Shown: positions 1-59,140, counted from the stretch's first letter. The stretch: DNA of 59,140 nucleotides from an uncultured bacterium (GCA_905214995.1 CAJMOT010000001.1:1-59140); one strand, 5' to 3'. The notes: generated from the sequence alone by a model not told the origin. Program-made: numbers and translations.

Positions 1-1
1 C

Positions 2-577
2 CAGGCGGCGTGCGACGCCGCCCTGCTGCCGTGGATCGGCCCGGAGGGGGCGTCCGAGCCGGGCGGCAAGCTCTCCGTTCTGCTCGACAGGGTGGAGGAA
101 CTCTGCGGGGCGGGGAAAAAAGTTTTGGTTTTCAGCCAATTCGCAAAGTTTCTCGACCTCGCGAAGTTCGCGCTTAAAACCCGCGTGGACGAGGCGGACA
201 TTTATACGCTCACGGGCTCGACGCGCGACAGGGCGGCCCCCGTCGGCGCTTTCCAGAGTTCGGGGCGCGGCTGCGTGATGCTCGTGAGCTTGCGCGCGGG
301 CGGCACGGGAATAACGCTTTCGGAGGCCGACTACATCTTTCTCGCCGACCCGTGGTGGAATCCCGCCGTGGAGGAGCAGGCCATCGACCGCGCCCATAGA
401 ATCGGAAGGCGCGGCGACGTGTTCGTCTACCGCATGATAGCCGGCGGCACCGTGGAGGAGAGGGTTCGCAAGCTCCAGGCGCGCAAGCGCAAACTTTTCG
501 ACGACCTCGTCGGCGGCCTGCGCGACGTGTCGAGCCGAGAGAAATTCGCCCAAACCATAGCGGAGATTTTAAAATGA
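2..577 (+). CDS. SNF2/SWI2-family helicase, C-terminal HELICc part (truncated at window start)
   Basis: Frame is open from position 2 (QAACDAALL...GGKLSVLL). Motifs KVLVFSQF, LVSLRAGGTGITL, DPWWNPAVEEQAIDRAHRIG and GTVEERV are typical of SNF2 ATPases. Confidence 0.93.
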   Translation, partial: QAACDAALLPWIGPEGASEPGGKLSVLLDRVEELCGAGKKVLVFSQFAKFLDLAKFALKTRVDEADIYTLTGSTRDRAAPVGAFQSSGRGCVMLVSLRAGGTGITLSEADYIFLADPWWNPAVEEQAIDRAHRIGRRGDVFVYRMIAGGTVEERVRKLQARKRKLFDDLVGGLRDVSSREKFAQTIAEILK

Positions 578-1326
578 AAATAGTGTCGTGGAATGTTAAC
601 GGTCTGAGGGCGGCGATGTCGAAAAACTTTGCGGAGTTTGTGGAGACTGTCCGGCCCGACGTGCTGTGCTTGCAGGAGACCAAAGTTCCGCGCGAAGTTG
701 CGGACTCGCTGGAAATTCCCTTCAAGCGCAAAATATTTTCGTGCGCAGACAAAAAGGGGTATTCGGGAACCGCGATATTTTCCAATATCGAACCCGTTTA
801 CATGGGGGCCGTCGCGCTCGAGGGACACCCCGAGGAGGGGCGCATAACCGTCGCGGAATTTGAGAATTTCAATCTGATAAACGTTTATGTCCCAAATTCG
901 CAGGACGGATTGAAGAGGCTGGAATACCGGACGAAATCTTGGGACGCCGACTTTTCGGCTTTCGTGAAGTCGCGAAAGAACGCGATCGTGTGCGGAGACT
1001 TGAACGTCGCGCGGACTCCGATAGACGTTTACGACCCGAAAGACGCGCGCGGATGCGCAGGATTTACCGAAGAGGAGCGCGCGGATTTTGAAAAATTTCT
1101 CTCCGAATGCGATTTGAGCGACGTCTGGCGGGATTCCCACCCCGACGAGATCAAGTACACGTGGTGGAGCTACTTTCGCAGGGCGCGCGAGCGCGGCAGA
1201 GGGTGGAGAATAGACTACTTTTTGGTATCGCGCAGCCTCCTGCCGCTGGTGAAGGGCGCGGAGCTGATGAACGAAGTGGGCGGTTCCGACCATTGCCCCA
1301 TAGCCCTCGAACTTGAAGCCGGTTAG
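574..1326 (+). CDS. xth: Exodeoxyribonuclease III / AP endonuclease
   Basis: SWNVNGLRA, CLQETK, KKGYSG, NVYVPN, CGDLNVA, YTWWSY, GWRIDYF and GSDHCP motifs. ATGA overlap with the upstream helicase. Confidence 0.95.
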   Translation: MKIVSWNVNGLRAAMSKNFAEFVETVRPDVLCLQETKVPREVADSLEIPFKRKIFSCADKKGYSGTAIFSNIEPVYMGAVALEGHPEEGRITVAEFENFNLINVYVPNSQDGLKRLEYRTKSWDADFSAFVKSRKNAIVCGDLNVARTPIDVYDPKDARGCAGFTEEERADFEKFLSECDLSDVWRDSHPDEIKYTWWSYFRRARERGRGWRIDYFLVSRSLLPLVKGAELMNEVGGSDHCPIALELEAG

Positions 1327-1548
1327 GGGTTGCGCATCCCAAATGCGCCGGAGCGCGTTCGGGTTCGCGTTGCGCGGTTTTGCATGGGCTGCGCTATTTA
1401 TTTTTATGTTCGGCTTGCGGACGCGTCACTTCGCCTGCCGCGTTTTCTTAATGGATAAAAGGCGGCGGGCGTGCGGCAAATTTCCGCGGGCAGGTAGGTT
1501 GGCGGAATGCGCAACTTATTGAAGGAAAATCTTAAAATGATTATATGC

Positions 1549-1580
1549 TTGACATTTAAAACAACATTTGAGAATAAAAT
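1549..1580 (+). promoter_or_regulatory. Possible sigma70 promoter of the PEP-CTERM gene
   Basis: TTGACA at 1549-1554 in an AT-rich tract. The -10 element is ambiguous (GAGAAT or TAAAAT, both at non-ideal spacing). Confidence 0.4.
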
Positions 1581-1611
1581 CATAACTTTTAACCCCATCT
1601 TGCACGCATCT

Positions 1612-3195
1612 ATGAAAATGAAAAAATTGTTGCCCTTCGCCGCATCGGCGTTTTTCTGTTCCCTTCCGCTTTCTGCGAATGTCCTATACTGGGTTGACGC
1701 CACTTCCTATTTCAATGCCGACGCGTCCGGTACGCTCGACGGCAGAAACATTTGGGATTTACATAGAAATTTCTCGGACGTGGAAAAATCGGAGTATTCT
1801 GACAACTACAACTGGGCTGCCGGCTATGCCGTAAGAGAGGTGTCTCTCCAGGATCCCGAGTCGGGGCAGACGACGGTTTATTATGTTCCGGTTTACGAAT
1901 ACGCCTCAACCGTGACGGCGCCCGATGAAAACACCGACGTCTATTTCAAATTCAGCGATTTTTCAACTGGCAATGCCGAAACGGGGTACAGGTACCGCAT
2001 AGCCGGTTCTCCCGTATTGCAGGCCGATACTGCCGTAAAAAGCATAACCGTCGAAAGCGCCAACGACAATTGGCTGATGTTCAGGACAAACGGCTACGAC
2101 CTCACCGTCGTGGAGGACGTGTCGTTCAATTCGACTGCCGTCTCATGGATCGGCGGCAGTTCCGCTTCCAACATTAGAATCGGCGGAAACGTTTACACGT
2201 ATGACAATAGCGTTTCCAGGTACCACGCCGTAAGGCTCGGCGGCGACGGCGTTGGGGCTATCGCAATCGGCGGCGACATAATATTTGAAAACTCGGGCAG
2301 GATACAGATGTCTACGTCCGGAGCGGAGTCGACTTTCGAAGCCCCCCAGACTGCCGTCGGCGGGATAGTCAATTTTTCAGGCTACGCCGCGCGCCTTGAC
2401 CTCGGCCGCAGGTCGGCGACGGAGCAGTTTTACTCTTTCGGCGGGCTCAGCGGCAGCAACAGCGGCGCCGTCATATCCACCGACGCCGAGGCGTACTCCA
2501 ACGGCTTGGTTTCCACATTGGTTCTCGCCAATTCTTCCGACGCGGTTTTTGCCGGCAAAATTACCAATCCCGCGACGGCCGAAGATAACGCGTCTACCGC
2601 TCTTGTCAATACGGTAAATGTCGTGATGAACGGCAGCGCCGCGCAGACGCTCTCCGGAGACAACGATTTCAGGGGCTATGTGACGGTTCAAAGCGGCACG
2701 CTGCTTTTGCGCACCGCAAACGGGGCCGCGCACGGCAAACTAACGCTAAACGGCGGCAAATTTGGCGCAATCGGCAACGCCGCGTTCTCGTCTGCCGAGT
2801 GGAACGGAGGCTCGATAGGGTTTTTCAATACGGATGAAGCCGTCGCCGTGATGACGCCCGAAACTGTGACCATAAACGGCGAATTTCTTAAAGCTGGCTC
2901 CGGCAAAATAGCGGTGGACTTCAACGGCATCGACGCCTACGACCTGATAGACAACGGGCAGTGGTACGATTTGATAGAGGCGGCGTCTCTCAGCGGATTT
3001 TCGGACGAGGCGGACGACGATTTTATCGCGGCAAACCTGTCCGGCGGCTACGCCGAATTTCAATGGGTCGACGGCGATATCGGAAAAGTTTTGCAAGTGA
3101 GCTTTTCGAGCGTCCCCGAACCCGCCGCGGTTGCGCTCCTATTGGGATTTCCCGCATTGGCTTTTGCCGCGCGCAAACGCCGGCTGTCCAAATGA
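1612..3195 (+). CDS. Secreted PEP-CTERM sorting-domain protein with an autotransporter-associated beta-strand repeat
   Basis: Signal peptide MKMKKLLPFAASAFFCSLPLSA; repeat-like TLSGDNDFRGYVTVQSGTL; C-terminal VPEPAAVALLLGFPALAFAARKRR (PEP, TM helix, basic tail). Start re-picked to ATG 1612. Confidence 0.88.
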   Translation: MKMKKLLPFAASAFFCSLPLSANVLYWVDATSYFNADASGTLDGRNIWDLHRNFSDVEKSEYSDNYNWAAGYAVREVSLQDPESGQTTVYYVPVYEYASTVTAPDENTDVYFKFSDFSTGNAETGYRYRIAGSPVLQADTAVKSITVESANDNWLMFRTNGYDLTVVEDVSFNSTAVSWIGGSSASNIRIGGNVYTYDNSVSRYHAVRLGGDGVGAIAIGGDIIFENSGRIQMSTSGAESTFEAPQTAVGGIVNFSGYAARLDLGRRSATEQFYSFGGLSGSNSGAVISTDAEAYSNGLVSTLVLANSSDAVFAGKITNPATAEDNASTALVNTVNVVMNGSAAQTLSGDNDFRGYVTVQSGTLLLRTANGAAHGKLTLNGGKFGAIGNAAFSSAEWNGGSIGFFNTDEAVAVMTPETVTINGEFLKAGSGKIAVDFNGIDAYDLIDNGQWYDLIEAASLSGFSDEADDDFIAANLSGGYAEFQWVDGDIGKVLQVSFSSVPEPAAVALLLGFPALAFAARKRRLSK

Positions 3196-3370
3196 TTTTT
3201 GCGCGGGAAATCCGCTGCGGCGCGCATAGGCGCTTCATTTGATGCGCCGCGGGGTTTTGGGTGACGGCAGCCCTGTTGCGGGGCGGCAAAGAGATATGCC
3301 ATCGGGTCGCGATCGGCGCCTTTTCATTCAATGGGAGGCGCGCCCCGCTCCCGAGCCGGTTGCGCCCTTT

Positions 3371-4252
3371 TCACAGGAAGCGGCATTGAGCGTTTTTAAG
3401 CAGGGAATTTTTAAAATATTTGCGCTGTTTTTTGACAAGGGCCGCGGTGTCGCGCGCGATTTGCCATTCGAGTTCGCGCTCGTTTTTTCCGCCGCTTTCC
3501 AGCCACGCTATCGTTTCGCGATACCCTATCGCCGAGGCGGCGGACGGATTGTTTTTTATTCCGCGCGCGAGAAGCTTTTCGGTTTCCCCTATCAGCCCTC
3601 CGGAGAGCATTCGGCGGGTTCTCTCGCGGATTCTCTCCAAGAGCGCTTCGTCGGGGGCGTCGAGAATCTGCACATTGCGCGAGATTTCCCCCATCGGGCA
3701 GGGAAGGGCGGCGAATTCCTCCGCGAGCTTGGCGCAGGTCTTGCCGCTTGCCATGCAGCGCGCGAGGGCGTTTTTTGCGCGCCTCGGGTTGAGAATGTCC
3801 ACAGTTCGCGCCGCGTCGGGGTCGATTTCGAGCAGCGCCTCGGCGAGCCTGCCCGCTCCGCTTTTCTCGATTTCGTCGCAGATTTTTTTTACGTCGCCGG
3901 GGATTTTGACGCCGTCGGTCACCGCGGCGAACCACGAGCGCAGGTAGAAGCCGCTGCCGCCGCACACAACCGCCCTTTTGCCGCGCGCGGATATGCCGTC
4001 GAGGGCGGCTTTCGCGAGCCGCGCATACTCGGCGACGTCGAAAGGTTTGTCGCAGTCGGCGACGTCTATCAGGTGGTGCGGGACTTCCGCCAGCTCTTCC
4101 GGCGCCGCCTTCGCGCTTCCGATGTCCATGCCCCTGTACACCTGCACGCTGTCGCAAGATATTATCTCGCCGCCGATTTTTTTCGCGAGCTCTATCGCCC
4201 GCCGCGTCTTGCCCGAGCACGTGACGCCCGTTATTATGAAAACCTCCGTCAT
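3371..4252 (-). CDS. miaA: tRNA dimethylallyltransferase
   Basis: GVTCSGKT P-loop, IISCDSVQVYRGMDIGSAK, HHLIDV, GGSGFY, AIGYRE. Start at MTEVF overlaps the nth stop (ATGA). Confidence 0.95.
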   Translation of the reverse strand: MTEVFIITGVTCSGKTRRAIELAKKIGGEIISCDSVQVYRGMDIGSAKAAPEELAEVPHHLIDVADCDKPFDVAEYARLAKAALDGISARGKRAVVCGGSGFYLRSWFAAVTDGVKIPGDVKKICDEIEKSGAGRLAEALLEIDPDAARTVDILNPRRAKNALARCMASGKTCAKLAEEFAALPCPMGEISRNVQILDAPDEALLERIRERTRRMLSGGLIGETEKLLARGIKNNPSAASAIGYRETIAWLESGGKNERELEWQIARDTAALVKKQRKYFKNSLLKNAQCRFL

Positions 4253-4881
4253 TTTTTTGCGCGCAGCGCGGCGCAGATTTCGCACATGGTCTCGGGAGTC
4301 TTGCACGCGCGGGCGGTGCAGAACGCGCGCCCGTAGTATATGAATTGCAGGTGCATTCCGCCCCATCTTTCGGGCGGATAGAGTTTTTTCAAATCCCTTT
4401 CCGTGCGCTCGACGCTCGAGCCGTCGGACAGCCCCCAGCGCCGGGCGAGCCTGTGTATGTGCGTGTCCACGGGGAACGCGGGGGTGTCGAAGGCCTGCAC
4501 CATCATTACCGAGGCCGTCTTGTGCCCGACTCCCGGAAGCGCCTCGAGCTCTTCGAGCGAGCGCGGGACTTCGCCGCCGTATTTGTCGCGCAGGATTTCC
4601 GCCGTCGCCCTAATGTTTTTTGCCTTTGCGTTGGATAGGCCGCACGGCCTTATGATTTCGCGTATTTGCGCCTCTGAGAGCTTGGCCATCTCTTCGGGCG
4701 TGTCGGCGAGCTCAAAGAGCCGCGGCGACACCTCGTTTACGCGCTTGTCGGTGCATTGCGCCGACAGCATCACGGCCACGAGAAACGTGAAGTCGTTGAG
4801 GCTGTCGAGCGGCACGGTCGGGTTTGGAAAAGCCTCGTCGAGCTTTTCCATTACAAAGTCCGCCCTTTGACGCTTGTTCAT
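4249..4881 (-). CDS. nth: Endonuclease III
   Basis: LVAVMLSAQCTD, HhH motif LPGVGHKTA, FPVDTH, C-terminal Cys cluster. Confidence 0.95.
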   Translation of the reverse strand: MNKRQRADFVMEKLDEAFPNPTVPLDSLNDFTFLVAVMLSAQCTDKRVNEVSPRLFELADTPEEMAKLSEAQIREIIRPCGLSNAKAKNIRATAEILRDKYGGEVPRSLEELEALPGVGHKTASVMMVQAFDTPAFPVDTHIHRLARRWGLSDGSSVERTERDLKKLYPPERWGGMHLQFIYYGRAFCTARACKTPETMCEICAALRAKK

Positions 4882-4882
4882 G

Positions 4883-8734
<3,852 letters not shown>

Positions 8735-8771
8735 TTAACGTCGGCAAATCTCCAAATTCCGCATTGTCCGC

Positions 8772-8808
8772 AAAAAAAACAAGCCCGCCGGTTTTTCGTC
8801 CGGCGGGC
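8772..8808 (-). terminator. Intrinsic terminator after the lipoprotein gene
   Basis: 9-bp stem GCCCGCCGG/CCGGCGGGC followed on the minus strand by TTGTTTTTTTT. Confidence 0.7.
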
Positions 8809-8821
8809 GGTTTGCGAAAAG

Positions 8822-9466
8822 CTATTCGGCGGATTCTCTCTTTTGGCGCTCCTTTATCAGCACTTCGTTGAAGGGGTTTTGGGCGGCCTCCGCCTTTTCA
8901 GCCTCCCTCTTCTTTTTATGCGCTTCGAGCGCCGAGGGGTATTTTTCGGGCGGAAAATATTTCAGGCACCACGCAACCTGGTCTTTTATGAGGCCGCTCG
9001 TGGCATTTGCGGGAGCCATGTTTATCGGCGAGAACCCGCGCCACGACCACACGTCGCCGCTGTCGGGCAGAACCGCCTGGATTTCGAGAGTGGCGTATGC
9101 CTGCGCGCCGGCGGAACCCAGCGAGAGGGGCTTGGAGGCCTGCATGAATACGGGGTCGGGCTCGGTCGATTCCGCCGCGGAGAGCGACATGCTCCAGAGA
9201 GGGCGGAATATTATCTGCGCCTCTTTCGCGTTTCCGACGATTTCGTATTTTTGCGCTTTCAGAAATTCCGCTACCGCCGCGCGGGTCTGGGCGTTTATTT
9301 CCGCGGCGCGCGCGGCAAAGGGGGTTCCGAGCCCCGACGGTTCGTCCACATACGCTTTGGCGAGGTTTGCGAAGGACGCGCCGTCTTTCATTTCCTGAGT
9401 GAAGTTCGAGCACCCCGCAAACAGCAAGGTTGCGCACGCCGCCGATATGGCCATCATCTTTTTCAT
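8822..9466 (-). CDS. Hypothetical lipoprotein (loosely DUF4136-like)
   Basis: GGAG upstream of MKKMM; lipobox LFAGC. The family assignment is weak. Confidence 0.75.
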   Translation of the reverse strand: MKKMMAISAACATLLFAGCSNFTQEMKDGASFANLAKAYVDEPSGLGTPFAARAAEINAQTRAAVAEFLKAQKYEIVGNAKEAQIIFRPLWSMSLSAAESTEPDPVFMQASKPLSLGSAGAQAYATLEIQAVLPDSGDVWSWRGFSPINMAPANATSGLIKDQVAWCLKYFPPEKYPSALEAHKKKREAEKAEAAQNPFNEVLIKERQKRESAE

Positions 9467-9579
9467 ATCTCCAAAAGTTTTCACTCTTTGCCGCCGCGTT
9501 CAACAACAAAATGAGCGCGCCTTTTGCGTTTTGTGTTGAAAGCTCAGGCGGGCGCGTATTATATCGCGGAGGATTTTTT

Positions 9580-10368
9580 ATGGACAACACTCAAAGATGC
9601 ATAGACGCCGTTTGGCAGGCCGTGCGCGCCGAGGCTGAAGAAGTCGCGTCGAGCGAACCGCTGCTCGCGCGGCTTGCTGACGAGGTGGTGCTCTCGCGCG
9701 GGAGCGTTTTCGAATCCGTGGGCGTGAGGCTCTCGCGGAAGCTCGGGCGCAACGCGATAGGCGAGGGCGACCTCTACGCGATTTTCATGGACGCCTTTTC
9801 GGACGACGAATCCATACGCCGCAACATCGTCTACGACATAGCCGCGATAAAGTCGCGAGACCCCGCCTGCACGGGCTTTCTGAACCCCATACTCTACTAC
9901 AAGGGCTTCATGGCGATTTCCGCGCACCGCGTATCGCACTGGCTTTGGAACAGGGGCAGAAAGGCGGCGGCGCACTACATTCAGAGCATTTGCAGCGAGA
10001 TTTTCGGCGTAGACATACACCCGGCGGCGCGCTTCGGAGGCGGCATACTTCTCGACCACGCGACCTCGTTTGTGGCGGGCGAGACGAGCGTGGTGGAGGA
10101 CAACGTTTCGATTCTGCACGAAGTCACCCTGGGAGGCACCGGCAAATCGGTGGGCGACCGCCACCCGAAGGTGATGTCCGGAGTCCTGATCGGCGCGGGC
10201 GCAAAACTAATCGGCAATATAAAAATCGGAACCGGCGCGAAAATCGGCGCCGGAAGCGTCGTGCTCGACGACGTGGAGCCCCACACGACTGTCGTCGGAG
10301 TTCCCGCGCGGCCCGTAGCCTCGGACATTGAGGACGTGCCCGCGAGGGAGATGAACCAAAAGTTTTAG
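9580..10368 (+). CDS. cysE: Serine O-acetyltransferase
   Basis: RDPAC, YKGF, GVDIHPAA, LDHAT, VTLGGTGK..GDRHPK and hexapeptide repeats; GGAGG upstream of ATG 9580. Confidence 0.96.
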   Translation: MDNTQRCIDAVWQAVRAEAEEVASSEPLLARLADEVVLSRGSVFESVGVRLSRKLGRNAIGEGDLYAIFMDAFSDDESIRRNIVYDIAAIKSRDPACTGFLNPILYYKGFMAISAHRVSHWLWNRGRKAAAHYIQSICSEIFGVDIHPAARFGGGILLDHATSFVAGETSVVEDNVSILHEVTLGGTGKSVGDRHPKVMSGVLIGAGAKLIGNIKIGTGAKIGAGSVVLDDVEPHTTVVGVPARPVASDIEDVPAREMNQKF

Positions 10369-10521
10369 CCCGCGCTCCGGTTTTTCCGGCATCTTGGAAT
10401 TTTTCCGGCGGGTTTCGGCGCGCTCTTTGCGGGGTTAGCGCGCTTTGTTTATTTCGCCGCGCCGCAGCAAAACCCGCGCTTTTGGATAGCTTCCGCCGCG
10501 GTTTGCAAAAAGCGCCCGCGG

Positions 10522-11019
10522 CTACTTGTCGGAAAGGATTTTCGGGTGGACGAGAAATTCCGCGGCCCAGGTCCCGAATTCTCCGGATTCGCCGTCCTCG
10601 AGGCGCAGGGCCGCCATGGTGCACGTTCTGAAAACGATTCTCGGCGAGCCTCCGCGGACGTTTAAAAGCAGGTTGGCGAGCTCCTCCAAAAACGGGTTGT
10701 GGGATACCATTATCAAATCTCCGCCGAAGGACGATATAGAGGCTATCGTCCGCGCGATTTCCGCGGGGTTGTCGACGGGCGTTATGTTGGAGACTTTCAG
10801 GAGCGGCGCGCGCAGGGCGAACGATTTTTTCGCCGCCTCCGCCGTCTGCGCCGCCCTCGCATACGGGCTGTGCCAAATCTGGACGACGTTTTTGAAGGTT
10901 TCGGCGTCGAAGAGCGAACAGAGCGACTTTATCTGCGCCCTGCCGCGCTCGGAGAGCCGCCTTTCCTCGTCCGGGCAGGTGTCGGCGGCCTTTGCGTGGC
11001 GCATTAGAAACAGTTTCAT
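10522..11019 (-). CDS. sixA: Phosphohistidine phosphatase SixA family
   Basis: LFLMRHAKA, RRLSERG, HSPYARAAQTA, VSHNP. Confidence 0.88.
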   Translation of the reverse strand: MKLFLMRHAKAADTCPDEERRLSERGRAQIKSLCSLFDAETFKNVVQIWHSPYARAAQTAEAAKKSFALRAPLLKVSNITPVDNPAEIARTIASISSFGGDLIMVSHNPFLEELANLLLNVRGGSPRIVFRTCTMAALRLEDGESGEFGTWAAEFLVHPKILSDK

Positions 11020-11026
11020 GGCGGTC

Positions 11027-12367
11027 TCAGACGGTTTTTGAAAAAGTGTTTTTGTGCTCCCCGAGCCTTCCGTCGAAGAGCATGGCGATGTTTCTCAAAA
11101 ACAGCCGCCCGAGCGGGGTGACGGAAAATCCCCCCGAGCGGATTTCGACGAGCCCGTCGCTTTTCATTCCTTCCAGCTTTTCGAGCGCGCCTCCGAACTT
11201 TTTTTCAAAGTCTATCCCGTAGTTTGCGTAGTCAACGCGGAGCATGCACATTATGTCCATTATCACGGCGCGCCGCAGGATGTCTTCGCCGTCGAGCACG
11301 ATTCCGCGCTCTATCGGAAGCCGCCCGGCTTCGACTGATTTTTTGTAGTCCTCCATCAGCTTGAAGTTTTGGCGGTAGGAGGTTTTTGTCTCTGAAATCG
11401 AAGTCATCCCGACCGCGAACAGATCCACGCCCGCCCGGGTGCTGTACCCCTGAAAGTTCCTGTGCAGGGTTCCGTTTTCGCGCGCCTTTATCAGCTCGTC
11501 GCCGGGCTTTGCGAAGTGGTCGAGGCCGATAAATTCGTAGCCCGCCTCCTCGAAAGTCCGCTTGCCGAGTATGAAGAGCTCAGCCTTTTCGTCCGACGTC
11601 GGTATGCCGCATTTTTCGAGCGACTTCTGCGCGGGCTTCACCCACGGCACGTGCGCGTACCCGAATAGCGCGATCCGCGCGGGCTTTAAGTCGAGCGCGT
11701 CGGAGAGCGTCTTTTTGAAGGATTCGCGGGTTTGCAGCGGGAGCCCGTATATGAGATCCGCGTTTATGGAGAGTATGCCGTTTGCGCGCAGCCGCTCAAC
11801 GGCTTCGAGGTTTCTGGATTGCGGCTGAACCCTGTTTATTGCCTTTTGGACTTTTTCGTCGGTGTCCTGGACTCCTATTGACGCGCGGTTTACGCCGATT
11901 TTCGCGAAGGCTTCGACCTTTTCGGGCGTGAGCGTGCGCGGGTCGAGCTCGGCGGAAAATTCGCAGCCGTCCGCGATGTCGAAAAATCTTCGGACGATTT
12001 CGCCGAGGCGGGCGGTCTGGTCCGCCGACAGAAAATTCGGGCTTCCCCCGCCGAGGTGTATCTGGCGCAGCAGCCTTTTGGTCATTCCCGCCTCGCGCCA
12101 GTTGGAGAGCTCCGTTTCGACCAGCCCGAGATATTCGTCGGCGGACTTGCTGTCGCGCCCGAGGGAAGTCGTGCAGCCGCAGAATCGGCAGAGGTTCGAG
12201 CAGAACGGAATGTGGATATATAAAGACGCGTCGGGGATCGCCGGCATCGCGAGCCTTTCGAGGTTTTTTTTGTCGGCGTCCTTCGAGAAGTCGAGCGCGG
12301 TGGGATAGGAGGTGTACCTCGGGCCCGGAACGGCGTACTTTGCTATTAGGCGCTTTAAGTTTTCCAT
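11027..12367 (-). CDS. hemN: Oxygen-independent coproporphyrinogen III oxidase
   Basis: KYAVPGPRYTSYPTA, YIHIPFCSNLCRFCGC radical-SAM motif, IGLDHFA, LHRNFQGY. Confidence 0.96.
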   Translation of the reverse strand: MENLKRLIAKYAVPGPRYTSYPTALDFSKDADKKNLERLAMPAIPDASLYIHIPFCSNLCRFCGCTTSLGRDSKSADEYLGLVETELSNWREAGMTKRLLRQIHLGGGSPNFLSADQTARLGEIVRRFFDIADGCEFSAELDPRTLTPEKVEAFAKIGVNRASIGVQDTDEKVQKAINRVQPQSRNLEAVERLRANGILSINADLIYGLPLQTRESFKKTLSDALDLKPARIALFGYAHVPWVKPAQKSLEKCGIPTSDEKAELFILGKRTFEEAGYEFIGLDHFAKPGDELIKARENGTLHRNFQGYSTRAGVDLFAVGMTSISETKTSYRQNFKLMEDYKKSVEAGRLPIERGIVLDGEDILRRAVIMDIMCMLRVDYANYGIDFEKKFGGALEKLEGMKSDGLVEIRSGGFSVTPLGRLFLRNIAMLFDGRLGEHKNTFSKTV

Positions 12368-12374
12368 AAAATAT

Positions 12375-13418
12375 TTACGCCCCCTCCGAGACGGCGGCGC
12401 AGAGAGCTTCGACGTTTTCGATTTTAGCGTCGGGAAGTATCCCGTGGCCGAGGTTGAATATGTGCCTGCCGAACGGCTTTTGCGACGCGATTATTTCGCG
12501 CGCCCTCTCCGCGACTTCAGCCGGCGACGCGCGGGAGAGCAGCAGGGGGTCGAGGTTGCCTTGGAGCGCGTAATCCCCCGGATTGGCCCCGCGTATTGCG
12601 GCGAGGTCGTTGCCAGTGTAAACGGAGTACGCGTCGGCTCCCGCGGAGGCGGTTTCGGGGAATCTGCCCGCCCCGAGGGGGGTGAATAAAAAGGTTTTAA
12701 CGCGCCCTTTCAGCGCGCCCAAAATTCTGGCGTTCCATTTCCCGGACAGCTCCCAGTAGCCTCCGTCCGGTATGAGAAGCGCGTTGGAGTCGAAAATCTG
12801 GAAGGCGTCTATTCCGCATTCGGACTGCATCAGCGCATATTCTTCTGCGGCCTCGCAGAGGGCTTCCATGAGCTTCTCAAAGGCTTTCGGGGAATTTTTC
12901 ACAAATTCGGAAAACTTCGGAAAAGTTTTCGAGCCGCCGCCTTCTACCATGTATGCGGCGAGTGTGAACGGCGCCCCGCAGAATCCGAAAACCGCCCTGT
13001 CCGGCAGTTGCGAGCGCAGAATTTTTATGTTTTCGGCGACGTACCCGAGATTTTCCCGCGCGCGCTCCTTCGGGGAAGCTATTTCGGCGTCGGATTCGTT
13101 TTTTACCGTCCGCTCCATCTCTATCCCCCCGCCGTCCTTGAAGCGGTACGGGAATCCGAGAGCCTCCGGAATTGTCAGTATGTCCGAGAACGCTATCGCG
13201 CAGTCGAACCCGAAGCGGCGTATGGGCTGCATGGCGGCTTCCGCAGCGAGCTCGGGAGTCTTGACTATCCCGAGGAACCCGCGCTTTTCCTTCAGCTCGC
13301 GGTATTCCGGCAAATACCTGCCCGCCTGCCTCATTATCCAGAGGGGAGGGCGGGAAGTCGGCCTGCCGTCGCAGGCGTCGAGGAAGAGCTGCCTCGGGGT
13401 TGTGTTTGCGGCGTCCAT
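12375..13418 (-). CDS. hemE: Uroporphyrinogen decarboxylase
   Basis: PLWIMRQAGRYLPEY, FSDIL, GFCGAPFTLAAY, QGNLDP, IFNLGHGI. Confidence 0.96.
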   Translation of the reverse strand: MDAANTTPRQLFLDACDGRPTSRPPLWIMRQAGRYLPEYRELKEKRGFLGIVKTPELAAEAAMQPIRRFGFDCAIAFSDILTIPEALGFPYRFKDGGGIEMERTVKNESDAEIASPKERARENLGYVAENIKILRSQLPDRAVFGFCGAPFTLAAYMVEGGGSKTFPKFSEFVKNSPKAFEKLMEALCEAAEEYALMQSECGIDAFQIFDSNALLIPDGGYWELSGKWNARILGALKGRVKTFLFTPLGAGRFPETASAGADAYSVYTGNDLAAIRGANPGDYALQGNLDPLLLSRASPAEVAERAREIIASQKPFGRHIFNLGHGILPDAKIENVEALCAAVSEGA

Positions 13419-13419
13419 T

Positions 13420-14952
13420 CTATCTTTTTTTCATTATCGCGGCGGGGACGGCGTTTGCAAGTTTCGATTTAAAGAGCCTGAGAAACGCGAAATAGGCGGC
13501 GGCCGCGGCCGGAATTATCGCGGCGCACGAGAGCAGCGCGAGCGACTTACCATCCAAAAATTCGGCGGCTATGCACCGCGCGGCTACGGCGGCGGCGGTC
13601 ATCGCGGAGCTCGCCGCAAAGATTTTGAAAGCCTCTTTGGAGATTCCGAGCGCGCCGAACTTCTTCCTGAGCCCCGACGATAGCATATGCGCCTGCAACG
13701 CCGCGGCTCCGGCGTTTGCCGCCGCCAGCCCCGCCGCCCCGAACGGGTGCATGAGCGCGAGCGACAGGGCGATGTTCGCCGCAAACGAGCACGCCGATAT
13801 TTTTACGGGCGTTTTGGTGTCTTTGGCGGAGTGGAATCCGCGGGTGGCGAAAGTCGCTATCGAAAAAAACGGCAATCCCGCCACCGCCGCGATTACGACG
13901 GGCGTGCAGATTTCCACGTCGCGCGCGTTGAACACGCCCCATTGGAAGAGCGCCGCGAGGATGTCCGGAGCGAAGGCTATCAGCCCGAAGGTAGCCGGAA
14001 CCGCCACGGCGAGCGTCATCAGAAAGCCCTTGGCGTATTCGCGCTTGTGCTCCGGCGCGTTTTCCGACGCTTTCAGCGCCGAGAGCCTCGGGAAAAACAC
14101 GGTTGCTATGGCTATCGTGAACACCCCGAGCGGGAATTCGAGCAGGCGGCTGGCGAGGTACAGGGCAGGGATCGCCGCGTCGTTTAGCAGCATCGCCAGC
14201 ATTTTGGAGACGAAAATGTTCACCTGTATTATCGCCGCTCCCGCGAGCGCGGGCAGGAACAGGGCGTAGAGCTCCCCGAGTTCGGGTGATTTGCCGAGGT
14301 CGAACTTGAACCTCCAGCCCTTTCTGTAAGTCCACGCCGCCGGAATCAGCATTTGCAGCGCTCCCCCGACGAGCCACGCGGCGCACATGCAGTATCCGAG
14401 GGCGATCTCGTCGGAAGAGAACGCGCGCGCGCCCAAAAATATCCCGCAAATTATGGATATGTTCAAAAGCATCGGCCCCACTGACGGAACCCCGAACGAG
14501 CCGAGCACATTGAGCGCGCTTCCGAAAACCGCCGCGAGGCATATCAAAAACATATAGGGCATCAGAACCGCCGAATAGCCCGCGCCGAGCAGGAAGCGCT
14601 GCGTCTGCATGTCCGAGCGCGCCGCGGCGAACGCCGCCGCAATTCCAGCCAGCGTCAGAACCGCGAGCAGTATCGCTGCCCGCGTCAGGACTTTGTTCAA
14701 AAAGTCGAATGCCGCCTTTTCTCCGGATTTTTCAAGGGTTTGGGCGAATATCGGTATCATCGCCGACGACAGCGCGCCTTCCCCGAGCAGTCGGCGGAAA
14801 AGGTTGGGGAGCGTGAAGGCGAAAGTGTACGCGGCGTTGACCGCCGACAGCCCGAGGAAAGCCATTGTAGCGGCGTCGCGCGCGAATCCGAGAGCCCGCG
14901 AGCCCACCGTGGCCGAGGATATTTTTATTATGTTTTTCAGCGGGCCTGCCAT
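13420..14952 (-). CDS. murJ: Lipid II flippase MurJ (MviN)
   Basis: SRALGFARD, AFTLPNLFRRLLGEGALS, RLLEFPLGVF, many TM segments; start at MAGPLK. Confidence 0.94.
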   Translation of the reverse strand: MAGPLKNIIKISSATVGSRALGFARDAATMAFLGLSAVNAAYTFAFTLPNLFRRLLGEGALSSAMIPIFAQTLEKSGEKAAFDFLNKVLTRAAILLAVLTLAGIAAAFAAARSDMQTQRFLLGAGYSAVLMPYMFLICLAAVFGSALNVLGSFGVPSVGPMLLNISIICGIFLGARAFSSDEIALGYCMCAAWLVGGALQMLIPAAWTYRKGWRFKFDLGKSPELGELYALFLPALAGAAIIQVNIFVSKMLAMLLNDAAIPALYLASRLLEFPLGVFTIAIATVFFPRLSALKASENAPEHKREYAKGFLMTLAVAVPATFGLIAFAPDILAALFQWGVFNARDVEICTPVVIAAVAGLPFFSIATFATRGFHSAKDTKTPVKISACSFAANIALSLALMHPFGAAGLAAANAGAAALQAHMLSSGLRKKFGALGISKEAFKIFAASSAMTAAAVAARCIAAEFLDGKSLALLSCAAIIPAAAAAYFAFLRLFKSKLANAVPAAIMKKR

Positions 14953-15184
14953 GATATTCCGCCCATGTTGCGCGGCGGGGGAGGGAATGTCAATTTTATT
15001 GCCCGCGGAACGGGGCGCGGGCTTTGCGTTTGCGGCATGGCCTGAAAAGGGGCTGGGAGGCGGGATGTCCGGCGCGGCGGGAGCGTCCTGAAAAAATTGC
15101 GGTTTGACATTCAAGCCGCCGCAAACTTTACTCCAACCAATGCGAAACGGTTTTTTCGCGCCCACAACGCAATAAACGTCCCAC

Positions 15185-16342
15185 ATGAAAAGCTTTTGGA
15201 TATTCGCTGCGTCGCTCGCCCTGCTCGGGTGCGCGTCGGCCCCCGCTGAAAAAACGCGCGCGCAGATGCGCGCCGAAAAGGCAGATTCCGACGCCCTCAT
15301 GATACTCGCCGAAGGGCTGCCCAACGCTCCGGTGTCGCGAGACTCCATACCGATAGGCGGAGGCGTTCTGTACATGGTGGAGAAAAGCGGAACCGGAAAG
15401 ATATTTTCCCGCCTGAGTTCCGACGGCGGCAAGACTTGGTCGGAGCCCTCCGCCCTGAAATACGCGGACACCGGCAGGTACATTCTAAATCCCAACTCGC
15501 GCCCGCAGATTTTCGCGCTCCCGAACGGATCGGCGGTTTTGCTGTTCTACAACAACACTTCCGATTCCTACGACGGCGGAAACGTAATTTGGGGTTCCGC
15601 GGGCAGGCCGGTCGGCGGCGAAATCAGGTGGTCGCAGCCGCAGCCTCTGTTGGTTTCAAAATCGCCCGAAAAAAAATATTCACTGCCGTTTTTCTTTTCC
15701 AAAAACGGCTCCTATTGGCTATTTACCCGCAACGGCAAGCGCGGCGCGCTCCGGAAAGTCGGCGCAAATGCGGCGAAGTTTCTGGACTCCGACCCTGAGC
15801 GCACTCTCGCGACGCGCGGAATGCTGCTGAACCTCAAAAATATCGAGAGGGGAGGCCGCACCGTGCCCATGCCGCGCATTCCTGACGTCAAGAAGAGGGG
15901 GCTTACGGTTGAGTTCGTCGCGAATTTTGAGAACGCGGAGGCGGGAGTTCCGATTTTCGACAACACCGACGCCCAGGGAAAGGGCCTGAAAGTCGAGACA
16001 GCCCCCGGGCGGGCGTTTTCGATTTATTTGAACGACGGCGTGTCGCAGTTCGGCTGGACGACCGACGCCGGCGCGTACGTCCCCGGAAAAGACGCGCACA
16101 TAGCGATAGTAATCGACGGAAAATCCAAGCTGGCGATGTCGGTGTACGACGGTCAGGTTTGCGACGGAGATTCCGCAAGGCCGTTCGGGTGGGAGACTTT
16201 CTATCCCGAAATATCGTCCGTCAACGCCTCCGGCAGCGCGGTGGTGGCGCGCGGGTTCGGCGTGGACATGAAGCGGTTCAGAATCTACTCGCGCCCGCTT
16301 TCCGTATCGGAAATAATCTCGAACAAAAATTCCGGAAGATAG
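15185..16342 (+). CDS. Lipoprotein with a BNR/Asp-box region and a C-terminal LamG/ConA-like domain
   Basis: Lipobox LLGC; Asp-box SSDGGKTWS; LamG-like HIAIVIDG...RFRIYSRPLSVSEI. Confidence 0.75.
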   Translation: MKSFWIFAASLALLGCASAPAEKTRAQMRAEKADSDALMILAEGLPNAPVSRDSIPIGGGVLYMVEKSGTGKIFSRLSSDGGKTWSEPSALKYADTGRYILNPNSRPQIFALPNGSAVLLFYNNTSDSYDGGNVIWGSAGRPVGGEIRWSQPQPLLVSKSPEKKYSLPFFFSKNGSYWLFTRNGKRGALRKVGANAAKFLDSDPERTLATRGMLLNLKNIERGGRTVPMPRIPDVKKRGLTVEFVANFENAEAGVPIFDNTDAQGKGLKVETAPGRAFSIYLNDGVSQFGWTTDAGAYVPGKDAHIAIVIDGKSKLAMSVYDGQVCDGDSARPFGWETFYPEISSVNASGSAVVARGFGVDMKRFRIYSRPLSVSEIISNKNSGR

Positions 16343-16429
16343 ACGCGGCTTTTCCCCGGACTTTCCAGCGCGGGGCATTAAAATCCTTGACACCCCGCAT
16401 TGCGAATTGATTGTATTGACGAACAATTT

Positions 16430-16513
16430 GCCCGGATGGCGGAATCGGCAGACGCAGCGGACTCAAAATCCGCCGATGGCGACATCGTGAGGGTTCGACC
16501 CCCTCTCCGGGTA
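16430..16513 (+). tRNA. tRNA-Leu (anticodon CAA)
   Basis: Acceptor stem GCCCGGA/TCCGGGT, discriminator A, D-loop GGAATCGGCAGAC, anticodon arm GCGGA-CTCAAAA-TCCGC, long variable arm, GGTTCGACC T-loop. CCA is not encoded. Confidence 0.96.
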
Positions 16514-16825
16514 CGGTTTAAAAGCTTTGGCGCGTGCGCGCCGCAATCGTCCGCAACGCTTCGCTTGCGGTTTTTTTGCGATTTAAAATCGCGTTCGCCG
16601 AGTTTTCTATTTTTCCGCCCGTTTGAGGGGGCGGTTTTCCGATATTTTCCGCACTGTTTTGTTTCATAGAATTTGATTATTGAGAAATAAATCGGTATTT
16701 GGAAAACTTCCCTTGTAAGGATTTTTCGGCGGGAACTTTTCAGTGGGAGAGATGAGAGAGGCGTATTGCGGATTAGGCGAAATTTTTGCCGTAGGCGCGG
16801 TTTTTTTGTCGCCGACGGGATTGGC

Positions 16826-16853
16826 TTGACTTGGCGGATGCGAGGCTTACATT
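16826..16853 (+). promoter_or_regulatory. Putative sigma70 promoter for the membrane protein-lpxA-pdxA operon
   Basis: TTGACT-16 bp-TACATT. Confidence 0.5.
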
Positions 16854-16915
16854 AGCGAACCTATATTATACAGATCGTTCGCGCATACGGGCGCGCGGGC
16901 GGGCGAGGGGGCATC

Positions 16916-18571
16916 ATGAAGTTTTTGGTCAATTTGGCGGTATCGGCGGCGAGGATAGGCGTCGGGGCGGCGCTTTTGATTTTGGCGGCGGGGATACCCG
17001 CGTATTTTTTTGAGTGCGACCGCCGGACGGTCGCCGCCGCGGGGGAAGGGACGCCTTCTCCCCTCGATATAGCCGGAATTTATCTCGACGCCTCCAAGAT
17101 TTCCACCGCCTCCCTCATCGCGAAAGAGTCGGGGACCTTCGGCGAGATTTCCGGAGCCGTTGAAAAGCAGTATTCCGCGCACCCGCAGTGGGTTGCGGCG
17201 GGCGGCAAGGAGCCGTTTTTCGAGGCGTATTATTCGAGCGTTCCCGAGACGCCCGCGCGGATGTCCCCCGCGCCGCTGTATTCGGTGCTTGCCGCTTCCG
17301 ACAGCCGCAAAAAATTGCTCGATTTTCTCGCCCAGGCGGACAGCGGGCTCGTCAAAAAGTTCATATCAATGCGCGGCATGAATCCCGCCATATTCCCGCC
17401 CGTCTATTCGTCGGCTGGCGCCCCGCTCGAGGCCGCCCTTCTGATCAACGCGCTGATGGCGCAGACGGGCGACTTCGACAGAAGATTTTTGCTCGACATC
17501 GCCTCCATTATGGAGCTCTCCGAAAAGTCGCCGGAGAAGAAAGAGGAATTCGAGAAATACTGCCTCGCGACCCTCGCGTTTGCGAAGGGCTACGATTGGA
17601 CGATAGTAAGGTCGATTTTCTCGCATTTTTCCTCCGCGGGCGAGGCATACGGGTTTGCAAGGGTCTACGAGTCCGCCCCCACGCGCGACTATAAAAACGT
17701 CCTGCTGGCGGGAATGTTCGAGTGCGGCAGCCCGTCGATGTGCTCGCGGTATCTCGACGGCGCGGACCCGCGCAGGTGGGAGGATTTCCGGTACGCCTTT
17801 TTGCATGGGGAGGGAGCGCTCGCGTTTCTGCTCGAATCGGGTTCGCCGATATATTCAGACTCGGCATTTGCGCGCTTTTTGTCTCCGATTTGCTCGCCGA
17901 TAAAGGAGGCTCTCGCGCCCTATGCCGCGAAATTTCCGGCGGCGGCGCTTTCCGCCAAGGTTGCGCTCGCGGTTATCGGCGGATATTTTTTCATCCGCGG
18001 GTTATTGAGGATTTTCCGGCCGGAGCGCGACACCCCAAGCTGGCATTCTCCGCTCGCGCTGGCGCGCGGGCTCTTGGAGGCGCTCGCAGTGGCGTTGGCG
18101 TTTTTCCTGCTCGCGGAGCCGAACGCCTTTGCCGCAAATTCGGTTGAAAACGCGCCGGCGCCGGAGTTAAAGTTTGCATTTGAAAAAGCAATCAACACCA
18201 TAGGAGAGGAAACCATGAATTTTGAAACCGATACGGCAACGATAGCGGCGGTGGCGCTGTTTTTTGTGTTGCAGCTGACGGTCTACGTCTTCTGCCTGAT
18301 ACGCCTTTCTATGATAAAGCGAATAAAGGTCCCCGCGAAGCTCAAAATGCAGCTGCTCGAAAACGAGGAGACGCTTTTCGACCTCGGGCTCTACATAGGC
18401 TTGGGGGGGACGGTGTTTTCGCTCATACTGCTTACGATGGGTATCGTGACGGCGAGCCTCATGGCCGCCTACGCCTCGACGCTCTTCGGAATTCTCTTTA
18501 CCGCCCTCGTCAAGACGATGCACGTTAGGCGCTACAAGCGCAGGCTGCTTTTGGAGGCGGCGAACGAATAG
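16916..18571 (+). CDS. Hypothetical membrane protein with a C-terminal MotA/TolQ/ExbB-like segment
   Basis: N-terminal TM, large soluble region, several C-terminal TMs. DLGLYIGLGGTVFSL...SLMAAYASTLFGI resembles the proton-channel helices of the family (recalled similarity, not searched). Confidence 0.65.
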   Translation: MKFLVNLAVSAARIGVGAALLILAAGIPAYFFECDRRTVAAAGEGTPSPLDIAGIYLDASKISTASLIAKESGTFGEISGAVEKQYSAHPQWVAAGGKEPFFEAYYSSVPETPARMSPAPLYSVLAASDSRKKLLDFLAQADSGLVKKFISMRGMNPAIFPPVYSSAGAPLEAALLINALMAQTGDFDRRFLLDIASIMELSEKSPEKKEEFEKYCLATLAFAKGYDWTIVRSIFSHFSSAGEAYGFARVYESAPTRDYKNVLLAGMFECGSPSMCSRYLDGADPRRWEDFRYAFLHGEGALAFLLESGSPIYSDSAFARFLSPICSPIKEALAPYAAKFPAAALSAKVALAVIGGYFFIRGLLRIFRPERDTPSWHSPLALARGLLEALAVALAFFLLAEPNAFAANSVENAPAPELKFAFEKAINTIGEETMNFETDTATIAAVALFFVLQLTVYVFCLIRLSMIKRIKVPAKLKMQLLENEETLFDLGLYIGLGGTVFSLILLTMGIVTASLMAAYASTLFGILFTALVKTMHVRRYKRRLLLEAANE

Positions 18572-18575
18572 GCTT

Positions 18576-19364
18576 ATGATACACCCCACCGCGATTGTCC
18601 CCACGTCCGCAAAGCTCGGGCAAAACGTTGAAATAGGCGCGTACGCCGTCCTCGAGGACGGCGTTGAAATTGGCGACAACTCTTCAATAGAGGCGCACGC
18701 CCACATAAAGGGCGGCGCGCGCATAGGACGCGGCTGTTCGGTGGGCTCGTTCGCCACGATTTCCGGAGACCCGCAGGATTTGCACTTCGACAGGGCTACG
18801 GTTTCCTTTGCCGAAATCGGCGACGGCACTGTCGTGCGCGAAGGGGCGACCGTCCACAGGGCGACGGCGGCCGGGGGGGCCACGAAAGTCGGAAAAAACT
18901 GCCTGCTAATGGCAAATTCCCACATAGGCCACGACTGCGTTGTCGGCGACCGCTGCATTTTGGCGCCCTTCTGCGCGCTCGGCGGATTTGTCCGAATGGG
19001 CGACGACGTGTTCGCCAGCGGCGGCGTGATGCTGCACCAGAAAATTCGCGTGGGCGACGGGGTGATGATAAGCGGGGTTTCGGCGTTTTCGGCGGACATT
19101 CCCCCGTACGTCAACGCCCATAAGCGCAACACGGTCGCGGGCATAAACCTGATAGGAATGCGCCGCAGAAACACTCCACCGGCGGCGGTCGCGGAGGTCA
19201 AGCGTCTCTATATGGCGGTTTACGCGGGCGGCGTCTGCGCCGAAAACGCCGGAAAACTCCTGGCGCAAAAGGCGTATTCTACCCCTGAAGGGGAAAATTT
19301 TTTGAGGTTTTTTGCGGAGCCCGGCAGACACTACATACACCTCGATCGCGAAAAACGCAGATAG
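18576..19364 (+). CDS. lpxA: UDP-N-acetylglucosamine O-acyltransferase
   Basis: MIHPTAIV, hexapeptide repeats, PQDL, REGATVHRAT, NSHIGHDC, GINLIGMRR. Confidence 0.93.
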   Translation: MIHPTAIVPTSAKLGQNVEIGAYAVLEDGVEIGDNSSIEAHAHIKGGARIGRGCSVGSFATISGDPQDLHFDRATVSFAEIGDGTVVREGATVHRATAAGGATKVGKNCLLMANSHIGHDCVVGDRCILAPFCALGGFVRMGDDVFASGGVMLHQKIRVGDGVMISGVSAFSADIPPYVNAHKRNTVAGINLIGMRRRNTPPAAVAEVKRLYMAVYAGGVCAENAGKLLAQKAYSTPEGENFLRFFAEPGRHYIHLDREKRR

Positions 19365-19370
19365 GCTGAG

Positions 19371-20294
19371 ATGGGGCTTTCCGGAAAAAAAATCGCCATA
19401 ACCGTCGGCGACCCCGCGGGGGTCGGGCCCGACGTGATAGCGGCGTGGGCGAAATCGGCGCCCAAACGGCTTTTGGAGCGCGCGGAGGTTTTGGCTCATG
19501 CGGATTTTCTCGACAGCCTCCCCGCCGAACTCGGGAAGCGGCCGATAGGCCCTGCGGATTTTCGGGCGAAGGCGGGCGAGCCCTCCGCTGCAGGGTGCGA
19601 AGTGGCGGCTCTCGCGCTCGAAGGCGCCGCCGCGGGGTGCCCGGAGGGGCGTTATTCCGCAGTCGTGACGGCTCCGATTTCAAAATTTGAAATGCGCAAA
19701 ATAGGCTTCGACTTCCCCGGGCAGACGGAATTTTTTGCGGCGCGCTGGGGAGGGGAGCCCGTCATGTGCTTTGCGGGGGGAGAGCTTTTGGTGTCGCTTG
19801 CCACGTGGCACGAGCCCCTTTCGAAAGTCCCGTCGCTTCTCGGCTTCGGGCGCATATCGAGGGCGGTGGAGGCGGCGGCGGAGCTCGCGCGCAGACTCAG
19901 GGGGGCTGACGCGCCGAGAATCGCCGTATGCGGGCTGAACCCGCACGCGGGCGAGGACGGGCTTATGGGCAGGGAGGAAATCGACGTCATCGACCCGATT
20001 CTGAACGCGCTTCGCGAAAAATACCCGAATTTGTCGCGCACCTTGCCGCCCGACACGGTTTTCGCCAGAATGAGGCGCGGGGAATTTGACGCGGTTGCGT
20101 CCATGTACCACGACCAAGCTCTCGCGCCCCTCAAAACCCTCGAATTCGACAGGGCCGTCAATATTTCGATGAACCTTCCGTTCGTCCGCACGAGCCCCGA
20201 CCACGGCACCGGATATTCGATAGCGGGCACGGGAGCCGCCGACTGCTCGAGCTTTTCGAACGCCGTCGATTTGGCGTTGAAACTTTGCCGGTAG
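19371..20294 (+). CDS. pdxA: 4-hydroxythreonine-4-phosphate dehydrogenase
   Basis: ITVGDPAGVGP, TAPISK, GLNPHAGE, MYHDQ, RTSPDHGT. Confidence 0.94.
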   Translation: MGLSGKKIAITVGDPAGVGPDVIAAWAKSAPKRLLERAEVLAHADFLDSLPAELGKRPIGPADFRAKAGEPSAAGCEVAALALEGAAAGCPEGRYSAVVTAPISKFEMRKIGFDFPGQTEFFAARWGGEPVMCFAGGELLVSLATWHEPLSKVPSLLGFGRISRAVEAAAELARRLRGADAPRIAVCGLNPHAGEDGLMGREEIDVIDPILNALREKYPNLSRTLPPDTVFARMRRGEFDAVASMYHDQALAPLKTLEFDRAVNISMNLPFVRTSPDHGTGYSIAGTGAADCSSFSNAVDLALKLCR

Positions 20295-20324
20295 CCTTTT
20301 TGTCTTTCCCGGGCGGCAAATTGC

Positions 20325-20352
20325 TTGACGCGCCCGCCGATTGGCCCATTAT
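20325..20352 (+). promoter_or_regulatory. Putative sigma70 promoter of tig
   Basis: TTGACG-16 bp-CATTAT, about 70 nt upstream of the tig ATG. Confidence 0.5.
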
Positions 20353-20422
20353 AAACGGCCTTTTACAGACAAACTTTCGCGTTCGTCCGCAGCGCGCCGG
20401 GACGCCGAAACGCCTTTAAATT

Positions 20423-21742
20423 ATGAATACGAAAATTGAAAATATCAGCGATACGAGAAAGAAGATAACCGTGGCCTTCGCCCCCGAGCAGGTCGAGGAA
20501 GAAAAGGGAAAGACTGTTGCGGATTTCGTGCGCAACGCAAAAATTCCCGGATTCAGGCCCGGGAAGGCTCCCAAGTCCATGGTTGAAAAGCTCTACTCCG
20601 ACGCGATAAAAGACCAGCTCGAACGCTCGCTCACAAGCAGGGCTGTCGAAGACATCAACTCCATCAAGGATTTCGACCTGTACGCCGTAGTGGACATCAA
20701 GCGCGAGGAAAAGGACGGCGGATTCGAGCTCGAATTCACCGCCGACGTCTATCCCGAAGTGAAGCTTCCCGAATCGCTCGAAACAAAGGTGGAGCTCGAG
20801 CCCGCCGAGGCGTCCGACGCGGAGGTTGACAACGCCGTCGAATACTACCGCAACCAGCGCGCCAAGTACGAGGAAGTCGACCGCGAAATCAGGAAGGGCG
20901 ATTTTGTGCGCCTATCCTACAAGGGAACCGTTGACGGCGCGCCCGTCTCCGAAATCGAGACGTCGCTTCCGATTTTTGCCGAGCAGAAATCCACTTGGGA
21001 GGAGGCCGGCAACGAAAACGCCCCGGGCGTGCAGGGCGTGGTGCAGGGCATCGTCGGAATGAAAAAGGGCGAAAAGAAAACCCTCTCCCACGAATTCCCC
21101 AAGGAATTTCCAAACGAAAAGCTCGCCGGCAAAAAGGCCGACTACGAAGTCGAAATTTTTGAAGTGCGCGAAAAGAAGCTTCCCGAGCTCGACGCCGAAT
21201 TTTTCAAGGCGTTCGAGGTCGACTCTCTCGACGCCCTCAAAAACAAGGTGCGCGAAAGCATAATCAACGAAAAGAAGAGCAACAACGAAATCCTCAAAAG
21301 GCAGTTCGCGGTGGAGCAGCTGATGGGCAAGTCCGAGTTCGCACTGCCCGAAAGCGCGCTCGAGGACGAGCGGCAGTCGATTCTCGAAGAGATGATGATG
21401 CGCTTCATGTCGTCCGGCGCCTCCCGCGAGGACATCGAAAAGAACAAGGAGGCCCTCTTCGACAGCGCGGGCAAGGAGGCCGAGGGGCGCGCCAAAATGC
21501 GCATATTCCTCAACCGCGTAGCCAAGGCAAACGACCTCAAAATAGACAATGAGGACATGAGCCGCATGCTCTGGCAGGAGGCAATGCGCACGCACACAAA
21601 GCCCGAAGAGCTCATAAAGCAGCTCCGCAAGGATCCCGCGCGCGCCAACCGCCTGCGCTCCGACGCCCTCCTCCAAAAGGCAATCAACTTCATCGCCGAA
21701 AAGGCGAAAGTCGAGACTAAAGCCGCGGAAGCCGCCAAGTAG
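20423..21742 (+). CDS. tig: Trigger factor
   Basis: Ribosome-binding signature IPGFRPGKAP, FKBP-like middle domain, location upstream of clpP-clpX. Confidence 0.96.
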   Translation: MNTKIENISDTRKKITVAFAPEQVEEEKGKTVADFVRNAKIPGFRPGKAPKSMVEKLYSDAIKDQLERSLTSRAVEDINSIKDFDLYAVVDIKREEKDGGFELEFTADVYPEVKLPESLETKVELEPAEASDAEVDNAVEYYRNQRAKYEEVDREIRKGDFVRLSYKGTVDGAPVSEIETSLPIFAEQKSTWEEAGNENAPGVQGVVQGIVGMKKGEKKTLSHEFPKEFPNEKLAGKKADYEVEIFEVREKKLPELDAEFFKAFEVDSLDALKNKVRESIINEKKSNNEILKRQFAVEQLMGKSEFALPESALEDERQSILEEMMMRFMSSGASREDIEKNKEALFDSAGKEAEGRAKMRIFLNRVAKANDLKIDNEDMSRMLWQEAMRTHTKPEELIKQLRKDPARANRLRSDALLQKAINFIAEKAKVETKAAEAAK

Positions 21743-21754
21743 CCGCTTTTGACG

Positions 21755-21789
21755 CTCCGCGCCTTTTGCCGGCGCGGAGTTTTGTTTTT
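21755..21789 (+). terminator. Intrinsic terminator after tig
   Basis: CTCCGCGCC/GGCGCGGAG stem followed by TTTTGTTTTT. Confidence 0.75.
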
Positions 21790-22091
21790 CCGGGTTTCCC
21801 GCGGCCTGAATACGCGCCATGCCGGGAGATTCGCAAAAGCGGGGCCGCGCCATGCCGCGCGGCGGCGCGTTTTATGGCGGAAGGTTAGCCGCGGCGGGAG
21901 GATTTCCGGCGTCTTTTCCCGTCTTGGCGCAAGGGCGCTCCGGACGGGCGCGTGCGCAAGATTTTTTGTTGAGTTTATCACGGGAATTTTGTTGTTTTAT
22001 AAAAAGCCGGCAAAGCCGATATTTTACCAACCGGATAATGTCATTCCGCCGCCGCTGCGGATTCGGGCGGCAAAACAATAGAAATCATACC

Positions 22092-22688
22092 ATGGGAGAA
22101 TATTACATTCCTACAGTTTTCGAACGCGACGGCAGAACCGAGAGGTCGTGGGACGTTTATTCGCGCCTCCTCAAAGACCGCATCGTATTTATCGGCACCC
22201 CCATAACGGACGGGGTCGCCAACGCCGTGATAGCGCAGCTTCTCTTCCTCCAAATGGAGGACGCCAAGAAGGACGTCCACATTTACATAAACAGCCCCGG
22301 GGGGTCGCTGACCGCGGGCATGGCTATTTACGACACCATGAACTTTTTGCACTGCGATGTCGTGACGTATTGCGTCGGGCAGGCTGCGAGCATGGCGACG
22401 ATTCTCCTGGCGGCGGGCGCCAAGGGCAAGCGGTATTCTCTGCCGAATTCGCGCGTGATGATACACCAGCCTTACGGCGGCGCTACTGGGCAGGCGCGCG
22501 ACGTCTCCATAGCCGCAAACGAAATCCTGCGCTGGCGCTCCAAAATCAACGAAATTCTTTCAAAGACCACCGGTAAGCCGGTCGCCCAAATCGAAAAGGA
22601 TTCCGACCGCGACTTCTACATGACCGCCGAAGAGGCCCTCAAATACGGAATAGTTGACAAGGTCATAGAGAGCAAGCGCGACGTTTAA
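22092..22688 (+). CDS. clpP: ATP-dependent Clp protease proteolytic subunit
   Basis: [24 protein letters not shown] (Ser), MIHQP (His), DRDFYM (Asp). Confidence 0.97.
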
Positions 22689-22689
22689 G

Positions 22690-23928
22690 ATGGCAAAAGA
22701 CTTCCAGACTTGCAGCTTTTGCGGGCGTTCTGCCCGCGAAGTCGGCACGCTCGTGGCGGGCGCGAACGGCTCATTTATCTGCCCCGCTTGCGTGGAGACC
22801 CTCCACAACGCCTTTGAGTTGCGCGACATGGAGGACAGGGCCAAGCGCATGGACGCGATGCTCGACTTCGACATGAAAACCCCGTCGCAGCTCAAGCGCG
22901 GTCTGGACGAGTACGTCGTTGGGCAGGAGGACGCCAAGAAGATTCTGAGCGTGGCTGTCTACAACCATTACAAGCGCCTTCGCTCCGAGATGCTCGGCTC
23001 GGGCGGCTCCGAATATCCGGACGTGGAAATCGAGAAGAGCAACGTCCTTCTGATCGGACCGACTGGCAGCGGCAAGACGTATCTTGCGCGCACGCTCGCA
23101 AAAATGCTCAACGTGCCCTTCGCAATAGGCGACGCCACTACCGTCACCGAGGCCGGATACGTCGGCGAAGACGTGGAAAATCTCGTACTCAATCTCGTGA
23201 GGGCGGCGGACTACAATATCGAGCGCGCGCAGTGCGGCATAGTCTACATAGACGAAATCGACAAGATCTGCCGCAAGAACGAAAACGTCTCCATCACGCG
23301 CGACGTCGGCGGCGAGGGCGTGCAGCAGGCGCTTTTGAAAATTCTCGAGGGGACGATCTGCAACATTCCGCCGAAGGGCGGGCGCAAGCATCCGGACCAG
23401 CAGTATCTGCGCGTCGACACCCGCAACATTCTCTTCATATGCGGGGGCGCGTTCGTCGGGCTCGACAAAATTATCGCGCGGCGCACGGAGTCCAAGGTTC
23501 TCGGGTTCAACTCCGCCGCCTCTTCCGACCCGAAGTCGGAGGCGGAAATCCTCTCCAAAGTCCAGCCGGAAGACCTCGTGAAATTCGGGTTCATTCCGGA
23601 GTTCATAGGCCGCCTTCCCGTGGTGTGCTCGCTCGCGGGGCTGTCGGAGGCGGATCTGGTGCGGATACTCACCGCAACAAAGAACTCGCTCGTCAAGCAG
23701 TACTCCAAGCTTCTTTCTTTCGACGGCGCGAAGCTCCGGTTTACGGACGGCGCGATAGAGGCGATCGCGCGCAAGGCGATCGAATTCGGCACCGGCGCGC
23801 GGGCATTGCGCTCCATCATGGAGGGCGTAATGCTCGACGTAATGTACGGGCTGCCCGACAAAAAGGAGAAGGGAGAGGTCGTCATAGACGAGTCGCGCGT
23901 GGATTCAATCTCCCAAAAGGCGTCTTGA
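22690..23928 (+). CDS. clpX: Clp protease ATP-binding subunit ClpX
   Basis: CSFCG...ICPAC zinc domain, [26 protein letters not shown] loop. Confidence 0.97.
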
Positions 23929-24011
23929 GCCGTCGCCGGTTCGGGAGTTTTTTGCGCGGCGCCAAGCGAATATGCTTGCGCCGTTTTTCATTTTGACGAT
24001 ATTGGGAAACA

Positions 24012-24575
24012 ATGACACGCAACCCCAAAAGAGCCGCATCTTATCCCAATTTGTACCTGTTGGGCTTTATGGGCACGGGCAAGTCGTCCGTGGGCAGGAA
24101 AATCGCGGCGCGGCTCGGAATGAGGTTTCTGGATTCCGACGCGGAAATCGAAAAGTCCGCCGGCATGGAGATAAAAGACATTTTCGCCAAGTTCGGGGAG
24201 GAGAAATTCCGCGAGATGGAGCGCAAATTCATAGAGTCGGGGCATCCCGACAGCGGGTGCGTCGTCTCGTGCGGCGGCGGGCTGTGCTGCCGCGACGGAA
24301 TGCCGGAGCTCGTCAGGGGCAGGGGCGTTTGCGTAGTCCTGTTTTCGACGCCGGAGGAAATTTGCGAAAGGGTTTCAAAGAGCGACAAAAGGCCGCTCAT
24401 GAACGTAGAAAACCCCATACTCAGGATAAGGGAGCTCCTGGCGCTCCGCACGCCCTATTATATGCGCAGCGGCATAGCCATAGCCGCCGACAAAAACATA
24501 AAAAGTACGGTCGAGCACGTCGAGCGCATTTACCGCGCCTGCCTGCGCAGGCGCCGCGCGCGCGAACAGTCGTAG
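24012..24575 (+). CDS. aroK: Shikimate kinase
   Basis: LLGFMGTGKSSVG, FLDSD, GEEKFREME, SCGGG, KRPL. Confidence 0.93.
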   Translation: MTRNPKRAASYPNLYLLGFMGTGKSSVGRKIAARLGMRFLDSDAEIEKSAGMEIKDIFAKFGEEKFREMERKFIESGHPDSGCVVSCGGGLCCRDGMPELVRGRGVCVVLFSTPEEICERVSKSDKRPLMNVENPILRIRELLALRTPYYMRSGIAIAADKNIKSTVEHVERIYRACLRRRRAREQS

Positions 24576-24597
24576 AGGCGTTGGGTTTTGCGAATTG

Positions 24598-24627
24598 CGC
24601 CGCCCTTTGCGGGGCGGCGTTTTTTTG
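24598..24627 (+). terminator. Intrinsic terminator after aroK
   Basis: CGCCGCCC/GGGCGGCG stem followed by a T run. Confidence 0.8.
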
Positions 24628-24795
24628 CTCCGAATTTCCGCCTTGGAATCTTTGCAGAGGGTTTGTTGCGCCCGCGGGATTCGCGGTAGTTAAACGGAAA
24701 AGCGCGGAGAGATGCGCGGCGGAAAATTGGAAAATGGGAATAAAATGTCTGCGGGAAAATCCCAAGATTTACGACACCAGCTTTTATTGCATTTA

Positions 24796-24890
24796 AGGGA
24801 ATTTCGCCGGCGAAGGAGGCGTTCGCCGTTCACGGGAGGTCAACGCGCCCTATTCGGCGAACGCGCCGGAGGGCCGCCAGCTGCGGCGCG
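24796..24890 (+). repeat. Intergenic degenerate copy of 31195-31296 (internal segment of the GH42-like gene)
   Basis: 24796-24841 vs 31195-31240 match at 40/46. 24847-24890 vs 31253-31296 match at 43/44, including 37 consecutive identical nt. The middle is 7 nt shorter. Confidence 0.9.
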
Positions 24891-24893
24891 TCC

Positions 24894-26285
24894 CTAATTC
24901 TGCGGGGATTTTGCCGCGCGCTTTGGGGCGGCGGGCGTTTCGGGATTTACGATGTGGAAGGAAATCGCGCTGTCGCGCTGGACTTCGACCAGGATTTTTG
25001 AGCCGCTTCCGGAGAGTTTTGAGTAGATTTCTTCGAGCTCCTTGGCGGTAGTCACCCTCTTTCTGTTCACCGAGAGAATAATGTCGCCCGCCTCGATTTT
25101 CGCGAGATCGAACGGAAAGCCGCGGCGTATGCCTATTACCATCAGGTTGGAGTCGCATTTGATTTTTGCCTCGCGCTTGAATACGGTGGTGATCTCCTGC
25201 ATTCCGGCGCCCCATTTTTCGAGGGAAAATTCCCTGCCTACCCGGCTTTCGAGCCTTTCGCACACGGGGTATTTTTCGAAAATCTTTCCGTTCCTCTGGA
25301 TTTCGAGCGCGATTTTTTCGCCTATGGGCGAAGACGCTATGCGGTTCATTATCGCGGGAAGCTGTTCGGGGAACCTGCCGTCCACGCTCTCCGAATTTAT
25401 TTTCAAAATTATGTCGCCCGGGACTATTCCGGCGTCCGCCGCCGGAGAGCCCGCGTCCACGTTTTGCACGAGAACCCCCCTGTTGGTGGCCACGTCGAAA
25501 AACTGCTCCATGTCCTGGAGCGGCGCGGGCGTTATGCCTATGTACCCGCGCGAGACCGTCGAGTTCTTCGAGAGCGCGTCGAGCACGCCGCGGGCGACGT
25601 TGGAGGGTACCGCGAACCCGAGGTTGTTGGAGTTCGCGTAGGCGCGCGTGTTGATGCCGACCACCTTGCCGTCGGGCAGGGCGAGCGGCCCGCCGCTGTT
25701 GCCGGGGTTTATTGCGGCGTCGGTTTGCAGCCAAGTGTTGAAGTTGCCGGTTTCGTAGCCGCTGTTGAGTATCGTCCCCTCAAAATACCTGCTGGCGTTT
25801 GAAATTATCCCGCGCGTGACGGTTCTCGCGAAGCCGTGCGGCGTTCCTACGGCGTACACTGCTTCCCCCGACTTCAAGTCCGCCGAGTTCCCGAATTCTG
25901 CGTGCGAAAACTCGAGGCCGCGCCGCCGCACATCCTCCATATCGAGGCGTATCAGCGCAAGATCCGTCCAGTGGTCCCAGCCGACGAACTCGGCTCTGAC
26001 GCGCTCGAGGTTCGCGAGGGTGACGACGATTTTCGTCGCGTAGCAGTTTACGACGTGCGCGTTCGTGAGAATTGTCCCGTCGGCGTCCATTATTACGCCC
26101 GAGCCGATGCTGCGCACCGTGAGGCTTCCGCCGTCCTTTTGGGATTTCTCCCACACGTCGATTTTGACGACGCTTTGGAGTAGGTTTTCGAAGCCCGCGC
26201 TCTCGGGGCGCCCGCGCCCGTCGAACGACGAGCAGGCGCACAAAATCGCGCACGCGATTGCCGCGAAGATTGCGGAAAGCCTCAT
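24894..26285 (-). CDS. HtrA/DegP-like serine protease with PDZ domains (probable lipoprotein)
   Basis: GSGVI, LTNAHVV, TDLALI, QTDAAINPGNSGGPL, PDZ-type GSPAADAGIVPGDII; N-terminal LCAC. Confidence 0.92.
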   Translation of the reverse strand: MRLSAIFAAIACAILCACSSFDGRGRPESAGFENLLQSVVKIDVWEKSQKDGGSLTVRSIGSGVIMDADGTILTNAHVVNCYATKIVVTLANLERVRAEFVGWDHWTDLALIRLDMEDVRRRGLEFSHAEFGNSADLKSGEAVYAVGTPHGFARTVTRGIISNASRYFEGTILNSGYETGNFNTWLQTDAAINPGNSGGPLALPDGKVVGINTRAYANSNNLGFAVPSNVARGVLDALSKNSTVSRGYIGITPAPLQDMEQFFDVATNRGVLVQNVDAGSPAADAGIVPGDIILKINSESVDGRFPEQLPAIMNRIASSPIGEKIALEIQRNGKIFEKYPVCERLESRVGREFSLEKWGAGMQEITTVFKREAKIKCDSNLMVIGIRRGFPFDLAKIEAGDIILSVNRKRVTTAKELEEIYSKLSGSGSKILVEVQRDSAISFHIVNPETPAAPKRAAKSPQN

Positions 26286-26289
26286 CGCT

Positions 26290-26712
26290 TTACGGCCTCC
26301 GCCCCGTCTCCGCCGTAACCCGTATGGCGATTCCGCCGCGGGAGTTGAAATTTCCCTCGACCCTGCACCACACGGGGTCGAGAGCCTTTGAGAGGTCGTC
26401 GAGGATTATGTTTGTCAGATGCTCGTGGAAACAGCCCTCGTTTCTGAACGACCACAGGTAGAGCTTGAGGGATTTGCTCTCCACGATTTTCTCGCGCGGG
26501 ACGTAGGAGATTTTTATCGTGGCGAAGTCCGGCTGGCCCGTTGCGGGGCAAAGGCAGGTGAACTCCGAGGTCTCGAGCTCTACGAGATAGTTTCTGCCCG
26601 GGTTTTTGTTGGGGAAAACCTCCAGTTTGCGCGAGGGCTTCGCCTTTTTTCCGCCGAGCGCTGCGCCCAGCAGCGTCAGCCCTTCCAAATCTTTCTTTTG
26701 CGTCTTTTTCAT
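26290..26712 (-). CDS. queF: NADPH-dependent preQ0 reductase (type I)
   Basis: EFTCLCPATGQPDFA, VESKSLKLYL.SFRN, FHE, RGGI. Confidence 0.95.
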   Translation of the reverse strand: MKKTQKKDLEGLTLLGAALGGKKAKPSRKLEVFPNKNPGRNYLVELETSEFTCLCPATGQPDFATIKISYVPREKIVESKSLKLYLWSFRNEGCFHEHLTNIILDDLSKALDPVWCRVEGNFNSRGGIAIRVTAETGRRP

Positions 26713-26720
26713 TCCGTCCG

Positions 26721-27704
26721 TCAGAATTCTATCATCACTTTTCCGAGGCGCGAATTTTCCGTGGCGCGCCTCATAGCGGCCTCTATGTCCGCCATTTTGT
26801 AGCGGGAGTCCACCGGCGCTTTTAACACGCCCGCGGCTATCAGCTCGAACACCTGCGAAAACAGGGCTTCGCATTCCGAGCGAGAGTGCGTGCGCTGCCA
26901 TTTGTCCCACCAGAACCCGCGCAGGCGGAGGTCGTTGAAAATCAGAAAGCGCGTCGGAAAGCGCACGGGCTCGCCCGTCATGCCGCCGATTGTGACGACG
27001 GTGGCGGAGTCGCCCATGGCCTTTATCATGTTCGAGACGCTGGCGCCGCCTATCTGGTTCAGCCCGAGTTTGAGGCAGTTGCCGGTCGCCTCCTTTATCG
27101 CTTTGGCGTCAAATTCGGCTTCGTCGACTACGATGTCCGCGCCGTACCCCTCGAGCATGGCGCGCTTTTTGCCGGCGTTGCGCAGCATATTTACGGTTTT
27201 TATCCCGCGCGCGGAGCAGATTTGAATCATGAAAATCCCCAGCGCGCTGCCCGCGCCGTTTTGTATCAGCCAATCTCCGGGTTTCATCTTTTCGAATCCG
27301 TCGAGCACGCAGAGGGCGGTCGGGGGATTTATGAAAGCCATCGCCGCGGCGTCGGGGTCGAGCCCGTCGGGGATTTCGAGCAGGTCGGAGGCCTTTGCGA
27401 TCTGGTATTGCGTCCACGCCCCGGGCTCCGAGGGAAGGCGCACGAGGGCGCCTATGCGGGGCCCTTCGGTTTCGGGGCCTAGGGCGGCGACTTCTCCTAT
27501 GCCCTCGCGGCCGGCTATCGCGGGCAGGGGCCTGAGCCTTCCGTACGAGCCGCCTATCATTCCGAGGTCGGAGGGGTTGACGACGGCTCTCACGAGCTTG
27601 ACGACAGCCTCCCCCTTTTGGGGGTCTGGAATTTCAACGGTTTCGGGTCGCACCACTTCGGCGGGGTTGCCGTAGGTCTTGTGTACTGCTGCTATGCTTT
27701 TCAT
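26721..27704 (-). CDS. 2-enoyl thioester reductase, MDR superfamily (MECR/Etr1-like)
   Basis: VNPSDLGMIGGSY, GREGIGEV, INPPTA, LIQNGAGS, LIFNDLRLRGFW; no Zn-binding Cys pattern. Confidence 0.82.
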   Translation of the reverse strand: MKSIAAVHKTYGNPAEVVRPETVEIPDPQKGEAVVKLVRAVVNPSDLGMIGGSYGRLRPLPAIAGREGIGEVAALGPETEGPRIGALVRLPSEPGAWTQYQIAKASDLLEIPDGLDPDAAAMAFINPPTALCVLDGFEKMKPGDWLIQNGAGSALGIFMIQICSARGIKTVNMLRNAGKKRAMLEGYGADIVVDEAEFDAKAIKEATGNCLKLGLNQIGGASVSNMIKAMGDSATVVTIGGMTGEPVRFPTRFLIFNDLRLRGFWWDKWQRTHSRSECEALFSQVFELIAAGVLKAPVDSRYKMADIEAAMRRATENSRLGKVMIEF

Positions 27705-27835
27705 TTCGGTTTACATTAGAGTTGCGCGCGCCTTAAAAGTCAACGAACAATCCGTTGGCGCCTCTTTTGGCGATTCGCGTCGCTATCCTCGAAAAAACTT
27801 GCGCGCCCGCGCGTTTTGCCGATAAGTTTTCGGAT

Positions 27836-29878
27836 ATGGAAAATCCTTTTTTGGCGGCGGAACTCCCGCCCGACTGGACGAAAATGAAGCCGGAATTCGC
27901 GGCGGAGGCCGTGGATTTGGCCGTTGAAAAATCGCGCGCCAACATCGCGGCGATAAAGGCGCTCCCCGCGGGAGGGCTCGATTACGAAAATTGCGTTTTG
28001 GCGTTCGATTCGGCGACCGAGCCGCTCGACACCGCATATTCCCGTCTCGGGCACCTCGTTTCCGTGGCGGATTCCGACGCCTTGCGCGCGGCGTACGGCG
28101 CGCTCGTCGGGAAAATCGCCGATTTTTATTCCTCCGTGCGCCTCGACGACGGGCTCTACGCGAAGCTTGCGGAATACGCGGCCTCCCCGGAAGGAAAATC
28201 CCTCGAAGGCCCGCGCGCGCGGATGCTTTCGGAGACTATGCTCGATTTCGAGCTCGGCGGCGCGAAGCTTCCGGCGGAGGGGAAGCGGAGAATCCGCGAA
28301 ATCGACGGGCTGCTCGCGCAGAAGGCGCAGAAATTTTCCGAAAACGTGCTCGACGACACCAAGCGCTTCACCCTCCACATCGGCGACCCGTCCGAGCTCG
28401 AAGGGCTTCCGCCCACGGCCGTCGCGGTCGCCGCGCAAAAGGCGGCCGCGCGTGGGGAATCCGGCTGGGATTTCACGCTCGAGCAGCCATCCTACGTCCC
28501 GTTCATGTCCTACGCCGCCGACGATTCCCTGCGCGAAAAGCTCTGGCGGGCCTCGGCGCGGCTGGCGTCCGACGGCGAATATTCCAACTGGGGGCTTATG
28601 GCGGAAATTTTGAGGCTGCGCGCGGAAAAGGCGCGGATTCTCGGGCGCGCGGATTTTGCGGACCTCGTCCTCGAGCGGCGCATGGCCCGCAGCGGGGCGA
28701 AGGCGCTCGCGTTCGTTGAGGACCTGCGCGGGAAGTTCTCCGCGGCGTTCGAGTCCGAATGGCGCGAGCTGCTCGACTTCTCGCGCTCCGAGGGCCTGCT
28801 CGACGGCGGCAAGATGCCCCCGTGGCGCGCGGCGTACGCCTCCGAAAAGCTGCGGGCAAAAAAATACGGGTTCGACCCCGAGTCGCTGCGCCCGTACTTC
28901 CCGATGGAGGCCGTAATGCGCGGAATGTTTGAAATCTGCCGCAGGCTCTACGGAATAGAAGTTTCGCGCGCGGAAATGTCGGCGCCCGCGTGGGATCCGG
29001 CTGTCGAGCTCTTCGAGGTCCGCGCTCCGACGGGCGGCGTCATGGGGCTGTTCTACGCCGACTTCCGCCCGCGCAAAAACAAGCGCGCGGGGGCGTGGAT
29101 GAATCTGCTCGAGCCCGCCAAGCGCGGCCGCCCCGCGTTCGGCGTGATAGCGGGCAACCTCTCCGAGCCCGCCGGCGGCAAGCCCGCGCTCCTTTCGCAT
29201 TCCGACGTCGAGACTCTATTCCACGAGTTCGGGCATCTCATACACTTCTTCATGATGGATTCCCCCGAGCTCTCGCTGCGCAATGTAGCGTGGGATTTTG
29301 TGGAACTTCCGTCGCAGATTATGGAAAACTGGTGCCGCTCGCGCGAGGGGCTCGACGTCTTTGCGCGCCATTATGAGACGGGCGAAAAAATTCCGGAGGA
29401 GCTGTTTGAAAAATTCGAGAAGTCGCGGAAGTTCATGGGCGCGAACGCCGCCATGCGCCAGCTCTCCTTCGCGCAAATCGACCTGTTGCTGCACGTCAGG
29501 CCGGAGGAGTTTATCGCCGCGGGAATCGAAAATGCCGCGCGGCGGGAGCTCGCGGGGTTTACCCACGAGTACTCCGAGGCTGTTCCGACGATTCTGCCGC
29601 GCTTCACGCACCTGTTCGGCGACGCGGTGGGCTACGCGGCGGGCTATTATTCGTACAAGTGGGCGGAAGTCCTGGAGGCCGACGCGTTCTCGCGGTTCGA
29701 GCGCGAGGGGATTTTCAATCCGGAAGTCGGCGCGGAGTTTGCCGAAAAGGTTTTGAGGGTGGGCAACTCGGTCGATCCCGCCGACGCTTTCAGGAATTTC
29801 ATGGGGCGCGACCCCGACGCATCCGCGCTCGTGGCGCGCTCGATAGACTCTGCGGCGCGCGGGGCGGCCGAAGGCTGA
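27836..29878 (+). CDS. prlC: M3-family oligopeptidase A
   Basis: MENPFL start, KRAGAWM, TLFHEFGH, WDFVELPSQIMENW, YAAGYYSYKWAEVL. Confidence 0.92.
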   Translation: MENPFLAAELPPDWTKMKPEFAAEAVDLAVEKSRANIAAIKALPAGGLDYENCVLAFDSATEPLDTAYSRLGHLVSVADSDALRAAYGALVGKIADFYSSVRLDDGLYAKLAEYAASPEGKSLEGPRARMLSETMLDFELGGAKLPAEGKRRIREIDGLLAQKAQKFSENVLDDTKRFTLHIGDPSELEGLPPTAVAVAAQKAAARGESGWDFTLEQPSYVPFMSYAADDSLREKLWRASARLASDGEYSNWGLMAEILRLRAEKARILGRADFADLVLERRMARSGAKALAFVEDLRGKFSAAFESEWRELLDFSRSEGLLDGGKMPPWRAAYASEKLRAKKYGFDPESLRPYFPMEAVMRGMFEICRRLYGIEVSRAEMSAPAWDPAVELFEVRAPTGGVMGLFYADFRPRKNKRAGAWMNLLEPAKRGRPAFGVIAGNLSEPAGGKPALLSHSDVETLFHEFGHLIHFFMMDSPELSLRNVAWDFVELPSQIMENWCRSREGLDVFARHYETGEKIPEELFEKFEKSRKFMGANAAMRQLSFAQIDLLLHVRPEEFIAAGIENAARRELAGFTHEYSEAVPTILPRFTHLFGDAVGYAAGYYSYKWAEVLEADAFSRFEREGIFNPEVGAEFAEKVLRVGNSVDPADAFRNFMGRDPDASALVARSIDSAARGAAEG

Positions 29879-29946
29879 AATCTTTGCGGTATTTATTTTT
29901 CGTATTTTCTTGAACGCCCGCTTTGGAAAAGTATAACTTCAACGCA

Positions 29947-30597
29947 ATGAAAACGCGCAATATTCTGATAGCCATATCCGCTTTTGCCGCGGCTCTCGCG
30001 TGCTCCGGCGCGCAGAAGACGGAGGACCTCTTCAACGGAAAAAATCTCGACGGGTGGAAGTTCTTCGTCGAAAACGGCGCCGCCAAGCCTGAGGATGTGT
30101 TTTCCGTCAAGAACGGCATGATACACATAAAGGGCGTTCCGTTCGGCTTCATGTACACCGAAAACAAATATTCGAACTTCCGCTTGCACGTCGAGTGGAA
30201 GTACCCGATAGGCGGCGGCAACAGCGGAATATTCCTCTACCTGCAAGAGCCGGCAAAAGAGCTGTGGCCGAACGCCGTGGAATGCCAGCTGTGCTCCGGC
30301 AAGGCGGGAGACTTCGTGCTGCTCGGGGGGTCGGACGTCGCGGAATACAAGGCCCCCGAGGGAAAGCCGCGCCCAAAGTTCCCCGTCGTCGAGAGATTCG
30401 AGAAGAACCGCGAAAACCCCGTGGGCGAGTGGAACAGCGCGGACATCGTGTGCCGGGACGGAAACATAGAAGTCTACATAAACGGAACGCTCCAAAACGT
30501 CGGCACGAAGTCGGCGCATTCGAGCGGCTACATCGGGCTGCAAAGCGAGGGCGGGGACATTCTCTTCCGCAACGTGCGCCTGACCCCGATGGACTGA
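29947..30597 (+). CDS. Secreted DUF1080 (3-keto-disaccharide hydrolase-like) protein
   Basis: LFNGKNLDGW, NSGI, ECQL, GEWN, GYIGLQSEG..I.FRNV; signal/lipoprotein N-terminus. Confidence 0.88.
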   Translation: MKTRNILIAISAFAAALACSGAQKTEDLFNGKNLDGWKFFVENGAAKPEDVFSVKNGMIHIKGVPFGFMYTENKYSNFRLHVEWKYPIGGGNSGIFLYLQEPAKELWPNAVECQLCSGKAGDFVLLGGSDVAEYKAPEGKPRPKFPVVERFEKNRENPVGEWNSADIVCRDGNIEVYINGTLQNVGTKSAHSSGYIGLQSEGGDILFRNVRLTPMD

Positions 30598-30620
30598 CGT
30601 CCGGACACTTGGATTTCGCG

Positions 30621-30647
30621 ACCGCCCGCATTCGGGCGGTTTTTTTT
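30621..30647 (+). terminator. Intrinsic terminator after the DUF1080 gene
   Basis: ACCGCCCG/CGGGCGGT stem followed by a T run. Confidence 0.85.
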
Positions 30648-30683
30648 GTAGCCAAGCGCGCCAAAACCCGCGACAATATTCAA

Positions 30684-33600
30684 ATGCGAAATATAATACG
30701 GTTTGCAAGGTTCGCCGCGCTCGCCGCAGTCTGCCCGGCCGCGCTCGCGCTCGAAGACTACAAAAAGCCGGTCGCGGAAGACGCCGATTTTTTCCCGCCG
30801 TTCGACTCCATAAAGCCTCCGCTGCTCATGCCGCGGGACGCGAAGTTGGAGTTTTCCAAAGAGGGGCACTTTCTCGTGGACGGCGAGCCGCGCTATATGG
30901 AGGGCACGATTTTCTACGAGGGAGAATCGATCTCTTTCGGCGTTCCGACATACGGGTATCCGCCGTCGCTCAAATGGCTCTACGAGACTACCCAAAACTA
31001 CGAGGATTTGCAGAGGCTCGGTTTCGACACGGTCGGCACGGGCGTTCCGAACGACTGGATGCGGAAATACCGCAAGAGGTTCATTCACATGCGCATCAAC
31101 GATGAAGCATTTCTGCGCTACGCCAAGAGCGGCCTGCCGCTTTACATAGACTTCACCGCGTCGGAATGGAGCCACGGTGGATTGAAATACGCCGAGGGAA
31201 TGCCGCCGGCGAAAGAGGCGTTTACCGTTCCCGGGAGGTCGTACCACTGGATGCCCTATTCGGCGAACGCGCCGGAGGGCCGCCAGCTGTGGCGCGAAAT
31301 GTGGGAGGGCGGAGCCGAGTTTCTGAAAAAGCGCGGCATAAAGCCGTTCATGTACGAGCTCTTCAACGAGCCCGACTACGACGACCTGAGCGAATACAAC
31401 AGAAAGCTTTTCGCCAAAAAGATGAAGTCGAAATACGGCGGCAAGATATCGCGCCTGAATGCCGCATGGGGGGCGTCGTATTCAAATTTCGACGAAATAT
31501 CCGGATTCAAAAACTATGACGAAAACGCGGGGCTTTTTGTGGAGTGGGTGAAGTTCATGGAGGATTCTTTCGCAGGCCTCTGCAAATTCGGGGCGAAGGT
31601 CATTCGCGAGGCCGACGGCCGCCCCGATGTCGGCGTATGCTTTCAGCCGATTTTTCTGGACGGCAACAACGTCAACATCTACAAGGCAGACAGGCATCTC
31701 GACGCGGTGTGCTCATCCACGGGCGGCGGGGATTTCTTCCAGGCGCGCTTTATGAGGGCGATAGCCGACGGCAAGCCGATTTTCGACGGCGAGACCTACA
31801 TGGGGCACACCCGCGAATCCTTCCGCAACAAGATCCTCGAGCAGTACATGCGCGGCTACAACGCCTCCTACCTCTTTAAATGGAGCAGGCGGCCCAACGA
31901 CCCCGCATGGAAGCTCGAAAACGGCGGCGTGAGGCTCGCGGAAAAATTCCCGTACATGGTTCTGAATCCGTACGCGGCGCATCCGCGCGCGCTTCTCGGG
32001 CTGATGGACGCAAAGAGGGCGATATTCTCCGTGAACGGCCTCTTCACTCCGCGCGACAGGGGTGTGAAAAGCGACGTCGCGGTGCTATATTCGTACCCCA
32101 CCAATAGATTGCAGAGGTATCCGAAGGCGCCGCCATTGCAGACCGACATGGAAAAGAAGGTCGCCGCCGCGCTCGAATACTCGCAGGTGCAGTACGACAT
32201 AGTTTTGGAGGAGCAGCTCAAAAGCGGCAGGCAAAACCGCTACAAGGCTCTCGTGTGCGCGGGGGCGGCGTCGTACAAAGCGACGCCGCGCAGGCTGCTC
32301 GAATACGCCGAGGGCGGCGGGACGCTCGTATTGTTTTTCGACGCGCTCACGCTCGACGAGTACGGGAAGCCGCTCGGGGAAACTATTGCGGGCATAGAGT
32401 TCGGAGAGGACAGGAGCGCGGTTTCGGGAGAGCTGAAAATCGGCGGGGAGTCGATGAGGGCGTTCCGCTTCAAGTCGGTGAAAATGCCGGAGGGCTGGAC
32501 TCCCATAGGCGAAATCGGCGGTGAGCCAGCGGTCTGGGAAAAGCCCGCGGGGAAGGGGAAAATGGTGTTTGTGAACGCGAAAGTTTCGGTGGCCGATTTG
32601 CGCAGGCTCGCGTTCGAGATTTTGAGGCGTTCGGGCGTGGAGAAGCTGTGCGGGGTTGAAAACGCGATAACCGGCGCGCCGTGCGGCGCGGTCGAGATGG
32701 CGAAGGCGCGCGCCGGGGGGAAGGTCGGGTATTTTATCTTCAACCGATCGCTCGACGCGGAGGCCGTCGCGCTTGCGCCGAAAGAGGATCTCGTTTTCGC
32801 TGAAATCCTCTCGCGCAAAATAATCGAAAGGGACGCGGAGGGCAGAATCATTCTGCCGCTCAAATCGGGAGAGCCGGCGGTTCTCGTCGGCTCTCCGAAG
32901 GGCGAGGCTGCGCGGGAGTTCGAAGGATTCAAAAGGGTTTCCGGCGCCGACGCCGCGCGCGGGGCGGCCGATTGGGACAGAAAGCTGCGCGAAGAAAAGA
33001 TGAAATCCGCAAAGGCTTTCGACGTTCCCGCCGCAAACCTGCGGACTATTCCCATGCGGGAGTTCGCAAATCTCGACTGCTCCGCCGACATTCCCCTGGG
33101 CGGCTCCTTCGGCAAGTTGAAATCGCTGCCGTGGAGCGTCGAAAACTGCAACGGGATTCCGTTCGACTTCATCAGGCCCGACCACAATAAAAATCTGACG
33201 GCCATCGGCCTTGGCGACTTCGGCGCGAAGGGGAAATTTTCCGAAGTCCGCGGCGTAAAGATAGACTCAAAAGCTTCCGCGCTATACTTTTTGCACGCGG
33301 CCGCCGGAGACGCCGAGGGCGAAATCGCCAAGTACGCCGTCAACTATTCCGACGGCTCGAAAGCCGAAATTCCGATAGTGATGAACCGCAATGTCGGCGC
33401 GTGGGACGCCGTTTTGAATCCGGACAAAAACGCCGAGACGGTCGCGGGGTTCATAAACCCCGACAACCGCGGCCTCTATGTCTGGAAGTGGGAAAATCCG
33501 TTCCCCCACAAGCTCATTGAGTCAGTCGACGCCGTTTTGACCCGCCCGTCCGCGGCGTATTTCGCGGCGGGCATAACCGCGGAATCCCCGTCCGGAGATT

Positions 33601-34547
33601 CGGATTGCGACGCGGTAAAGCTTGCCGGCGCGGGAGCTTCGGCGCGCTTCATAAACTGCGACGCCGGAAAATTCGAGAACGGAACCGCCGAGATGTCCGC
33701 GGACAAAATGAAAAACCACGCGCGGGTAATCGTGGATTTCGGCAAAAAGTTTTCGCTTCCGGAAAATGCCGCGGAGGGTAGCCTGTCTTTCGATATCGAC
33801 GTCGGCGCCGGCAATTCCGCGCCGGAGCTCTACGCCGCTCTCGACAAGACGGTTGACAATATCCGCCGTTCCACGAGGGGAATGCTCGAAGACCTCGGCG
33901 AGGGCAGGTACCGCGCGCAGATTCCGCTATCCGCCCTTCTGAAAGGGGAGCGCGATTCCTTCGAGCGCGTCATTGTCCAAGTGCACGGAGCCCCGAATGG
34001 GTTTGAAAAGATAAAGATCGGAAATTTCGCGCTCGTCGCGTACCGCTCGGCAAATCCGTTCAGAAACGACGCGTTTGAGACTTCCCAATGGGGCGGGGTC
34101 AAAATGTCCAAAGGGCGGGGATACGTGTCGTTCGGTCTCGACAATGACAGCAGCAAGTGGTGTCTCGGAACTTTGAAATTCCTCAGGCCGGTTCCCGTTC
34201 CGGAGGATTTCGGGAAAAAGAGCCTGGTCTTTGAAATCAACGCCGGCCAGGACGTATTGGGCAACAGGAATATCGGCTCGCAGAACTTCCAGATGAACTT
34301 TTCATATCTGGACGCGAAGGGCGAAAAGGCATCTGCGGAAAATATAGTCGTCTCGAAGGGCGGATTTATTTCAGGGGGCGCGGTGGACGGACTCCCCGCG
34401 ACTTGGCAGAAGGTGTCGATACCGGTTGCGCGGATGATGCCGAAGGGGGCGGACGGCGTTTCGGCGATAACCTCCATCGCGCTTCAATACATGCTTCTGC
34501 CCGCCGACAGGGCGGGGGTTCAGATAAGAAACATAAGGTTTGAGTAG
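30684..34547 (+). CDS. Large secreted clan-A glycoside hydrolase (GH42-like) with a trimerisation-like domain and C-terminal beta-rich modules
   Basis: Signal peptide; YELFNEP (putative acid/base); KYGGKISRLNAAWGASY..FDEI; PIFDGE (putative nucleophile); DVAVLYS. Start re-picked to MRNIIRF. Confidence 0.78.
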   Translation: MRNIIRFARFAALAAVCPAALALEDYKKPVAEDADFFPPFDSIKPPLLMPRDAKLEFSKEGHFLVDGEPRYMEGTIFYEGESISFGVPTYGYPPSLKWLYETTQNYEDLQRLGFDTVGTGVPNDWMRKYRKRFIHMRINDEAFLRYAKSGLPLYIDFTASEWSHGGLKYAEGMPPAKEAFTVPGRSYHWMPYSANAPEGRQLWREMWEGGAEFLKKRGIKPFMYELFNEPDYDDLSEYNRKLFAKKMKSKYGGKISRLNAAWGASYSNFDEISGFKNYDENAGLFVEWVKFMEDSFAGLCKFGAKVIREADGRPDVGVCFQPIFLDGNNVNIYKADRHLDAVCSSTGGGDFFQARFMRAIADGKPIFDGETYMGHTRESFRNKILEQYMRGYNASYLFKWSRRPNDPAWKLENGGVRLAEKFPYMVLNPYAAHPRALLGLMDAKRAIFSVNGLFTPRDRGVKSDVAVLYSYPTNRLQRYPKAPPLQTDMEKKVAAALEYSQVQYDIVLEEQLKSGRQNRYKALVCAGAASYKATPRRLLEYAEGGGTLVLFFDALTLDEYGKPLGETIAGIEFGEDRSAVSGELKIGGESMRAFRFKSVKMPEGWTPIGEIGGEPAVWEKPAGKGKMVFVNAKVSVADLRRLAFEILRRSGVEKLCGVENAITGAPCGAVEMAKARAGGKVGYFIFNRSLDAEAVALAPKEDLVFAEILSRKIIERDAEGRIILPLKSGEPAVLVGSPKGEAAREFEGFKRVSGADAARGAADWDRKLREEKMKSAKAFDVPAANLRTIPMREFANLDCSADIPLGGSFGKLKSLPWSVENCNGIPFDFIRPDHNKNLTAIGLGDFGAKGKFSEVRGVKIDSKASALYFLHAAAGDAEGEIAKYAVNYSDGSKAEIPIVMNRNVGAWDAVLNPDKNAETVAGFINPDNRGLYVWKWENPFPHKLIESVDAVLTRPSAAYFAAGITAESPSGDSDCDAVKLAGAGASARFINCDAGKFENGTAEMSADKMKNHARVIVDFGKKFSLPENAAEGSLSFDIDVGAGNSAPELYAALDKTVDNIRRSTRGMLEDLGEGRYRAQIPLSALLKGERDSFERVIVQVHGAPNGFEKIKIGNFALVAYRSANPFRNDAFETSQWGGVKMSKGRGYVSFGLDNDSSKWCLGTLKFLRPVPVPEDFGKKSLVFEINAGQDVLGNRNIGSQNFQMNFSYLDAKGEKASAENIVVSKGGFISGGAVDGLPATWQKVSIPVARMMPKGADGVSAITSIALQYMLLPADRAGVQIRNIRFE

Positions 34548-34566
34548 CCCCCGCCCGCGGGCGCGC

Positions 34567-34612
34567 AAAAAAAAAGAAACCCTCCGGCGCGCGCCGGAAG
34601 GTTTCTTTTTTT
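34567..34612. terminator. Bidirectional intrinsic terminator
   Basis: A9-GAAACC-CTCCGGCG..CGCCGGA-AGGTTTC-T run between convergent genes. Confidence 0.85.
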
Positions 34613-34627
34613 CCAAAAAGTTTTCGC

Positions 34628-36040
34628 TCAGATTTCCGAGGCGATTTTTTCGGCGGATTCGGCGGCGGCTTTCGCCTTTTCGACGCCATCTTCCGTCTTT
34701 TTTGCGGCGGCTTCCGCGAGCTTCTCAAATTGCGCCTTGAATATGGCGCGGCGCGATTCGAGTATTTTGTTAGAGGTCTCCGCCGTCTGTATGCGCGACT
34801 GCATCGCCTGCGCGCGGGAGAATAGCGATATGGCGTCCATCGAGAGGCTCTGCGCCGCGTTTATGTCGGCGTCTATCGCCGCATTTTGCAGTTGCGCTTC
34901 GTTGGCGGCGTCGCGCAGAAACTTCGCGGCCTCGCGGATTTCAAACGCGGCGTTCGAGATTTTCGAAAATTCGCCGAGAAATTCCGCGCGCAGATTTTGC
35001 GGCTTTTGGGCTGCCGCCGCGGAATTTCGCATTTCAGGCGGGGCGGCGTATAGGGTAGCAGGGGTTCTCGCCGCTTCCCCCTTCGATTTCATCGCGAACT
35101 GATCCGCCGCGTCTGCGGCTGCGAATCCGGCGTCGTAGACTCCCCGCTCCCATTTGCCGGCGGAGATTTTCGGCAGGGCGGAGAAAATCGAAATGCGGGA
35201 AAATTCGGCGTCCGCGAATTTTCCGGAGGCCGGAATTTTGTTGAGGACGAGGTCGGCGAGCTTCCCGTAAGATTTCATGAGGACGGCGCGCGCGCCGTTT
35301 GCGTCTCCGGCGCATTTGGCGAGCTCCTTGCCAGCTTGGGCGTACTGTTCGGCGAGCTCTTCGAGGGGCGCCTTTATGTTTCCGATTTTCTCAGAGTTTT
35401 CCGCGTTGAGCGATTCGAGGCGCGCCGCGTACTCTTCGGCGAGGGCAACGGCGGGCGCCACGCCCTCCATTTTGGGAGTAGCCACGGAGATGTTTACGAG
35501 GGTTGACGAAAGAAATTCCTCCGCGGATTTTAGCGACGCCGCGGCGGATTGGAAATCAGCCTGGACGGATTCAAATTCGCGCTTGTCCTGGTACATATTC
35601 CCGGGGTTTTGCGCCACTTTCGGCCGCAACGCCTCTATCGCGGCTTCAATGCTTTTTATTTTTGCGCGCGCCATCGGCAGGATTTTTTCGACGTCTTCGA
35701 GCGTCGATTTCGCGCTTTTAAACCCTTCCACATCGGCGACGAAAGCCGTTTTGAACGCCGCTATCCGCCTTTTGATGGATTGGGAGGAATTTTCGAGCTC
35801 CGCGAAGTCGCGGGCGAGCGACCGGAATTCCCCTTCCTTTTGGGAGAGCGAGGAGCTTTCGGCGTTGAAAATAGAGTCCGCGGAGCGGATCAGGTTTTGG
35901 GCGTCGGAAAACGAGGCGAACGCGGCTTTCATTTCGGCGCGCGCGGCCTCGATTTCCCCCGCCGCGTTTTCGGGTTCGGCGAATGCGGCAGCGCATGCGC
36001 ATGCCGCGAACAGCGGTATAAGTGCGTTTTGTGTTTTCAT
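34628..36040 (-). CDS. Secreted alanine-rich coiled-coil protein of unknown function
   Basis: Signal peptide ending AAFA; long Ala/Glu/Lys-rich helical stretches; follows priA on the same strand. Confidence 0.75.
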   Translation of the reverse strand: MKTQNALIPLFAACACAAAFAEPENAAGEIEAARAEMKAAFASFSDAQNLIRSADSIFNAESSSLSQKEGEFRSLARDFAELENSSQSIKRRIAAFKTAFVADVEGFKSAKSTLEDVEKILPMARAKIKSIEAAIEALRPKVAQNPGNMYQDKREFESVQADFQSAAASLKSAEEFLSSTLVNISVATPKMEGVAPAVALAEEYAARLESLNAENSEKIGNIKAPLEELAEQYAQAGKELAKCAGDANGARAVLMKSYGKLADLVLNKIPASGKFADAEFSRISIFSALPKISAGKWERGVYDAGFAAADAADQFAMKSKGEAARTPATLYAAPPEMRNSAAAAQKPQNLRAEFLGEFSKISNAAFEIREAAKFLRDAANEAQLQNAAIDADINAAQSLSMDAISLFSRAQAMQSRIQTAETSNKILESRRAIFKAQFEKLAEAAAKKTEDGVEKAKAAAESAEKIASEI

Positions 36041-36096
36041 GGCTTTTGTATGTTAGACGCCGCGAAAGGCGATTTGTTTTGCGGCATCGCGAAATT

Positions 36097-38325
36097 TTAC
36101 ATCATCGACATCGGATCCACGTCGAGCGCGTCCTCTACGTCCTCGTCCATCGGAAATTCCCTCCGCAGCTTTGCGATTTCCGCCACCGCCGCGCGCACGT
36201 TTTGCGTGAAGTACCAGATGTGCCACCTGTAAAAGTCTTCGGATTTTTCGAGCGGGGCGGGTGACGGCCCGCGGATCGAGCAGAATCCGCCGATCTTCGC
36301 CTCGGCGGCCTCCGCCCATTTCTCGGCGTAAAATTCGAGCTTTTCCTCGCTGCGAGAGCGGAATATGTGGCGTATCAGGCGCGTCGAGGGCGGATAGCCG
36401 TACTCGGCGCGGTTTTCGAGCTCCTCCTCCAAAAACGACTCCATGTCGTCGCGCTTTGCGTACTGTATGGGCGCGGCCTCCGGCGTCATCGTTTGGACTA
36501 TAACCTCCCCGCGCGCCTCGCCCCTCCCCGCGCGGCCAGCCACCTGCACTATGAGCTGGTAGGTCTTTTCGGCGGCGCGGAAATCCGGCATGTGCAGGCT
36601 TATGTCGGCGTCGATTATCCCCACGAGCGTGACCCGCGGGAAGTCGAGCCCCTTGGCTATCATCTGCGTGCCGACGAGTATGTCGAGCTTCCCGCGCCGG
36701 AAGTCGCCGAGGATTCTGCGGTAGTTGTCGCGCCTCTTCATGGCGTCCCTGTCCATGCGCCCGATTCTCGCGGCGGGGAACATCGCGGATATCGCCTCCT
36801 CGATTTTCTGCGTTCCCGCCCCGCGCCACTTGGCCTTGGGCGAGCCGCATTTCCCGCACGCGCGCGGGGCCTTCGCTGTGTAGCCGCACAGGTGGCACTT
36901 CACGACGTCTTCCCTCTTGTGCCACGTCATGCTGACCGAGCAGTGCGGGCACTCCTCGACCGCCCCGCAATCGGGGCACTCGAATATTTTGGAGTATCCC
37001 CTGCGGTTGAGGAAGAGAATCGCCTGCTCCCCGTCGTCGAGCCTCCGCGCGAGCTTTTCCGCCAGAATGTTGGAGATTGCCGCCCCGGGCTTTTCGCGCT
37101 TCATGTCCACGATGAACACGGAGGGCATGGAAGACCCGTCTATGCGGCTGGAGATTCTGGATAGGGCGTATTTGCCGGTTTTCGCGTTGTTGAGCGTTTC
37201 GAGAGCGGGGGTGGCGGAGCCGAGCACGCAGGCGCATCCGGCGATTTTTGCGCGGTATACGGCGACGTCCCTGCCGTTGTAGCGCGGCGCCTTGTCCTGC
37301 TTGTATGCGGCGTCGTGCTCTTCGTCCACTATTATGAGGCGCAGATTTTTGAGGGGGGCGAACACGCAGCTGCGCGCGCCGACGACGACTTTTGCCTCTC
37401 CGCGCGCCAACGCCCTCCACGCGTCGAGCCGTTGCCCGTCCGACAGCCCGCTGTGCCACACCACCAGACCGCAGTCGCCGAGCCTGCTTTTGAGCCTCCC
37501 GACCGTCTGGGGGGTCAGCGCGATTTCCGGAACGAGGAATATGCACGTTCCGCCGCCGTCGAGGGCTTTTTTCATGGCGCGCATGTAGACTTCAGTCTTT
37601 CCCGAACCCGTCACGCCGTAGAGCAGGCGCGTTTTGAAGGCGCGCGCGGCGATGTCGGATGAGATTTCCCCGAACGCCTTTTGCTGTTGGGCGTTGAGTT
37701 CCGGCGGTTCGGAGGGGACGGCTTCCGCCGCCGACAGGTCGTCGTCGAACGCCGCGCGCCGGATTTCCCTCGCGCGTTGGACGAGCAGCCCCTTTTTGAC
37801 GAGCGCGTCTATTGCCGCGCTCGTCGTCTGGGCGAGCCTTATCAGCGCGGATTTCAATATGGCGTCGGGGTATCCGCCCATAAATTCGAGCAGTTTTCGC
37901 TGCTGCGGGGCGCGGGGCAGGAGGGCGGCGATTTCCTCGGGCGATACGGGGCGGGCGAGGGATATTTCCGCGGCCTCCCTCGCGCCCTTGCCGGCGCGGA
38001 CTACCGCGGGAATCATGGTCTCGAAAATCTGCCGCATTCCGCAGCCGTAGTATTCGCCCATCCACTTTGCGAGTTTCATTAGCTCCGGCGTCAGGACGGG
38101 CTCGGGCTGGACGAAAGAGCGCAGCGGGCGCAGGTTGAAGGAAGCTTCAACTTCCGCCGCCGGGCGTGTGTCCGTCACGATTCCGCAGGCGCTCCCGCCC
38201 CGCAGCGGCACGCTCACAAGCGACCCTACCGCGAGGGGTTCGAGGCTTTCGGGAACGGAGTATGTGAGGGCGCGCTCGATTCCGCTGAACAGCAGGATTG
38301 TCGCCGCGCGTTTTTCGGCGGCCAT
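36097..38325 (-). CDS. priA: Primosomal protein N'
   Basis: GVTGSGKTEVY, LVPEIALTPQ, IIVDEEHD, GSATP, four CxxC pairs, GTQMIAKGLDFP, QVAGRAGR. Confidence 0.97.
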   Translation of the reverse strand: MAAEKRAATILLFSGIERALTYSVPESLEPLAVGSLVSVPLRGGSACGIVTDTRPAAEVEASFNLRPLRSFVQPEPVLTPELMKLAKWMGEYYGCGMRQIFETMIPAVVRAGKGAREAAEISLARPVSPEEIAALLPRAPQQRKLLEFMGGYPDAILKSALIRLAQTTSAAIDALVKKGLLVQRAREIRRAAFDDDLSAAEAVPSEPPELNAQQQKAFGEISSDIAARAFKTRLLYGVTGSGKTEVYMRAMKKALDGGGTCIFLVPEIALTPQTVGRLKSRLGDCGLVVWHSGLSDGQRLDAWRALARGEAKVVVGARSCVFAPLKNLRLIIVDEEHDAAYKQDKAPRYNGRDVAVYRAKIAGCACVLGSATPALETLNNAKTGKYALSRISSRIDGSSMPSVFIVDMKREKPGAAISNILAEKLARRLDDGEQAILFLNRRGYSKIFECPDCGAVEECPHCSVSMTWHKREDVVKCHLCGYTAKAPRACGKCGSPKAKWRGAGTQKIEEAISAMFPAARIGRMDRDAMKRRDNYRRILGDFRRGKLDILVGTQMIAKGLDFPRVTLVGIIDADISLHMPDFRAAEKTYQLIVQVAGRAGRGEARGEVIVQTMTPEAAPIQYAKRDDMESFLEEELENRAEYGYPPSTRLIRHIFRSRSEEKLEFYAEKWAEAAEAKIGGFCSIRGPSPAPLEKSEDFYRWHIWYFTQNVRAAVAEIAKLRREFPMDEDVEDALDVDPMSMM

Positions 38326-38329
38326 TTTG

Positions 38330-39766
38330 CTATTGCGCGCTTTCGGCGGCGGCCGCCGCGTTCAGTTCGGCGATTTTGCGGAATATGTCCGCATAGGCGC
38401 GCAGAACGCCCACGCGCGCGGATAGCCTTATCTTTACGGAATTTCTTTCGATGAACGCGAACGCCTCGGAATCTTCCACTTTTCCGTCAAAATCGACCCC
38501 GAATTGCGAAAAAATCGCCTTCATTATCCTCGAATTGTTTATTGCCGCGGCGAAGTCCGCGCCGGAGGCGGCGTATTTTTTCAGCGGATAGTCCGACGGG
38601 GGATTTTTTATTTTTTCAATGGCGGCTTTGACGGCTTCAAGGGAAGTGGCGGACACGAGGTATCCACCCTCCTTTACCATAAACATCTTGGGCGCGCCGG
38701 CGGCGGGGGCGGAGGTCTCGCAGATTTCCATTCCGTCGATTTCCCTTATTTGCGCCTTGAATGGCGGGAGTTCCCCCGAAGTCCCCGCGAAATTTTTCGC
38801 GAATTCCGCGTTCGCCCTTTCCGCCGTTTCGGCGATCTCTTTCAGCGACATGGCGGACGCGGCGACCGACACGCTTTCAAACTGCGCCGGCGGCTTGAAG
38901 TCGAGCGCGGAAGCGGAAGTTGAGGAGGATTCAATCGCGGCGAAGATGGCGTCCCGGGTTTGGGGCGGGATTTCGAGAGAGTCCATCAGCGGCCGCATGA
39001 GCTTTTTGTAAGGGCCGGCGGCGGCTTTGCCGTTTGCGGAGGAGACGGCGGAGAACATGAAGCCCTGCGGTATGAACGCCGCTTCCGCCGCGCGCTTTTT
39101 GAGGGGCAGGGCGTTTATCAGGTTTGCGAGGTCGGAGTTTTCACGCGCGTAGAGGTCGGTTTTTACGCGGACGGAATTCCCGTCGCAGTCGAACGCGATT
39201 TTTACGAGCTCCACGCCGCTTGCGGCCGCTTTGAACGACTCGAACATCTTTTTTGCGCGCGGAATTTCCGGCGCGGGAAGCGAGGCTAAAAATTCGGAGT
39301 CCCTGACGCGCAGTGACAGCATTGAGCCGTCTTTTTCGGATGCGGCGGCTATGGTTTCGTCGGCGTATTTTGACACGTCGGCGGACGGGTCGCCCTTGAT
39401 CTGGACCACCAGCCATCCCCCTTTTTCAAAGCGGCGCATATTGGCCTGCTGCGCGAACTTGAAGAGAACCGACTCCTTCGACGCCTTTACCGCGGCGAAC
39501 GCCAGCGGATCCGCGGGGCTGCCGAACGCGGCAATCCCGAAATTTTCCCTCGCGACGCCCTCGAAATTCGGGTAGCCGAGCGGCGAGAGCGACAGGGCGA
39601 GGGTCATCTCCGCCTGCGGGTCGGGGTAGATTTTCCTCATGAGATCGGCTGCCTTTGCGAAAAATTCCTTCGGATTTTGCGCCGACGCCGAAAGCCAGGG
39701 CTTTTCTGCGGCGAGGGGGGCGCAGCATGCGGCGGCGAATGCGATTATGGCGGCAAATTTTTTCAT
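38330..39766 (-). CDS. Hypothetical secreted protein
   Basis: Signal peptide MKKFAAIIAFAAACCAPLAA; ends 4 nt before the priA start. Confidence 0.78.
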   Translation of the reverse strand: MKKFAAIIAFAAACCAPLAAEKPWLSASAQNPKEFFAKAADLMRKIYPDPQAEMTLALSLSPLGYPNFEGVARENFGIAAFGSPADPLAFAAVKASKESVLFKFAQQANMRRFEKGGWLVVQIKGDPSADVSKYADETIAAASEKDGSMLSLRVRDSEFLASLPAPEIPRAKKMFESFKAAASGVELVKIAFDCDGNSVRVKTDLYARENSDLANLINALPLKKRAAEAAFIPQGFMFSAVSSANGKAAAGPYKKLMRPLMDSLEIPPQTRDAIFAAIESSSTSASALDFKPPAQFESVSVAASAMSLKEIAETAERANAEFAKNFAGTSGELPPFKAQIREIDGMEICETSAPAAGAPKMFMVKEGGYLVSATSLEAVKAAIEKIKNPPSDYPLKKYAASGADFAAAINNSRIMKAIFSQFGVDFDGKVEDSEAFAFIERNSVKIRLSARVGVLRAYADIFRKIAELNAAAAAESAQ

Positions 39767-39878
39767 TCTGCGGATAAGTTTTTTTTGCGATTTAACGCGA
39801 ATCCGCGCGGCATTTCAAGCGCGTATTTCAGGCGGCTTTCGCGCGGCGCGGGCGCATGTTTTCGGCGGGAAAGCCGCG

Positions 39879-42164
39879 TCAGTCCTTTTTGGGGTCGGCG
39901 GCGTCGCGGAGGATGTCGCCGAGAATGTTGAAACACAGCACCGTCGCGAATATTGCCGCCCCCGGGGTGAGCATCCACCAGAAGCCGAGCATCAAAACTT
40001 TCGTGTCGTTCTGCGCCTGCGCGAGCATCAGCCCCCACGAGGCGGACGGCTCCTGTATCCCGAGGCCGAGGAACGACAGCGCGGCTTCCCCCAAAACGTA
40101 GGCGGGTATGGAGAGGGTTGCGCCCACTATCAGGTAGCTCAGGACATTGGGCAGAAAATGCCTTATTATTATTTTTACGGGAGATTCTCCCATAGCCTTC
40201 GCCGCCTGGACGTACTGGGCGTTTGCGAGGGAAAGCGACATTCCCCTGATGACACGCGCGGTCCCCGCCCAGCCGAGCGCGGAAAGTATTATGACTATCA
40301 TGACGTACATCTGCGCGCTGTCGAAGTGCGGGGCGAGGGCGGAGCGCATGGCGAGCAGCAGGTACAGGCTCGGAATCGCCATGAGAAACTCTACGAACCT
40401 CATCGCCACGAAGTCGAAAGTTCCGCCGAAATATCCCGCGAGCCCGCCCACGAGAAACCCGAGCGCCATGGTTATAGCGATTCCCACAAAGCCTATGCTC
40501 AGCGACACGCGCGCGCCGTAGAGCAGGCGGGAGAACACGTCGCGCCCCGTGGAGTCCGCGCCCAGAAGGTAAACGCGCGCGTCGGGTTCCGGAGAGTCCA
40601 CCCCGAACAGGCGCGCCTTAAACGGTATCAGCCCGAAGATTTTGTAGTCGCTCTTCTCGTCCCTCACGAAAAATTTTATCGGCAGGCTCTCGCCCTCCAC
40701 GGGCTCGTATTGCGCTATGCTCGGATCCGACTGGCGGTAGCATTGGGCGCGCAGCGAGCCGTTTTCAAAGAATATTTTTGTCGGCGGGTGGAAGGATTTG
40801 TCGAGGCACTGTTCGGTCGGCGAGTACGGGGCGAGGAACGGCGCAAAAATTGCGGCGGCGTACATTGCGGCGAGGATCGCGAGGGCGGCGGCGCCGCGCT
40901 TGGATCGCAGCGTCTGGGGGAGGAGGTTCTTGCAGAAGAACGCCGCCGCCCAGCACAGCCCGAGCGCGAGAGTCAGCGCGAGAACCGCGGCGCCCGCCAT
41001 TGTCGCCCGGAAGGAGGCGGTTTTGAGAATGCCGAAGAACGCGGGGAATGTCTCGCACGCCCACGTGAGGAGCGCGGCGGCCGCCGCGACGCACGCCGTG
41101 AAAACGGCGATGCCCTTCGCGGGCGCTTTTTCGCGCTCGAGGCGTATTCGCGGGTCTGCGAGCGCGAGCAGTATGTCGGCTATTAGCTGGCCCGCGACCA
41201 GCATCGCGCAGCCTATCACCACCCCCGCCATCACGACGTACTGGTCCTGCTTGATTATCGCCGCGTATATGAGCTGCCCGAGGCCCGGGTAGTTCATGAC
41301 GTTCTCCACGAGCAGCGCGCCGGAGAGCAGACCCGCAAAGGCGAATCCGAACGATGTGACCACCGGATTTATCGCGTTGCGCAGCACGTGCTTGAACATT
41401 ATGGCGTTCTCGCCCATTCCCTTTGCGCGGGCGGTCGTCACGAAATCCGCACGCGAGTAGTCGAGGAATGTCCCGCGCATCACGCGCATCATAGACGCTA
41501 TTCCGCCGAGCGAAAGGACGAGCGTCGGGAGTATTAGGTGTTTTATCCAGTCGCCGAACTTAGCCGCGGGGGAGAGGAAGTCGTGGAGTATGGAGACCTG
41601 CCCGCCCGTCGGCAGCAGACCCGTGATTGCGGCAAACAACACCGCAAGCAGCGCGAGGAAAAAGTACGGCACGCTTAGCGCGGCGTAGGCGAGAAACGCG
41701 CTTAGCTTGTCGAACGCGGAGTCGCGGCGGACGGCGGCGAGAACCCCGAGCGGAATGGAGACCGCGTAGATTGCGAAGGTGCTCGAGAGCGCGAGCAGAA
41801 GAGTCGGAAAAATTCTCTGCCCGATGAGATCGAGGACGGGTATCTTGTAGCTCCACGAAAACCCGAAGTCGGGCGCGCCGAAATATACGGCGGAATGTTT
41901 GCCCCTCTCGGATTCCGGCAGCAGAAGGCTCGTCTTGACCGGAGAGACGCCGTTGAGCCATCTGCCGTATTGCACGTACCACGGCTTGTCGAGCCCCAGG
42001 CGCATTTCCTCCTGCTTTACGATTTCGGGGCTGATGTCCTTGGAGTTGCGCGCCTCGCTCAGAAAATCCCCCGGGGCGAGGTACATGAGCAGAAACACGA
42101 GCGCGCTGATGCCCAGCATCAGGGGTATCATGGAAAGCAGCCGCCTTGCGATGAATTTCGCCAT
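39879..42164 (-). CDS. Fused peptide ABC permease (DppB/OppB plus DppC/OppC)
   Basis: N-half APGD...LGLDKP..VQY and TTARAKGM...KHVLRNA; C-half LLGADSTGRDVFSRLLYGARVSL, QAAKAMG...RHFLPN, LSFLGLG...SWG. Confidence 0.92.
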   Translation of the reverse strand: MAKFIARRLLSMIPLMLGISALVFLLMYLAPGDFLSEARNSKDISPEIVKQEEMRLGLDKPWYVQYGRWLNGVSPVKTSLLLPESERGKHSAVYFGAPDFGFSWSYKIPVLDLIGQRIFPTLLLALSSTFAIYAVSIPLGVLAAVRRDSAFDKLSAFLAYAALSVPYFFLALLAVLFAAITGLLPTGGQVSILHDFLSPAAKFGDWIKHLILPTLVLSLGGIASMMRVMRGTFLDYSRADFVTTARAKGMGENAIMFKHVLRNAINPVVTSFGFAFAGLLSGALLVENVMNYPGLGQLIYAAIIKQDQYVVMAGVVIGCAMLVAGQLIADILLALADPRIRLEREKAPAKGIAVFTACVAAAAALLTWACETFPAFFGILKTASFRATMAGAAVLALTLALGLCWAAAFFCKNLLPQTLRSKRGAAALAILAAMYAAAIFAPFLAPYSPTEQCLDKSFHPPTKIFFENGSLRAQCYRQSDPSIAQYEPVEGESLPIKFFVRDEKSDYKIFGLIPFKARLFGVDSPEPDARVYLLGADSTGRDVFSRLLYGARVSLSIGFVGIAITMALGFLVGGLAGYFGGTFDFVAMRFVEFLMAIPSLYLLLAMRSALAPHFDSAQMYVMIVIILSALGWAGTARVIRGMSLSLANAQYVQAAKAMGESPVKIIIRHFLPNVLSYLIVGATLSIPAYVLGEAALSFLGLGIQEPSASWGLMLAQAQNDTKVLMLGFWWMLTPGAAIFATVLCFNILGDILRDAADPKKD

Positions 42165-42168
42165 GCCC

Positions 42169-44010
42169 TTATTTTCCGCCCCCTTCGGATTCGCCCGGGT
42201 CGTAGAGCTCGTCGATGTTCCAGATCACGGAGCCGACCGGAGGCACGCGCACGTTGCGCCATTTCTCGGATACTCCCGAATAGCTCATAGGGGTGACGAG
42301 GAAGAGGAGGGGAAGCTCCCTCGAAAATATGTTTTGCATTTCGTCTACGAGCGCCTTGCGCCTGGCGGGGTCGAATTCGACCTCTTGGGCGTCCATTATT
42401 TCGTCGACGCGCCTTTCCCACTCGGTGGCGGGCGACTTTTGGCGGGGATTCCAGACGTGCAGAAAGCCGTCGGAGCGGTAGATGGCCTTGCCTCCCGACG
42501 GATCGCCGCCGCCGGTGAACCCCATGAGGGCGGCTTCGTATTCAAACGTGTTGTCGATTTTTGAAATCATCGTGCCGAAATCCATGAATTTCAGCCTCAC
42601 CTCTATGCCTATCGCCCTCATGTTCTCAACGAAGGTCGTGGACATTGCGGTCGCGTTTTGCGAGCCGTCCGCGACGATGAACTCGAATTCCACGCGGTTT
42701 TTTTGCGGGTCGAGCAGCCTTCCGGAGGCGTCGTAGGAAAATCCCTGGGATATCAGCATCTGCCGCGCCGATTCGGGGTCGTAGGAGTATTTTGGGGTGT
42801 CGGGGTTGTGCCATTTTTTGTTGGCGGGCGAGATTATCCCGTCGAGCTTTCTGGCGCGTCCGAACCACACGCTTTTTATCAGCCCGTCGCGGTCGACCGC
42901 CTTCATTACCGCCCTCCGAAATTCGGGGTTGGAGAACCATTTGAGCTTGTGCGGGGCGACATAGGGTTTGCCGCCCTCCGCCGAGCCCGGGTTGAGGTTG
43001 AACCACACGAAGAAAATTCCGGTGTCCGGGCCGCGCTCGTAAATTTTGAATTTGTAGGTTTCGGCGTAGTTTTTGACCCAGGCGTAGTCGTTTGCGCCCA
43101 CATTTGAGGCGTCGCACTGGCCCGTGGCGAAAAGTATTGTCGATGTGTTGGCGTCGGCGACGAACTTGTATATTAGAAAGTCTATGTAGGGCAGGCGGTT
43201 GCCCTTTTTGTCAGCCCGCCAGTAGTGCGGGTTGGGCTTGAGCGCGAGGCGCTCTCCGGGCTTGTAGGAGAAAATCTGGAACGGCCCCGACGCCGCGATT
43301 TCCGACGGGTTGGAAATCGCCGTCTGCGTGGACCACGCCCGCTGGAACGAGCCGTCCGCCGCCGCCTTTTCGAGGCGGTGTTTTGGCAGTATTCCCACAA
43401 ATCCTATGTCGGTGAGAAACGGCGCATAGGCCTTTTTTGTCGAAAACTCTACGGAGTACTTGCCGGTTTTTTTGAATTTTACGGGCTCTCCGCCTATCGT
43501 GTACTGGCCCGCGTACCTCGACGGATAGCGCAGCAGCGGCCTGCCGGTCGACTTGTCCGCAAGCGGCTTCCCGTCTTCGCCGAGGCTCGGGGCGAATATC
43601 GTCTCGAAAGTGAATATCACGTCGTCCGCCGTGATTTCGACCCCGTCGCTGAATTTTACGCCCTCGCGCAGGTCGAACCGGTAGGTTTTCTTGTCTTCCG
43701 ATATTGTCCACGATTTCGCGAGCGCGGGAATCGGGTTCATGGTGAAGGGGTCGACCGTCACGAGGGGCGAGAGGATAAGGTCGATTATCTGCGACGAGTA
43801 GGCGTCGGTCGCGATGAGCGGGTTGAAAGTTTTGGGTTCCTGCGAGGCGGCGAGGACGAATACGCCCCCGTAGTTCCCGGGGGTACATTCGGATATTTCG
43901 GCGTCCGCGGGCAGGGGAAATTCTCCGCGCCGTATTTCCGGAGGCCGCGAGCACGCGCACAGGCCCGCGGAGAGTAGGATAACTGCGGCTTTCGCGGCGC
44001 GGAATGTCAT
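42169..44010 (-). CDS. Peptide ABC transporter substrate-binding lipoprotein (SBP family 5)
   Basis: Lipobox LCAC, PKTFNP, PALAKSW, LREGVKFSDG.EITADDVIFT, SGPF, NPHYW. Confidence 0.93.
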   Translation of the reverse strand: MTFRAAKAAVILLSAGLCACSRPPEIRRGEFPLPADAEISECTPGNYGGVFVLAASQEPKTFNPLIATDAYSSQIIDLILSPLVTVDPFTMNPIPALAKSWTISEDKKTYRFDLREGVKFSDGVEITADDVIFTFETIFAPSLGEDGKPLADKSTGRPLLRYPSRYAGQYTIGGEPVKFKKTGKYSVEFSTKKAYAPFLTDIGFVGILPKHRLEKAAADGSFQRAWSTQTAISNPSEIAASGPFQIFSYKPGERLALKPNPHYWRADKKGNRLPYIDFLIYKFVADANTSTILFATGQCDASNVGANDYAWVKNYAETYKFKIYERGPDTGIFFVWFNLNPGSAEGGKPYVAPHKLKWFSNPEFRRAVMKAVDRDGLIKSVWFGRARKLDGIISPANKKWHNPDTPKYSYDPESARQMLISQGFSYDASGRLLDPQKNRVEFEFIVADGSQNATAMSTTFVENMRAIGIEVRLKFMDFGTMISKIDNTFEYEAALMGFTGGGDPSGGKAIYRSDGFLHVWNPRQKSPATEWERRVDEIMDAQEVEFDPARRKALVDEMQNIFSRELPLLFLVTPMSYSGVSEKWRNVRVPPVGSVIWNIDELYDPGESEGGGK

Positions 44011-45413
44011 CGGTCGCCGGCTTCCTCCGGAGGTTTGGAATCTCCGCCGCCGTTCTTCCCCGCAGGCGGAGGATTCGTTTCGGATTCCGCCGCGCTTTCC
44101 GCAGCCTCCGCGGAGTCGTTGAGGCTCCAGTCGGGCGTCATGAACGACGTGTCGGGACGGTTGAGGTTCCAGTCCGGGCCGAAGTCCGGAACGGGGCGCG
44201 CCAGCCTGCCGTAGTCTATGTAGGAGTCCATCTTGTAGTCCTCCTCGTAATATCCCATGCCGTAGTCGTCAACCCTGTTCGGGTCGTAGTCTTCCGGAAG
44301 CTCGTAGTGCGAACGGTCGATATGCCCGAATTCCCCCTCGGGCTCGGATACCGCCTCCGCTCCGCCTTCGGCTTCGAGCCTTTCCGCCTCCTCTTCGGCG
44401 AGGCGCTCCTTTGCGACGGTTTTGGCGTATTCCCGCATCTGCTTTTGCTCTTCGATTTCCTCGAGCCGCTCCCTTTCGGCGTCGCGGCGCAGCTTGGCGT
44501 TGCGCATTTTTTCCCCGAGCCTCAGCGCGACTTCGTACATCAGGTAGAGCGGAATGGTGAGCGACACCTGCGTAATGGCGTCCGGAGGCGTTATGACGGT
44601 TGCGAAAATGAGGATTATCAAAAACACCATGCGGCGGTTGCTTTTCAGCCATGCGGTGTCGAGTATCCCGAGGTATATCAGTATGAACTCCACGAGGGGG
44701 AGCTCGAACGTCACTCCGACCGCCATCGTCAGGAATATCACCATGCTGTAATACGACTGCGCGTCGGGGAACATCTCCATCTGCATTCCCTGGGACATCC
44801 ACGACATGAACGCTATCCCCATCGGCAGCATGAAGAAAAACGCGAAGCACACGCCCACCGCGAACAGGAATATCGCCGCAATGATTCCCGGGCGCAGCAT
44901 TGCGAGCTCCTCCTTTTTAAGCCCGGGCGCGACGAAGCGCGCCGAAAAGTAGAACGCCGCCGGCAGCGACAGCCCGAGCGCCCCGAGGAACCCGACGTAA
45001 AAATACACCACTATCGGGGTTGTGAACGACATCGAGCGCAGCTTGATGTCGGCGTACCACGGACTTGCGGGCTTTTTGTCCTTGAACAGGACGATGGAAT
45101 CGTCTTTGGGCTCTATGTAGTACGGGCCTGTTTTCGTCTTGCCGTCTCCTCCGTCGGGGACGAGGTACACAGGGCCTATGCGCTCGGTCTTTACGTCCGT
45201 CACCTGCTCGTCGCCGACCCAATTCGCGAGGATTTCCTTGGCGGAATTGAGCGGGTAGAGCATCATGGAGTTGAAGTAGTGGAAGAATGCCAGCACGAAC
45301 ACCAGCGCCGCGGAGAAGAACGCCAGAATTTTGATTATGACGAACCTCATTTCCTCGAGGTGTTCGAGGAACGTCATTTCGGACGGGTCGTTTTCCTGGG
45401 ATTCTTCCGGCAT
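44007..45413 (-). CDS. tatC: Twin-arginine translocase subunit TatC with a long C-terminal extension
   Basis: MTFLEHLEEMR, FVAPGLKKEE, GVTFELP, AxVITPPD, PLYLMYE. Confidence 0.93.
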   Translation of the reverse strand: MPEESQENDPSEMTFLEHLEEMRFVIIKILAFFSAALVFVLAFFHYFNSMMLYPLNSAKEILANWVGDEQVTDVKTERIGPVYLVPDGGDGKTKTGPYYIEPKDDSIVLFKDKKPASPWYADIKLRSMSFTTPIVVYFYVGFLGALGLSLPAAFYFSARFVAPGLKKEELAMLRPGIIAAIFLFAVGVCFAFFFMLPMGIAFMSWMSQGMQMEMFPDAQSYYSMVIFLTMAVGVTFELPLVEFILIYLGILDTAWLKSNRRMVFLIILIFATVITPPDAITQVSLTIPLYLMYEVALRLGEKMRNAKLRRDAERERLEEIEEQKQMREYAKTVAKERLAEEEAERLEAEGGAEAVSEPEGEFGHIDRSHYELPEDYDPNRVDDYGMGYYEEDYKMDSYIDYGRLARPVPDFGPDWNLNRPDTSFMTPDWSLNDSAEAAESAAESETNPPPAGKNGGGDSKPPEEAGDR

Positions 45414-45419
45414 GGGCCT

Positions 45420-47870
45420 TTACTGGGCGCGCAGTTTGCGCTTCTTGGAGAGCTCTTGGCAAATGGCGTCGAAAACCCCGTTCACCTCTTCGGTTTGCAG
45501 GGTTTTTTCGCCCGAGCGGAAGCGCAGGGCGCATGCGAGGCTCTTGAAGCCTTCCGGGACGCCCTTGCCGCGGTAGATGTCGAATATCGCGCATGATTCG
45601 AGCTCGAATCCCTTGCCCTTTGTCTTTTGTCCGGCGATTTTTACGATTTCGTCGGAGACGTTCTTGGCGGGCTCCGAATCTTCGACTATCACGGCGAGGT
45701 CGCGCGACGAGGGCGGGAAAGACGGGAAAGCCTTGAATTTTTCGGCGGACTTTTTGCGCCCCGCCACGTCAGGGCGGAAGGAGATTTCGCCCGCCCATAC
45801 GGTCTTGTCTATTCCGCGCCCGCGCAGGTGCGCCACGGAGACCGCGCCGAACCTGACTCTGAAGCCCTCGCGCTTTTCGGAGCCGCAGCCGGCGGCGAAT
45901 CCCGCCTCCCATACGGGTTCGCCCTCAACTTGCGAGAAATTCAGCCGCCCCGCGTCCACCCCGAGAATCGAGAGCAGGTCGCATGCAAGCCGCTTGGCGG
46001 CGTAGAAATCGGGCCGCGCGGGCTCTCGCCACGAAGTTTCGGAGGCGCCGGAGACGAGAACGAACGCCGTCGCCGAGAGCTCCGAAATTTCCCCCGAGGC
46101 GTCGGGCCTGAAAATCTCGCCGTTTTCGAAGAATCCGAAAAATCCGTTGGCGTTGGAAAGGTTGGTCGCCGCGGCGTCGAGAAGCCCGTCTATGAGCGAT
46201 GCCCTGAGGCTGTCCTGGTCGGAGGTCAGGGGGTTTGCGAGCTTGAGGAGCTCGGAACCGGCGTAGAGAAGGGCCTGTTTGGAGCTGTCTTTGAGCGTGT
46301 AGTTTTGGCACTCGTTTAGCCCGCGGGAGCAGAGGTAGTCGGCGGCGGCGCAGTTGTATTTAAAGAGCGGGTCGTCGTCGCGTATGAGAGCCTGCGAGAT
46401 TACGGGGACTTCCGGAATCCTGTCGGAGCCTATCATGCGCACGTATTCCTCCACGAGATCAATCGGCCTGTCGACGTCGCTTCTGAAAGTCGGGACATTC
46501 ACCTTCCACTTGCCGTCTCCGGCGCTTTCCACGCCGAATCCGAGGCTGCGGAACACCCTTTCGATTTCCTCCGAAGGGGCCTCGAAACCGATGCTGTCCT
46601 CTATGAATTTTCGGGAGATTTCGATGTCGCGCGCCGCCCTCGGAGCCGAGCCTACAAGGCACGCGGTCTCGACGATTTCGCCACCCGCGGTTTCGGCGAT
46701 GAGGTCGGCGGCGCGGCGCGCGGCCTCGAGCGTTCCTTGCGGGTCCACGTCGCGCGCAAAGCGATACGAGGAATCCGTGCTTATGGAGTACTTGCGGCTC
46801 GTCGAGCGGATATTGCCCGGGTTGAAATAGGCGGCCTCGATCACGACGTCGGCGGTGTCGTCCTCGACTTCCGAGTTCAGCCCGCCCATAACGCCCGCCA
46901 TAGCCACCGCGCGGGAGCCGTCGCATATCAGCGTCACATCCGTAGAAAGCGTGTGGATCTTTTCGTCGAGGGTCTGGATTTTTTCGCCCTCTTCCGCTTG
47001 GCGGACTATGATTTTCCCGCCGCTTATCCGGCGTGCGTCGAAGGCGTGCAGGGGCTGCCCGTACTCCATAAGAACGTAGTTGGTGACGTCCACGACATTG
47101 TTTATGGAGCGCAGCCCCGCGGCTTCGAGGTCGCGGCGCATCCATTCCGGCGACGGGGCTATTTTTACGCCCTTTACGGACACCGCGCAGTACATCGGGC
47201 AGTTGGGCGTTTTGAGTTCGACGGACTCGAGCAGCCCGCCCGCAGGCGCGGCGGAATATTTTGGATTATATTTGAGTTCGGGTTTTTTAAATTGCCTTCC
47301 GAATTTCGCGGCAAGCTCCCGCGCGATTCCGATGTGGCTTAGGCAGTCGCCCCGGTTTGCGGTGAGCTCTATTTCAAACACAGTGTCGGAGTCGGTGAAA
47401 ACGTCGTTTATCGGAGTCCCGATTTCGGGGCGGCTTTCGAGTATCAGCAGGCCGCTGTGGTCCTGCCCGAGGCCGAGCTCTCGCGCGGAGCACATCATGC
47501 CGTTGCTCTCGACGCCGCGGAGTTTCGAGACCTTTATCTCGAAGCCCTTTCCGTCTTCCGTCGGGAGCTTTGCGCCGGCGAGCGCAACGGGAACCCTGTC
47601 GCCGACTTTGTAATTCGACGCGCCGCACACGATTTGTATCGGGTCGGAGTGGGGAGAGACTTTCACCATGCAGACGCCGAGATGGTCGGAGTCCGGGTGG
47701 GGCTCGCGCGAGAGTATTTCGCCGACTACCACGCGGTCGAGCTGCTTGAGCCCGAGAGTCTCGACGCTTTCGACCTCCAGCCCGAGCATCGGCAGAGCCT
47801 CCGCGATTTCTTCTGCGGAAATCCCGCCGAGGTCCGCGTATTTGTTAAGCCATTTCAAACTTGCCTTCAT
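45420..47870 (-). CDS. pheT: Phenylalanine--tRNA ligase beta subunit
   Basis: MKASLKWL, IVCGASN, LRGVESNGMMCS, TANRGDCLS, VVDVTNY, FDIYRG. Confidence 0.97.
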   Translation of the reverse strand: MKASLKWLNKYADLGGISAEEIAEALPMLGLEVESVETLGLKQLDRVVVGEILSREPHPDSDHLGVCMVKVSPHSDPIQIVCGASNYKVGDRVPVALAGAKLPTEDGKGFEIKVSKLRGVESNGMMCSARELGLGQDHSGLLILESRPEIGTPINDVFTDSDTVFEIELTANRGDCLSHIGIARELAAKFGRQFKKPELKYNPKYSAAPAGGLLESVELKTPNCPMYCAVSVKGVKIAPSPEWMRRDLEAAGLRSINNVVDVTNYVLMEYGQPLHAFDARRISGGKIIVRQAEEGEKIQTLDEKIHTLSTDVTLICDGSRAVAMAGVMGGLNSEVEDDTADVVIEAAYFNPGNIRSTSRKYSISTDSSYRFARDVDPQGTLEAARRAADLIAETAGGEIVETACLVGSAPRAARDIEISRKFIEDSIGFEAPSEEIERVFRSLGFGVESAGDGKWKVNVPTFRSDVDRPIDLVEEYVRMIGSDRIPEVPVISQALIRDDDPLFKYNCAAADYLCSRGLNECQNYTLKDSSKQALLYAGSELLKLANPLTSDQDSLRASLIDGLLDAAATNLSNANGFFGFFENGEIFRPDASGEISELSATAFVLVSGASETSWREPARPDFYAAKRLACDLLSILGVDAGRLNFSQVEGEPVWEAGFAAGCGSEKREGFRVRFGAVSVAHLRGRGIDKTVWAGEISFRPDVAGRKKSAEKFKAFPSFPPSSRDLAVIVEDSEPAKNVSDEIVKIAGQKTKGKGFELESCAIFDIYRGKGVPEGFKSLACALRFRSGEKTLQTEEVNGVFDAICQELSKKRKLRAQ

Positions 47871-47886
47871 TGTGGGGTTCTCCTTG

Positions 47887-48933
47887 TTATCTCGAGCGGA
47901 ATTGGCGCAGAAAGCGCACGTCGTTGGCGTAGAAGTGGCGGATGTCGTCTATCGAGTGCATCAGCATCGCCACCCTTTCGACCCCGAGCCCGAAGGCGTA
48001 CCCGCCGTATTCTTTCGGGTCGAGGCCGACGTTTTCAAGCACGTTGGGGTCGACCATTCCGCAACCCATTATCTCTATCCACCTGCCGCTTAGCCTGCCG
48101 ATGTCGGAGCTCATGAAATCCACCTCAAAGCTCGGCTCGGTGAAGGGGAAAAAGCTCGGGCGCAGGCGCGTCTTGGCGGATTTGCCGAACAGGTTTTTGA
48201 AGAGGTAGTCGAGTATCGCCTTCAAGTCGGTGAGCTTTACGCCCCTGTCCACACAGAGGCATTCTATCTGGTGGAAATTCGCGGAGTGCGTGGCGTCCAC
48301 GGTGTCGCGGCGGAACGCGCGGCCCGGCGCCATTATCCTGATAGGCGCGCCCTCCTTCATCATCGCGCGTATCTGCACGCTCGAGGTGTGGCTGCGCAAA
48401 AGGTAGAGCTCGTCCGCATGCTTCGAGACGTTGGATACTTTCGCCCCGCGCGGCATAAACAGGGTGTCCTGCGCGTCGCGTGCGGGGTGGTTGGCGGGAG
48501 TGTTGAGCGCGTCAAAACAATACCACTCCGTCTCGAGGTCGGAGGCTTCGGCGACGGTGAAGCCGGCGCGCTTGAAGATGTCGCAGATTTTGCGGATTGT
48601 GGCGGTGAGCGGGTGGATTGTCCCGCGGGCTTCTCCGCAAGGGGGAAGGGTGGCGTCGGGCTTGTCTCCGAGCGCCTTCGCCATTTCCGCGTTCTCGAGG
48701 CGCGCGTAGGCTTCGGCGATGAGCGGCTCTATCTGCGATTTCGCGAGGTTTATGAGCTTGCCGACGGCGGGGCGCTGCGCCTTGTCGAGGGCGGGTATAA
48801 GCTTCATCGCGGCGGTGAGTTCGCCTTTGGGCCCCGTTATCGATGCGGAAATTTCCGCGACTTCGGTCTTGGTCTTCGCGGCGGGCAGGGCCGCCTTCGC
48901 CCTCGCCAAAATTTCGTTGATTTTGTTTTCCAT
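47887..48933 (-). CDS. pheS: Phenylalanine--tRNA ligase alpha subunit
   Basis: HPARDAQDT, LRSHTSSVQ, DATHS..FHQIE, RPSFFPFTEPS, GCGMV, AFGLGVER. Confidence 0.97.
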   Translation of the reverse strand: MENKINEILARAKAALPAAKTKTEVAEISASITGPKGELTAAMKLIPALDKAQRPAVGKLINLAKSQIEPLIAEAYARLENAEMAKALGDKPDATLPPCGEARGTIHPLTATIRKICDIFKRAGFTVAEASDLETEWYCFDALNTPANHPARDAQDTLFMPRGAKVSNVSKHADELYLLRSHTSSVQIRAMMKEGAPIRIMAPGRAFRRDTVDATHSANFHQIECLCVDRGVKLTDLKAILDYLFKNLFGKSAKTRLRPSFFPFTEPSFEVDFMSSDIGRLSGRWIEIMGCGMVDPNVLENVGLDPKEYGGYAFGLGVERVAMLMHSIDDIRHFYANDVRFLRQFRSR

Positions 48934-49228
48934 GTCGATTGAAAACTTTCCGTTTGAAAATGAAAAGGCGCGCGCTCCGCACGCGGCGCGCGCGTTTAAA
49001 TTGGTACAGTCAATTTCTTCGGGGGCGAATAGGCAAGCATTTTCTGACGCGCCGGAACGCATTGTTTCGTGGGATTTCGCAAAATAATTTTCCCGCGCGT
49101 TTCTTTCCGGCGGCTGAAAGGGAAATATGGCATATATTCGCGGCGGATTTCCCGAATTATCCGCCTGCCGATTGTCTTGTTTTGCGCGCGCGGCCTTTTG
49201 CGGCAACGGCGCAAAAGCCCCAGGCGGC

Positions 49229-49263
49229 AAAAAAGGCGCGCCCGTCGCGGAGCGCGCCTTTTT
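49229..49263 (-). terminator. Intrinsic terminator after rplT (bidirectional shape)
   Basis: AAAAAGGCGCGC...GCGCGCCTTTTT hairpin. Confidence 0.75.
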
Positions 49264-49282
49264 CAAAGCGGTTTTGCGGCGC

Positions 49283-49642
49283 CTATTTCTTAATGGAGTC
49301 CACAACTTTTTTGACGAGGGCGGCGAAAGCGGCTTCGTCGTTTATGGCAAGCTCCGAGAGCTGCTTTCTGTCCATCTCGATGTTGAGATTTTTGAGCGCG
49401 CCCATGAATACGCTGTATTTCAGGCCGGCGGCGCGGCAGGCGGCGTTGATTCTGGTTATCCAGAGGCTGCGGAATTCGCGGCGGCGAACCCTGCGATCCC
49501 TGTACGCGTATTTGCCCGCGTGCTTTACGGCGTCTTTCGCGTAGCGGAAGAGGCGCGACTTGTTTCCGAAATAGCCCCTCGCCGACTTCAGCGTGCGCAG
49601 CCTGCGCTTGCGGGAAGCTACCGAACTTGTTACTCTTGGCAT
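49283..49642 (-). CDS. rplT: 50S ribosomal protein L20
   Basis: MPRV, ARGYFG, YAYRDRR, FRSLWITRINAA; AAGGAG upstream. Confidence 0.98.
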   Translation of the reverse strand: MPRVTSSVASRKRRLRTLKSARGYFGNKSRLFRYAKDAVKHAGKYAYRDRRVRRREFRSLWITRINAACRAAGLKYSVFMGALKNLNIEMDRKQLSELAINDEAAFAALVKKVVDSIKK

Positions 49643-49722
49643 GTTTGTTTCTCCTTGATTTTATTTTTGGTCGCCTGGGGGTCGCCTTCACCCTTGCGGC
49701 GCGGTTGCGTTTTGTGCTTCGA

Positions 49723-49914
49723 TTACGCGAACGGAACGGCCTTTTTGACGATCGCCGCGATTCCGGGGGTCACCGGCTTGTCGTGCCCCATTGCGCGCTT
49801 CTGCTTGACGCTCTTTGCGACGAGCAGGTGGCGCTTCCCGGGACTGCGGCGAAGCACTTTGCCCGATGCCGTAATCTTGAAGCGTTTAGCTATGGATTTC
49901 TTAGTCTTCTGCAT
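49723..49914 (-). CDS. rpmI: 50S ribosomal protein L35
   Basis: MQKTKKSIAKRFKITASGK...GKRHLL; immediately upstream of rplT. Confidence 0.96.
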   Translation of the reverse strand: MQKTKKSIAKRFKITASGKVLRRSPGKRHLLVAKSVKQKRAMGHDKPVTPGIAAIVKKAVPFA

Positions 49915-50108
49915 TTCTTTTTGGATTAAGAAAGATTCCAATACAATGAAGTCCGCGGCGGCTGTAAAGCAAAAAAACCGCATTTTTTTCAAAGGGCGCG
50001 CCCCGCCGCGCGGAGTTCGCGGGGCGCATGGATGCGGAATTTGCGCCGCGGCCGCCCGCGCCTCAAAAAAGTGTTGAAGCCTTTCCCCTATTTTGGCAAA
50101 AGTCGGGA

Positions 50109-51365
50109 ATGAAAAAATCAAGTCTGACCGCGTTCGCCGCGGCGTGCGCCGCATTGCTATGCTCGTGCGGGATAATCCGCGAAACGGCCCTGAAAAACGA
50201 CGACGTCGAGCTCTGGTCGTTCGGGCAGGATCTCTCTTTCTTTTCGCAGTACGGCGTCGAAACGCTGATTCTATCGCAGGGCGATTCCGTCGTGGCGGTT
50301 TCCCCCGCGCTCCAAGCGAGGGTAATGACTTCCTCTTACGACGGTTCCAAGGGGCCGAGCCTGGGCTGGATAAACAGGGTGCAGCTGGCGTTTAAAAAGC
50401 TTGACGCGCATAAGGCGCAGATAGGCGGCGAAGACCGCTTCTGGGTGGGGCCGCAGGGCGGCGAATTTTCGATATTCTTCGAGGACGGGGCGTTGCAGAG
50501 CGAGGAAAACTGGAAAATCCCCGCCTTTATGTCGTCCGAGCCGTGGTCGCTCGTCGGCAGGAACTCCTACCGAGCCAAGTTTGAAAAGACCGCCGAGTTC
50601 GAAAACGCAAAGGGGACGAAATTCAAAATAAAGGCGGAGCGCGAAATATCGGCGCTCAACCGCAAGCACGTTTCGGACGTGCTCGGAATCGAAATTCCGG
50701 AGTCGGTAGACATGGTGGCGTTCCAGTCGTTCAACAAGCTCACGAATCTCGGGGAAAAGCCGTGGACGCCCGACGGGGGAATGCTGAACATAAGCGTGCA
50801 GTCGTGCTTCAACGCCAACCGCAAGACATACGCGTTCGTCCCGTACCGCCCGGGGGATCCTGCGGAGCTCGGCGACATTGTGCGCGACAATTTTTTCCAG
50901 ACTTCTGGCACGGGGAATTCGGACGGCAGGCTCACGGTGGATCCCGCATTTATAAAATACAAGACGGACGGCAAGGGCTTGGGCGCGATAGGAATTTCCG
51001 CGCTGCGCAGCGAGGGAATCGCCCTCGGCTTCGACGAGGCCAACAGCGTGCTGACCGTCATAATATACATAAAGCCCGCGGACAGGCGCGCGTATTTGCC
51101 GTCCTCCTGGCGCAGGGCGTCGGGAGCTTTCGACGGCGACGCCATAAGCGTGTTCAACAACGGCCCGGCGGCGGGTTCCAATGCCCCGGGGGACGCCTAT
51201 TACGAAATCTCCACCTATTCCCCCGCGCTGTCGCTCGACCCGGGCAAGTCGCAGTTCCACTTGCAGCGCACATTCCACTTCCACGGTTCGGAGTACGACT
51301 TGGGGCTGATTTCCTATAAGCTCGCGGGGATTTCCATCGGCCAGTTGCGCGGCGGCGGAAAGTAG
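50109..51365 (+). CDS. Hypothetical lipoprotein (probably DUF6786-like)
   Basis: Lipobox LCSC; PALQARVMTS, GGEDRFWVGPQGG, YNxG-like FNNGP and YEISTYSPA resemble that family (from recall). Confidence 0.65.
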   Translation: MKKSSLTAFAAACAALLCSCGIIRETALKNDDVELWSFGQDLSFFSQYGVETLILSQGDSVVAVSPALQARVMTSSYDGSKGPSLGWINRVQLAFKKLDAHKAQIGGEDRFWVGPQGGEFSIFFEDGALQSEENWKIPAFMSSEPWSLVGRNSYRAKFEKTAEFENAKGTKFKIKAEREISALNRKHVSDVLGIEIPESVDMVAFQSFNKLTNLGEKPWTPDGGMLNISVQSCFNANRKTYAFVPYRPGDPAELGDIVRDNFFQTSGTGNSDGRLTVDPAFIKYKTDGKGLGAIGISALRSEGIALGFDEANSVLTVIIYIKPADRRAYLPSSWRRASGAFDGDAISVFNNGPAAGSNAPGDAYYEISTYSPALSLDPGKSQFHLQRTFHFHGSEYDLGLISYKLAGISIGQLRGGGK

Positions 51366-51404
51366 CCTTTCACATTCCGGACTTTATTCCGATAACATAA
51401 GGAC

Positions 51405-52469
51405 ATGGACAGGGAAATAGACGAATTTTTACTCGAACTTTTGCGCTCGCGCTCTCCTACGGGCTCCGAGCGCGAAGCCGCCGACGTCGTTGAAAAGTAT
51501 GTCGGCGCGGCCTCCGTCGGGGGCGTCAGGCGCGACGTGCTCGGCAACCGCTACGCGGTTTACGGAAGCGGCGACAAAACCCTGATGCTCGCCGGACACA
51601 TGGACGAGATTGGGTTTATAGTATCCTACATCGACGACGACGGATTTTTGTTTTTCGAGCAGCTCGGGGGCCACGACAACGTGATGCTGCCGGGCCGCAG
51701 GGTGGCGGTGATAACCAAAAACGGCTACGTCTACGGCGTGACCGGCAAGCGCGCCGTCCACCTGATGGACGCCAAGGAACGCAAGGAGGTTCCCGAGACG
51801 CACCAGGTCTGGATAGACGTCGGGGCGCAGTCGCGCGCGGATGCGGAAAAGCTCGTCAGAATCGGCGACCCCGTAGTGTACGACACCGCCGTGCGCAGGC
51901 TTTCGCCGACGCGCTACGCGGCGCGGGCGTTCGACGACAGGGCGGGGTGCTATTGCGCGTTCGAGGCTCTCCGCCGCCTTTCGCGCGATTCCGCCAAGAC
52001 GGACTACCGCGTGGTGGCGGTCGCCACCACGCAGGAGGAGATCGGCACGCGCGGCGCGCTCACCGCCGCCTACGGCATAGACCCGCAGGTGGGGCTCGCG
52101 GTCGACGTGGACCACGCTACGGATTTCCCGACGTGCGACAGGCGCAGGTTCGGCCACATAAGGCTCGGGAAGGGGCCGGTGATTTCGCGCGGGCCGAACA
52201 TCAACCCGAAGGTTTTTGAAAGGCTCGCCGAGTGCGCCGAGCGCGAGGGCATCCCCTACCAGATCGGCGCGGAGAGCCGCCCGACCGGCACCGACGCGCG
52301 CGTGATACAGATGACGCGCGGAGGGGTGGCAACGGGGCTTTTGGGCATTCCGCTGCGCTACATGCACACGCCGTCCGAAGTCGCCGACCTGGACGACATC
52401 GAGGGTTGCGTGAGGCTGATTGCGGCGTTCGCAAAGTCCCTCAAAAATTCCGACGACTTCTCTTTCTGA
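51405..52469 (+). CDS. M42-family (TET-like) aminopeptidase
   Basis: SPTGSE, LAGHMDEIG, AFDDRAG, TQEEIG, VDVDHA, GTDA, RYMHTPSE. Confidence 0.92.
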   Translation: MDREIDEFLLELLRSRSPTGSEREAADVVEKYVGAASVGGVRRDVLGNRYAVYGSGDKTLMLAGHMDEIGFIVSYIDDDGFLFFEQLGGHDNVMLPGRRVAVITKNGYVYGVTGKRAVHLMDAKERKEVPETHQVWIDVGAQSRADAEKLVRIGDPVVYDTAVRRLSPTRYAARAFDDRAGCYCAFEALRRLSRDSAKTDYRVVAVATTQEEIGTRGALTAAYGIDPQVGLAVDVDHATDFPTCDRRRFGHIRLGKGPVISRGPNINPKVFERLAECAEREGIPYQIGAESRPTGTDARVIQMTRGGVATGLLGIPLRYMHTPSEVADLDDIEGCVRLIAAFAKSLKNSDDFSF

Positions 52470-52470
52470 C

Positions 52471-53241
52471 ATGCCGGCGCAAAAAAAGCGGCGCGTGCTT
52501 CTGACGCGCGAAAATAACGAAGCCCTCGCCTCCGCCCTGTCGGCAAAGGGCGTTGGGGTTTTGGAGATTCCCCTAATCAGAACGGTCCACGAGGCGCAGG
52601 ACGAGGATGTCGCCGACGTCATGCGCGAGATGGGCTCATACGACTGGATAACGTTTTCGAGCGCAAACGGAGTGCGGGGATTTTTCAGGGAGTTTTTCAA
52701 AAATTTTGACGACATCCGCTCGCTCGGACTCGCCCGAATAGCGTGCGTGGGCGAGGCCACCGCCGAGGAGGTTCGCAGGCTCCGCCTGCGCCCGGACGTC
52801 GTGCCCGCCGTATCCACGGCGCTCGCGATGGCGGACGCGATGGCGGAGTACGAGACGCTCGACAACTTGAAGGTTTTGTGCGTGCAGGGCAGCCTTTCGC
52901 TTCCGGATCTTCCGAATGCGCTCGACCGGAAGCACCGCGCGATAGTGGACACGGCGGTCGTCTACAAGACCGAAAAGCTCTCCGTAGACGGAAATTCAAA
53001 GGATGTCGCGGATTTCAAAAAGTACGGCGCGGACGCGGCGGTTTTCGCGAGCCCGTCCGCGGTTGAAAGCTTTGCGGCGAATGCCGAAAAGCTTCTGCTC
53101 GAAGACGGCGCGGTGCGCCCCAAGATTTTTTCAATAGGCCCGACAACCACCGAGGCCTTGAAAAAATACGGAATGCAGCCCTATATGGAGGGCGGGGACA
53201 TCGCAGGGCTGCTCTTCGCGTTTTTGGAGGCAAAGGGCTGA
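52471..53241 (+). CDS. hemD: Uroporphyrinogen-III synthase
   Basis: VLLTR, YDWITFSSANGV, ACVGEATA, VYKT, FASPSAV, SIGPTT. Confidence 0.92.
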   Translation: MPAQKKRRVLLTRENNEALASALSAKGVGVLEIPLIRTVHEAQDEDVADVMREMGSYDWITFSSANGVRGFFREFFKNFDDIRSLGLARIACVGEATAEEVRRLRLRPDVVPAVSTALAMADAMAEYETLDNLKVLCVQGSLSLPDLPNALDRKHRAIVDTAVVYKTEKLSVDGNSKDVADFKKYGADAAVFASPSAVESFAANAEKLLLEDGAVRPKIFSIGPTTTEALKKYGMQPYMEGGDIAGLLFAFLEAKG

Positions 53242-53243
53242 CC

Positions 53244-53625
53244 GTGCGCAAACCGCATTTTCCAATAAAAAGGTTTTTCGCCGAATCGGCGGCGGCTTGC
53301 GCGGGAGGCGCGCTCGGAAGGGCTGTAAGATGCGCCGTTTCCGACTGGCCATTTCCCGTTTTGCAGCGGCGGTTTTCGCGTGCAACGCGTTGGGGAGGTT
53401 TTGCGTTCGCCCTATGCGCCGATTTAGCGGGGAAGCCCCGCCCGAATTTTGGAAAATTTCATCTGTTCGGCTTTTGCGGCGGGCCCACGGCGTCTTCAAC
53501 ATTCTCGTTGCAGCGCCGGTTTTTTGCCTCCGGAGGGCGCGCGCGGGGCGTGCGTTCTGTTTTTCGGAACTTTCGCCCCCTGTCTGGCGGCGGCATTTTT
53601 GCGGATTTTGCCGGCGGAAGGCGGG
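53244..53625 (+). pseudogene. crcB: Frameshifted Fluc/CrcB fluoride channel, copy 1
   Basis: Fluc motifs are spread over three frames: AGGALG..VR, VFACNALG, GFCGGPTASSTFS, GACVLFFGTFAPCLAAAFL. Boundaries are approximate. Confidence 0.7.
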
Positions 53626-53952
53626 CGGCGTGCGCGCTGCCGCCCATATAATTATTTCCGCGCTCGGCGCCCAAATCCGCCATGTCTTCTCGGAGTTTCC
53701 GGATTCCGAAATCTTTCCATGGAGGGAATCGCGCTTTCAAATATCGCGGCTTGCGCGATTATTGCCGCGGTTGCAAAGTGCGCAAATTTGGGAGGGGAGG
53801 CGAAATTTTCCGCCGCCGGATTCGCGGCGACGCTTTTCGCGCTTTCCTCCCTTAACTGCAGGCTGTCGAAAATGCTCCGCGCCCGCAGGCATTTTGCGGC
53901 TTTTTTATACTTTTCAATTTCCGCGCTCTCCGCCGTACTTGCCCTTTCGTAA
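53626..53952 (+). pseudogene. crcB: Frameshifted Fluc/CrcB fluoride channel, copy 2
   Basis: SALGAQIR...FPW in one frame, then GIALSNIAAC...AGFAATLFALSS...AFLYFSIS in another. Boundaries are approximate. Confidence 0.55.
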
Positions 53953-54170
53953 TCCGCCGCGATTTTGCTAATGGCAATTTTTTGCAAATCAAAATTCGCG
54001 CGCGGCGGTTGCGGGGCATATGTTTTTTATCGCTTCTTCTCAGTTCCGATTCCGCGCTCAGCGGAAATTTGCCGTCCGATATTTCCAAATTTTTCCGGCG
54101 GCGGATTTGCCGGAGATCTGCCCGCGTCAAATGGAGCTTTTTTCGCAGGCGGAAAAATTGGAAAAAATCT

Positions 54171-54200
54171 TTGCTATTTTTAATAATAGTAATGATTATT
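54171..54200 (+). promoter_or_regulatory. Putative sigma70 promoter overlapped by a Fur-box-like site
   Basis: TTGCTA-17 bp-GATTAT; 54182-54200 AATAATAGTAATGATTATT matches 14/19 of GATAATGATAATCATTATC. Confidence 0.55.
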
Positions 54201-54204
54201 ATAA

Positions 54205-54353
54205 ATAATAAATCCTATATGACATAATCTACGGTTTATACTTGGTCAGTATAAATTTCGGCGCGCGCGAAAACCCATTTCGCTGAGGCGGGCGGGGCGT
54301 AGAGCGAAAGCCAAAGAGGGCGGAGCGCAAAAAGCGTCCCGCCCTTTTTTTTT
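54205..54353 (+). ncRNA. Candidate small RNA (about 145 nt), family unknown
   Basis: Lies between the promoter-like tract and a strong terminator; three internal hairpins; the only ATG opens Met-Thr-stop. The 5' end is approximate. Confidence 0.5.
54313..54353 (+). terminator. Intrinsic terminator, plus-strand oriented
   Basis: AGGGCGG-A-GCGC/GCGT-C-CCGCCCT stem followed by T9 (54345-54353). Confidence 0.85.
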
Positions 54354-54389
54354 ATTGATAGAACCGGTCCGATGTCCGTCTGTCTCGGT

Positions 54390-56890
54390 TTATTGACCGC
54401 CCCTGCGGATTTTCTTGGCGAATTCAAAAGATATCCCGCCTTTTTGGTCGAGCGCGAGGGCGGCGGAAAATTTCTTCTTTGTGCGCTTTGAAACGAAGTC
54501 GTCGATAACCGGCGTCTTGCCCGTTTCGGCGAGGCTTTCGAGCTCGGCTATCGTTATGACGTGCGAGAGCATGTTTTTCCCGAGCCTAAACGAGCACTTC
54601 TTTTCGGGCGAAGAGTCGCTGCGGCAGACATAGGCCGTGTCGGTCGCCACCAGCACGCCGTCCTTGCAGCTGCACAGCCCCATTGCCGAGCGCGGGCATT
54701 TTGCGACGACGGGCGCCTCCGCGAGATTCTCGGGCTTGCGGTCGGACGAGTCCTGACCGTCGCCGAAGTGGAATTTGAGCGCGAAATTCTCGTCGAGCTT
54801 CAGCGTGGCGGAAAACGGCTTGCCGAGCTTGCTTCGGAAGCCGTCGGGCGGGCCGGCATCAGCGACATGGAAACGTGGCGGTAATGTTTTTTTGCCACCA
54901 GCTCCCTGACTTCGTCCTCCGACATCTTGCGGTTGCCGATGGTCTTATATATAGTGAACTTCCCGTCTTTCGACTTATACGCCCTGAAAGTCTCTATCAG
55001 GTTGCCGCCGTCTATGGGATTGGGAATGTCGGTCTCCTTGTTTTCGATGCCGTCCTCCGTGAAGCTGCGCGCCTTTTCCACTATGTCGGTCGTCATCGCG
55101 CCGATTCCCTTCATGAACGCGCCGCGGGAGAGCTCGTTGCGCTCTATCAGGCGCAGTTTTTGCTCCCATTCGCCCGTCATGGCGGGGCTCGTGAGCGAGT
55201 CTATCGAAAGGACGTTGAGAAATTTTATGAGGCTCTCTGCGCGCGCGGTCGGCACGAGGTCGCGGCGGTCGCGCTCCACGAACTTGTGCGCGATGAGAGT
55301 CTCGATTATCTGCGCGCGCGTCGCGGGGGTTCCGAGCCCTTTTTCCTTCATCGCGAGCGCGAGCTCCTCGTCGTCGAGCAGCTTGCCCGCGCCTTCCATG
55401 GCGGAGAGCAGGGTGGCCTCGGTGTAGCGCGGGGGAGTCTTGGTCTTTTCCTCTTTTAGCCGCGCCTCAACAAGCCGGCCCTGTTCTTTTTCGCGGGCGA
55501 GCGCCGGGAGGATTTCGTCGTCGGAGGCCTCCTTGTTGTAGACGTTAAGCCACCCCGCCACGCGCAAAACCTTGCCTTCCGTGCGGAATACGTGGGGGCC
55601 TACCGCCGACATCCTGACCGTCACGTCGAACTGCGCTTCGGGGTAGAAGGCGGCGATGAAGCGGCGGACTATCATGTCGTAAATCCTGCGCTCGTCGTCG
55701 GTGAGCTTCTTGGGCGGCATGTCGGTCGGAATCAAGGCGAAGTGGTCGCTGACCTGCCTGTTGTCGAAAATCCTTTTGCCCGCCTTTTTGACGTAGTCCT
55801 CGTCGAGGGCTTTTTTGGCGAATTCCGCATAGGGCGAATCGAGCGCGGAGAGGGTTTTTGCGACGACGCCCCTGTAATCCTCCGGCAGCGCGCGCGAGTC
55901 CGTGCGCGGATAGGTGATCATCTTGTGCTTTTCGTAGAGCGACTGCGCTATGCTTAGCGTCCTTCCCGCGGGCAGGGAATACTTGTTGTTGGCTTCGCGT
56001 TGGAGCGAAGTGAGGTCGTAGAGCCTCGGGGCGGACTGCCTGGCGACCGTCCTCTTTTCGCTTATCTTGGCGGTTCCGATTTCACGGACCTCGTTGAGCG
56101 CCCTTTCGGCGTCCTCGTGCTTCCAGATTCTGTCCGCCTTGTCGTTGGGGTTTTTGTCGGCGGCCTTGTAGTCGGGGCGCTGGTAGACGCCCTCGTACTC
56201 GCCGTTTTCTATGCCGAATTTGCCGATTATGCGCCAGTACGGGTAGGGTTTGAAATTCTGTATTTCGCGCTCGCGGTCCACTATCATGGCGAGCGTCGGG
56301 GTCTGGACGCGGCCGACGCTCGCGAGGTTTTTGCCCCTCGAACCGTACATGCGGCTGGTGATCGCGCGCGTTCCGTTGATGCCCACGAGCCAGTCGGATT
56401 CGCTGCGGCAGCGCGCCGCGTCTTGCAGCGATTCCATTTCGGACTGGTCTTTGAGGTTGGCGAACGCCTCGCGTATGGCCGACGGCGTCATGGACGAAAC
56501 CCAGAGCCTTTGCCGCGGAAGCTTGCATTTGAGGATCTCGTAGATGTAGGTGAATATCAGTTCCCCCTCGCGGCCGGCGTCGCAGGCGTTTATCACGCCG
56601 TCGATGTCGGGGCGCGCCAAGAGCTTTTTGAGGCCCGACAGCTTGGCCTTGGTTTTTTCAATCGGTTTTAACTTGAACTTGTCGGGAATTATCGGGAGGT
56701 TTGACAGCGACCAGCGGGCGTATTTTTTGTCGATGTCCGCGGGCATGTTGAGTTCCACGAGGTGCCCGAGCGCGGAGGCTATGACATATTCGTCGTTTTC
56801 GTAATAATCGTCGATTTTTTTCGCCCTGCCTAAAACTTTGGCGATATCGGAGGCGACCGACGGCTTTTCGGCTATTATGAGCTTTTTCAT
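54390..56890 (-). CDS. topB: DNA topoisomerase III (type IA), reading frame broken near 54860-54890
   Basis: LIIAEKPSVA, GHLVEL, NACDAGREGE, SVGRVQTPTL, ITYPRTDS, GLGTPATRA. The C-terminal repeats (GPPDGFRSKLGKPFSA...; FVSKRTKKKFSAAL) continue in the -1 frame to the stop at 54390, while the 0 frame stops at 54800. Confidence 0.9.
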
Positions 56891-56985
56891 GTACGATTGG
56901 TAAAAATAGCGGGGGGTAATGCGATTTGCGAAGATTGCGCGCGCGAACCCGTCGCGCGCGCAATCCGAAAAGGGCGGCGAACCCT

Positions 56986-58068
56986 TTACTTTTTGAGGAA
57001 CTCCGGAAGTATGGAGTCGAGGTTGCGGAGCAGTTCGCGCATAGTTTCGGGCGTTTCGTCGCCCATGTTGGATATGCGGAAAGTCGCGCCCTTGATTTTC
57101 CCGTAGCCGCAGTTGAACATCATGTTGAAGCGCTTTTTGAGCTCCTCGTTGACGGCGACTATATCGACGTTGAGATTGTTCTTGAAGCAGTTTAGGGTGA
57201 TGGAGCCGTACTTTTCCTCGGGGAAGAGCTCGAAGCCGTAGCCCTTGCCCCATTCGCGGACTATCCTGTTGTTTTCGAGGTGGCGCGCGTAGCGGTTTTC
57301 GACGCCCTCGGCGAAAATGTCGTCGAGCTTGCTGCGCAGGGCGAATATCATGGAGATTATCGGCGTGGAGGGGGTCTGCGACTTGTCGTAGAACTTCTTA
57401 AATTCGAGAAAGTCGAAGTAGTAGCCTCTGCCTTCGACCTCGGCGGCGCGCTTCATCGCCTTTTCGGAGACGGAGCAGAAAGAGAGCCCCGGGGGGATGG
57501 CGAGCGCCTTCTGGCAGCCGGTCACCATGACGTCGATTCCGAGCTCGTCCTTTTTGATCGGCATTGCCGAGAAAGAGCTTACGGTGTCGACTATCGACAC
57601 CACGTCGGGAAATTTTTTTAGGACTTCCGAAATGGCCTTGATGTCGCTCATCGTGCCGGTGGAAGTCTCGTTGTGGATTATTGTGACGGCGTCGTACTTG
57701 CCGGTGGAGAGCTCTTTTTCGAGCGCTTCGGGATCGACGGGCCTGCCCCAGTCGAATTTCAGCTCTCCGGCGTTCTTGCCGCACCTTTTGGAAACGTCGT
57801 ACCACTTGTCGGCGAACGCGCCGTTGCAGCAGTTGAGCACTCCCTTTTTGACGACGTTGCGCACGGCGCCTTCCATCACGCCCCAAGAGGAGCTCGTGCT
57901 TAGAAAAACGGGGTCTTCGGTGTAGAAGAGCTGTTTGAGGCGCGGCATCACGTCCTCCACGAGCTTCACGAAGTCCTTGCTTCTGTGGCCCATGATGGGG
58001 GTCGCCATCGCCTTGTATGTTTTTTCGGACACTTCGACGGGTCCGGGAATGAACAGTTTGTATGCCAT
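56986..58068 (-). CDS. Class V PLP aminotransferase (alanine-glyoxylate/serine-pyruvate-like)
   Basis: LFIPGPV, GHRS, HNETSTG, VDTVSS, GCQKALAIPPG, FRISNMG. Confidence 0.9.
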   Translation of the reverse strand: MAYKLFIPGPVEVSEKTYKAMATPIMGHRSKDFVKLVEDVMPRLKQLFYTEDPVFLSTSSSWGVMEGAVRNVVKKGVLNCCNGAFADKWYDVSKRCGKNAGELKFDWGRPVDPEALEKELSTGKYDAVTIIHNETSTGTMSDIKAISEVLKKFPDVVSIVDTVSSFSAMPIKKDELGIDVMVTGCQKALAIPPGLSFCSVSEKAMKRAAEVEGRGYYFDFLEFKKFYDKSQTPSTPIISMIFALRSKLDDIFAEGVENRYARHLENNRIVREWGKGYGFELFPEEKYGSITLNCFKNNLNVDIVAVNEELKKRFNMMFNCGYGKIKGATFRISNMGDETPETMRELLRNLDSILPEFLKK

Positions 58069-58144
58069 ATTTTGATTGTGTGAAGTTATTTATTTAATGT
58101 AAGTTAAAAAATTCCGCGGACGGCGTCCTCGGAATGTCGGGATT

Positions 58145-58513
58145 TCAGCCTATGTTGAGGCTCTTTACGATTTTGGTATTGCGCTCCGCGAGCGTGATCG
58201 TCTTGGGTTTGGCGTTTTTTGCCTCCTCGGCGTCGGCGAGCGCGAACGACATTATAACGAGCAGGTCGCCGGGCTTGCCGAGGTGCGCCGCCGCTCCCCT
58301 GAGCGAGACCGTTCCGCTTCCGCGCTCGGCGGGGATCGCGTAGGTCTCGAACCTCTTGCCGTTGGCGATGTTGCCGACAAGTATCTTTTCGTAGGAAAGC
58401 ATTCCGACCTTGTCCATGAGGTCCTGGTCTATTGCCAGCGACCCTTCGTAATCCACCCTCGCGTCCGTCGCCTCGGCGCGGAGAAGTTTTGATTTCAGTA
58501 TTTGAACCAGCAT
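58145..58513 (-). CDS. panD: Aspartate 1-decarboxylase
   Basis: LKSKL, YEGS self-cleavage site, NG.RFETYAI, GAAAHL..PGD. Confidence 0.95.
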
Positions 58514-58817
58514 GGTGCCGCCTTTTTAGTTTTAGTAAAAGCCGCGATAAATAATCGATGTTACGAAAAGGTCAACACTTTTTGCAAAAAAAGGCGGAGG
58601 CGGGGATATGCGGGCGACCGAAGGAGAAAATTTGCCAGCCGGAGATTTCAGAGGTTTTTTCCGCCATAGCCGCTTCAGCCGGTTTTGATTCTCGGGGGAG
58701 GGGAACGTCGGGAAATTCATGGCCGTCCGATTACCCGTTTTGAGGGATTTTTGGTTGCAACCCTGCGGCGCCGCGTCTTTTCTTGTCCGAAAAAAAACAC
58801 AACTTTTGAGAATTGCT

Positions 58818-59140
58818 ATGTCGGAGGATTCCAAAAACGGGGGTTCCGGAGCCGGAAGAGGGGCGGCGGGCGCGGATTTGCGCGACAGTTGGCTTGAATA
58901 CGTGGCGTGGGCGTGCGCGGCCGTGGGGCTTTCTCCGGCCTTTTACTGGCTCGGCAGGGCGGTAGCGGACAGCCAGCAGCTCAGGGACGCTTTTATAATA
59001 CTGGTCGTGGCGGGGGTCGTCATGGCAATGGAGTACCGCATAATCCCGCACAGGCCGAGGTTCGGCGGCAGCGCGCTCGCAGCCCTCGGCATAGCCTACG
59101 CCGCGTTTTTTTCGGCGGGGTTTTTCGGGGCGCTTTTCAA
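58818..59140 (+). CDS. Multi-pass membrane protein, possibly exosortase family (truncated at window end)
   Basis: Own translation: MSEDSKNGG...WLEYVAWACAAVGLSPAFYWLGRAVADSQQLRDAFIILVVAG..., three hydrophobic segments, open to the end. The catalytic region is not in the window. Confidence 0.5.
   Translation, partial: MSEDSKNGGSGAGRGAAGADLRDSWLEYVAWACAAVGLSPAFYWLGRAVADSQQLRDAFIILVVAGVVMAMEYRIIPHRPRFGGSALAALGIAYAAFFSAGFFGALF

Follow-up and report, generated by a model that had tools for sequence, protein, structure and literature searches.

The Tat receptor TatC of a gut-associated Verrucomicrobiota genus bears, on a long cytoplasmic tail, a 36-residue block with two copies of the motif PDWxLN, and this block is a conserved island under purifying selection near that of the transmembrane (TM) core. 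A motif that is conserved like the membrane core, sits on a long tether and is private to TatC suggests some specific contact made where the translocase opens to the cytoplasm. Quite possibly, the PDWxLN pair is a tethered bivalent short linear motif that docks a putative cytoplasmic partner or substrate at the Tat receptor. It is still debated how folded substrates reach that receptor and how they are inspected there; in model systems, TatC is regarded as able to do without its cytoplasmic ends.

The tatC gene and the Tat system of its host

The gene lies on the minus strand (44007..45413) of a 59,140-nucleotide stretch of DNA from an uncultured bacterium (GCA_905214995.1, CAJMOT010000001.1:1-59140), referred to here as the window. 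A preliminary description, made from the sequence alone, had proposed a TatC of 468 residues with a long cytoplasmic tail. The ORF list and translation bear this out, giving 468 residues plus the stop codon, a tail of ∼170 residues after TM6, and every string quoted in that description: ERERLEEIEEQKQ (residues 313-325), YELPEDYDPNRVDDYGMGYYEEDY (369-392), PDFGPDWNLN (409-418), and SFMTPDWSLN (423-432). Positions 44007-44515 correspond to residues ∼300-468 and the stop codon. The Pfam TatC family (PF00902) matched residues 17-288 over profile positions 1-208 of 208 (157.6 bits versus a cut-off of 25.1, E 4.8e-46). The AlphaFold2 (AF2) model has the six-TM TatC fold, with pLDDT 80-91 in the TM regions, and Foldseek matched it to 4b4a, 9e07, 9e02, 9e01, 9dzz, and 4hts at E 1.7e-8 to 4e-7 and probability 1.00; TM-scores by target against known TatC structures were 0.61-0.73, the value for Aquifex TatC 4b4a being 0.73. 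Because the Pfam and fold matches agree, we conclude that the 468-residue protein is a true TatC, which is the receptor in the membrane for Tat export of folded proteins. The NCBIfam equivalog TIGR00945 scored 120.2 bits against a cut-off of 132.7, which is a naming threshold and not a structural criterion; its match was split in two stretches, and the shortfall would fit an insert in loop 1 that breaks up the match.

The signal-peptide-binding acidic residues of E. coli TatC are E15 and E103. Sequence homology to E. coli TatC (9dzz/9r91, phmmer E ∼1e-25) places E169 opposite E103, a residue named in 10.1101/2025.09.16.676506, and E169 was invariant in 51 sequences. So was E20 of the string FLEHLEEMR, which probably corresponds to E15; this equivalence comes from motif likeness only, because the N-terminal phmmer alignment was not significant. 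In its six-TM core, sequence homology, and E103-equivalent Glu169, the protein resembles canonical TatC from E. coli (9DZZ/9E01), Aquifex aeolicus (4B4A/4HTS), and Nitratifractor TatAC (9E07), and its genome fits the same pattern, with one TatA partner gene and substrates that carry RR signals. Unlike canonical TatC, it is ∼200 residues longer, with an insert of ∼45-70 residues in loop 1 and a tail of ∼170 residues that carries the tandem motif.

The preliminary description had also placed no tatA or tatB nearby. No TatA/B-family gene was present in the window, and the only PF02416 match over the cut-off in the host assembly (2.33 Mb, 92.8% complete) was on another contig (C88:4132-4275, 78.3 bits); unlinked tatA is reported as usual for the phylum (PMC3827258). 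The genome thus holds one TatC and one TatA-family gene, and across the genus, each of the 31 genomes checked for this complement had one TatA-family gene and no more. With TIGR01409, 15 Tat signals scored over the cut-off, with clear RR-x-F-L-K N termini. Among the best 19 matches (these 15 and 4 just below the cut-off), 16 had Pfam matches, to 10 different families. The predicted substrates are mostly cofactor enzymes (7 Gfo/Idh/MocA proteins, 2 aldo-keto reductases, and an FAD oxidoreductase), with an Amidase_3 protein besides. Since TatC, a TatA-family gene, and RR-signal substrates share the genome, we infer that the Tat pathway is in use there and that the protein is, by gene content, the single, functional receptor of a two-component (TatA + TatC) system. 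The names that sources give homologs place the host genus in the Opitutales.

The enlarged first periplasmic loop has the two GPxY repeats ascribed to it earlier, GPVY at residues 80-83 and GPYY at 96-99, and G80, P81, V82, G96, and P97 were at least 90% conserved in the 51 sequences. The insert is absent from TatC of the family's three other genera and confined to one genus. The folded periplasmic domain reported for Myxococcus xanthus TatC (PMC13673990; 9E03, Foldseek rank 7, E 1.1e-3) is an earlier case of a TatC enlarged on its periplasmic side; by comparison, the insert studied here is smaller, a beta-hairpin predicted at modest confidence and limited to a single genus.

Features of the tatC gene in the window, with the observations on which each rests
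Feature	Position	Strand	Basis
N-terminal cytoplasmic part and TM1, residues 1-50, with FLEHLEEMR	45264..45413	-	F15, H18, L19, E20, R23 invariant in 51 sequences; AF2 helix 15-42
Enlarged first periplasmic loop, residues 51-128	45030..45263	-	AF2; conservation
Predicted beta-hairpin, the two GPxY strings forming strands 79-84 and 95-100	45114-45179	-	AF2, pLDDT 53-69 (modest)
TatC core TM2-TM6, residues 129-295, including E169	44529..45029	-	phmmer to E. coli TatC; mean identity 0.73 to 50 homologs
Charged helix continuing TM6, residues 296-350	44364..44528	-	AF2 helix 279-349
Acidic Tyr-rich disordered tract, residues 351-396	44226..44363	-	pLDDT below 50; composition; 34% identity
Conserved 36-residue block, residues 397-432	44118..44225	-	71% mean identity; pN/pS 0.32
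PDWNLN, first motif copy	44160-44177	-	inside the 36-residue block
PDWSLN, second motif copy	44118-44135	-	inside the 36-residue block
Variable acidic/Ser/Pro/Gly-rich end, residues 433-468	44010..44117	-	13% identity, 37% gaps

The PDWxLN block and the tail that carries it

The block opens with YIDYG and continues in two 14-residue repeats, each closing in PDWxLN. P413, W415, L417, N418, and P427 were invariant in the 51 aligned long homologs, all of which had at least one copy of P.W.[LIM]N; 46 of the 51 had two copies, with a spacing of 14 residues in 46 of 46. Mean identity by segment was 0.73 in the core, 0.50 in the helix, 0.34 in the acidic tract, 0.71 in the block, and 0.13 in the end, and median pN/pS over 171 pairs was 0.27, 0.49, 0.59, and 0.32 from core to block, with synonymous sites saturated (pS ∼0.8). 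The two copies proposed at the outset are real and, by genome and homolog counts, more than chance. PDW.LN occurred twice in all six-frame ORFs of at least 80 residues in the genome, both times in the TatC tail; relaxed patterns (P.W.LN and others) matched TatC, one 107-residue frame on contig C128, and two loose sites. Against 1.84 billion representatives, a profile of the block had 10 matches at E <= 1e-3, of which 8 were TatC or TatC-tail fragments. The two others are probably chance or artifact: P0127 is a 5,256-residue repeat protein with RP[DN]W.VN in its repeats (E 2.7e-5), and P0125 is a 150-residue fragment that begins inside the block.

Both the AF2 model and a model of the tail alone have one-turn helices at W415-N418 and W429-N432, with block pLDDT 59-80 and linker pLDDT from below 50 to 64. 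The tail has no globular fold, because the tail-only model reached a pTM of 0.31. In keeping with a short linear motif, the block is a conserved island with variable, disordered flanks (identity 0.34 and 0.13) and local structure only. Pfam and NCBIfam searches of the whole protein at E <= 1 gave nothing credible in the tail, a search for look-alikes of the tail in the Protein Atlas gave no usable match, and the literature outside subscription-only papers held no description of such a TatC C-terminal cytoplasmic tail or motif.

The helix that precedes the block is unbroken from TM6 in the AF2 model (279-349, pLDDT 81-89; 87-96 in the tail-only model). It is basic beside the membrane and then E/K/R-rich, with a conserved REYA...AKERLAE patch in which E328, Y329, A334, R337, and E340 were at least 90% conserved in the 51 sequences. 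The coiled coil that had been suggested for this region did not hold up: the best heptad register has only 27% LIVMFYW at the a and d positions, E/R/K/Q/A/D make up 74% of the segment, and AF2 draws one helix, so that the supposed coiled coil looks, in the model, like one long charged helix that has no hydrophobic register at a and d. The acidic Tyr-rich tract that follows has a net charge of -12 and 13% Tyr, as anticipated, and the whole tail has a net charge of about -22. Within the tract are the islands IDxSHY and LPEDYDPN, and DYDP[NSTD] was found in 24 of 51 homologs. RNA-library contigs, which do not prove transcription, span the tail at 95-99% identity; they come from one bovine run and from a single study of chicken gut, in which two runs contained them.

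Distribution among relatives

Close relatives retain the tail, a point on which the preliminary description had staked its claim: the long form was present in 24 of 24 same-genus genomes. Tail length after TM6 ranged from 116 to 283 residues in loci of the host genus (24 of 25 loci read by script), differing mostly after the block. Among 401 genomes of the order, the motif was confined to one family, where it was present in the host genus (g1) and in genera g19 and g20 and absent from the sister genus g18. TatC proteins of the motif-bearing genera are only 32-43% identical. In a midpoint-rooted tree of the TatC core, which has long branches and leaves out rows L019, L032, and L033, g1, g19, and g20 grouped together (support 81/84) with g18 among the outgroups, a topology that would be compatible with a single gain of the block. 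The block also occurs on TatCs that have no periplasmic insert (P0126, P0128, and P0129; genera g19 and g20) and, by this distribution, behaves as a separable module.

Other Verrucomicrobiota TatCs, too, have strongly acidic extensions on the cytoplasmic side, some at the N terminus and some at the C terminus. Among 57 distant matches, 8 had N-terminal extensions of 58-143 residues with net charges of -20 to -41, and 2 had acidic C-tails. The tail described here adds to the signs that Verrucomicrobiota have repeatedly decorated TatC with cytoplasmic acidic arms. Lineage-specific elaborations of TatC are also reported from haloarchaea, as TatCt (14 TM), TatCx (10 TM), and TatCn (PMC13673990); as described there, their additions are TM helices or N-terminal extensions and not a soluble, motif-bearing C-tail.

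Possible roles of the tail

The suggestion that the tail provides docking motifs agrees with the conserved island, the purifying selection, and the predicted capped one-turn helices on a flexible tether. No partner was found. In such a mechanism, the charged helix of ∼50 residues that continues TM6 and the acidic Tyr-rich linker, which lead to the 36-residue block and the variable end, would serve as spacer and reach. Each PDWxLN would be a preformed, capped one-turn helix, with Pro-Asp as N-cap and Asn as C-cap, that leaves its Trp and Leu exposed, and a TatC trimer of the kind seen in solved Tat complexes would present six copies. These would bring one particular cytoplasmic protein to the receptor mouth; candidates are a factor for targeting, proofreading, or scaffolding, or else a surface that the substrates have in common. 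A precedent by analogy may lie in cis-side arms that touch cargo. The N-terminal stromal extension of chloroplast cpTatC (70-100 residues), likewise a soluble cis-side arm and a functional analogue, is reported to cross-link to the precursor mature domain (bioRxiv 10.1101/2024.11.24.625085). It belongs to the opposite terminus, has no sequence relation to the tail, and in its abstract-level description shows no PDWxLN or charged helix. A mature-domain helix of SufI is reported to dock on the cytoplasmic face of TatBC (bioRxiv 10.1101/2025.09.16.676506). The same preprint describes the C terminus of E. coli TatC, unlike the tail studied here, as short and poorly conserved; it is not resolved by cryo-EM and tolerates a tag.

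Several searches bear on what such a partner could be. No other protein in the genome shared the motif, which thus gives no hint of a common hub. No conserved neighbor pointed to a partner; synteny of the pheT-tatC-oppA-like kind runs through the whole family and includes the motif-less g18. A TorD/DmsD/NarJ-family chaperone was not found in the host assembly, at its completeness of 92.8%. Nor did the motif correlate with the number of Tat signals: two genomes of the motif-less g18 had 9 and 13 matches at E <= 0.01, and two of the motif-bearing g20 had 2 and 2. The motif is not essential to TatAC function, because g18 does without it. Conservation alone would fit either a partner in trans or an intramolecular contact. 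A narrower form of the docking proposal, in which the block is the receptor-side site for a hypothetical dedicated cytoplasmic Tat targeting or proofreading factor, seems to us unlikely. If true, it would give folded-protein export a soluble delivery step comparable to SRP receptor or SecA docking for Sec, and the acidic extensions that recur on TatCs elsewhere in the Verrucomicrobiota would be variants of the same recruiting principle. If the tail is only a lineage-specific tuning device, it is still a neat case of a short linear motif in a bacterium.

An alternative explanation, which we regard as rather doubtful, could be that the tail is a substrate-capture arm. The acidic Tyr-rich tract would attract basic twin-arginine signals via salt bridges and cation-pi contacts, the block would contact the hydrophobic part of the signal or the folded mature domain, and together they would keep precursors close to the receptor, much in the manner proposed for the cpTatC extension and the cytoplasmic domain of TatB. 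The negative charge and Tyr content of the tract and tail are consistent with this, as are the cytoplasmic location of both TatC termini, the recurrence of acidic extensions in the phylum, and the cpTatC cross-link cited above. So too are a reported cation-pi contact between TatC Y100 and a SufI arginine (10.1101/2025.09.16.676506) and the chaperone-like activity and substrate contact reported for the C-terminal domain of TatB, like the tail a charged helical and disordered region beside the receptor (PMC13673990; PMC9436932). A general electrostatic antenna, however, leaves the invariant P-x-W-x-L-N at a fixed 14-residue spacing unexplained. The substrates are also diverse, with 10 Pfam families among the 16 annotated, and their number is not followed by the presence of the motif.

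The block could instead act within the complex, folding back on the helix patch or cytoplasmic face of its own TatC, or on TatA, as a ball-and-chain lid over the receptor cup or a TatA-recruiting clamp; we consider this improbable. The privacy of the motif to TatC in the genome and the second conserved patch, on the helix (E328 to E340), would agree with it. The solved TatB3C3 is described as an inverted cup whose opening faces the cytoplasm and in which TM5 and TM6 lie tilted (PMC13673990), so an extension of TM6 would start at the substrate-docking mouth. Against a contact in cis, AF2 was free to dock the block and gave it a pLDDT of ∼60, and the tail alone did not exceed the pTM given above. 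Against a contact with TatA, that protein is nearly unchanged between the motif-bearing genera and g18, and no covariation of TatA with the motif was visible across them.

Substitution for TatB, which the preliminary description had raised and in which the tail would take over in cis the part that TatB plays in three-component systems, is very improbable. The long charged helix and disordered end of the tail are loosely like the cytoplasmic part of TatB, and the genus has no TatB and a single TatA-family gene throughout. Yet in 16 other-family genomes of the order with short TatCs (frames of 263-390 residues), 11 likewise have one TatA-family gene, 2 have two, and 3 have none, and the presence of a tail is uncorrelated with the absence of TatB. 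The motif-less g18, moreover, has nearly the same TatA. TatB, a protein of its own within the TatA family, binds TatC and the signal peptide through its TM anchor and its amphipathic helix; the tail has neither, with no TM helix, hydrophobic segment, or amphipathic-helix match, and the protein as a whole has no PF02416 match. Two-component TatAC is in any case reported to work with a bifunctional TatA (PMC13673990), and a cryo-EM structure of TatAC exists (9e07).

That the tail has no function and is just low-complexity sequence that expanded neutrally is the least credible reading, for although both length and sequence are free to vary in its final ∼36 residues and in much of the acidic tract, with in-frame indels among near-identical strains, the low pN/pS of the block despite saturated synonymous sites, and its invariant residues and fixed spacing across genera with such divergent TatCs, refute it for the block and, with the conservation of the helix patch, there as well. 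For residues 433-468, neutral expansion remains likely. Contigs of two runs carry an 18-nt in-frame insertion after position 44077.

The tatC gene and its C-terminal tail

By ORF list and translation, tatC is a single open frame of 468 codons at window 44007..45413 on the minus strand, and all strings quoted in the preliminary description lie in the translation at the places it stated. TatC residues 17-288 give an end-to-end Pfam TatC match (157.6 bits). The NCBIfam TatC equivalog scored 120.2 against a cut-off of 132.7, its match split into two stretches, as would be expected if periplasmic loop 1 contains an insert. An AlphaFold2 model built from 51 sequences placed the transmembrane (TM) helices at pLDDT 80 to 91, and Foldseek matched the TatC model with probability 1.00 to Aquifex TatC and the new TatBC/TatAC cryo-EM structures. 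E169, the aligned position of E. coli E103, is invariant in the 51 sequences.

tatC is preceded by pheT and followed by the genes for an OppA-like binding protein (SBP_bac_5) and for a fused OppB-OppC permease. The pheT-tatC-SBP order is kept in the 24 same-genus loci that retain both flanks (a 25th, L028, is ended by a contig edge) and in 8/8 loci of the family's three other genera, and is thus shared by all four sampled genera. According to ORF coordinates, the tatC stop overlaps the ATG of the OppA-like ORF by 4 nt (ATGA, minus strand; window 44007-44010), which suggests translational coupling, provided that this ATG is the true start. Adjoining the binding-protein gene downstream is a 761-aa ORF (window 39879-42164, minus strand) in which two halves of an ABC peptide permease are fused, as shown by two BPD_transp_1 matches with OppC_N between them. 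One same-genus locus, L024 (G014:C10:41159-42517), carries an in-frame TGA inside the TatC match, which may reflect a sequencing error or mark the gene as split or a pseudogene.

Segments of TatC, with mean identity to 50 homologs, median pN/pS over 171 pairs (pS is 0.7-0.8 in every segment, i.e., synonymous sites are saturated) and AlphaFold2 pLDDT
Segment	Residues	Identity	pN/pS	pLDDT, full-length	pLDDT, tail-only
TM2-TM6 core	129-295	0.73	0.27	80-91	
Charged helix	296-350	0.50	0.49	81-89	87-96
Acidic Tyr-rich tract	351-396	0.34	0.59	<50	50-64
Conserved block	397-432	0.71	0.32	59-61	69-80
Variable end	433-468	0.13		<50	

AlphaFold2 predicts one continuous helix (residues 279-349) comprising TM6 and the next 50 residues. 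E/R/K/Q/A/D make up 74% of the helix segment, for which a coiled coil was previously proposed, and no heptad register gives it hydrophobic a/d positions; from sequence and model, we read it as a probable single charged helix instead. The tail-only model has a pTM of only 0.31, so the tail lacks a globular domain. In the variable end, near window position 44077, contigs from two chicken-gut RNA-library runs of one study contain an extra 18 nt in frame; this insertion differs slightly between the runs and corresponds to the 474-aa protein variants P0002 and P0003.

Within the conserved block, P413, W415, L417, N418 and P427 are invariant in the 51 sequences. All 51 have at least one copy of P.W.[LIM]N and 46 have two, spaced by 14 residues without exception; in one species the repeat is plain to see, a PDTS-x-x-S-PDWSLN unit being present twice. 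One-turn helices are predicted at W415-N418 and W429-N432. The Pro-Asp ahead of each turn and the Asn behind it resemble helix caps, which would leave Trp and Leu as exposed contacts.

Distribution among relatives

The tail and its motif are a real, conserved feature. Long TatC proteins were found in 24/24 same-genus genomes searched, bearing out the conservation in close relatives on which the preliminary description had staked its proposal. A profile of the conserved block matched 30/401 genomes of the order, every one in a single family, and 0/366 genomes in the order's other families. Besides the window's own genome, matches occurred in 26/26 genomes of its genus (g1) and, among the family's other genera, in 3/3 of g19, 0/2 of g18 and 0/3 of g20. 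Read directly, g20 TatC frames contain PDWDLN or two PKW[DN]LN copies under the profile threshold, the g18 tail is acidic and Tyr-/Ser-rich without the motif, and none of the g18, g19 and g20 TatC proteins has the periplasmic insert. The PDWxLN motif occurs only in TatC within the genome, and against 1.84 billion representative proteins the profile gave 10 matches at E <= 1e-3, 8 of them TatC proteins or TatC-tail fragments. Being confined to one family, present on TatC proteins without the loop insert and found only in TatC within the genome, the block is a family-level innovation, separable and private to TatC.

The PDWxLN tail is a previously undescribed variant on a known protein. Phrase searches for TatC C-terminus, tail, extension or motif strings returned nothing comparable, and the only elaborations of TatC listed in the accessible text of a 2026 FEMS review are haloarchaeal TM extensions and the periplasmic domain of the M. 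xanthus protein (PMC13673990).

The Tat system and possible roles of the tail

The source assembly (2.33 Mb, 252 contigs, 92.8% complete) has one TatC gene and, on a different contig, one TatA-family gene; DNA near-identical to the window's is present in chicken-gut metagenome runs, and the source names given for homologs indicate Opitutales/Verrucomicrobiota. Judging from sequence, the Tat pathway clearly appears to be in use: 15 twin-arginine signals exceeded the TIGR01409 cut-off, and the 19 best-scoring ORFs carry textbook RRxFLK signals at the N terminus. Sixteen of these 19 have Pfam matches, namely, Gfo/Idh/MocA oxidoreductases (7), xylose-isomerase-like barrels (2), aldo-keto reductases (2) and one each of FAD oxidoreductase, DUF1501, DUF362, gluconate dehydrogenase subunit and Amidase_3. 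At TIGR01409 E <= 0.01, the g20 genomes G236 and G175 have 2 Tat-signal matches each, compared with 9-13 in six sampled genomes of the family's other three genera, and retain TatA, TatC and the tail motif despite so few.

Our best, still tentative, reading is that the tail docks a trans-acting cytoplasmic protein. Its predicted architecture is typical of tethered docking motifs: a rigid spacer and a flexible acidic linker lead to a short bivalent motif that is strictly conserved, after which the end is variable. The available portions of two papers on solved TatB3C3 describe TM5/TM6 tilted within an inverted cup opening to the cytoplasm (PMC13673990), where the signal peptide and a mature-cargo helix dock (10.1101/2025.09.16.676506). 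The TM6 extension would begin directly at the mouth of this cup, and a TatC trimer would display six motifs. Against a simple docking story, no partner candidate emerged in our analysis of the genome and its relatives, no TorD-family chaperone was found in the assembly, g18 lives without the motif, and the motif does not track Tat-signal number (9 and 13 in g18, 2 and 2 in g20).

A rather unlikely alternative is a substrate-capture arm, comparable to the cpTatC N-terminal extension as described in the accessible part of 10.1101/2024.11.24.625085. Less probable still is a contact within the complex, as a lid or TatA clamp. The TatB-like role initially suggested is very improbable. The genus has exactly one TatA-family gene in 31/31 genomes, and the portions available to us tabulate Verrucomicrobia as tatB-less with tatC unlinked (PMC3827258) and describe TatA as bifunctional in two-component systems (PMC13673990). 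A single TatA-family gene is also found in 11/16 genomes from the order's other families (two matches in 2, none in 3), where TatC frames are 263-390 aa, and TatA of the motif-less g18 is almost the same as in the remaining genera; absence of TatB therefore does not account for the tail. Neutral expansion can be practically dismissed for the tail as a whole and is probable solely in its last ~36 residues.

Decorated TatC proteins elsewhere in the phylum

Decorated TatC proteins seem to be common in Verrucomicrobiota, the PDWxLN tail being one version. Among 57 more distant TatC matches, 2 have acidic C-tails and 8 (P0075, P0081, P0084, P0088, P0091, P0092, P0094 and P0098; Opitutales-type, with short C-tails) have a cytoplasmic N terminus lengthened by 58-143 aa. 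These extensions have net charges of -20 to -41 and some are Tyr-rich; an acidic arm is therefore possible at either end of TatC. Another kind of decorated TatC, on sequence evidence, is represented by six distant relatives of 440-480 aa (P0066, P0069, P0071, P0076, P0077 and P0080) with precomputed SAM-domain matches (PF00536/PF07647). In their sequences, periplasmic loop 1 contains the SAM-like stretch, and TM6 is followed by a seventh hydrophobic segment.
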